From an uncultured bacterium (lineage in GTDB: Bacteria > CAZSTA01), in NCBI GenBank assembly GCA_964609495.1, contig CAZSTA010000013.1, forward strand, positions 1 to 34,649: 34,649 nucleotides of DNA, given 5' to 3'. A program made the translations under genes and the position numbers. Within the stretch, counting starts at the first letter, position 1, and each line of letters begins with the position of its first letter. Of the stretch, positions 1 through 34,649 are shown piece by piece. The notes under the pieces are model-generated. The model was not told the origin of the DNA. It saw only the letters and a program-made list of their open reading frames with translations, and ran no database searches.

Positions 1-2503
1 CCACAAAATTTAAAACATCCTTTAATACCCTCTCCAGCTCCTCAACCTCTTGAATTATAACCCTGCTATATCTCCTAATAGGGCTTCCCTTCTCCAGTTT
101 TCTCTGAAGACGACGAGCATAGCCACCTATACATACTAGAGGATTTCTTATATCGTGGGCAACAGTCTCTGTTACCTCGCCAATAGCGGCTAACTTCACT
201 GATTTGATAAGCTGTTCCTGAGCCTCCTTTAACTTAGTGTGAGCGGTAGCCAGGCTATCATACATCTCGGCTCTCTCAATCGCCAAACCCACTTGGTTAG
301 CAAAGGTCATCAAGAAATGGATATCCTCATCAGTGATAGGTTGTTGATTATACAAATTATCAACTACCATAACTCCAACTACTCTATCCTTAGCGATAAG
401 AGGAACTGAAGCAAAAGAAGCACAACCGAGGATATCGGCGATCTCTTTCCCATCGTTAGGATCGCTGTTCGCATCCTTTACATTAAAGGGGCTCCTCTCT
501 AAAACTGTTTTAGCTAGGATCCCAGCCTCTGATTTTATAGGTATTCTAATGGACTTAGCTATCTGATTAAATGGTTTATTATCCAGTTCTTCGATCTTAC
601 CCGTAGCTATAATTAAATCTGCTAGAGAGCCTTTCTGAGAGGCGATTTCGCTCCAGATCCTGCCAGCATCCTCCGGGCTCGATGGTCCTAACCCCATTCT
701 TCCTTCCAATACTCCGTTTTTCTCATCGACCAGGAGCAGAACCGCTCGATTGAAACCCATTCCATCCCCCAAAGTTACCGCGGTAAGGATAATATATAGC
801 AACTCCTTAAGCTGAAGCGTGCCTTGCATAGCTTTGCTTACTTCCTGAAGCATAGAGAGCTTCTTGACCTTAATCTCATTTGCCCGGGCAAGCCTCTCCG
901 CTCTCTCATACAGCCTAGCGTTTTCGATAGCCAAACCAGCCTGATAGGCGAAGGTGGATAACAACTGCATATCCTCACTGGTGATAGCTTTATCCCTGTC
1001 GAAAGCCACTGAAATTATCCCTATGACTTTATCCCCAGCTATAATAGGTATAGTGACAAAGGACTTTGTTCCTGTAGCCCGAAATAATTCTCTAATAGAT
1101 TCACTCAAACGCAGATCATTAAGAGGATCGTTGACCAGAACTGGTCTCTTCTCTCTTATAGCGATCTCTGAAGGATTTCCTTCTAAACCGAGAGGAGTTT
1201 TATCATAAATAACCTCTGGAGTCACTCCCTCTCCAAAGCCAGCTTTGCCAGCTAATACATTCTCCTCCTCATCGATGAGGGCCAGCCATCCCCGATCGAA
1301 GCTGAACTCCTTCACTCTTTGCATAATAAGCAGAAGTTTTTCCTCAAGAGAAGTCGGTCTCAATAATTCTTGAGCTGTAGTTTGCAGATTCTTCATATCA
1401 TCAGCTCTTTTAGTAGTGAAGGCGAAAAGCCTAGCGTTTTCGATAGCCTGCACGGCCTGAGAAGCGAAGGTGGAGAGAAGTTGAAGATCCCCCTCGGTGA
1501 AGCCCTCCAAGGAGATCCCACTGAAGGAGGTTTTATCATATACCGCTAGGCTTCCTATAACCTTCCCCTCGACGAGCAAGGGAACACAAATCAAGCAGGA
1601 TATCACTGATTTAGTCGCATCTGCGAATCTAGGATTGGACCGAACATCGTTTATCAGAGCAGGTTGTCCTTTCTCAGCTACCCATCCTGCTATCCCCTCT
1701 CCAAGCTCAAGGGTCGATTCCTCAGCTATCTTTAGATCTACCCCGTGATAAGCCCTGATCCTCAGCAGACCCTCCTCATCCAAAAGCCTCAAGACGCTCC
1801 CTCTGGCTTTAATAACTCGGGCACTCTCGAAGGCAATAAGATTCAATAAAACTCCTAGATCACGCGTGGAATTTATTGCCATACCGATGTCATATAAAGT
1901 TGATAACTCGGCTAGTCTCTGTTTAATAGTATTATGCAATTGAGAATTGCGAATCGCAGGAGCAACTTGATCCGCTATAGTCGAGAGCAAAGCTATATCT
2001 CTCTGGCTATAATCTCTCCTCTCTACGGTATATACATTGAGCATCCCCAATAAATTCCCCTCATCTACTAGAGGAACTGCTAATTGGGAATTAAATCCTC
2101 CCTCCCCAGCTTTGGGGAAAGGGTCGGTCCCCTTTCCCCACTCCACTAAATCCCGAACCACTATCGGCTTTCTCTCTTGAGCCGACCGACCGGTTATTCC
2201 CTCTCCCAGTCCGATCCTTATCGGTCCCAACGCCTCCTTTAAGGGAACTTTTGAACCTTGAGTTTTATTGTCGGCAAAAGTTCCCTCATCGAGTCCCGCG
2301 GATGCTTCGAGGACTAAATCATCCGCCACTTCGTCCCCTAGATAGATAGAACAAGCATCTATCTTCATCAGAGAGACAGTAGCTTCCACTATAGCCTGCA
2401 ACCTCTCGTCAAGATCGAGGGCTGATCTCACCACCTTGCCGATCTCACTTAATATAGCTAATTCTCGCATTTCTCCTTCAGAATAGCTACTAGCATCGTT
2501 CAT
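1..2503 (-). CDS. Multi-GAF (four GAF) sensor histidine kinase, 3' end truncated by window edge
   Basis: Not in ORF track because no stop lies in the window. ATG at 2503-2501 (MNDASSYSEGEMRELAILSEIGK...). GAF-type segments include GEGITGRSA and GEGIAGWVA. HisKA H-box KLAAIGEVTETVAHDIRNPLVCIGGYARRL (His codon 157-155) is in the same frame as the ATG. Confidence 0.9.
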   Translation of the reverse strand, partial: MNDASSYSEGEMRELAILSEIGKVVRSALDLDERLQAIVEATVSLMKIDACSIYLGDEVADDLVLEASAGLDEGTFADNKTQGSKVPLKEALGPIRIGLGEGITGRSAQERKPIVVRDLVEWGKGTDPFPKAGEGGFNSQLAVPLVDEGNLLGMLNVYTVERRDYSQRDIALLSTIADQVAPAIRNSQLHNTIKQRLAELSTLYDIGMAINSTRDLGVLLNLIAFESARVIKARGSVLRLLDEEGLLRIRAYHGVDLKIAEESTLELGEGIAGWVAEKGQPALINDVRSNPRFADATKSVISCLICVPLLVEGKVIGSLAVYDKTSFSGISLEGFTEGDLQLLSTFASQAVQAIENARLFAFTTKRADDMKNLQTTAQELLRPTSLEEKLLLIMQRVKEFSFDRGWLALIDEEENVLAGKAGFGEGVTPEVIYDKTPLGLEGNPSEIAIREKRPVLVNDPLNDLRLSESIRELFRATGTKSFVTIPIIAGDKVIGIISVAFDRDKAITSEDMQLLSTFAYQAGLAIENARLYERAERLARANEIKVKKLSMLQEVSKAMQGTLQLKELLYIILTAVTLGDGMGFNRAVLLLVDEKNGVLEGRMGLGPSSPEDAGRIWSEIASQKGSLADLIIATGKIEELDNKPFNQIAKSIRIPIKSEAGILAKTVLERSPFNVKDANSDPNDGKEIADILGCASFASVPLIAKDRVVGVMVVDNLYNQQPITDEDIHFLMTFANQVGLAIERAEMYDSLATAHTKLKEAQEQLIKSVKLAAIGEVTETVAHDIRNPLVCIGGYARRLQRKLEKGSPIRRYSRVIIQEVEELERVLKDVLNFV
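2113..2140. repeat. GC-rich hairpin inside kinase CDS
   Basis: TGGGGAAAGGG (2113-2123) / TCGGTC loop / CCCTTTCCCCA (2130-2140): perfect 11-bp inverted repeat, translated WGKGTDPFP. Confidence 0.6.
2242..2286. repeat. Palindromic repeat copy A (45 bp), in frame within kinase GAF1
   Basis: Perfect 12-bp IR AGGGAACTTTTG (2242-2253) / CAAAAGTTCCCT (2275-2286) around a 21-nt loop containing CTTGAGTTTTATTG; minus-strand translation GTFADNKTQGSKVP. Confidence 0.92.
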
Positions 2504-2552
2504 ATCTGACCCCCCATTATAATATAGAGGAGATAAAAGGGGAGAGGCCCCT

Positions 2553-2603
2553 AAAAGGGAATCTTTAACCTTGAGTTTTATTGGAAGCAAAAAGTTTCCT
2601 TTT
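2553..2603. repeat. Palindromic repeat copy C (degenerate), intergenic just after the PEPCK-like stop
   Basis: AAAAGGGAATCTTT-AACCTTGAGTTTTATTG-GAAGC-AAAAAGTTTCCTTTT; shares the loop AACCTTGAGTTTTATTG with copy A; stop codon at 2607-2605. Confidence 0.85.
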
Positions 2604-2604
2604 C

Positions 2605-4224
2605 TCAATGGTAAGGTAGTGATTCTCTGATGTGCGAGGGTATCTTGCCATATTTCCCCTCAAAAGTCTCCAAATATTCCTCTCGTCCCGAAAGGAAGTC
2701 CTTCAACTTACTCTCCAATAATCTAGCATCTGGAAATAGCGGTCTCGCCACCAAAAGATTTAGATCGGCTCTATTGCACGCGATCGGGAAGTGATAACCA
2801 AGATGATCTGTCTCTTGACTGAAGACAAGGCGATTTCTCAGCAGATCATCATAAGTTGCCAACGATTGCTGGAGGTTGATCTCCCTCTCATCTTGCCCTA
2901 TCGTTCCCGTATTAGCTAAGTAACATTGAATATCAGGATTCTTCTTCATAAATTCGTAGAAGATCATAGCATGCAGAAGCCGGTCTCCAGCCACAAAGGG
3001 ATCTAAAAAGAACACTCGTTTGAACTTGCCCGCTTCCTCGGGGTTTCCTCCCGAGGTCTCTATCGATTCGCCATAGATAAGTTGCATCGTCGCTTGTTCT
3101 GGTGTCAACTTTGAGATACCGTTGACTAAGGCGTTTCTGGTGAGCAAAATAATATAATTGATCTTATCTGCCCTTAGTCCTGGACTCGCTAATCCCAAAT
3201 TTTCTCTCGTTATTACTGCTCTTCCATTGGCAGTTTTAGATAGATTCAAAAAATCAGGGACACCATCTTTAAGGAACACGTTCTCCAGAAAAGCATCTCT
3301 TGAAGTCGCAGCTCTAAGTATCTCGGGTTGATCTTCATCTAATCCCTCGGTCTTAATGAACATCCCATTCAACTCGAAGGCCGCGTAAGAACCATCGAAT
3401 CCGAACTGCCCTCCATCGTCTCCTATAACCTCCGAGTATTCTCCAGGTAACCTTGCCAATCCTCGACACGAGGTCGTAGTCTTACCCGTAGCGGTCAAGC
3501 CCGATATCGAGGTAATGATCTCAGTTAAGTTTTCCTTCTTAGAGGCGGGATCATAAGCGCGGAGATAATCTCGTCTAGCACCGGCGTGTAAGAAGAGCCC
3601 AGTTTTATCTATCGTTTTGATTCTCCAATCTTCAAACGTGAAGACCCCCTTCTTACCCTCCCCGGTATAGGTGCTATTCCTACAGATCTTAATTTGATCG
3701 CCTCTCACCTCGCCCATCGCTAAACAAATTTGAACATCTTTCTCGATAAGTCTTTTCTCTTTATTTCGCTCAAATTCTTCATCGCTGAAGAATATTATAG
3801 TATAAGTTGGTTTCTCAACAATTCTGGGAGTAGGTTTATCGAAGAGTAGTTTCAAACCATAAGCTAATTGAGCATGTTTCTCCGGCATAAGGAATCTTGT
3901 AGTAACTCCATCCTTCCCGTCCCCAATGATCACATCGAGCGATATAACATCCTCAGAGCTTAGTATATCTACCGTTTGGTGGGTTAATCTCCTCTCCTCC
4001 TCACCGAACTGATCGTCTATGCTATTTTTGGTGAGAGGTGCGGCTCTCGATGTTGGCTCTGAATCCGCGGCGATTGAACCCATCTTTGTCTCAATTACCC
4101 CCTCCTGCTTCAAGGCTAGATCACGTAGCTGTTCGAGAGAATAACCCTCATGTAATCTACCTTGCTTCTTAGCATCTGAATAGATCTTCTCAGCCGTCCA
4201 CTTAAATTCAGCTTCAATATTCAT
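2605..4224 (-). CDS. Phosphoenolpyruvate carboxykinase (ATP)-like protein, divergent
   Basis: Motifs YTGEGKKG, LHAG, P-loop GLTATGKTT, IGDD, FIKT, NGR and LANTG occur in PEPCK order. Confidence 0.7.
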   Translation of the reverse strand: MNIEAEFKWTAEKIYSDAKKQGRLHEGYSLEQLRDLALKQEGVIETKMGSIAADSEPTSRAAPLTKNSIDDQFGEEERRLTHQTVDILSSEDVISLDVIIGDGKDGVTTRFLMPEKHAQLAYGLKLLFDKPTPRIVEKPTYTIIFFSDEEFERNKEKRLIEKDVQICLAMGEVRGDQIKICRNSTYTGEGKKGVFTFEDWRIKTIDKTGLFLHAGARRDYLRAYDPASKKENLTEIITSISGLTATGKTTTSCRGLARLPGEYSEVIGDDGGQFGFDGSYAAFELNGMFIKTEGLDEDQPEILRAATSRDAFLENVFLKDGVPDFLNLSKTANGRAVITRENLGLASPGLRADKINYIILLTRNALVNGISKLTPEQATMQLIYGESIETSGGNPEEAGKFKRVFFLDPFVAGDRLLHAMIFYEFMKKNPDIQCYLANTGTIGQDEREINLQQSLATYDDLLRNRLVFSQETDHLGYHFPIACNRADLNLLVARPLFPDARLLESKLKDFLSGREEYLETFEGKYGKIPSHIRESLPYH

Positions 4225-4246
4225 TCTAACAACTACCCCCCTTTAA

Positions 4247-4327
4247 AAGGAAACTTTTTAACTTACATATTTTTATCTGCAAAAGTTACCAGAGCACTTG
4301 AGTTTTATCGCCCGTAAAAGTTTCCTT
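4247..4327. repeat. Palindromic repeat copy D (long 81-bp variant)
   Basis: Perfect 12-bp terminal IR AAGGAAACTTTT (4247-4258) / AAAAGTTTCCTT (4316-4327); contains CTTGAGTTTTATCG and an extra internal CAAAAGTT. Confidence 0.85.
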
Positions 4328-4379
4328 GTTACACTAATAAAAACTAACTTCTGGTTTTCAATATTTCAGTTTTAATTTG

Positions 4380-4430
4380 TCTGCAAAAGTTACCAGAACA
4401 CTTGAGTTTTATTGCCCGTAAAAGTTCCTT
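4380..4430. repeat. Palindromic repeat copy E, direct repeat of 4276-4327, overlapping glgA stop
   Basis: TCTGCAAAAGTTACCAGAACACTTGAGTTTTATTGCCCGTAAAAGTTCCTT differs from 4276-4327 by 2 substitutions and a 1-nt indel; its minus strand encodes the GlgA tail RNFYGQ*. Confidence 0.85.
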
Positions 4431-5968
4431 TTATCCACTGCCCTCTTATAAAGCTCTACATATTTTTGGGCGGAAACCCTCCAGGAGAAATCAGCTTGCA
4501 TTGCGTTCCTCACTAATTTATGCCAAGCAGACTTATCCTTATAGGTCTGTATTGCCCTTTCTATAGTCTCGAGCAGAGCTTTGGAGGAATATTCCTCAAA
4601 GACGAAGCCATTTCCCTCACCGGTATCGCTATCGTAATCTTCAATAGTATCGGCTAAGCCTCCTACAGCTCGCACTATAGGAATGGTCCCATACTTCAAA
4701 CTATAGAGTTGATTTAGACCACAAGGTTCAAAGCGAGATGGCATCAGGAACATATCCGCAGACGCCTCGATGCGATGAGCCAAAGCATTATTGAAGGTCA
4801 GGTTTATCCCGGCTTTACTTGGATATTTATGTCCGATCTCAGTGAAAATTTTATGATACTTTGGTAAACCAGTTCCTAAAAGGACGAATTGAATATCAAG
4901 GGACATCATCTCGTCCGCAATCTCAGCCACCAGATCGAACCCCTTCTGATCGACCAGGCGAGATATTACACCTATTAACGGGATATCACCACCCATAAGG
5001 GGAAGGTTATTCTCCTCCAATAACTTCTCCTTATCCTTTCTCTTCCCAGAGAGATCATCGAAGCTGTATTTATAAGGGATCAACTCGTCGATCTCAGGAT
5101 TCCAGACCTCATAGTCTATGCCATTTACAATACCAAAGAGATCCTCGCTCCTGTCCCTTAAAACTCCCTCCAAGCCACATCCATACTCTGGACCGCTCTG
5201 GATCTCCTCGGCATATCTTTCGCTTACGGTATTCAAGAGGTCCGCATACACCAAGCCGACCTTCATGAAGTTGATCTGTCCCCAGTACTCGAAGGGGCTC
5301 ATAGGATAAAACATATCCCAACCGAAACCGGTCAACTCCATTATCTCTTTGGGATATACCCCTTGATATTCCAAGTTATGGATACTATATAGGGTAGCTA
5401 TACCTTTAAAGAAAGGATCGGAGGCATAGAGAGTCTTAAGGTAAGCCGGGATCAATCCCACATGGTAATCATTACAGTGAAGCACATCGGGTTTCCATTG
5501 CAGAGCTTTCAAAACCTCCAGAGTCGCCCTGGAGAAGAAGATAAATCTCTCCGCGTTATCAGGATATCCCAAGCCTGTTTTGGGGTCGGTGTATATTCCA
5601 TCTCGATCAAAGTAGGTGTCGTTACCTATGAAATATACTTCCACCTCGCTATTTGGCAATCTGGAGGTGAAGAGGGAAATATTCTCCCTTTTTTGTCCAA
5701 TTGGAACGTTTAGATCGGGTATATCCTCAATCTTTTCGAGACCAAATTTCTCCTCATCGATCATTTTGTGTTTGGGCATAAAGACGCGTGCTTGGAGATT
5801 CTCGATCTTCTCCAACTCCTTAGGCAAAGCTCCGACTACATCAGCCACCCCGCCTGCCTTGGCAAAAGGAACTACCTCAGCCGCTACGATCGCCACTGAA
5901 AGGGGAACCTTTGAACCTTGAGTTTTGTTGCCGGCAAAAGTTCCCTTTTTCAACTCACTTTGACTCAA
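4409..5968 (-). CDS. glgA: Glycogen synthase (GT5)
   Basis: KxGG motif AKAGGVADV, HCNDYH, IHNLEYQG, ISRLVDQKG, SRFEPCGLNQ; TTG start preceded by SD AAGGAGG. Confidence 0.95.
   Translation of the reverse strand: MSQSELKKGTFAGNKTQGSKVPLSVAIVAAEVVPFAKAGGVADVVGALPKELEKIENLQARVFMPKHKMIDEEKFGLEKIEDIPDLNVPIGQKRENISLFTSRLPNSEVEVYFIGNDTYFDRDGIYTDPKTGLGYPDNAERFIFFSRATLEVLKALQWKPDVLHCNDYHVGLIPAYLKTLYASDPFFKGIATLYSIHNLEYQGVYPKEIMELTGFGWDMFYPMSPFEYWGQINFMKVGLVYADLLNTVSERYAEEIQSGPEYGCGLEGVLRDRSEDLFGIVNGIDYEVWNPEIDELIPYKYSFDDLSGKRKDKEKLLEENNLPLMGGDIPLIGVISRLVDQKGFDLVAEIADEMMSLDIQFVLLGTGLPKYHKIFTEIGHKYPSKAGINLTFNNALAHRIEASADMFLMPSRFEPCGLNQLYSLKYGTIPIVRAVGGLADTIEDYDSDTGEGNGFVFEEYSSKALLETIERAIQTYKDKSAWHKLVRNAMQADFSWRVSAQKYVELYKRAVDKRNFYGQ
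5903..5945. repeat. Palindromic repeat copy B, in frame at GlgA N-terminus
   Basis: GGGAACCTTTG / CAAAAGTTCCC; 40 of 43 nt identical to 2243-2285; encodes GTFAGNKTQGSKVP. Confidence 0.92.
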
Positions 5969-6056
5969 AATATGAACCTCCTTAAATTATATTTTGATCC
6001 AATGAATAGACAAAAGAATTATATAACTAATATTTCATAGGGCTGTATTACTCCTA

Positions 6057-6085
6057 ATGATAACACAATTTTGCCGAATTGTCCA
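6057..6085 (-). promoter_or_regulatory. Putative sigma70 promoter for glgA
   Basis: Minus strand TGGACA-17 nt-TATCAT with extended -10 TG. Confidence 0.4.
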
Positions 6086-6106
6086 GATACAAGGGCTTTA
6101 GGAAGA

Positions 6107-7315
6107 TTATGCTCCATACTTATTCAACCTAAGCGAGTGAGCAAGCATAAGGGGAATAGCTTCCGTTGCGGGGAATCTTCCCAATCCCCCATTCGAAGCA
6201 CACTCCCTCTCTGAGAAAACCTGCACCTTATCGGCAAGGCAAACTGGGGAGTAGAGCAAGAAGGGATTGGGGTGCCAGCTATGAGCTTTGAGCTTAGCAG
6301 GAGTCGAGTGATCTCCCGTTACCACTATAACCTCGGGCTTAAGCGCCTCTAGGCGAGGAATAAACTTATCCACCTCCTCAATTATCCCTACTTTAGCCTC
6401 GAAATTACCATCCTCACCATAGCTATCGGTCTTCTTAATATGAACGTAGAAGAAATCGAACTTCGCAAAGTTCTTCTCTAGAGTATTAAATTCGCTCTCT
6501 ATTGTAGATCCCGTCTCCAGAATATCCATCCCTACCAATCTAGCTAATCCCTTATACATGGGATAATTAGCTATAGCCGCGGTTTTCAAGCCAAATACTT
6601 CCTTCATCGAAGGGATATCAGGATGTTTGGCTAAACCTCTCAGAAGGGCGGTGTTAGCTGGACGCTCATCTTTCAAGACCTCATTTACTCTCTCGATGAA
6701 CTTATTAGCTATCTCGGCGCTCTTCTTCGCCCCTTCATTTAAAGCCTCGATCTTGAGGGGTTTCAAGCCAGGCTTTTGAGGATCGCTCTCGGTTAGACCA
6801 TCACTCAATCCATCTCCTCGGAAGACGACTACGAAACGGTGCTCCTTACCTGGTCTTATTATTACCTCCACATCGTCGATCTTTCCGATCTTTTCAGCCA
6901 ATAGTTTACATAATTGCTCATTCTTCTCAGTGGGAATCCTACCAGCGCGACGATCGGTAATTATCCCATCCTTCATAGTAGCGAAATTTGCTCTACAAGC
7001 AAGATCCCTCTTAGTCATCTCAAATCCTATTCCTAATGCCTCTAAGACTCCTCTACCGATCTGATACTTGAGGGGGTCATAGCCGAAGAGGGCTAGATGA
7101 GAGGGACCGCTACCAGGAGTGATCCCCGGACTGATGGCTTCTGATAATCCACAGTTACTCTTAGAGGCTAAACTATCCAGATTCGGCGTGTTAGCTGTCT
7201 CCAGTTCAGTCTTGCCTCCCTCGACCATCGGGAGACCTCCCAGTCCATCTATTACTAATAGAACTATCTTGGTGTCAACTTCGTTCAATAAAGACTTGAT
7301 TATCTCGAAATCCAT
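6107..7315 (-). CDS. apgM: 2,3-bisphosphoglycerate-independent phosphoglycerate mutase (archaeal/ApgM type)
   Basis: IDGLGG, TPGSGPSHLALFGYDP, DRRAGRI, KKTDSYGEDG, TGDHSTP, HSWHP. Confidence 0.92.
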   Translation of the reverse strand: MDFEIIKSLLNEVDTKIVLLVIDGLGGLPMVEGGKTELETANTPNLDSLASKSNCGLSEAISPGITPGSGPSHLALFGYDPLKYQIGRGVLEALGIGFEMTKRDLACRANFATMKDGIITDRRAGRIPTEKNEQLCKLLAEKIGKIDDVEVIIRPGKEHRFVVVFRGDGLSDGLTESDPQKPGLKPLKIEALNEGAKKSAEIANKFIERVNEVLKDERPANTALLRGLAKHPDIPSMKEVFGLKTAAIANYPMYKGLARLVGMDILETGSTIESEFNTLEKNFAKFDFFYVHIKKTDSYGEDGNFEAKVGIIEEVDKFIPRLEALKPEVIVVTGDHSTPAKLKAHSWHPNPFLLYSPVCLADKVQVFSERECASNGGLGRFPATEAIPLMLAHSLRLNKYGA

Positions 7316-7347
7316 AATCTACCTCCATAAGAAATTATAAGACCTGA

Positions 7348-8268
7348 TCAAAATTCTCCTAACAATTTCACTTCCAGTTCTAATTCAATTCCGAAAGCCT
7401 TTCTAACTCTATCCCTAACTTCATCGATTAAAGCGAGAACCTCTCCAGCCTTGGCATATCCCCTATTTAAGATGAAGTTGGCGTGTAGCTCAGAAACGAT
7501 AGCATCTCCTCTGTCTATCCCCTTACAGCCAGCCAGATCGATCAATCTTCCTGCGAAGTCTCCTTCTGGATTCTTAAAGATACATCCAGCACTGGGGAAA
7601 TTTTGAGGTAGAGTCCTTCGCCTCTTGTCCTTAATCCACTCCATCCTCTTCTCAATATCTCCGATATCTCCTTCCTCAAGCTTCATCTGAGCCTCTAGCA
7701 CTATCTCACCTTTTTGAGAAGTGAATCTACTCTTTTTATAGCTATAATCTAACTGTTCTCCAGGTAAAGTTTCAACTTCACCCTGCCGATTTAATATCTT
7801 AACTTCGGTCACCACCTGACCGATATCTTGACCTGCACAACCCGCGTTCATAACTACCGCTCCCCCCACAGTGCCAGGGATCCCTATACCGAACTCCAAC
7901 CCGCTCAATCCATTCCTAGCCGCAAAGCGTGATAAGGATGGTAAATGCGCTCCTGCAGACACCCTCAATTTATCCTCGAAAAGCTCCAGATGATCTAGAA
8001 CTCCACCTATCTTGATAACGATACCTCTTATCCCTCTGTCGCTGACCAATAGATTCGTTCCCCTGCCTATCGTATATAAGGGCAAATCGTTATCTCGGGA
8101 GTAATGAACAACGTTTATCAGATCCTCAATACTGTTGGGGGTGATAAATATATCCGCTGGACCTCCAATCCGAAAGGAGGTATGATCCCTCATACTCTCA
8201 TTTATCAATATATCGCTATTGATTATCTTCTTCAATTGGTCTATATTTCTATTTAAGCTGATCATCAT
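7348..8268 (-). CDS. murB: UDP-N-acetylenolpyruvoylglucosamine reductase
   Basis: HTSFRIGGPA, GRGTNLL, GIPGTVGGAVVMNAG, SAGCIFKNP, HANF, LELEV. Confidence 0.95.
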   Translation of the reverse strand: MMISLNRNIDQLKKIINSDILINESMRDHTSFRIGGPADIFITPNSIEDLINVVHYSRDNDLPLYTIGRGTNLLVSDRGIRGIVIKIGGVLDHLELFEDKLRVSAGAHLPSLSRFAARNGLSGLEFGIGIPGTVGGAVVMNAGCAGQDIGQVVTEVKILNRQGEVETLPGEQLDYSYKKSRFTSQKGEIVLEAQMKLEEGDIGDIEKRMEWIKDKRRRTLPQNFPSAGCIFKNPEGDFAGRLIDLAGCKGIDRGDAIVSELHANFILNRGYAKAGEVLALIDEVRDRVRKAFGIELELEVKLLGEF

Positions 8269-8289
8269 TCCTATTCATTAGTTACCAAG

Positions 8290-8318
8290 ATTTTACTATA
8301 ATTATCTAATTTTGTCAA
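8290..8318 (-). promoter_or_regulatory. Putative sigma70 promoter for murB-apgM
   Basis: Minus strand TTGACA (8318-8313)-17 nt-TAAAAT (8295-8290). Confidence 0.55.
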
Positions 8319-8341
8319 TTCCAATCCAAAATCTTCTCCCT

Positions 8342-9121
8342 CTAAATCCGATGAGTAAAAGCTATGAAGAGATTATACGAAGGAGAAATATCAATTAGAG
8401 TTATATCACACTGTAAAGCGGCTAATTTTAATCCTACCCCTGCACTATAACCCCCTTCGCTATCCTTCCCTAACCTAATCCCAACACTCCTGGTCAGCCA
8501 TCTCTCGACTCCTACTACCGTTTTTAGCCCCTTCCTTCCCCCGAACACGGACAAAGCTAAGGTAGTCCAATCCATAGGTCTATACTTTAATTGGGCTATC
8601 CACCTGCTTTCATATCTCCCCCTCTCAATGAGAATTAAATCACATCCTACTAAACCGATCCACAGATCATCCAAAGGGTTTAGGATCAGCCCTAGATCGA
8701 TATCCGCCCGATTCGAATGGACAGGGGATCCTATCACAGATATATCGAAATTAATTCCAAGAGCCAGCCTTCTATTAAACTTCTTTCCCCAGAAAAACCG
8801 TAGAGTGTTCTCGGAGGAACTATCATCCTCTAGAACGAAGAAATCTACCCCTATTAGATCGTCCTCGAATCTCCTCTTTATTTCTATTAAAATTAAACTC
8901 TCTTTTCCGCCTTTTAATTCATACAAATTAAAAGAGCGATTGCTTCCCACCTCCGAAAAATCCGCGGGATTCCCAAAAAATGGATTTGCATCTTGGATAA
9001 CTGTTATTTCAGGAACTATAAGAGTATGCCTTAAAGTATCCGCTGAGGTTGAACTTGGTAAAGATATAAAAAGGATAAGAAATATAAATGAGCAGATCGA
9101 TCTCATCATTCTAATTCTCAT
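8342..9121 (-). CDS. Hypothetical exported protein, possible outer-membrane beta-barrel
   Basis: Signal peptide, an NPA motif near the N-terminus and alternating hydrophobic strands (DIDLGLIL, GVERW, YSAGVGL); exact start uncertain. Confidence 0.5.
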   Translation of the reverse strand: MRIRMMRSICSFIFLILFISLPSSTSADTLRHTLIVPEITVIQDANPFFGNPADFSEVGSNRSFNLYELKGGKESLILIEIKRRFEDDLIGVDFFVLEDDSSSENTLRFFWGKKFNRRLALGINFDISVIGSPVHSNRADIDLGLILNPLDDLWIGLVGCDLILIERGRYESRWIAQLKYRPMDWTTLALSVFGGRKGLKTVVGVERWLTRSVGIRLGKDSEGGYSAGVGLKLAALQCDITLIDISPSYNLFIAFTHRI

Positions 9122-9893
9122 CTCTAGTGAGAGAGGAGACGAAACCCTCGAAATTTGATATCTGGATTATACTTATCCTCTTTAACTTAAAGAGAGATGT
9201 ATCCTGGTCATTCATCCCCGGCTCGCTTGAAACTGCGATCTTATATCCGGCTTCCTTCGTTAGTCGTTCTATATCCCAATCGAAATCACCATAAGGATAG
9301 GCTAAACTCGTTATCTCCTCTCCCAATTTCCCCTCAATTATCCTCTTGGGATCCTCTAACTGAGCTTTGATCGAGAGAAGAGTCAATTCAGTTAAATAGG
9401 GATGGTTTAAGGTATGAGAACCTATCGACATCCCTCCCCTTCGCATCTCTATCACTTGAGACCAACTTATATATTTGCCCTGAGCTTCATCTCCTATAAA
9501 ATCAGCGATTAAGAAAAAAGTGGCTGTAAAGCCGAACTTCTTCAAGATGGGAAAAGCATATAGGTAATTGTCAAGATATCCATCATCGAAGGTTAGAATT
9601 ATAGGATTTTGAGGTAGCTCTATCTCATTATGGCGATAAGCAACAAAATCATCGAGCGATATCGTTTCGAAACGATACTCGACTAAGATCCTCATCTGTT
9701 CCTCGAACTCAGAGGCTGATAGGAATGGGGTTAATAAACCCCTCTTCTCCTCTATACTATGATACATCAATATCAGGACTTCGCTCTGCGCTGGAGAAGA
9801 GGACGCATAACAGACTGAGAAGATCATAAATGAAATTAAGATTATTATCTTACAGATCATACATCGCTCTATCTTCGGAGTTTTATTTATCAC
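9111..9893 (-). CDS. Polysaccharide deacetylase (CE4/NodB family), exported
   Basis: LMYH, LTFDDGY, IGSHTLNHP, LAYPYG; N-terminal hydrophobic segment. Confidence 0.9.
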   Translation of the reverse strand: MINKTPKIERCMICKIIILISFMIFSVCYASSSPAQSEVLILMYHSIEEKRGLLTPFLSASEFEEQMRILVEYRFETISLDDFVAYRHNEIELPQNPIILTFDDGYLDNYLYAFPILKKFGFTATFFLIADFIGDEAQGKYISWSQVIEMRRGGMSIGSHTLNHPYLTELTLLSIKAQLEDPKRIIEGKLGEEITSLAYPYGDFDWDIERLTKEAGYKIAVSSEPGMNDQDTSLFKLKRISIIQISNFEGFVSSLTRDEN

Positions 9894-10563
9894 TTATTAC
9901 CTCTAGAAACGGGGCGATAAGGTTCATAACATTGCTGTTCCCGGTGTAAATTACTATCATCTCATAGAATCCACCCAACGAGAAATCTGGTTCAGCAACA
10001 CTGAAGCTTAACTCCCCTTCTCCGTTCACTTTAATTGAGATCACTTGGACATCAACGGGGAGATTAGTTGTCTGATCTAATCCAGTGGCGATTCCCATCA
10101 ATATCCCAGTCGTGATCATAGGATCGGTGAAATCTAAATCGGAAGTTGAGGAAAGAGCGCTCAAGGCAAGTCCTTCCTCCGAATCCATCTCCGAGATCTC
10201 CTCCATAATCTCAAAGCCTTTATTTGAGGCATTGCTCACAGTTGTCCCAGCTTCCTCCATTGTTTTTACCATATCGGCAATAGTGAAGTAGGAGTCGATC
10301 TTCTTCCTCTCCACAGGAGCAAATTCTACCCCTTCAAGTTCCACCTCCTCCAGGATATTACCAGCCGGTCCCACGATCTCAATGATATAATACCCAGGAG
10401 TGAGGAAGGATAGCGAGAAATCTAAACTTTCTCGTCCTGCCATCTCGAATTTGACCGCTAACCCGCCCTCGTTCACCTCATAATCTAAAGAGCCAGCATA
10501 AGAAGTTGACATAAATGAAATAAATATAGCTGTGATAATTAATATCTTCTGCTTTATGAACAT
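9883..10563 (-). CDS. Hypothetical exported acidic protein
   Basis: ORF 9883..10599; preferred start is the ATG at 10563 (MFIKQK..., SD AGGGG), which gives a signal peptide ending SYA. Confidence 0.6.
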   Translation of the reverse strand: MFIKQKILIITAIFISFMSTSYAGSLDYEVNEGGLAVKFEMAGRESLDFSLSFLTPGYYIIEIVGPAGNILEEVELEGVEFAPVERKKIDSYFTIADMVKTMEEAGTTVSNASNKGFEIMEEISEMDSEEGLALSALSSTSDLDFTDPMITTGILMGIATGLDQTTNLPVDVQVISIKVNGEGELSFSVAEPDFSLGGFYEMIVIYTGNSNVMNLIAPFLEVISDK

Positions 10564-10576
10564 CAGACATCCCCTT

Positions 10577-11941
10577 TCACCTGTTAAATATTCGACCATA
10601 TAACTTATAGACCTTAACGAAATTATACACTATTAGGCAGTTATTAATCAGGAAGAAGCAGAAGAGGGTATATGTGGCTACTTTTCCCAATAACTTAGAC
10701 CAATTGGTGTTAAAGATAGCGTGGATAATATAAGGCGAGATCATAGCTACTAGGAGGAAGCGAAAGAACCAATGAGAGGGGTCCCAAGGAGTCCCCAACC
10801 CCCAACTTATGCAGAAAAGACCAGCGATAGCGATGAATATACCAGCGGATAGAAGATTCGGTCGGACGATTAGATCACGAATGAACACACCTCCAGCCAG
10901 AGCTAGAAAGGGGTAGAAGGGAAGTAAATGCCAGCCATAGAACCTCCCCATATCCGAAGCGGCGATCAGGGTGAATAAATAGGAAACGATTACAATCGGG
11001 ATCACCTTATCTCTCCTGGAACAGACATAAGCCACTGCCAGCCATCCCCATAACACCCAACCACTTTTGAATAACTCCGCCACTATCTTTATATCAAAGA
11101 TCGATAGCAGTCCTATCCACATCCCAGCGGGTCTGTCCCCCATCGTCCCTATGACTTTGATGAAGGTATTCCAATCGTAATACCAGCCGTATAGGGGATA
11201 GAGGGCGAACACTAAAATCCCCAGTAGAGAGGCAATAGCAGCATCTTTAAACTTTTTCTTTTGAACTAGAAGTAAAGCTATTACTAAGACGACAAATAAC
11301 CCAGGGACTTTGCATAATCCAGCCAGTCCCCCTAGAATCCCAGCTAGATTTCGATAGAGCTTCCTATCAGTGTCGAAATATTTGAGGGTGGAGAGTATAG
11401 CCAAAAGCAACAAAGGAGTAATCATATTCTCCGTTACCGCTAACCTCCCTCCCACTACAAAGATAGGAATCGTAGCATAAAGAAGGCTGGAGATTATAGC
11501 CACGTGCTTTCCATATAGGCGAACTCCCAATAAATAGAGGAGGATAGTGGTTAGGAGAGCGAAGATGAGCGAAGGGATTCTAATATATTTTATATCTACC
11601 TCCCAAAGATCTTTCGCCCCTCCTAAGGTGGCCGATAACCCTGTTACTAATCCGAAGAGAGGCGGATGATTGAACCAAGGGCTAACTATCCGATACATAA
11701 AGCCGTTCCAAAATTTAGTATAGCCTATATCCTGCTTAAACCACGACCAACTGGTGGGGATATGAGGCTTGTTGATTATCGTCAGACCACACCAAGCGAA
11801 TCCATATTCATCCTGGGTCTCTCCGGGAAATGGCATTATATCATATTGATAAATGCGCAAAGTCAAAGCTAAAATAGGTATTAAAATAAGTCCTATTAAA
11901 TTATCATATCTTCGGATAAAGGAGAGAAATCTCATAGTCAT
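10577..11941 (-). CDS. GT-C fold glycosyltransferase (ArnT/PMT-like, family 39/83)
   Basis: DE acidic motif (TQDEY) after the first TM helix, HPPL motif, many TM helices. Confidence 0.85.
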   Translation of the reverse strand: MTMRFLSFIRRYDNLIGLILIPILALTLRIYQYDIMPFPGETQDEYGFAWCGLTIINKPHIPTSWSWFKQDIGYTKFWNGFMYRIVSPWFNHPPLFGLVTGLSATLGGAKDLWEVDIKYIRIPSLIFALLTTILLYLLGVRLYGKHVAIISSLLYATIPIFVVGGRLAVTENMITPLLLLAILSTLKYFDTDRKLYRNLAGILGGLAGLCKVPGLFVVLVIALLLVQKKKFKDAAIASLLGILVFALYPLYGWYYDWNTFIKVIGTMGDRPAGMWIGLLSIFDIKIVAELFKSGWVLWGWLAVAYVCSRRDKVIPIVIVSYLFTLIAASDMGRFYGWHLLPFYPFLALAGGVFIRDLIVRPNLLSAGIFIAIAGLFCISWGLGTPWDPSHWFFRFLLVAMISPYIIHAIFNTNWSKLLGKVATYTLFCFFLINNCLIVYNFVKVYKLYGRIFNR

Positions 11942-11973
11942 TCTCTAAAGCAGGATTATCTGAATTGCTATTT

Positions 11974-12002
11974 ATTATAACATAACCTCGGAAATAATGC
12001 AA
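11974..12002 (-). promoter_or_regulatory. Putative sigma70 promoter for the GT-C cluster
   Basis: Minus strand TTGCAT-17 nt-TATAAT with extended -10 TG. Confidence 0.5.
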
Positions 12003-12094
12003 TATCGTGGCTCAATTTTTTAAGAAGAGAGGACTTGACTTTCACCCCTCAATTATGATATGCTTATATCAGCCATCCCATAAATATCATATCC

Positions 12095-12120
12095 GAAACT
12101 TTGCCAAGACTTTTTCTTAT
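12095..12120 (+). promoter_or_regulatory. Candidate ECF autoregulatory promoter
   Basis: GAAAC-16 nt-CTTAT upstream of the ECF gene, resembling the SigW-type TGAAAC-N16-CGTA; imperfect -10. Confidence 0.3.
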
Positions 12121-12156
12121 ATAATATAGAGGGTGGCTTACTAGGAGGTAAGTGGC

Positions 12157-12744
12157 TTGCTAGATGATGCCACGCTCATAAGAAGATGTTTAGAGGGAGA
12201 TAAGCGAGCTTATGCTTTCCTGGTAGAGAAATATCATAAGCTGGTGTATAATCTGGCTTATAATATGATGGGTAGTAATCAGGCGGAGGCGGCTGACATC
12301 ACGCAAGAGGCCTTTCTAAACGCCTATAAATTTCTCTATCGTTTTCAACAGGGAAGGAAATTTTCCTCCTGGATATATAAGATCACTATTAATATCTGCC
12401 GAGATCGTTTCAAGAAGCGCCATCTCTCCACGGTATCCCTGGATAATCCGCTTGTAACTGAAGATGGAGAGCTAGAGCGCCAATTCGGGGCTGATTCGCC
12501 CACTCCTGATCTATGGCTGGAGATCAAGGAAAAACAGAGATTTATCCAAGAGATCGTCTATTCTCTCCCTGATAAATATCGCTCAGTTATAATCTTGAGA
12601 TACTTTCAGAATTTATCCTATGAGGAAATATCGGAGTTCCTCGATCTTCCCATAAGCACTATTAAAACCAGATTGTTTCGAGCTAGAGAGAAGCTGAAGG
12701 AGAAGTTGGAGATCGTGCTAAAAAGAGGTGAAGTAGAATTATGA
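12157..12744 (+). CDS. ECF RNA polymerase sigma factor (SigW/RpoE-like)
   Basis: Region 2 DITQEAFL...FSSWIYKITIN and region 4 LSYEEISEFLDLPISTIKTRLFRAR; SD AGGAGGT. Confidence 0.95.
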   Translation: MLDDATLIRRCLEGDKRAYAFLVEKYHKLVYNLAYNMMGSNQAEAADITQEAFLNAYKFLYRFQQGRKFSSWIYKITINICRDRFKKRHLSTVSLDNPLVTEDGELERQFGADSPTPDLWLEIKEKQRFIQEIVYSLPDKYRSVIILRYFQNLSYEEISEFLDLPISTIKTRLFRAREKLKEKLEIVLKRGEVEL

Positions 12745-13391
12745 CAGATCGCGAATCAATAAGCAGATTACTCCATCTCTATGCCGAAGGAGAGTTATCA
12801 GCCGAGGATAGGATAAGGGTTCAGGAGCACCTTCAGCAGTGCCCCTATTGTGCGAATGAACTCGCTCTCATTCAATATCTAACTATCTTTCTAAGGACTT
12901 GCCAGCTAGTGGAACCTCCCAGCTCGCTGAAAGAAGATATAATATCGATTATCGAAGATCTACCTTCATACCAACCTAAAATAGGGGAGAAGGTTACCAC
13001 TCTCCTTCTTCAACCTGTGCTCTCCCTATTCTCGGGGAGGATGCGCTGGGCTGGGGTTACAGTGATGATATTAGTGATAGTGGCATCTTTAGGGATTAGA
13101 CTCTGGCTTTCTCCCTCTCCCTTAGAATCTTCGACCGAGTTTATGTTATTCCTTCCGGGAGTGAATTCAGTTACCATCGCGGGGCAGTTCAACGCCTGGG
13201 ATAAAAATGCTAATCCTTTAGAGGATAGGGATGGTGATGGTATCTGGATAATCTCCTTATCCTTACCCAGAGGAAGGTATGAGTATAAATTCGTAGTCAA
13301 TGGATCAGAATGGGTGCTTGATCCTAATGCTCTAGCTCGAGTAGATGACGGCTTTGGAGGAGATAATTCCCTATTGATAGTGGATTTATGA
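12741..13391 (+). CDS. Anti-sigma factor: zf-HC2 + TM helix + CBM48/AMPK-type glycogen-binding domain
   Basis: HLQQCPYC (HxxxCxxC), one TM helix, C-terminal VTIAGQFNAW...DGIW...GRYEYKFVVNGSEWVLDP; ATGA overlap with the sigma gene. Confidence 0.85.
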   Translation: MTDRESISRLLHLYAEGELSAEDRIRVQEHLQQCPYCANELALIQYLTIFLRTCQLVEPPSSLKEDIISIIEDLPSYQPKIGEKVTTLLLQPVLSLFSGRMRWAGVTVMILVIVASLGIRLWLSPSPLESSTEFMLFLPGVNSVTIAGQFNAWDKNANPLEDRDGDGIWIISLSLPRGRYEYKFVVNGSEWVLDPNALARVDDGFGGDNSLLIVDL

Positions 13392-13425
13392 TCTTAGGGT
13401 CACTTCTCTGATCAGAGGGTATGAG

Positions 13426-14241
13426 ATGAAATATAAAAAGCCCCTCCTCATAACTTTGACTATACTGACAATAGTTCTTTGGGGTCTTGGATCTTCCTTC
13501 GCTCAAGAAGACCCGACCTTGGATGAGTTATCGCAACTTTTAGATTCCTTTCCCTATTATCATCCCAGCGAGTTGGAGGCTTTAAAAGTCGAGGTAACTG
13601 AGGCTCTTCTCAGCGGCGTTCCAGGTGATGTTCTCCTTCCCATAATTAGAACGAGTCTGGAGAGGGGAGTTGATATAAAAGACCTAACTAAGCTGATCGA
13701 TAATTTATCTCGAGCCGCTAGGAGAGGGATCCCTCCCCAGGCCCTTCTCGATAAAGTTCAAGAGGGATTAGCCAAAGGGGTGGATCTGGACCAGATATTC
13801 ATAGCTTTGGTCGATAGAACTGGCAAGTTAGAGATAGCTAGAGGGTTGGTGGATATAGCCCTGAAAAAGGGATTGAGGATCCGGAGATTAGATACTGTTA
13901 ATATCTTGACGGAAAATATAGCCGAGGTTTTGGGGAGAGAAATTTTGGTCGAGGAGATCAGCTATGCCTTAGAGGCCGCGATAAGAAATAACCAAGAGGC
14001 AGAATACATCTCTCGAATAATGATATATTGGTTAAGTGTGATAGATAAAGGAGTAACTTTGACCGATTCTTATGTGCTTATTCAAGCGGTGCTGGATGCC
14101 AATCTCACTGTGGCAGATACTCAACTGCTCTTTCAAGAATTGCTGAGATCTCCTAGAGCATCTTTGGACACTATGATGGATAAAATATTATATGGTTTAG
14201 CTAGCGGATTAAGTATTCCTCAAATTCTCAACGAGTTGTGA
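13426..14241 (+). CDS. Hypothetical exported alpha-helical repeat protein
   Basis: Signal peptide ending SFA; repeated helical units ending in G(V/I)P or GVD. Confidence 0.65.
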   Translation: MKYKKPLLITLTILTIVLWGLGSSFAQEDPTLDELSQLLDSFPYYHPSELEALKVEVTEALLSGVPGDVLLPIIRTSLERGVDIKDLTKLIDNLSRAARRGIPPQALLDKVQEGLAKGVDLDQIFIALVDRTGKLEIARGLVDIALKKGLRIRRLDTVNILTENIAEVLGREILVEEISYALEAAIRNNQEAEYISRIMIYWLSVIDKGVTLTDSYVLIQAVLDANLTVADTQLLFQELLRSPRASLDTMMDKILYGLASGLSIPQILNEL

Positions 14242-14248
14242 TCTCGGA

Positions 14249-15763
14249 TCAGGTGAACCATCTTATGATCTCATGAAGTTGAGCGGCTAACTGCTTACTT
14301 GTGTTGGGATCGTTAGCTATCTGCTTAACTGGATTGAGGAATCTGGCATCACCTAGTTTTACTAACTCACTAATAGTGTATCTAAATAGGCTCTCGGTGG
14401 TAGCCTCAGGTCCCTCCTTGACTACCTCGATAAGGGCGTTTAGAGATTCGGGTGTCTTCAGACGAGCTAAGATATAGACTAGGGGGAACTTTCCCTGTTT
14501 CTTATCAGGATTCTTGAGAAAGGATAGAAGTGCTCCTACATTGCCCTCTCCCACCTTTACTAGAGAGTACATAGCTTTTCTACGAACTTCTTTATCATCG
14601 CTGTCCAAGAGATTCAGAAGTAGTTCTACAGAAATTTCTGCCTCCTTACTTTCAAGAGAAGTTATCATATCAGCTATTATATCCTTGGCATCTTCATAAG
14701 ACCCTCCCCTTGTCTCGCTATCAGACTTCACTAGGGAGAGCAATTTATCAACATTCTCACTCTCAATTACCTCTTCCTGCACTTCAACAGTAGCCCTAAC
14801 CGGGCCCAACCTCGGGCCTTCCTCTGGCGCGATCCCTTCGCCAAATAGATTTATAAAGTTGGTGGCTAGGATCCTATCCTGCTCCTCGGGGGTCAATAGA
14901 CTATTCTCTCTAATAATTGCCAAAATCCGACTATAATTCCTTTTGGAAATAAAGGGGAAATCCGTCCCGAATATAAGTTTATCCCCGAATCCCATCCTCA
15001 CTAATCCCACTACTAGAGCATCAGATATAATACTGCTCGTATCATAATAGAGGGAGGATATTAACTCGTCCTGATCATCATCCCCTTTAATCGTTCGATG
15101 AGTCATACCCTTAAAGATGGGAAGACCTCCTCCGAAGTGAGCGGCTATGATCTTAGCCCTCGGGACTTGCCTCTTAAGATATAGAACCTTAACCGGATCG
15201 CTATAGAAACTCATCACTTGCTCTAAACACTTTCGATATAGAATCAAAGGAGCAGTATCGATTAACATAGGCAATCCCAAAGTGGATAGCTGATGAACGA
15301 TCCGAATAGCTTTCTCTCCCTCCAAGTTGAAGTCCCCTGCGGTAGGGTCTAACTTAACTCCTTTAAGGCTCAACTCGGAGATCCCTCTGAACAGTTCTCT
15401 CCTCGCATCCTGAGCTTCAGGATTAATAGTTAATAGTCCAATGAAGCGATCGGGGAACATATCAACTATCTTAGCGATGGTATCATTCCCCAACTTGATC
15501 AACTCCATATCTCGACTAGTTCCAAAGCCAAATAAGATGCCTCCCCTATCCACCCCGTATTTATCCATAATCTCTATATAGTATTCGGCTTGTATCCTAT
15601 CGATATCCTCTCCGGTAGCTCCCTTGATCCTTTCAAGCAGATCAGCTTGAACGTTACGCATCACGTTCAGAGATTTTTCTAAGACCTCATCATTTTTGGT
15701 ATATTTTTCGGTATCGAGAAGGATCTCACCTGGGATAAAGTGCATATGAGAGTCGATAATCAC
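14249..15763 (-). CDS. Amidohydrolase_2-family protein fused to C-terminal HEAT-like repeats
   Basis: IIDSHMH, AAHFGG, YYDTS, FGTDFP; C-terminal LDSDDKEVRRKAMYSLVKVG-type helical repeats. Confidence 0.75.
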   Translation of the reverse strand: MIIDSHMHFIPGEILLDTEKYTKNDEVLEKSLNVMRNVQADLLERIKGATGEDIDRIQAEYYIEIMDKYGVDRGGILFGFGTSRDMELIKLGNDTIAKIVDMFPDRFIGLLTINPEAQDARRELFRGISELSLKGVKLDPTAGDFNLEGEKAIRIVHQLSTLGLPMLIDTAPLILYRKCLEQVMSFYSDPVKVLYLKRQVPRAKIIAAHFGGGLPIFKGMTHRTIKGDDDQDELISSLYYDTSSIISDALVVGLVRMGFGDKLIFGTDFPFISKRNYSRILAIIRENSLLTPEEQDRILATNFINLFGEGIAPEEGPRLGPVRATVEVQEEVIESENVDKLLSLVKSDSETRGGSYEDAKDIIADMITSLESKEAEISVELLLNLLDSDDKEVRRKAMYSLVKVGEGNVGALLSFLKNPDKKQGKFPLVYILARLKTPESLNALIEVVKEGPEATTESLFRYTISELVKLGDARFLNPVKQIANDPNTSKQLAAQLHEIIRWFT

Positions 15764-15779
15764 CTTAGTTCTCTCCTTA

Positions 15780-16499
15780 TTACTCGAGAATAGCCTCTAT
15801 GACTCCATCCGATCTGTGAATTAATTTCGGAACTATATCATTTATATTAAGCTGAGCACAATATTTCAGATCCGCTTCCAACCCTAATTTTATTAAACTT
15901 CGTCCACTTGAGGAATCCTCTAGCGCTTTCAGAATATTGGGATAGTAGCTCTTAAACAATCTATGAGAAGCTTTGGCAGAATCGGTCGGAGTGACTCCCT
16001 CCTCGTTAAGCAGTATATCCACTAGAAAGCCAGCACAAACTGCATCATCCATCACGAAAGCCATCTCCCTTCCTGCACACACAATCACTATATCCTTCCC
16101 CTTTTCCTTAGCCTCCGAGACGCAGGCTTCTCCATTCAAGAAGGAACCAACTAGAATCATCTCAGCAGGAAGCAGATATTCAGCGGCTCTAGTCCCATTA
16201 GTGGTAGTTAAGATGATCTGCTCCCCTTCCAGCTGCAACCCGCTGAATTCATAAGGAGAATTTCCATAATCAAAGCCGGGAGGAGGAAGCCCTCCTCTCT
16301 CCCCGCAAAGTAAAAAGTTGCCGTTCTTCTTAGCCAACTCCTGAGCTTTCTCCACCTCTTTAACCAAGAAGAGTCCCTTACAGCACCCCTCTAGCAAGGT
16401 AACTATAGTTGAAGTAGCTCTCAGAACATCTATCAAAATACATAACGAACCCTTTAATTCCCCGACTTCAGAGGGAAGAAAAGCCACATCCAAAATCAA
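15780..16499 (-). CDS. comB: 2-phosphosulfolactate phosphatase family protein
   Basis: IDVLRATST, GERGG, GNSP, TTTNGT, DDAVCAG. Confidence 0.88.
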   Translation of the reverse strand: MILDVAFLPSEVGELKGSLCILIDVLRATSTIVTLLEGCCKGLFLVKEVEKAQELAKKNGNFLLCGERGGLPPPGFDYGNSPYEFSGLQLEGEQIILTTTNGTRAAEYLLPAEMILVGSFLNGEACVSEAKEKGKDIVIVCAGREMAFVMDDAVCAGFLVDILLNEEGVTPTDSAKASHRLFKSYYPNILKALEDSSSGRSLIKLGLEADLKYCAQLNINDIVPKLIHRSDGVIEAILE

Positions 16500-16624
16500 A
16501 CGTTTGCACCTCCTAGATAATCCTCTCTTTTTACTATAACGGTAGTATCTTCTTCAGCTGATCTCAAATCAGATGTCCAACACACTCTATTCCGCCCTCT
16601 ATGCTCAGTAGATACAAAGCCATA

Positions 16625-17674
16625 TCAGAAATGTTTAACTGATACTTCTCCCTTCTCCCCTTCTCGTCCTCTGACCTCAAATTGCCCTGGTAGAAACTTC
16701 TCCACCACCCAGATATTCGTCAATAGATGTTGAGATATACAAGAGGTTGTAAAGGATGAATCCTCATCAACTAGAGCCACATAGGGAATCAACTGATCCG
16801 CTAGATATTTGTCGATCGCCGCATCGGATTTGAGAAAATCGAGCAACTCTCTACAAGCTTCCTCCGCGACTTGCTCTGCTCTCTTCCCCCTCTCTCCCAG
16901 CGAGGTGAAAGCGGCCACACTTCCTTCAAATTCGGCTAGAAGAAATACCACCGTCCCCTGGCCGATAGCGGATGCGTTTGTAATGGAGATATCAGCCTCA
17001 TAGCCAGCCTTACCTAGACATTTCAAAGCTTGGCTACGTTGTCGCTCGGCGATAGATAGCTTGAGATTGGAGAGGGCAGAAATACCTCTTATACCCTTCA
17101 ACTCCCCTCTATCTTCAAGCTTAATTCCTCCGAGCTCCCTCCCTGGCTTTATATGAGCTTCAACTATCCCTCCTCCTTTAGGATACCATCCCCAGCGATC
17201 TAGATTTAACTCGACTTCGACTCCCATCTTGGATATCATCGGAAGAAATACCTGCTCTAAATAGTGATAGGGAGGACTCCAAGGCACGTGAGTCCCACCC
17301 CTAAGCATTAGAGAGCTACTCTCTCCAGCCCAGATCAGAGAGGGAAGTAGAGCTTGAAAGATCAACGATACCGAACCAGCACTCGCTCGAACCTTGGAGA
17401 CATCGAAGAGGAATCTCCCTCCCTTTATCTGTTGAGGGGAAAAGAACAACTCCTCGGAGAATAATTCCGCTCCTTTCAAGGTAGCCAACGATATCTCAGC
17501 CAAGGCACTAACACAAGTCAGATGCTGAGCCTGTAAACCTGGCTTCTTCCGTCCTGCCCTGATATTATATATCCTCAGAGGTCGGCGAAGGAGGGAAGCT
17601 AAAGCTAAGCTAGTGCGGAGTATCTGTCCTCCTCCCTCTCCATAAGATCCATCTATCTCGATCAATTGCTCCAT
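16625..17674 (-). CDS. rtcA: RNA 3'-terminal phosphate cyclase
   Basis: DGSYGEGGGQILR, PGLQAQHL, GGTH, GWYPKGGG, LADQL, HLLTN. Confidence 0.95.
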   Translation of the reverse strand: MEQLIEIDGSYGEGGGQILRTSLALASLLRRPLRIYNIRAGRKKPGLQAQHLTCVSALAEISLATLKGAELFSEELFFSPQQIKGGRFLFDVSKVRASAGSVSLIFQALLPSLIWAGESSSLMLRGGTHVPWSPPYHYLEQVFLPMISKMGVEVELNLDRWGWYPKGGGIVEAHIKPGRELGGIKLEDRGELKGIRGISALSNLKLSIAERQRSQALKCLGKAGYEADISITNASAIGQGTVVFLLAEFEGSVAAFTSLGERGKRAEQVAEEACRELLDFLKSDAAIDKYLADQLIPYVALVDEDSSFTTSCISQHLLTNIWVVEKFLPGQFEVRGREGEKGEVSVKHF

Positions 17675-17825
17675 AGGATATGCTATCTATCGATCTCCTT
17701 GAGCAAACTTATAATATTATACATCCAATCATCATAATCCTTGCTCTTCAGATCAAATCGCAGTTATCTGCTACATATATCTTAACATATTTACTCTCAT
17801 CTTTCAATTATTTTTAAATGCATGT

Positions 17826-18026
17826 AAGCATGTAGAATATTGTGCTAGCGGTTTTGAACTCCCTTAAATCACCCTCCCCCTAACCCCCTCCCATCAAGGG
17901 AGGGGGAAAAGGGCTTTAGTTCAATCTCAGTGTTCCCTCTCCCCTCGTGGGAGAGGGATAGGGTGAGGGGGGAATCACATCCTGATTTCTTGGTAAAAAT
18001 CTACTAGCACGAAATTTTACATACTT
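17826..18026. mobile_element. MITE-like non-coding element with internal REP-like hairpin pair
   Basis: Terminal IR AAGCATGTAGAATATTGTGCTAG (17826-17848) vs CTAGCACGAAATTTTACATACTT (18004-18026), 19/23 match. Internal hairpins CCCCCTCCC-ATCAA-GGGAGGGGG (17884-17906) and TCCCTCTCCC-CTCGT-GGGAGAGGGA (17934-17958). Confidence 0.65.
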
Positions 18027-18098
18027 CCTAAATGCTTCTTTAAGGGAGAGTGCAGTAGGGAGACTTTTGGAAAATACGTCTAATGCCCCCTCCATTGC

Positions 18099-19376
18099 TT
18101 ACATCTCCTCTATGACCTCCAACCCAAGAATATTAGCCAGCCATTTCACTGGCTGCACCAAATCCCCATAGAAGATCACCCGATGTAATCCACCAGAGTA
18201 GTTCTCCAATAGCTTCCGAGCATCCTTAACCTTCGTTATCGCCTTCGTCCGACAACCCCGATCTGTATCCAAATTTCCGATGATCTCCCCGGTGGAGATC
18301 AACATTTGCTCTAATCCGTCCAGCTTAGCTACCGTCACCTTCTGACCGATCCTCATCCTTACCTGAAGCGATACCCCTTGTTTATCCTCCGCGTGGCTGC
18401 GAATATAGTAGGGCTCTGGTTCAGCGTCTATACCACCCATCTTCGTGGCTGCTACGCAGTGACAGTGAATCACCGTGTTAGTGGAAGTATCGATCACTGG
18501 ATCGGAGACATATCCGGGGACATCTCCCAGATAGCCCACGACCAATTGAGTCAGGGTGGAGGCTAGATCTGCTTCACAGACTCCTGTTAGTCCTTCGTCA
18601 TTTAACTGCGAAAATGCCAGACAGGGATAGGCAGGTAGCAAACCTCTATATACCATCCCCAAGCAATCTATAGTAGCTGCCTGAGCTCCCTCACGCTCCA
18701 TTAGTGCTTTGAGCCCCAGATACATCCGGGCTGACTTTATTATATCCTCGCGGGATGGTTCCACTACCTTCTCCGCACCCTCTATCCACCGATCTGCTAT
18801 TTCCTCGGCTTGTTTCTCTTCTACTGCCTGATAGGCTTCCATTAGATCATTATGATTCATCCTCTGGATCGTCACCCCTAGCTTAGCCTTTGCTCGATCA
18901 ATATACTCCTCGTTCACGCCGCCTGTATCCCTGAAGTACAGGATCTTGGTCTCTCGCAGGCGCCGAACCGTATCTATGACCTTTAGAGCTTGACCTATCT
19001 CATCGAAGTCCGAGGTGGACAATCCGATTCCTCGCTTTGGAACAGGCATCACGAAGCCTCCAAATAGATCGATAAAAGAAATCACCGGGATATCCTCCTG
19101 CGATACTAACTTGTAATATCCAAAGGCTGGGATCGATAAGGCGATGACTAGGAGCGCATCCTCGCTCCCTAGAGCCATTTGCACTTTCTCTATATCCTCT
19201 GGCTTCGCGATAAGATGATCTCCCACGAACTCCACCTCGAAACCTAAACGGCTTTGTAGTCGCTCAAGTATTCCTCTGATCTCAGCTACTCTCTTCTCAG
19301 ATTCAAAATCGTAATAAGGCCATCCCTGGAGCCCCTTTGGCTTTGCTGAATATACTACTCGAATTCTTGTAACCAT
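18099..19376 (-). CDS. L-fucose/L-arabinose isomerase-like protein
   Basis: PCLAFSQLND, CEADL, HCHC, CRT and LHRVIFYGD motifs typical of the FucI C-terminal fold; SD AGGAGG. Confidence 0.65.
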   Translation of the reverse strand: MVTRIRVVYSAKPKGLQGWPYYDFESEKRVAEIRGILERLQSRLGFEVEFVGDHLIAKPEDIEKVQMALGSEDALLVIALSIPAFGYYKLVSQEDIPVISFIDLFGGFVMPVPKRGIGLSTSDFDEIGQALKVIDTVRRLRETKILYFRDTGGVNEEYIDRAKAKLGVTIQRMNHNDLMEAYQAVEEKQAEEIADRWIEGAEKVVEPSREDIIKSARMYLGLKALMEREGAQAATIDCLGMVYRGLLPAYPCLAFSQLNDEGLTGVCEADLASTLTQLVVGYLGDVPGYVSDPVIDTSTNTVIHCHCVAATKMGGIDAEPEPYYIRSHAEDKQGVSLQVRMRIGQKVTVAKLDGLEQMLISTGEIIGNLDTDRGCRTKAITKVKDARKLLENYSGGLHRVIFYGDLVQPVKWLANILGLEVIEEM

Positions 19377-19551
19377 CTCAAGCTTTCCTCCTTTTAATAA
19401 TTATTCAGCTCTTATCAAATAATCTTCAGGGTTCTCATCCCCAGTCTGAAGTCAGAAGGTCTCAAGCTATCTTCTCATTTGTCTTGATTTTACAGAAAAA
19501 AGGACGAAAATCATCCACTTTTGGAATCTACTGAAGCTTATTCGCAAGTAA

Positions 19552-19580
19552 AGTATAACATCCTGCAAATAATATGTCAA
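19552..19580 (-). promoter_or_regulatory. Putative sigma70 promoter for the isomerase-like gene
   Basis: Minus strand TTGACA-17 nt-TATACT with extended -10 TG. Confidence 0.6.
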
Positions 19581-19649
19581 GCGATTTTGTCAAGAAACCA
19601 TATATAAAAATATCGTGCTGGGATGTCTCACTCTATCCCTCCCTCTTTC

Positions 19650-21008
19650 TTAGAATACAAAAATCATCGCTAGATCATTCACATTAGTATTAGTAGGACC
19701 GGTAATGAGAAGATCTCCCAAAGCCTCAAAGAAGGTATAAGAATCATTATTCTTGAGATAATCGGAGGCTTTGTATCCCAATTCCTCGGCTCTTCGCAGG
19801 GTGCTTCCCTCGGCTAAAGCCCCAGTAGCATCGGTAGGGCCATCAGTCCCATCGGTAGCTGCGCCGATTATTATCACGTCATCTAACCCCGCGATCTCTA
19901 TAGCTGATGCTAAAGCTAATTCCTGATTACGTCCTCCTTTACCTCTACCTCGAATAGTAACTGTTGTTTCTCCTCCAGCTACTATAAATCCCGGCCTCTT
20001 AACTGGCTGATTGGAATTTAGAATCTCCTTAGCGATAGAGGCGAGGACTTTGCCTACCTCACGCGCTTCCCCTTCAATAAAGGTGGATAACAATAGCGAG
20101 TCGAAACCTAACTCCCGCCCTTTATTCAAGGCCGCAAGAGCGGCAACCTCATTGTCTCCCACGATCAGGTTATATACCTCGGCAAATATAGGATCGTCTT
20201 CCTTAGGAGTTTCGGGTATCTCGCCTTCACAACCACTTCTGATATGGGATCGCAGCGAAGCGGGTAATTGCTCCACCAGATCATATTTCTCAAGGATCTG
20301 ATAGGCATCCTCGAAAGTGGTGGTATCAGGAACAGTGGGACCGGAGGCGATAACGTCAAGAGGACTGCCTACCACATCGGACATTATCAAGCTGATCACC
20401 TTCGCTGGATAGGCTAGACGAGCGAGTTGACCTCCTTTGATCTGAGAGATATGTTTGCGTATGGCGTTGATCTCGTTAATCGTAGCTCCACACTTGAGGA
20501 GCAGATCGGTAACCTTCTTCATATCCGCTAAGGATATACCCTCGCTGGGAAGAGGCATAAGTGCCGATCCTCCTCCAGAGATGAGGCAGATAACTAGATC
20601 ATCCTCTCCGGCCTCGTTCAGTAGCTCAACGATCTTCCTCACTCCTTTAACTCCGTTATCATCAGGAATAGGATGACCCGCCTCGTTAAGCTCGATTCTA
20701 TCCGTATCCATCGTATATCCATACTTGACATTTATAACTCCAGCGGTTAAGCGATCGCCCAATATTCCCTCCACCGCTTTAGCCATAGGAGAGGAAGCCT
20801 TTCCTCCCCCTACGACATAGATGTTGCGAAATCTATCAAGATCGTGAGTTCGCTCTCCTATCCTGAGCCTCTGACCTTCAAGCTTCACCTGCTGCTCGAC
20901 TGCGTTCGCTGGATCAACAGCCTCCAGCGCCACCTTTAACACCTCTAAAGCCTTGCTTCGCTTCTCATTTTTATATAGAGATTCATCAAATTCGATCATA
21001 TCGACCAT
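19650..21008 (-). CDS. Glycerate 2-kinase (MOFRL/DUF4147 family)
   Basis: GGGKAS, AGHPIPD, LISGGGSAL, IASGPT, GGETTV, GGRNQE, TDGTDG, TNTNVND. Confidence 0.92.
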   Translation of the reverse strand: MVDMIEFDESLYKNEKRSKALEVLKVALEAVDPANAVEQQVKLEGQRLRIGERTHDLDRFRNIYVVGGGKASSPMAKAVEGILGDRLTAGVINVKYGYTMDTDRIELNEAGHPIPDDNGVKGVRKIVELLNEAGEDDLVICLISGGGSALMPLPSEGISLADMKKVTDLLLKCGATINEINAIRKHISQIKGGQLARLAYPAKVISLIMSDVVGSPLDVIASGPTVPDTTTFEDAYQILEKYDLVEQLPASLRSHIRSGCEGEIPETPKEDDPIFAEVYNLIVGDNEVAALAALNKGRELGFDSLLLSTFIEGEAREVGKVLASIAKEILNSNQPVKRPGFIVAGGETTVTIRGRGKGGRNQELALASAIEIAGLDDVIIIGAATDGTDGPTDATGALAEGSTLRRAEELGYKASDYLKNNDSYTFFEALGDLLITGPTNTNVNDLAMIFVF

Positions 21009-21013
21009 CCTCT

Positions 21014-21892
21014 CTATATCGTAAATTCCCCCTTACCAACATAAGCGCATTTTCCACCTATTTTTATCGTATGCTTATTGTCTTTAATCTCACCTTTCAT
21101 CAGTATTTTTGATGGCCGTCCCATTTCTAGGCCCTGTTCATTTACTATTTCAAAGGATCTTCCGAAGATATTATATTTCAAAAGATACGCGGTTAAAGGT
21201 CCTGCGGCAGATCCCGTAGCTGCATCTTCTATCACACCTAGATGTGAAGCAAAGAACCTTGTATGAACCTTAGCAGTTGGCTTCAAAGTCTCCAAGGTAA
21301 ATAGATAAGGCCCTAATGAACTCTTATTACCAAAAAATCTCTTCAAGTTGTTTACGTTACCATCTGCACGTTGAATTGCAGAAAGACTCTTAATAGGAAT
21401 AATAAGCACATTATTTCCTGTTGAAACTTCTTCAATAGGCAGATTATCTGAAATATCTTCCGCTGATAAATTAATTAAATCTGCAATCTCCTTCTTATCT
21501 TTGTACTGAGCAAAGAATTCTGGTTCATTCTGAGTCATCCAGATAACATCATTCTTTTTTTCGAGAGGAATAACCCCGACCTTTGTTTTTAATTTCAATA
21601 TACCTCTCTTTTGAGGCCATATATTAAATATGTTCATAATTGAATAGGCTGTTCCTAAGGTCGGATGACCAGCAAAAGGCAATTCAAGTTTGACAGAAAA
21701 TATCCTTATTTCAAAATCGGCTTCTGGTTCTCCGCTATTAAAAATAAATGTTGTTTCCGAGTAATTGATTTCGTTTGCCAATTTTTGCATCTGTTCAGCA
21801 GTCAATCCAGCCGCATCTGGGAATACCGCTAATTGGTTACCTGAATAAGGTAAATCTGTAAAAACATCAATAAAAATACATTCTTTTATCAT
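21014..21892 (-). CDS. PhzF-family epimerase/isomerase
   Basis: DVFT, GNQLAV, NYSETTF, ELPFAGHPT, EDAATGSA, EQGLEMGRPS. Confidence 0.92.
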   Translation of the reverse strand: MIKECIFIDVFTDLPYSGNQLAVFPDAAGLTAEQMQKLANEINYSETTFIFNSGEPEADFEIRIFSVKLELPFAGHPTLGTAYSIMNIFNIWPQKRGILKLKTKVGVIPLEKKNDVIWMTQNEPEFFAQYKDKKEIADLINLSAEDISDNLPIEEVSTGNNVLIIPIKSLSAIQRADGNVNNLKRFFGNKSSLGPYLFTLETLKPTAKVHTRFFASHLGVIEDAATGSAAGPLTAYLLKYNIFGRSFEIVNEQGLEMGRPSKILMKGEIKDNKHTIKIGGKCAYVGKGEFTI

Positions 21893-21942
21893 CGTGTCCC
21901 CCTAAAATACGAAACTATATAAAAATCGAGAAAAAGGTATTA

Positions 21943-21978
21943 TGAAATGGGAAGTGAGATATCTCACTTCCCATTTCA
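21943..21978 (-). terminator. Perfect 36-bp palindrome, likely terminator after the glycoside hydrolase
   Basis: TGAAATGGGAAGTGAGAT|ATCTCACTTCCCATTTCA, 4 nt past the stop at 21983; followed on the minus strand by TAATACCTTTTT. Confidence 0.6.
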
Positions 21979-21982
21979 ACTT

Positions 21983-24900
21983 CTAATCAAGATCCATCTC
22001 CAGCTTCTCGTAGGCTACGATCTTTACCTCGCCCAATATTCCCGAAGGCTTAGGCTCTCCTATCAATAGATTCTGGAGAGCGTTAGCGACCTTAATGGTG
22101 ATCGTGTTCTTCCCCTCCTTGACGTATTCGGAGATATCAGCCTTGAAAGGCTCCCAGGGAAGAACTGCTACCTCTTGTCCATTGACGCTTACCGCCGCCA
22201 TATCGCCCACAGATTCGAGTTCTAATACCAGCTTCCTCTTCAAATATTCCTTGGGTATCTCAACCGTTTGCTCGTAAGTTCCGATCCCTGAATAGAAGGG
22301 GTATCCTTGTCCTGCCCAAGATCCAACTTCGATCTCCTGCGGATAGGGTTTCAACACCTTCTTGCCCTGACCGAGGGCGAAATTTCCCACGATAACTACT
22401 GGATAGGTCAAGCTGGGAGTATCATAGAGATGTCCAGAAGTTCTGATAGTGATCTTATTCTCGCCCTTCCGAATCTCTATATCAGCTTCCTCTATATAGT
22501 GATCTAGATACTCGCCCCTCTTGAATTCAGCTTTCTTGTTATTAAAGGTTAAGGTGAAGTCTATAGGAGCGCTTCCCCTCCATACCCTATCGACAGCTAA
22601 ACCATCCAGCAGAAGTTTCGCTTGTTTATCCTCGATCTCGGAGGTGAAAGAGGCTTCGTAGATATGCACTTCAGCGCAGTTATCTCTACCTAGGACTTGG
22701 GCTTCGATCCTATAATTCCACTCTCTTAGAGGAAGGGCATTGGGTTTATCAATACAGAACTTCCACTTCTTGCCCAAAGTTATAGGTTCTAGGATCTCCG
22801 CGACCTTGACCTCTTTTCTCTGAGATTCCTTATCGCCATCTTTGAATTCGATGAAGTGATCGCCCTTCTGAGGGGTAACCGCAAATACCTTCCCCTCGGT
22901 TAAGCATTCGATCTCCAAATCGGTATCGGTTATGTGGAGAGGAGTATCTCCCTTAACTAAAGCGATTATATAAGACTGAGTAGGCTCGAACCTCAAGGAG
23001 GTGGTGAATCTATCCTTCTCCAACTTATAGCGGTAAAGTGGTTTCGTCTCTCCAGTAACAGCCTCCCATAGTTGGGGAACTCCGCCACCCTTCACGTTGA
23101 TATCAGCTTCATATTCCACAGTGCGAGAGCTATTGACAAAGAGATAGAAATCAGCTCCCTCCTTGAGATAGTGCAGATAGATTATATCTCCAATCGGCTT
23201 GCCATCAGTTTCGATGGTGACCTCAGGATCGACTAAATCCCCAAGTGCTTCGCCAAGTTCTTCCTCGAACTTGCCGACAGGCTCAGTATCAGGAATGAGA
23301 CAAGCGCTATCACCTTTATCGAAAATAGCCTTGGCGGCCTCCCTTAATTCCTCATCCTTTCCAGCTTCGGCGAAGGAATCGGTCAACGCGCCGATGGCGA
23401 TCAACTTTCCACCCTCATCATAAAACTCCTTTATCTTCGCAACCGTCCTCTTCGATAGAGTGATGCATCTGGGAAGAACTAAGACCTCGAAAGCCTCCAG
23501 CAATATTCCATCTTTGAAGAAAGCCAATCTTCCATCATCTAGGACGCAGGCTTCCTGTAACTGCTCCTCTCCCACGAAATCGAAATCGAAGTTAGTCCGC
23601 AATAGACCAGTGCAAGTTCTCTCCAAATCCCTGACGATCGCCTCCACCGTTGGATTATTTCCTGGATCGAGATTAGCCCACATACTCTTGGCGGGGGAGA
23701 GCACCGCAACTTGGGCTTTATGCTTTCCTCCAGAGAATAGGCTACATAGTCTGCCAATATAATCAGCTAGGATCTTGTAGTATCTCCAGAAGGGAGATTG
23801 ATAGAACTCTCCCGGAGGACATTCCCACTTCCTCAATCCTTGAATAGAATAGTAGAAAGCGTGAGGCTCCAAGAGATTGACCCCCAAAGCTACCTGCCAA
23901 TCGGACATCCACTTCAGATTTCTGAGGTCTATCCCCCACTGACTCGCTAAACCGAAGCATTCGCTCATCACGCGCGGTTTACCGTAGAGATGAGCCGCGG
24001 AGCTAGCATACTTCGGACCCATCAGATTGTTGAGATGACCTTCTTCCTCGGGCCAACACAACTCACAGAGGAAATCCACTCCTCCGAAGTGAAGATAACG
24101 AGCAGCACGAGTTAGATCTCCTTGATGCCTGATATGTTGGAGGAATTCCCCCTCGAATAGCGGATGACCGATACTGTTAAGCCTGACCTCATCACAATAA
24201 TCGTAAATCTGTTTGTAGAAAGCCTTATGGTAGAGATCAGTTATGGTCTCGTAATAATCGCAACGAATCCTTATCGCCTCGGGCGAATCTATATCCAATA
24301 GAAGAAGCGGTAGGGCAGTTATGAGATCGTATCCAGTGCGCCAGGTGAATTCGGCTGGAAGGCTGGGCGTCCAAGCGATAGCCTCGGGCGGATTATAGTT
24401 CATAGATGGCTCATCGGTGAAGATGCCCATAACTACATTGCCGAAATACTGACCGAAGCGCTTGGCATACTCCTTATGGGTAAGCTCAATGAAACGAGCG
24501 ACCGCATCTTTATTCAAAGTATCGAGAGCCCCTCCGAAGAAGGATCTACCAATAAGGAAGCGACGAGTGAATACCAACACCTTCCAATCATTACCAGCAG
24601 CCGCATCCCAATCAACTTTGTTCCCCCAGGTATAAGGAGCTAGATCGAGGTAACATTCGGGGAATCCACGGATCGCCCCATCCTCAGCGACTGGGACTGC
24701 TACCACCCCGATCAGTCCATCTTGAGGATCGAAGGAGATCGCACAATGATCTCCGCCTTTGACCTCATAGGTTTCGGAGAGATAAGCTCCTGACATCCGA
24801 CGCTCAGGACAATCCTCGATTACCTTCGCATTCGCAGTGCCACTGGGCCAATTGTTCTCATCGTATAAATAAGCCTTCATCCCCAGACGCTCTGCCTCCT

Positions 24901-25123
24901 TGATAGTGCATTCTATCCTCTCGAACCACTCCCCAGATAGATAGGGAGTTAATAAGCCATGTCTGGCGTGGAGGATGAAGCCTCCTACACCATTCCTATT
25001 CATCTCCTGAATCTGCCATCTCAATTCTTCATCTTCTAATCTGTGATTCAAGAACCAAAAGGGCGCAAATCTAAATTCATTCCCCGGATCGGAGAACTCA
25101 AATTTTACTCTATCTAAAGTCAT
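21983..25123 (-). CDS. Large glycoside hydrolase, GH106 (alpha-L-rhamnosidase)-like
   Basis: PFWFLN, LYDENNWPSG, FTDEP, SSAAH, SECFG; C-terminal beta-sandwich (GYPFYSG, VNG...PW.PF, NTITIKVAN, SGILG); no signal peptide. Confidence 0.75.
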   Translation of the reverse strand: MTLDRVKFEFSDPGNEFRFAPFWFLNHRLEDEELRWQIQEMNRNGVGGFILHARHGLLTPYLSGEWFERIECTIKEAERLGMKAYLYDENNWPSGTANAKVIEDCPERRMSGAYLSETYEVKGGDHCAISFDPQDGLIGVVAVPVAEDGAIRGFPECYLDLAPYTWGNKVDWDAAAGNDWKVLVFTRRFLIGRSFFGGALDTLNKDAVARFIELTHKEYAKRFGQYFGNVVMGIFTDEPSMNYNPPEAIAWTPSLPAEFTWRTGYDLITALPLLLLDIDSPEAIRIRCDYYETITDLYHKAFYKQIYDYCDEVRLNSIGHPLFEGEFLQHIRHQGDLTRAARYLHFGGVDFLCELCWPEEEGHLNNLMGPKYASSAAHLYGKPRVMSECFGLASQWGIDLRNLKWMSDWQVALGVNLLEPHAFYYSIQGLRKWECPPGEFYQSPFWRYYKILADYIGRLCSLFSGGKHKAQVAVLSPAKSMWANLDPGNNPTVEAIVRDLERTCTGLLRTNFDFDFVGEEQLQEACVLDDGRLAFFKDGILLEAFEVLVLPRCITLSKRTVAKIKEFYDEGGKLIAIGALTDSFAEAGKDEELREAAKAIFDKGDSACLIPDTEPVGKFEEELGEALGDLVDPEVTIETDGKPIGDIIYLHYLKEGADFYLFVNSSRTVEYEADINVKGGGVPQLWEAVTGETKPLYRYKLEKDRFTTSLRFEPTQSYIIALVKGDTPLHITDTDLEIECLTEGKVFAVTPQKGDHFIEFKDGDKESQRKEVKVAEILEPITLGKKWKFCIDKPNALPLREWNYRIEAQVLGRDNCAEVHIYEASFTSEIEDKQAKLLLDGLAVDRVWRGSAPIDFTLTFNNKKAEFKRGEYLDHYIEEADIEIRKGENKITIRTSGHLYDTPSLTYPVVIVGNFALGQGKKVLKPYPQEIEVGSWAGQGYPFYSGIGTYEQTVEIPKEYLKRKLVLELESVGDMAAVSVNGQEVAVLPWEPFKADISEYVKEGKNTITIKVANALQNLLIGEPKPSGILGEVKIVAYEKLEMDLD

Positions 25124-25164
25124 CTTAACCTCCTTTTAAATGTATTCTATCGATAAAGAAAGAT

Positions 25165-26175
25165 TTAGACCTCTACAGGTTTTCCCGTCCTGCCAGATTC
25201 GTAGGCCGCCATAATTATCTCCAGATTCCTCCTAGCCTCTTCACCACTTACCGGCGGAGGGGTATCATTCTTGATCGATTCGAAGTATTCGTGGAAGAGA
25301 AGAGCAAAGCTGTTATCGGTCCCTTGAGCTGGCTCTGGATAGCTCCACTCACCTTTATCATTTTCATATAGAGCGAGAGGTCTCTCATTCCAGCCTGAGA
25401 ATATCGATCCTTTCGTCCCATGAAATTCGCTAACCCTCTGCCCACCAGCCTTCACCGACCAGCCGACTTGGATACTGGAGGTCCCCCCGTTCTCGTGCTC
25501 TAATAACAACAGGGCGGTATCATCGACGTCGATGTTATGATAGTAGGTTTCGATTCGAGCATAAACGCTCTTAATCCTTCCCATAATCTCCCTGATCAGA
25601 TAGAGATTATGATAGCCATTATCTATCAAACATCCCCCTCCAGCCCTCTTCGACTTAGTGCGCCAATCGGGATCGTAATCGGAGACCCCGGGCCAATGGC
25701 TACCTCCGAATCCCTCGCTCCTAGCTAAGAAGGGCTCCCCAATTTTACCTTCCTTTACCAACCTCAGAACCTCAGCGGTATGACGTTGATACTTATAATT
25801 ATGCAATAAACAGAATTTGACGCCGTTCTCCTTGATAGCCCGGAGCATATTATCTGCCTCCTCCAGGCTAGTAGCCATCGGCTTCTCCGAGATGATATCG
25901 ACCTTAGCTTGGGCGCAGTCTATCGTGATGCTCTCGTGTAAGAAGTGTGGTAGAGCCAGATCTACCACATCTAGGCAAACACTGGAGAGCATCTTCTGAT
26001 GATCTCTGAACCTATTTTCAGGTTTAACTCCCAATCTATCGCCGATAATCTTTAATCTCTCCTCCGAGGGGTCAGCGATAGCTACTATCTCCACCTCATC
26101 CTTCAATTGTTCAAAAGCAGGGGCATGTCCTGCCTCTACGATATGTCCACAACCGATTATAGCCACCTTCAACAT
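25165..26175 (-). CDS. Gfo/Idh/MocA family oxidoreductase
   Basis: IIGCGHI, EKPMA, GGGCLIDNGYH. Confidence 0.92.
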   Translation of the reverse strand: MLKVAIIGCGHIVEAGHAPAFEQLKDEVEIVAIADPSEERLKIIGDRLGVKPENRFRDHQKMLSSVCLDVVDLALPHFLHESITIDCAQAKVDIISEKPMATSLEEADNMLRAIKENGVKFCLLHNYKYQRHTAEVLRLVKEGKIGEPFLARSEGFGGSHWPGVSDYDPDWRTKSKRAGGGCLIDNGYHNLYLIREIMGRIKSVYARIETYYHNIDVDDTALLLLEHENGGTSSIQVGWSVKAGGQRVSEFHGTKGSIFSGWNERPLALYENDKGEWSYPEPAQGTDNSFALLFHEYFESIKNDTPPPVSGEEARRNLEIIMAAYESGRTGKPVEV

Positions 26176-26192
26176 CGCGGATAATTCCTCCT

Positions 26193-26966
26193 TTATACCT
26201 CCAGATTAAGCACCTCTTCCAGATATTTCTTACTTATCTGGGCGCTCTCCTTAGGAGTTCTAGTTGTCGAATCCAATTCTACTACCAACCAACCCTTATA
26301 TCCCGCATCAGTTAGGAGCTTCAATATCGGAGGGAAGTCGATCTCCCCCTCTCCCAGTTCCATAAAATTCCCCTCTTTGATGTCCTTAAAGTGAACGTAG
26401 GCTATCCTATCAAGATAGGTTTGAAAGACCTCAAAAGGATCCGCCCCACCCTTCTTAAGATGCGCAGTATCAGGGCATAAGAATACCACTTCAGGATCGG
26501 TCATATCAAGGAATTTCGTTAGTTGCTCTCTGTTCTCCACCATCGTTCCCCAATGAGGGTGATAGCAAGCTTTAATACCGATCTCCATCGCTCTCTCGCC
26601 TATGATATTTATAGCTTCGGTGAAGAGCTTATAATCCTTCTCGGTGTTTCCCTCCTCCTTCTTCCTTCCTCCTCCTAAGATTATCCGATCGCTCCCCATC
26701 TCCTTGATGAACTCGGCAGTCTTGACGATATTCTCTATCTCCTCATCTCGCTTGTCAAGATCGATGAAGCTTCCTCCACAATAGACAGAGGCAAGTTCCA
26801 CTCCTTTACCCTTCAGATACTTCTTGAATTCATCGACCTTATCGAAATGCTCAGTCAAACCGAAGGTCTCAAAGGCTTTGTAGCCAACTTCTGCGAGCTC
26901 GGTCAAAGCCTTATCGAAATCCCTTCCCCAAGTTATGGTATGATACCCTACTTTAATGTCGCCCAT
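26193..26966 (-). CDS. Sugar-phosphate isomerase/epimerase, IolE-like TIM barrel
   Basis: ITWG, YHPH, DTAH, HFKD, ELGEG, VVELD; SD AAGGAGG. Confidence 0.85.
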   Translation of the reverse strand: MGDIKVGYHTITWGRDFDKALTELAEVGYKAFETFGLTEHFDKVDEFKKYLKGKGVELASVYCGGSFIDLDKRDEEIENIVKTAEFIKEMGSDRIILGGGRKKEEGNTEKDYKLFTEAINIIGERAMEIGIKACYHPHWGTMVENREQLTKFLDMTDPEVVFLCPDTAHLKKGGADPFEVFQTYLDRIAYVHFKDIKEGNFMELGEGEIDFPPILKLLTDAGYKGWLVVELDSTTRTPKESAQISKKYLEEVLNLEV

Positions 26967-27066
26967 AATTCCTCCTTATATTTTGATCAATTGATAGCTA
27001 AACAGCCTCGATCTAACGAATATCAACCATCCTCAATTCTAATTATTTTGATTTTGCGAAAAACAC

Positions 27067-27096
27067 TTGACAATGATCTGATTTATCTGTTAGAAT
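27067..27096 (+). promoter_or_regulatory. Putative sigma70 promoter toward the DUF3048 gene
   Basis: TTGACA (27067-27072)-18 nt-TAGAAT with TG before the -10. Confidence 0.45.
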
Positions 27097-27164
27097 TAAT
27101 AGATATCAGCTATCACCATCCTCCCTCACGTAGATAAGAACTTGTTAAAGATTACGCGCTTTAC

Positions 27165-27193
27165 ATTATACAATAGCAACTGTTAAAAGTCAA
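27165..27193 (-). promoter_or_regulatory. Putative sigma70 promoter for the sugar catabolic operon
   Basis: Minus strand TTGACT-17 nt-TATAAT. Confidence 0.6.
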
Positions 27194-27313
27194 GAAAGTT
27201 CGCTTAGAAATATAGTAACGATCTTTTATAAAACTCGGTTTAAAAAATCGAACTATTTCTGAAAAATTGCGTTTAAGTTGATAGTAGTTATCCTCTATAA
27301 TTTGAGTGTAAAG

Positions 27314-29416
27314 ATGTTGAAATATAATTATCCCCCTTACAAGGCTTCCTTTGCTATATCACTGATAATACACACTTTGATTCTACTGGCCTTCGTTCTA
27401 CTTCATACTAGCACTCCTCTTAAGGAGAACCAGGATTTTCTAGAAGTGAGCCTCGTGACTTTAGAGGGATCTTCCCCTATTGAAGAACAACCTTTGGCTA
27501 AACCAGCCGGGGCAGAGGTGGGGGTTGAGCCAAAGCAAGGGATCCCTAAGCCTCCCCAGAAGAAGGTCGTTGATACTAGAGAGGAGAAGCTCGAGTCTCA
27601 AGTCGAGGAGGAGAAAGCTGTTTTACAACCTGTCACTTCTAAAGTCTCTGAGAGTGAGATTCCAGAGGAGATCGAGAAGAAGCCTGGTAAGGAGGAACAA
27701 GTCTCCTCCTCTGCCGAGCCTAAAGAGGAGATCGTAAAAGAGAGTGAAGCTAAGCCTCTTGTGAAAACGGTAGCTAAAGCTAAGGAGAGCCAAGTAATAC
27801 CACAGCCTCCACCTAAAGAGAAGGCAAAAGAAGAAGCATCTGTTTCCATTAAACCCGAAACAGAACCAATTCCCGAGAAGAAGATTGAGGAGATCTCTCC
27901 TGAGAAGGAAACAAAAGAAACCGAAGAAAAAGTTAAGTCACCAGAGGAGATAACTCAGAAAATAGCTCTTAAACCTGATGAGGCATATACCTCTCCCATA
28001 AAAGAGGAGGTAAGAAAGGGTGAGGAGAGTAAACCTGCCTTAGAAGAATTAGGCGAGGAAGAGATCAGCTCTTCACCCGAAGAGAAGGAAATAGAATCAT
28101 ATCGGACTAAGGAGCCGAATGATAAAATAGTGGAGAAGGTAGAGGCGAATAAGGAGAAGCCTGCTTTAGACATAAACAAAATAGAGAGCCTCAAAGCCGA
28201 GGGTGAGGTTACAGAGGAAACCCCTCAAAAGGAGTTATCCGAGGAATTATTCACTGATATAGATTTTTCTCAGGAGAAGGAAGGTTTGACTATATCCGAT
28301 AAAGTGGCAAAGTTCATTCCTTCCTCGCGCATGGAGGTGAATCCCGAGGGATTCAGCAAGGATCATCCGCCTCTATCCTCAGCTCAAGAGGAGATAAATG
28401 ATATAGGCGATATCGCCTCTCGGACGGTGGAGGAGAAAGGTAAAAAGGAAGGGATAGTAGAGCAAGCTCCTTCAGGAAGAATCGATAAGGGGAAGATAAC
28501 TGATGAAAGGGGAGGTCCCTTCGAGAAGGGGACGGTTCAAGGGGCGCTCGATCGATGGCAGAAATTAGGTCCTGCCGCTGGTAGAAAGCGTTTAGCAGTT
28601 ATGATCGATAATTCTCCAGATGCGCTTCCTCAATCAGGTCTTCCTCAAGCAGATATAATATATGAGATGCCCGTAGAAGGTGGATTTACAAGGCTTATGC
28701 CCATTTATGGGGAAGAGGATATAGGTATAGTAGGGCCTATTCGGAGTGCTAGGGATTACTTTATAGAAAAGGCTCAGGAGCATAAAGCGATCTATATTCA
28801 TGCCGGGGGGAGTCCCCAAAGCCTAGCTGTGTTAAAAAGTGGTGTGGTAGAAGATATCGATGAGTTTGAGAATAAAGATGCCTTTTGGAGATCTACCCAT
28901 AGGGAAGCTCCTCACAACTTATATGCTAGCACCGAGAGTCTCAGGGAAAAAGCGATGGATCGAGGTTTCGACTCCATGGTGATATTGGAGGAAAGCCAAT
29001 TCGATGAGGAAGCGCAGTTAAAAAGCACTAAAGTCGCTAGCAGTGTTTCGATCACTTACAGCAAAGATTATAGGGTCATTTATCTATATAGTCCTAGCTC
29101 TGATAGTTATTATCGCCACGTAAACGGAAAGCCACATATTGATGCCGAGAGTAAGAAACAGTTGACCACGAAGACGGTAATCGTTCAATTCGTGAAGACA
29201 GAAGTTATAGATAGTGAGGGGCGTCTAAGACTAGCGCTAGTGGGAGAGGGAAATGGATTTGTTTTCTCTCAGGGAAAGGTTATAAGGATAAGGTGGATAA
29301 AGAAGAGTAAGGAGGAAAGAACGATCTTCGTGGGAGGTGATGGAAAGTCCATAAAATTACCCCCAGGAAAGCTATGGATCGAAGTTGTTCCCAACGGTAG
29401 GAACGTCAAGTATTAA
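27314..29416 (+). CDS. Membrane-anchored protein: TonB/TolA-like anchor, long E/K/P-rich linker, C-terminal DUF3048 (YerB-like) domain
   Basis: TM helix with SLIIH; low-complexity linker; C-terminal AVMIDN..PQSGL..ADIIYE..VEGGFTR, GPIRSAR, APHNLY. The ATG at 27314 is preferred over the TTG at 27278. Confidence 0.75.
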   Translation: MLKYNYPPYKASFAISLIIHTLILLAFVLLHTSTPLKENQDFLEVSLVTLEGSSPIEEQPLAKPAGAEVGVEPKQGIPKPPQKKVVDTREEKLESQVEEEKAVLQPVTSKVSESEIPEEIEKKPGKEEQVSSSAEPKEEIVKESEAKPLVKTVAKAKESQVIPQPPPKEKAKEEASVSIKPETEPIPEKKIEEISPEKETKETEEKVKSPEEITQKIALKPDEAYTSPIKEEVRKGEESKPALEELGEEEISSSPEEKEIESYRTKEPNDKIVEKVEANKEKPALDINKIESLKAEGEVTEETPQKELSEELFTDIDFSQEKEGLTISDKVAKFIPSSRMEVNPEGFSKDHPPLSSAQEEINDIGDIASRTVEEKGKKEGIVEQAPSGRIDKGKITDERGGPFEKGTVQGALDRWQKLGPAAGRKRLAVMIDNSPDALPQSGLPQADIIYEMPVEGGFTRLMPIYGEEDIGIVGPIRSARDYFIEKAQEHKAIYIHAGGSPQSLAVLKSGVVEDIDEFENKDAFWRSTHREAPHNLYASTESLREKAMDRGFDSMVILEESQFDEEAQLKSTKVASSVSITYSKDYRVIYLYSPSSDSYYRHVNGKPHIDAESKKQLTTKTVIVQFVKTEVIDSEGRLRLALVGEGNGFVFSQGKVIRIRWIKKSKEERTIFVGGDGKSIKLPPGKLWIEVVPNGRNVKY

Positions 29417-29432
29417 TTTCTAGGATCGAGGA

Positions 29433-30083
29433 GTGATGGAACTGAATAGTTTATGGGCTATCGCCTTTACCTCTTTTGTGGTCGGCTTTTCGGGAGCTAT
29501 GATGCCCGGCCCGGTGCTCTCTGTTACCATTAGTGAGGTATCCCGACGCGGCTTTTTAGCCGGCCCTCTGATTGTGCTAGGTCACGGGATAATAGAACTG
29601 ATCTTGGTAATAGGGTTGACTTTAGGGCTAAGCCGGATCTTGACGCAAGATCCAGTGATGGGAGTCATTGGAGTGGTAGGAGGGATCTTTCTTCTCTGGT
29701 TGGGCTTCGGAATGTGTAGAGATGTTATTAAGGGGAGGATATCGCTAGATCTGACTAAGGGGGGAAAGAAGAGCGATTTGGGACCGATCTTAGCAGGGAT
29801 CCTAACGAGTCTCTCGAATCCCTATTGGAGTCTTTGGTGGGCAACGGTGGGATTAGCTTATGTCCTTATAGCTATGAAGCTGGGGAAGATCGGTTTAGCT
29901 TTCTTTTTCACGGGGCATATTTTATCCGATCTGGTGTGGTATAGCTTAGTTGCTATGGCTCTATCACTGGGAAGAAAATTATTTAGCGATAAAATGTATA
30001 GAGGTCTCGTTGCAATCTGTGGTGTATTCCTGATCGGATTAGGCATTTACTTTGCCTACTCCGGAGTTGGTTTCATAACATAA
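29433..30083 (+). CDS. LysE-family translocator
   Basis: SGAMMPGP, SNPYW, about six TM helices. Confidence 0.88.
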   Translation: MMELNSLWAIAFTSFVVGFSGAMMPGPVLSVTISEVSRRGFLAGPLIVLGHGIIELILVIGLTLGLSRILTQDPVMGVIGVVGGIFLLWLGFGMCRDVIKGRISLDLTKGGKKSDLGPILAGILTSLSNPYWSLWWATVGLAYVLIAMKLGKIGLAFFFTGHILSDLVWYSLVAMALSLGRKLFSDKMYRGLVAICGVFLIGLGIYFAYSGVGFIT

Positions 30084-30142
30084 AAAACGGTAATTGGAAA
30101 TTTAGAGAGCGGAGAATAACAATACTGAAGAGGAGATGAATA

Positions 30143-30274
30143 ATGGCTAAAGCGGTTCGAAATATGACTCACAAAGAGGTTAGGATTAGGGAGAGAAAAA
30201 AGAGGAAGAAAGTTAGAATAGAGAAGGAGAAAAGGATAAAATTTTTAGAGGAAAAGAAAGAGAAGGAAAAGTAA
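30143..30274 (+). CDS. Small highly charged protein (43 aa), not in ORF track
   Basis: SD GAGGAG at 30130-30135; MAKAVRNMTHKEVRIRERKKRKKVRIEKEKRIKFLEEKKEKEK*; fills the gap between two plus-strand genes. Confidence 0.65.
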   Translation: MAKAVRNMTHKEVRIRERKKRKKVRIEKEKRIKFLEEKKEKEK

Positions 30275-30299
30275 CTGCGACTAGAAAGGAGGTGGCAAT

Positions 30300-30707
30300 A
30301 TGAGAAGATATCTTCTAGGAGTTCTAGCATTAGTCTTAATCTCAACCTTTGCTCTGGTTGCTAGCGCTCAGGAATGGGATCCGGGTGAGGTGTCAGTTAG
30401 TAACTACATACCACTGAGGATAAGGACTGCTCCCGGAGGGATGACCGTCCTGGAAAGAGCGGTGCTTGTTCAACAGAGGATCGTTGAGGCTTTTAGCTAT
30501 GAGGATGTGGAACCTGCCAACATCTATAGCACAGTGAGAAATGGACAGATAGTAATTATGGTAGGCAATACTATGCTTGTGACGGTCGATCAGGATACAG
30601 CCGCTGCTAATGGCACTACTCCTGAGACTTTAGCCAAAATATGGTTGGCTAACTTAAGGACAGCTTTGCCTGCGGCAAAACCAGTCCCTCTACCCTTTGC
30701 TTTCTAG
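30300..30707 (+). CDS. Hypothetical exported protein
   Basis: SD AAGGAGGT; signal peptide ending ASA; TPETLAKIWLANLR. Confidence 0.7.
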   Translation: MRRYLLGVLALVLISTFALVASAQEWDPGEVSVSNYIPLRIRTAPGGMTVLERAVLVQQRIVEAFSYEDVEPANIYSTVRNGQIVIMVGNTMLVTVDQDTAAANGTTPETLAKIWLANLRTALPAAKPVPLPFAF

Positions 30708-30723
30708 TTAATGGCGAAGATAA

Positions 30724-30755
30724 GGGTTGGGGGAAAATACATAATCCCCCGGCCC
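30724..30755 (+). terminator. Possible intrinsic terminator hairpin
   Basis: GGGTTGGGGGA...TCCCCCGGCCC (with G-U pairs) followed by TATTCTT. Confidence 0.4.
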
Positions 30756-30797
30756 TATTCTTAATAAATACCTCATAGATGAAGGAGAGTAATTCCA

Positions 30798-31604
30798 TTG
30801 CATAAACTTTGGATGCTATCACTAATACTCTTCATTGGGATATATTCCTCAGCCTATGCCGATTATAATGTTATCGCTCCTCCTTGGGAAAAGGAGACGA
30901 TCATGATATATGATATCTTAATGGGTGGGGTGGTAGTCGGTCAAGCTAATTTCCAGATCAAGCCTATCGAGCGTGAGGGAAGAGCTTTATACTCCTTCAT
31001 TAAATCTTATAAAACTACCCTGGTTGAGGATGACACTAGCTTGTTAGTTGATAGGCTTACCTTAAAGCCACTTCAAGTAAGTAAGAAGATATTTGTTAAG
31101 GGACAAAATTATGAAGTTTATGCCTCCTATCGTGACAATATAATCGAGATCCTCCTCAAGCATCCAGATCAGGAGCTTATAAAACGTCTGAATCGTCCGC
31201 AGAGCGCTTTCGATAACGACGAGGTGATCTTTGTTCTTCAATCCCTTTCGCTAAGCGATGATTTTAGCATATCCTTTACTAATGTTCAACCAGCTTCCAG
31301 CGATCTGTGGACTATTAAAGCCAAAGTAGCGGGAAGGGAAATGGTTGATGTTCCAGCAGGCGATATCGAGTGTTATCGGGTAGAGGTAAAATCTGGAAGA
31401 ATTTTCAACTTCTGGCTCTCAGTCGATAAACCTCATTATTTAGTAAAATTTGAAGCCGGAAGGCCAACGCTTCAATTAAGGAAAATGGAATATGGGGGGA
31501 ATATGATAGGATTAAATGTTGGGAGACCTCGCCTTAAAGCTAAGATGTTGAGGGAAAGTTTAGAGCAAAATATATCTTGGATATTAAGGAAAAATGAAAA
31601 ATAA
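30798..31604 (+). CDS. Exported DUF3108-like protein
   Basis: Signal peptide ending AYA; C-terminal GREMVDVPAGDIECYRV...FWLS motif. Confidence 0.6.
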   Translation: MHKLWMLSLILFIGIYSSAYADYNVIAPPWEKETIMIYDILMGGVVVGQANFQIKPIEREGRALYSFIKSYKTTLVEDDTSLLVDRLTLKPLQVSKKIFVKGQNYEVYASYRDNIIEILLKHPDQELIKRLNRPQSAFDNDEVIFVLQSLSLSDDFSISFTNVQPASSDLWTIKAKVAGREMVDVPAGDIECYRVEVKSGRIFNFWLSVDKPHYLVKFEAGRPTLQLRKMEYGGNMIGLNVGRPRLKAKMLRESLEQNISWILRKNEK

Positions 31605-31651
31605 AAGATCTTGATCACTCATTCCCCATTTCCAATTATGGGGGTTGTTTT

Positions 31652-32131
31652 ATGCGTATTGGTGTTATCTCTGACACTCATATTCCCGTTCGGGCTAAGG
31701 AGATCCCAGATCCGATTTTAGAAGCATTTAAGAAAGTCGATCTTATACTTCATGCGGGAGATCTTGAGGATTTGACCGTTCTCGAAGTGTTAGATTCCAT
31801 AGCTCCTACTATAGCAGTGCAAGGTAATATGGATGATTATAAAGTTAAGAGGACTCTGCCTAAGAAGAGGGTAATCGAGGTGGATGGCTTCAAGATAGGT
31901 TTGATTCACGGTTATGGAAGTCCCAAGGGCTTAGTTGAGAGGGTAAAAGCAGAGTTCAAAAGTGTGGACTGTATAGTTTTCGGTCACTCCCACATCCCCT
32001 ATAATCAAGAGGATGATGGTATCCTTCTCTTCAATCCGGGAAGCCCCACCGATAAGTTCTTCGCTCCTTTTAACTCTTATGGGATAATCCAGGTAGAAGA
32101 TGAGATTATTGGAGAGATCATTCAGATTTGA
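31652..32131 (+). CDS. Metallophosphoesterase, YfcE/MJ0936 family
   Basis: SDTH, HAGD, GNMD, IHG, GHSH, NPGS. Confidence 0.93.
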   Translation: MRIGVISDTHIPVRAKEIPDPILEAFKKVDLILHAGDLEDLTVLEVLDSIAPTIAVQGNMDDYKVKRTLPKKRVIEVDGFKIGLIHGYGSPKGLVERVKAEFKSVDCIVFGHSHIPYNQEDDGILLFNPGSPTDKFFAPFNSYGIIQVEDEIIGEIIQI

Positions 32132-32147
32132 AAAGGAGAGCTAACCA

Positions 32148-32975
32148 ATGTCCCTCGAAGGAGATCTAGAATATTTCCCTCTCCCAGAGATCCTACAACT
32201 TATCTCTATCGGTCGACGTAGTGGAACTCTTAAGTTAAAGCAGGACAAAGAGACCGGAGAGTTACATTTTATAGAGGGAGTAGTTGTTCACTCTTTCTGT
32301 GGTGACCTTAAAGGGGAGGAGGCAGCTTATTATCTTGCGGCCTGGCAGAGAGGCACTTTCTATTTCGAAAGCGAGACCGAGGTGGCTGAGGAGACTATGT
32401 TCATCACCGCCGAGAATCTAATGATGGAGAGCGCAAGGCGGATAGATGAGGAAAGCCGAATTCGGGAGCTGATCCCTTCTCCGGCGATGATCTTTAAGTT
32501 ATCCCCTCGCCCTAAGGATAAATTTAGCAGTATCCACTTCAAGTTGGAAGAGTGGCAGGTCTTATCTATGATCAATAGAAAACGAAGTGTTTCGGATATC
32601 GTTGAGACCTTAAAAAGAGATGAATTTGAGGTGTATAGGATCTTATATGGATTGTTGACCGCTGGTTTAATTGAGAGCGTTCAGACGGGTGAGATAGAGA
32701 GGGAGTTAGAGGTTATAACCGCCATAGGTTTTCGCTTCTCCCAAGATGAGGTGGGAATAGATGAACAGATAATATCTCAGTGGATGTCCTATGATACCTT
32801 TTCCCAAGGCATCGCTCATGTCCAAGTTAAAACTTCAAACGAACGAATATCCATATATGGGGTGAGGAAGTTGAAGGGGATCGGAAATAAGATCGCGATT
32901 CTTCCCTCTCTCCTCGTTCAATTGGGAGTGGAAGAGGGAACGAAAGTCAAAGTTCGACCGGTGGGAAGAAGATAG
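32148..32975 (+). CDS. DUF4388 (PATAN-like) domain protein with winged-helix and C-terminal beta domain
   Basis: MSLEGDL..FPLPEILQLI...SGTL...GEEA...W..GTFYF...LMMESARRIDE; EWQVLSMIN...LYGLLTAGLI. Confidence 0.8.
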   Translation: MSLEGDLEYFPLPEILQLISIGRRSGTLKLKQDKETGELHFIEGVVVHSFCGDLKGEEAAYYLAAWQRGTFYFESETEVAEETMFITAENLMMESARRIDEESRIRELIPSPAMIFKLSPRPKDKFSSIHFKLEEWQVLSMINRKRSVSDIVETLKRDEFEVYRILYGLLTAGLIESVQTGEIERELEVITAIGFRFSQDEVGIDEQIISQWMSYDTFSQGIAHVQVKTSNERISIYGVRKLKGIGNKIAILPSLLVQLGVEEGTKVKVRPVGRR

Positions 32976-32987
32976 AGAGGTGTTCCT

Positions 32988-33827
32988 TTGCCTGATATCA
33001 AACCTACTAAAGTAGAGGTCCCCGAAGATCTATGGCTGAAATGTAAAAAGTGTGGGGAATTAATATATACTAAAGAACTCGATAAGAATCTCAAGGTATG
33101 TCCTGAGTGTAATTATCACTTTCCCTTATCCTGCCGAGAACGGGTAGCGATCACCCTCGACGAAAAGAGCTTCAGGGAATATGATTGGAAGCTGTCCCCC
33201 TCCGATCCTCTGGGCTTTGTGGATCTGAAGCCTTATCCAGAAAGATTAAGAGCTTATCAAGAGAGGACAGGATTGATCGATGCTATAATCGCTGGTGAAG
33301 GAAAGATCGGGGGACATAAGGTTGCCTTGGCGGTTATAGATTCTCACTTTATGATGGGCAGTATGGGCACGGTGATGGGGGAGATTGTCACTAGAATGAT
33401 CGAGTCTGCTATATCCTCAAGACTACCAGTTATTATCATAAATGCCGGGGGCGGCGGAGCGAGAATGCAGGAGGGGATATTATCCCTTATGCAGATGGCT
33501 AAGACAAATGGGGCTGTATCCAGATTACATAAGGCCGGTTTGCTTTATATATCGGTCCTAACCGATCCCACGATGGGGGGAGTAATGGCCAGTTTTGCCT
33601 CTCAGGGAGATATCATAATCGCTGAGCCAGGAGCGCGTCTTGGCTTCTCCGGACCTCGAGTGGCAAAGATGACGATAGGGGTGACTATACCTGATGACTT
33701 CCAGAGGGCTGAGCCTATGCAAAAACGAGGCTTAATAGATATGGTAGTCCCCAGAAGAGATATCAGACCTACTCTGATCGAACTCTTGGATTTCTTCCTC
33801 AGCGAGGACGATTGGAATGGTGACTGA
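32988..33827 (+). CDS. accD: Acetyl-CoA carboxylase carboxyltransferase beta subunit
   Basis: Zn finger CKKC...[35 protein letters not shown]. Confidence 0.95.
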
Positions 33828-34649
33828 ATTGGAGTTTGAAAAACCTATATTAGCTTTAGAGAACAAGATAGCTGAACTCAGGGATTTTATGCTTAAGGAG
33901 AATCTCGATCTATCCGAGGAGATCGATATCCTTCAGAGAAAGGCTGAAGATCTAAAGCGGGAGATCTACGCTAACCTATCTCGTTGGCAGAGAGTCCAGG
34001 TCGCCAGGCATCCCCAAAGACCCTTTAGCTTAGATTACATCGAGGCTATCTTTGATAGCTTTATCGAACTGCACGGCGATCGTCTTCTTGGAGATGACCC
34101 GGCTATAATTAGCGGTCTAGCGAAGTTGAACGGAAATTCAGTGGTAGTGGTTGGACAGCAGAAAGGGAGAGGGACTAAAGATAATCTTGCCCGTAATTTT
34201 GGGATGCTTCACCCTGAAGGATATGCTAAAGGGCTACGTTTGATGAGATCAGCGGAGAAGTTCAGGAAACCTGTAGTTTGCCTCATCGATACTCCTGGGG
34301 CTCATCCAGGGCTCGAGGCAGAGGAGCATGGACAAGGCACTGCCATCAGCCGTAACCTTATGAATATGTTCGAGATAAGGACGCCAATAGTAGTGGTGGT
34401 GATCGGAGAGGGGGGAAGCGGTGGAGCTTTGGGAATAGGAGTAGGGGATAGGATACTGATGCTGGAGAATTCTATATACTCCGTCATCTCCCCTGAGGGA
34501 TGCGCCGCAATTTTATGGAAGAACCAAGCTTACGCTAAAGAAGCTGCCGATGCCTTGAAGCTGACTGCTCAAGATCTGATGGAGCTAGGAGTTATAGATG
34601 AGATAATCCCTGAACCGATCGGAGGGGCACATCGGAATCTTAAAGGGGC
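33817..34649 (+). CDS. accA: Acetyl-CoA carboxylase carboxyltransferase alpha subunit, truncated at window edge
   Basis: Not in ORF track. M(V)TELEFEKPI..., [51 protein letters not shown]; overlaps accD end. Start is ATG 33817 or GTG 33820. Confidence 0.95.

Follow-up and report, generated by a model that had tools for sequence, protein, structure and literature searches.

Results

Five copies of a hairpin repeat lie among three genes

The window, by which we mean the whole 34,649-nt stretch of contig CAZSTA010000013.1 that was analysed, comes from the genome of an uncultured, free-living salt-marsh bacterium of a phylum-level lineage, whose assembly consists of 349 contigs. In its first 6 kb we find three minus-strand genes interspersed with five copies (A to E) of a short hairpin repeat (Table 1). 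An earlier note on this DNA had placed five related copies here, all in one orientation and with none in the other ~28 kb. All five are present, and a repeat search also recovers them, as families D2-D4; the nhmmer matches (2241-2286, 2554-2601, 4246-4290 plus 4297-4327, 4401-4428, 5900-5947) are all on the plus strand and confined to these five places. The 45-bp unit given in the same note has to be corrected, as the real unit is a hairpin core of 48 nt (16 codons) made of 13-nt inverted arms and a conserved loop of ~22 nt.

Table 1. Genes and repeat copies in the window (CM, covariance model).
Feature	Position	Strand	Description
Host gene 1, multi-GAF sensor histidine kinase	2..2503 (ORF 2..2608)	-	Pfam GAF_2, GAF, HisKA; cut by contig start
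Copy A	2240..2287	+	Simple 48-nt element, antisense, in frame inside first GAF domain of kinase
Copy C	2554..2601	+	Simple element; nhmmer 40.2 bits, CM 56.4 bits
PEPCK_ATP-family protein gene	2605..4224	-	Pfam PF01293, 1.9e-37; flanked by copies C and D
Copy D	4246..4327	+	Composite of two related hairpins; 22 nt upstream of PEPCK-like start codon
Copy E	4380..4430	+	Degenerate composite; nhmmer match at model positions 18-45
Host gene 2, glycogen synthase GlgA	4409..5968	-	Pfam Glyco_transf_5, residues 25-271; element-derived sequence at both ends
Copy B	5900..5947	+	Simple element; nhmmer 47.8 bits, CM 65.6 bits

Copy A (nhmmer 50.6 bits, CM 66.9 bits; DNA fold -10.9 kcal/mol, z -3.5) reads EGTFADNKTQGSKVPL. 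Copy B, which reads KGTFAGNKTQGSKVPL, falls among the initial 24 codons of the longest glgA ORF and shares its antisense frame with A. The near-identity and common frame previously claimed for these two copies are borne out: they agree at 41 of 44 positions by blastn-short, differ at three bases over 14 common codons, two of them synonymous, and both sit in one minus-strand frame of the kinase ORF and the glycogen synthase ORF, respectively. A Shine-Dalgarno-like AAGGAGG precedes by 7 nt the TTG at 5968 that starts the longest glgA ORF; if an alternative GTG just downstream of copy B is the true start, copy B could instead be 5' leader.

Copy C follows the PEPCK-like stop codon (2605-2607) at a distance of 3 nt and precedes the ATG at 2503, the likely start of the kinase. 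In copy D, where two nhmmer matches adjoin (model 1-46 and 18-48), an outer left arm is followed by a second hairpin's loop and right arm (B-type), after which come the A-type loop and right arm. The right arm of copy E overlaps the 3' end of glgA and is the source of its last codons and TAA stop (ORF end 4409). Local mis-assembly, which would have undone the earlier observation, is unlikely since Logan contigs of independent runs bridge both copy A (X2 record 10, 2193-2580) and copy B (X1 record 8). No RNA run was found to contain the stretch. No polymorphism of the window's own copies was seen in the Logan contigs (no joints), and contigs of the sister population considered below do not cover the region.

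The repeat forms a genome-wide family kept mostly outside genes

Further copies, which the earlier note had named as a test, are plentiful: an iterated nhmmer profile gives 215 matches at ~174 loci in the 3.78 Mb assembly, on both strands (114 plus, 101 minus), 165 of them near full length, and a covariance model gives 137 matches genome-wide (150 candidates scored). The arms are perfect inverted repeats and the loop is conserved as strongly as the arms. Three arm types cover 81 of 104 full copies, with one stem position covarying (A-T 33, T-A 32, G-C 16), as expected if pairing itself matters. Stem cells are paired in 87% of cases, and the covariation score, which reflects a single stem position only, is 0.076 versus 0.051 in shuffles, a value attained in one of 500 shuffles. 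With AT-rich stems around a 22-nt loop the hairpins do not look like terminators, and an Rfam search with the element returned no match.

Selection against coding sites keeps the element mostly outside genes: by the gene calls of a simple ORF caller made for this analysis, 172 of the 215 matches (80%) are intergenic, against 11.3% expected at random, and 14 (~6%) are internal to genes, against 68% expected. Intergenic copies lie a median of 51 nt past the upstream stop and have no preferred orientation with respect to transcription (60 to 56), and several copies of the family directly adjoin stop codons or Shine-Dalgarno sequences. The family is also locally clustered, with 26 inter-copy gaps below 2 kb where random placements give a mean of 13.9, and of 33 neighbouring pairs less than 3 kb apart, 26 have the same orientation (P = 0.0013). 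Some copies are nested, either within the loop of a related element or within a GC-rich repeat module; mosaics with GC-rich modules occur, four copies sharing one GC-rich flanking module, and the nested architecture of copy D recurs at ~100-nt composites elsewhere in the genome. The covariance model detected no copy in 149 other genomes, a set in which the host is the sole member of its phylum, and a peptide-pattern scan that took one genome from each of 185,579 species turned up no more than two matches, both single and weak. The element is a new family, RPE-like in kind.

In-gene copies share one reading frame and fill sites that are empty in homologues

The in-frame internal copies number 14 matches at 13 sites. 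Their host genes include the GAF kinase (copy A), GlyS, HypF, RACo, phosphoglucomutase and a DnaA-like ATPase, in all of which Pfam domains are recognised on either side of the insert, and the proposal that the same peptide is written into unrelated proteins holds beyond the window for GlyS, RACo, TPR-SLT, TPR-Roadblock and Wzy-like proteins. One hydrophilic antisense frame (GTFAxNxTQGxKVP) is used in 11 of the 14 internal matches, while its share among the stop-free frames of 77 intergenic copies is 0.25 (P = 3.6e-5); in HypF and phosphoglucomutase the element has the opposite orientation and is read in another frame. Copies that survive inside genes are thus whole-codon, stop-free and nearly always in the frame that gives a hydrophilic 16-mer rich in Gly, Thr, Asn, Lys and Gln. 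This reading-frame filter suggests that in-gene copies are translated and that the peptide matters, and the host proteins are probably still functional.

As judged by alignment, the 16-mer occupies positions where homologues have no residues. Empty sites of the kind called for in the earlier note are seen as an exact 16-residue gap at the position of copy A in the solved GAF domains 3e0y, 3trc and 3ci6, and at the HypF insertion in the solved homologue 4g9i. No residue stands opposite the insert in 72 of 120 GAF homologues, and none of 14 GlgA homologues carries the copy B segment. In the AlphaFold (AF2) model of the GAF domain, the sole case modelled (mean pLDDT 84.2, pTM 0.81), residues 71-90 have pLDDT 57-60 and no regular structure, so that copy A is predicted as a low-confidence loop in an otherwise confident fold.

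Insertions differ between closely related populations

The deciding evidence comes from orthologous sites, both empty and filled, in a sister population, 87-96% identical, from public metagenomes. Of the 13 assessable element loci on sister contigs, five are common to both populations and eight are without the element in this genome; six of the eight are clean differences, with a net length of 49-52 nt or a 103-nt composite. Conversely, among the seven copies of this genome that lie in aligned regions, the in-frame copy in RACo is missing from the sister, which is shorter there by 51 nt net (17 residues) and keeps an intact reading frame. At another locus the sister has a simple copy where this genome has a composite. 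Presence/absence polymorphism thus runs in both directions between the two populations, and the element has been recently mobile: insertions arise and differ between close relatives. JGI metagenome contigs L075 and L077 are identical to this genome and carry the copies.

Target sites and candidate enzymes

Target-site duplications, which the earlier note had named as a thing to look for, were not consistently found, the net insertions measuring 49-52 nt. Against shuffled partners, the 92 unique copies show no excess of direct repeats for k = 2-6, and the clean polymorphic sites aligned (a set that leaves out L091) are, apart from one, without duplication. That one (L081:919-966) is compatible with duplication of TA, which is present on both sides of the element and single in the empty allele, and would misfit a strict no-duplication mechanism. 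The flank logo is weak, and no conserved target tetranucleotide stands out beside the element.

In line with what had been noted, no mobilising enzyme was found in the window, and no insertion sequence (IS) or HUH/RAYT enzyme could be tied to the element in the fragmented assembly as a whole. A PF01797 search found no full RAYT gene, which in so fragmented an assembly does not prove absence; the sole Y1_Tnp match is truncated (profile positions 37-104 of 121, in an 80-residue open frame) and lies beside a ParA gene on a small AT-rich contig, C343, that carries no element. Four TnpB-like loci are present, of which only one, truncated, adjoins a copy (60 nt), and neither of two DDE_Tnp_1 loci has an adjacent copy. 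DDE_3 was searched for in the assembly and not found. The contig with the single DUF559 match carries one copy of the element, ~15 kb away from the match, and a single GIY-YIG match falls in a 613-residue reading frame that is presumably UvrC. No multi-copy IS above 300 bp with the ends of the element was found in the assembly, which may lack IS copies. Arm pairs 80-4000 nt apart did not enclose a transposase gene but were pairs of neighbouring copies.

Discussion

The suggestion of the earlier note that this is an RPE-like selfish element is strengthened by copy number, by the peptide in unrelated proteins, by the empty sites and by the sister polymorphism. We consider it very likely that the repeat is a mobile selfish hairpin element that is read through in frame, and hold with good confidence that it is non-autonomous, recently active and built on a 48-nt core. 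As to how it moves, we tentatively suggest a single-strand mechanism without target duplication, which is possible but far from assured. The element would move as a folded single strand, which a hairpin-recognising enzyme would cut and join in trans without target-site duplication; a HUH/Y1-type enzyme (RAYT or IS200-like) or a still unrecognised nuclease would be candidates, and movement would often be short-range, with orientation kept.

An ordinary MITE is a somewhat unlikely alternative. The 13-nt arms would then be terminal inverted repeats for the DDE transposase of an IS that the fragmented assembly lacks or has collapsed, and 2-3 duplicated target bases would merge into the A/T-rich ends of the element. 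Such terminal repeats are indeed present as perfect inverted arms, net insertions equal the 48-nt core plus 1-4 nt, one site has the TA arrangement described above, and with 349 contigs IS copies may be unassembled. However, the absence of a direct-repeat excess and of duplication at the other clean sites, the lack of any arm pair around a transposase gene, the failure to find DDE_3 and the two DDE_Tnp_1 loci without adjacent copies all speak against it, as does a stem position that covaries between subfamilies. We find it quite improbable that the copies are functional cis elements (an mRNA 3' stabiliser, a terminator or a protein-binding site in the loop) made abundant by selection, with the in-gene copies as by-products. 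The intergenic bias, the position shortly past stop codons, the adjoining Shine-Dalgarno sequences and a loop as conserved as the arms would all suit such a role, but the lack of orientation bias, the AT-rich stems with their long loop and the missing Rfam match do not, and fast turnover (8 of 13 assessable loci unshared) together with insertions in unrelated ORFs fits a parasite better. A mobile element may nevertheless have taken on a function as well.

If copies spread mostly through recombination, gene conversion or replication slippage among existing repeats, with no element-specific enzyme, this could account for copy D and similar composites that carry a deletion between like arms, for the locus that is composite here and simple in the sister, for the GC-rich flanking module common to four copies and for same-orientation clusters. 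We nonetheless rate such spread as very improbable, since there are clean insertions at unique, unrelated sites without an earlier repeat, in intergenic sequence as well as inside the GAF and HypF genes, and conversion cannot seed these. That the shared peptide is an ancestral or convergent motif, or the copies assembly artefacts, is barely credible: only the first impression of a 14-mer common to two proteins favors it, whereas the copies resemble one another as DNA, synonymous positions included, non-coding copies share the resemblance, the segment is missing from homologues, independent runs bridge copies A and B, and the JGI contigs carry the copies.

Among known repeats, the element resembles Rickettsia palindromic elements (RPEs), which are palindromes dispersed between genes and in frame in unrelated housekeeping genes, with a conserved peptide compatible with the host fold and, as here, no known mobilising enzyme (PMC10969869, PMC3184786). 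The repeat in frame in unrelated genes and the conserved 16-mer (14 matches, 13 sites) are found here too. In size it differs, as RPEs are given as about 105-146 bp (PMC3184786) to ~150 bp (PMC10969869). Nearly half of RPEs, from three of ten families, are moreover stated to lie within genomic ORFs (PMC10969869), in contrast to ~6% of matches here. The RPE host is an intracellular alphaproteobacterium, whereas ours is a free-living lineage. We use RPE-like for behaviour; judged by its length, the element belongs to none of the Rickettsia families RPE-1 to RPE-10.

REPs, put at ~35 nt (PMC3184786), and REPINs (PMC3116915) are likewise short, mostly extragenic hairpins that often form mosaic clusters with other repeats, keep their pairing and lack a target duplication; they are mobilised by RAYT (Y1 HUH) transposases, whose genes the repeats typically flank. 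Extragenic short hairpins, mosaic clusters and the missing duplication signal are traits of our element as well, but no RAYT gene accompanies it beyond the truncated Y1_Tnp fragment, and it differs from REPs in its AT-rich stems and long conserved loop. To our knowledge, in-frame copies inside genes are not a described REP feature. In IS200/IS605 palindrome-associated elements and cyanobacterial small repeats, insertion depends on a hairpin and occurs without duplication, and very small repeats nest in one another; the IS200/IS605 derivatives go with TnpA(Y1) or TnpB and a conserved target 5' of the left end. Nesting of very small repeats without consistent duplication is seen here too, yet no conserved target tetranucleotide is apparent and only one TnpB-like locus of four, truncated, is adjacent. 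MITEs such as ERIC/RU, Coxiella QMITE1/2, Correia and BOX are also non-autonomous inverted-repeat elements, and some copies fuse in frame with genes or replace their 3' ends, compare copy E and glgA (PMC5896051, PMC2759123, PMC10969869). They measure 100-400 bp and usually have 2-11-nt direct repeats (PMC5896051); our element lacks consistent duplication, and no parental IS was found.

In-frame selfish DNA, best known from Rickettsia, is hereby extended to a free-living, uncultured phylum-level lineage and to an element of no more than 16 codons. A single data set shows polymorphism in both directions between two natural populations, strong exclusion from coding sequence and a reading-frame filter. 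We also mention an unlikely reading: the element would be a 'coding-competent' parasite, its frame shaped into a benign flexible 16-residue loop so that it colonises essential genes. Its movement would be due to a host enzyme, or to one outside all recognised transposase families, which would act on a ~50-nt single-stranded hairpin, prefer other hairpin repeats as targets and hop locally with orientation kept. If so, the lineage would hold a minimal transposition system and a natural source of protein loop insertions. The GAF sensor, HypF, GlyS, RACo and phosphoglucomutase are natural experiments on the tolerance of a fold to a 16-residue loop. For annotation, repeats of this type account for unusual N-terminal extensions, replaced C-termini and domain matches broken in two.

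Repeat copies in the window

All five of the repeats named in the earlier note are present, with every nhmmer match on the plus strand, and the profile gives no match in the remaining ~28 kb of the window, as that note had held. They lie in a region (2100-6100) occupied by three minus-strand genes, and a repeat search of the window groups them into families D2-D4. Copies A and B are near-identical as claimed (41/44 by blastn-short), and three base differences fall within their 14 shared codons, two of them synonymous. Folded as single-stranded DNA, copy A forms a stem of 12 bp around a ~21-nt loop (-10.9 kcal/mol, z = -3.5), and copies B and C give weaker folds.

Positions of the element copies and of the genes around them in the window
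Feature	Position	Strand	Basis
Multi-GAF sensor histidine kinase	ORF 2..2608, likely start ATG at 2503	minus	Pfam
PEPCK_ATP-family gene	2605..4224	minus	Pfam
Glycogen synthase glgA	4409..5968	minus	Pfam
Copy A	2241-2286	plus	iterated nhmmer profile
Copy C	2554-2601	plus	iterated nhmmer profile
Copy D	4246-4290 plus 4297-4327	plus	iterated nhmmer profile
Copy E	4401-4428	plus	iterated nhmmer profile
Copy B	5900-5947	plus	iterated nhmmer profile

Copy B is in frame between a TTG start codon (5968), preceded by a strong Shine-Dalgarno-like sequence, and the conserved N-terminus of GlgA, and judging from this context it is likely translated; a GTG directly after the copy is an alternative possible start. 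At the other end of the same gene (4409-4430), the final codons and the stop lie in the right arm of copy E, so that GlgA has element-derived sequence at both ends. The arrangement at copy E is a C-terminal replacement, as reported for other MITEs in passages of two papers (PMC5896051; PMC3184786 section 15).

A genome-wide family of small hairpins

When the search was extended to the full assembly (G000; 3.78 Mb, 349 contigs, 43.8% G+C, with the window as contig C13), a check that the earlier note had proposed, the profile converged on 215 matches, far beyond the five copies of the window. These are split between the strands (114 plus, 101 minus), 165 of them cover the 48-position model nearly completely, and they reduce to 174 loci once adjoining matches are merged. 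A covariance model built from 33 copies, with which only 150 candidates were scored, recognises 137 copies.

The unit consists of 13-nt A/T-rich inverted arms with a conserved loop of ~22 nt between them. Three arm types account for 81 of the 104 full copies and differ at one stem position, in both arms and in a compensating manner (A-T, n = 33; T-A, n = 32; G-C, n = 16); the other 23 arm combinations occur once each. In the 33-copy alignment 87% of the stem cells are paired, counted on the stated structure, and the covariation score of 0.076 is equalled in 1 of 500 shuffles. RNAalifold did not choose the long-range stem on the copy alignment, in which indels put a few rows out of register. 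These data suggest that base pairing itself is maintained in the element, although the evidence is modest because a single pair covaries. There is also a second loop type (B-type), and in composites of ~100 nt an A-type copy holds a B-type hairpin between its left arm and its loop; copies D and E of the window are such composites, with deletion or decay.

Searches of other genomes and of reference collections gave no convincing copy. A covariance-model search of 149 other genomes detected the element in none of them, Rfam gave zero matches at E up to 1, and blastn against plasmid and phage collections gave zero matches. A peptide-pattern scan covering 185,579 species at one genome apiece returned only two single weak loci in unrelated MAGs, which we take as chance. 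One of the two, L073, reaches 19 bits by covariance model and lacks a clean inverted repeat.

Parts of the window occur in 18 runs, none of them listed as RNA, which come from 15 metagenome studies of salt marsh, marsh and marine sediment. Local mis-assembly, which the earlier note had raised against itself, is made unlikely by contigs from independent runs that bridge copies A and B. Of the contigs of four runs over the window, most break at repeats, none joins the two flanks of a copy directly, and none comes from a sister strain.

Exclusion from coding sequence and choice of frame

With genes taken from our simple ORF caller (3014 genes, 86.4% coding sequence), 172 of the 215 matches are intergenic, 14 are internal to genes (at 13 sites), 11 overlap a stop codon or lie within 20 codons of one, and 18 fall within the first 40 codons of the longest ORF, an ambiguous class. 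By chance, 48-mers at random positions would be 11% intergenic and 68% internal, and the excess of intergenic copies is highly significant (P ~1e-120). Between co-directional genes the intergenic copies show no orientation bias (60 sense vs 56 antisense), and the gene-internal copies are antisense in 12 cases and sense in two.

The peptide recurs in other proteins of the genome, a point that the earlier note had proposed to check: 11 of the 14 internal copies use one and the same frame, reading K-G/E-T-F-A-x-N-K/R-T-Q-G-S/K-K-V-P/S-F/L. This frame is stop-free in 62% of 77 intergenic full copies, and three other frames are so in 44-55%; if the absence of stops were the sole requirement, the expected share of the preferred frame would be 0.25 (P = 3.6e-5 for the share seen). 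The open frames that are not used encode hydrophobic or strongly basic peptides. We read the frame bias as purifying selection on the translated product, which would point indirectly to translation of the copies inside genes.

Empty sites in homologous proteins

Pfam domains flank the insert on both sides in the GAF kinase, the GlyS beta subunit (where the domain match is divided into two stretches), RACo, HypF, phosphoglucomutase and a DnaA-like ATPase. They lie on one side only in the TPR-SLT, TPR-Roadblock, Wzy_C, DUF6259 and PMT_2 proteins, a methyltransferase and YbeY, and Pfam gave zero matches for one host protein (L002). Solved structures contain the empty sites that the earlier note had called for: an exact gap of 16 residues stands opposite copy A in the GAF domains 3e0y, 3trc and 3ci6, and another opposite the sense-orientation copy in HypF (4g9i). 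In GlyS (8ie2), chain residues 337/338 are contiguous where the query carries 30 extra residues; ~30 query residues are unmatched in the phosphomannomutase 1tuo, where 1wqa aligns part of the same stretch, and the RACo insert falls in a linker that does not align with solved structures.

Across 120 homologues of the GAF kinase (best 39% identity), the 16-mer faces a complete gap in 72 and 1-16 residues in the remaining 48, mostly gap placement in those inspected. AlphaFold2 models the first GAF domain well from a 61-sequence alignment (mean pLDDT 84.2, pTM 0.81), and places insert residues 71-90 between two strands with pLDDT 57-60 and without regular structure, so that in the model the insert looks like a tolerated loop. 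Fourteen GlgA homologues (the best at 61% identity, from 5.8 billion proteins) all lack the peptide of copy B; in these, 5-11 N-terminal residues precede the start of the conserved fold, a length pattern that the window's GlgA matches once 16 residues are subtracted.

Insertion polymorphism against a sister population

G000 is the sole member of its phylum in the genome set compared, where its other relatives are only at domain level, and close orthologues were therefore sought in metagenomes. Scanning JGI metagenome contigs with an alignment of the element-encoded peptides gave 20 loci in three metagenomes, of which seven are 99.8-100% identical to G000 and 13, at 87-96% identity, represent a sister population. 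Fifteen element loci of the sister were compared: five are shared with G000, six have a clean empty site there, two show a complex difference in which G000 has no element, and two are not assessable, one flank being unmatched. In all six clean cases the flanking anchors in G000 have 0-2 nt between them or share one base, and those in the sister are separated by 49-52 nt or by a 103-nt composite. In the reverse direction, seven G000 copies lie where sister contigs align. One of them, the in-frame copy in RACo (51 nt, 17 residues), is missing from the sister, whose gene reads straight through, and one more locus is composite in G000 and simple in the sister. The empty orthologous sites anticipated in the earlier note thus exist in both directions, which implies insertions in both lineages since their split, one of them into coding sequence.

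At one sister locus (L081:817-966) the element stands six bases upstream of a tRNA-Sec gene, and the orthologous G000 site (contig C128, ~1850) is empty. At another (L088:960-1712) an extra gene of ~760 nt, absent there in G000, lies beside a shared element copy; its 250-residue product looks by eye like an ordinary metal-dependent hydrolase and not like a transposase.

Insertion into other repeats

Many copies form mosaics with unrelated GC-rich hairpin modules. A second, GC-rich hairpin family of 43 nt (window 17930-17972; 284 blastn-short matches on 174 contigs) lies within 80 nt of 31 of the 215 AT-rich matches, in joint mosaic intergenic arrays. A third repeat, a GC-rich module of ~40 nt, is in frame in RACo of both populations (L088:3084-3345; C16:9395-9490), and is itself dispersed, with 42 blastn-short matches in the genome. 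The AT-rich hairpin sits inside this module, at the same position, at four sites (GlyS, RACo, the unnamed protein L002 and contig C52). From the identical flanks at these four sites a composite unit of ~90 nt was considered; it was rejected, as the sister RACo allele keeps the module alone. The module without the hairpin in that allele indicates that the module came first and the hairpin was inserted later, and the whole points to a preference of the element for other repeats as insertion targets.

Relation to known elements and possible mechanism

The observation in the earlier note is confirmed, and its interpretation as an RPE-like selfish element read in frame is supported. Insertion polymorphism in both directions, the scarcity of copies in coding sequence and the filter on reading frame make this case unusually well documented. 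The behaviour matches that of Rickettsia palindromic elements as summarised in parts of PMC10969869 and PMC3184786. By those descriptions the element is nevertheless not an RPE, either by host or by size (48 nt vs about 105-150 bp), and it is a new family within the known phenomenon of RPE-like in-frame palindromes. There is a partial match to the intragenic and ORF-fusing MITEs of enterobacteria and Coxiella, as far as these are described in PMC2759123 and PMC5896051. Its small size and its occurrence in mosaics bring it closer to REP/REPIN elements, as portrayed in PMC3116915, although the assembly gave no RAYT. Literature searches by description, not by sequence, gave no account of a 48-nt in-frame hairpin family, which weakly suggests that the family is undescribed so far.

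Direct repeats of 2-6 nt at the borders of 92 unique full copies are no commoner than with shuffled partners, and in most of these copies the palindrome extends by one A/T pair. Among the clean polymorphic sites aligned base by base (all except that of sister locus L091), the insertion at L081:919-966 is compatible with a TA duplication whereas the others are not. The 26 further window ORFs of at least 110 residues are ordinary metabolic and envelope genes with no transposase or nuclease among them, in agreement with the earlier statement that no mobilising enzyme is visible there. The proposed search for an IS or HUH/RAYT transposase with matching ends came out negative, as none is linked to the element in the 349-contig assembly, where no multi-copy IS is assembled and no arm pair encloses a gene. 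For an ordinary DDE-dependent MITE, the main rival explanation, the assembly offers two DDE_Tnp_1 loci, neither with an adjacent element copy, and no DDE_3 match; an IS copy may have been left unassembled. Of four TnpB-like loci one, truncated, adjoins an element. One DUF559 match lies ~15 kb from the sole element copy on its contig, and one GIY-YIG match falls within a 613-residue reading frame that we take to be UvrC. Y1_Tnp matches a single truncated IS200-type TnpA fragment on contig C343 (L026); this small, AT-rich contig (1691 nt) has a ParA-like gene and zero element copies, and may be plasmid-derived or a binning stray.

We tentatively prefer a model, which we would not yet call probable, in which the hairpin would move as a single strand and be handled in trans by an HUH-type or an unrecognised nuclease, because no consistent duplication was seen, pairing appears to be maintained and hairpins are inserted into hairpins.

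Local clustering

Gaps of less than 2 kb between loci number 26, where 300 random placements gave 13.9 on average and 25 at most, and the window itself has four same-strand loci within 3.7 kb. Neighbours less than 3 kb apart have the same orientation in 26 of 33 pairs (P = 0.0013), compared with 12 of 29 farther apart, which hints at local spread with orientation preserved. Comparison of the genome with itself also reveals several genes duplicated in tandem (0.9-3.1 kb, 86-99% identity) on contigs C1, C29, C12, C94, C38 and C62.
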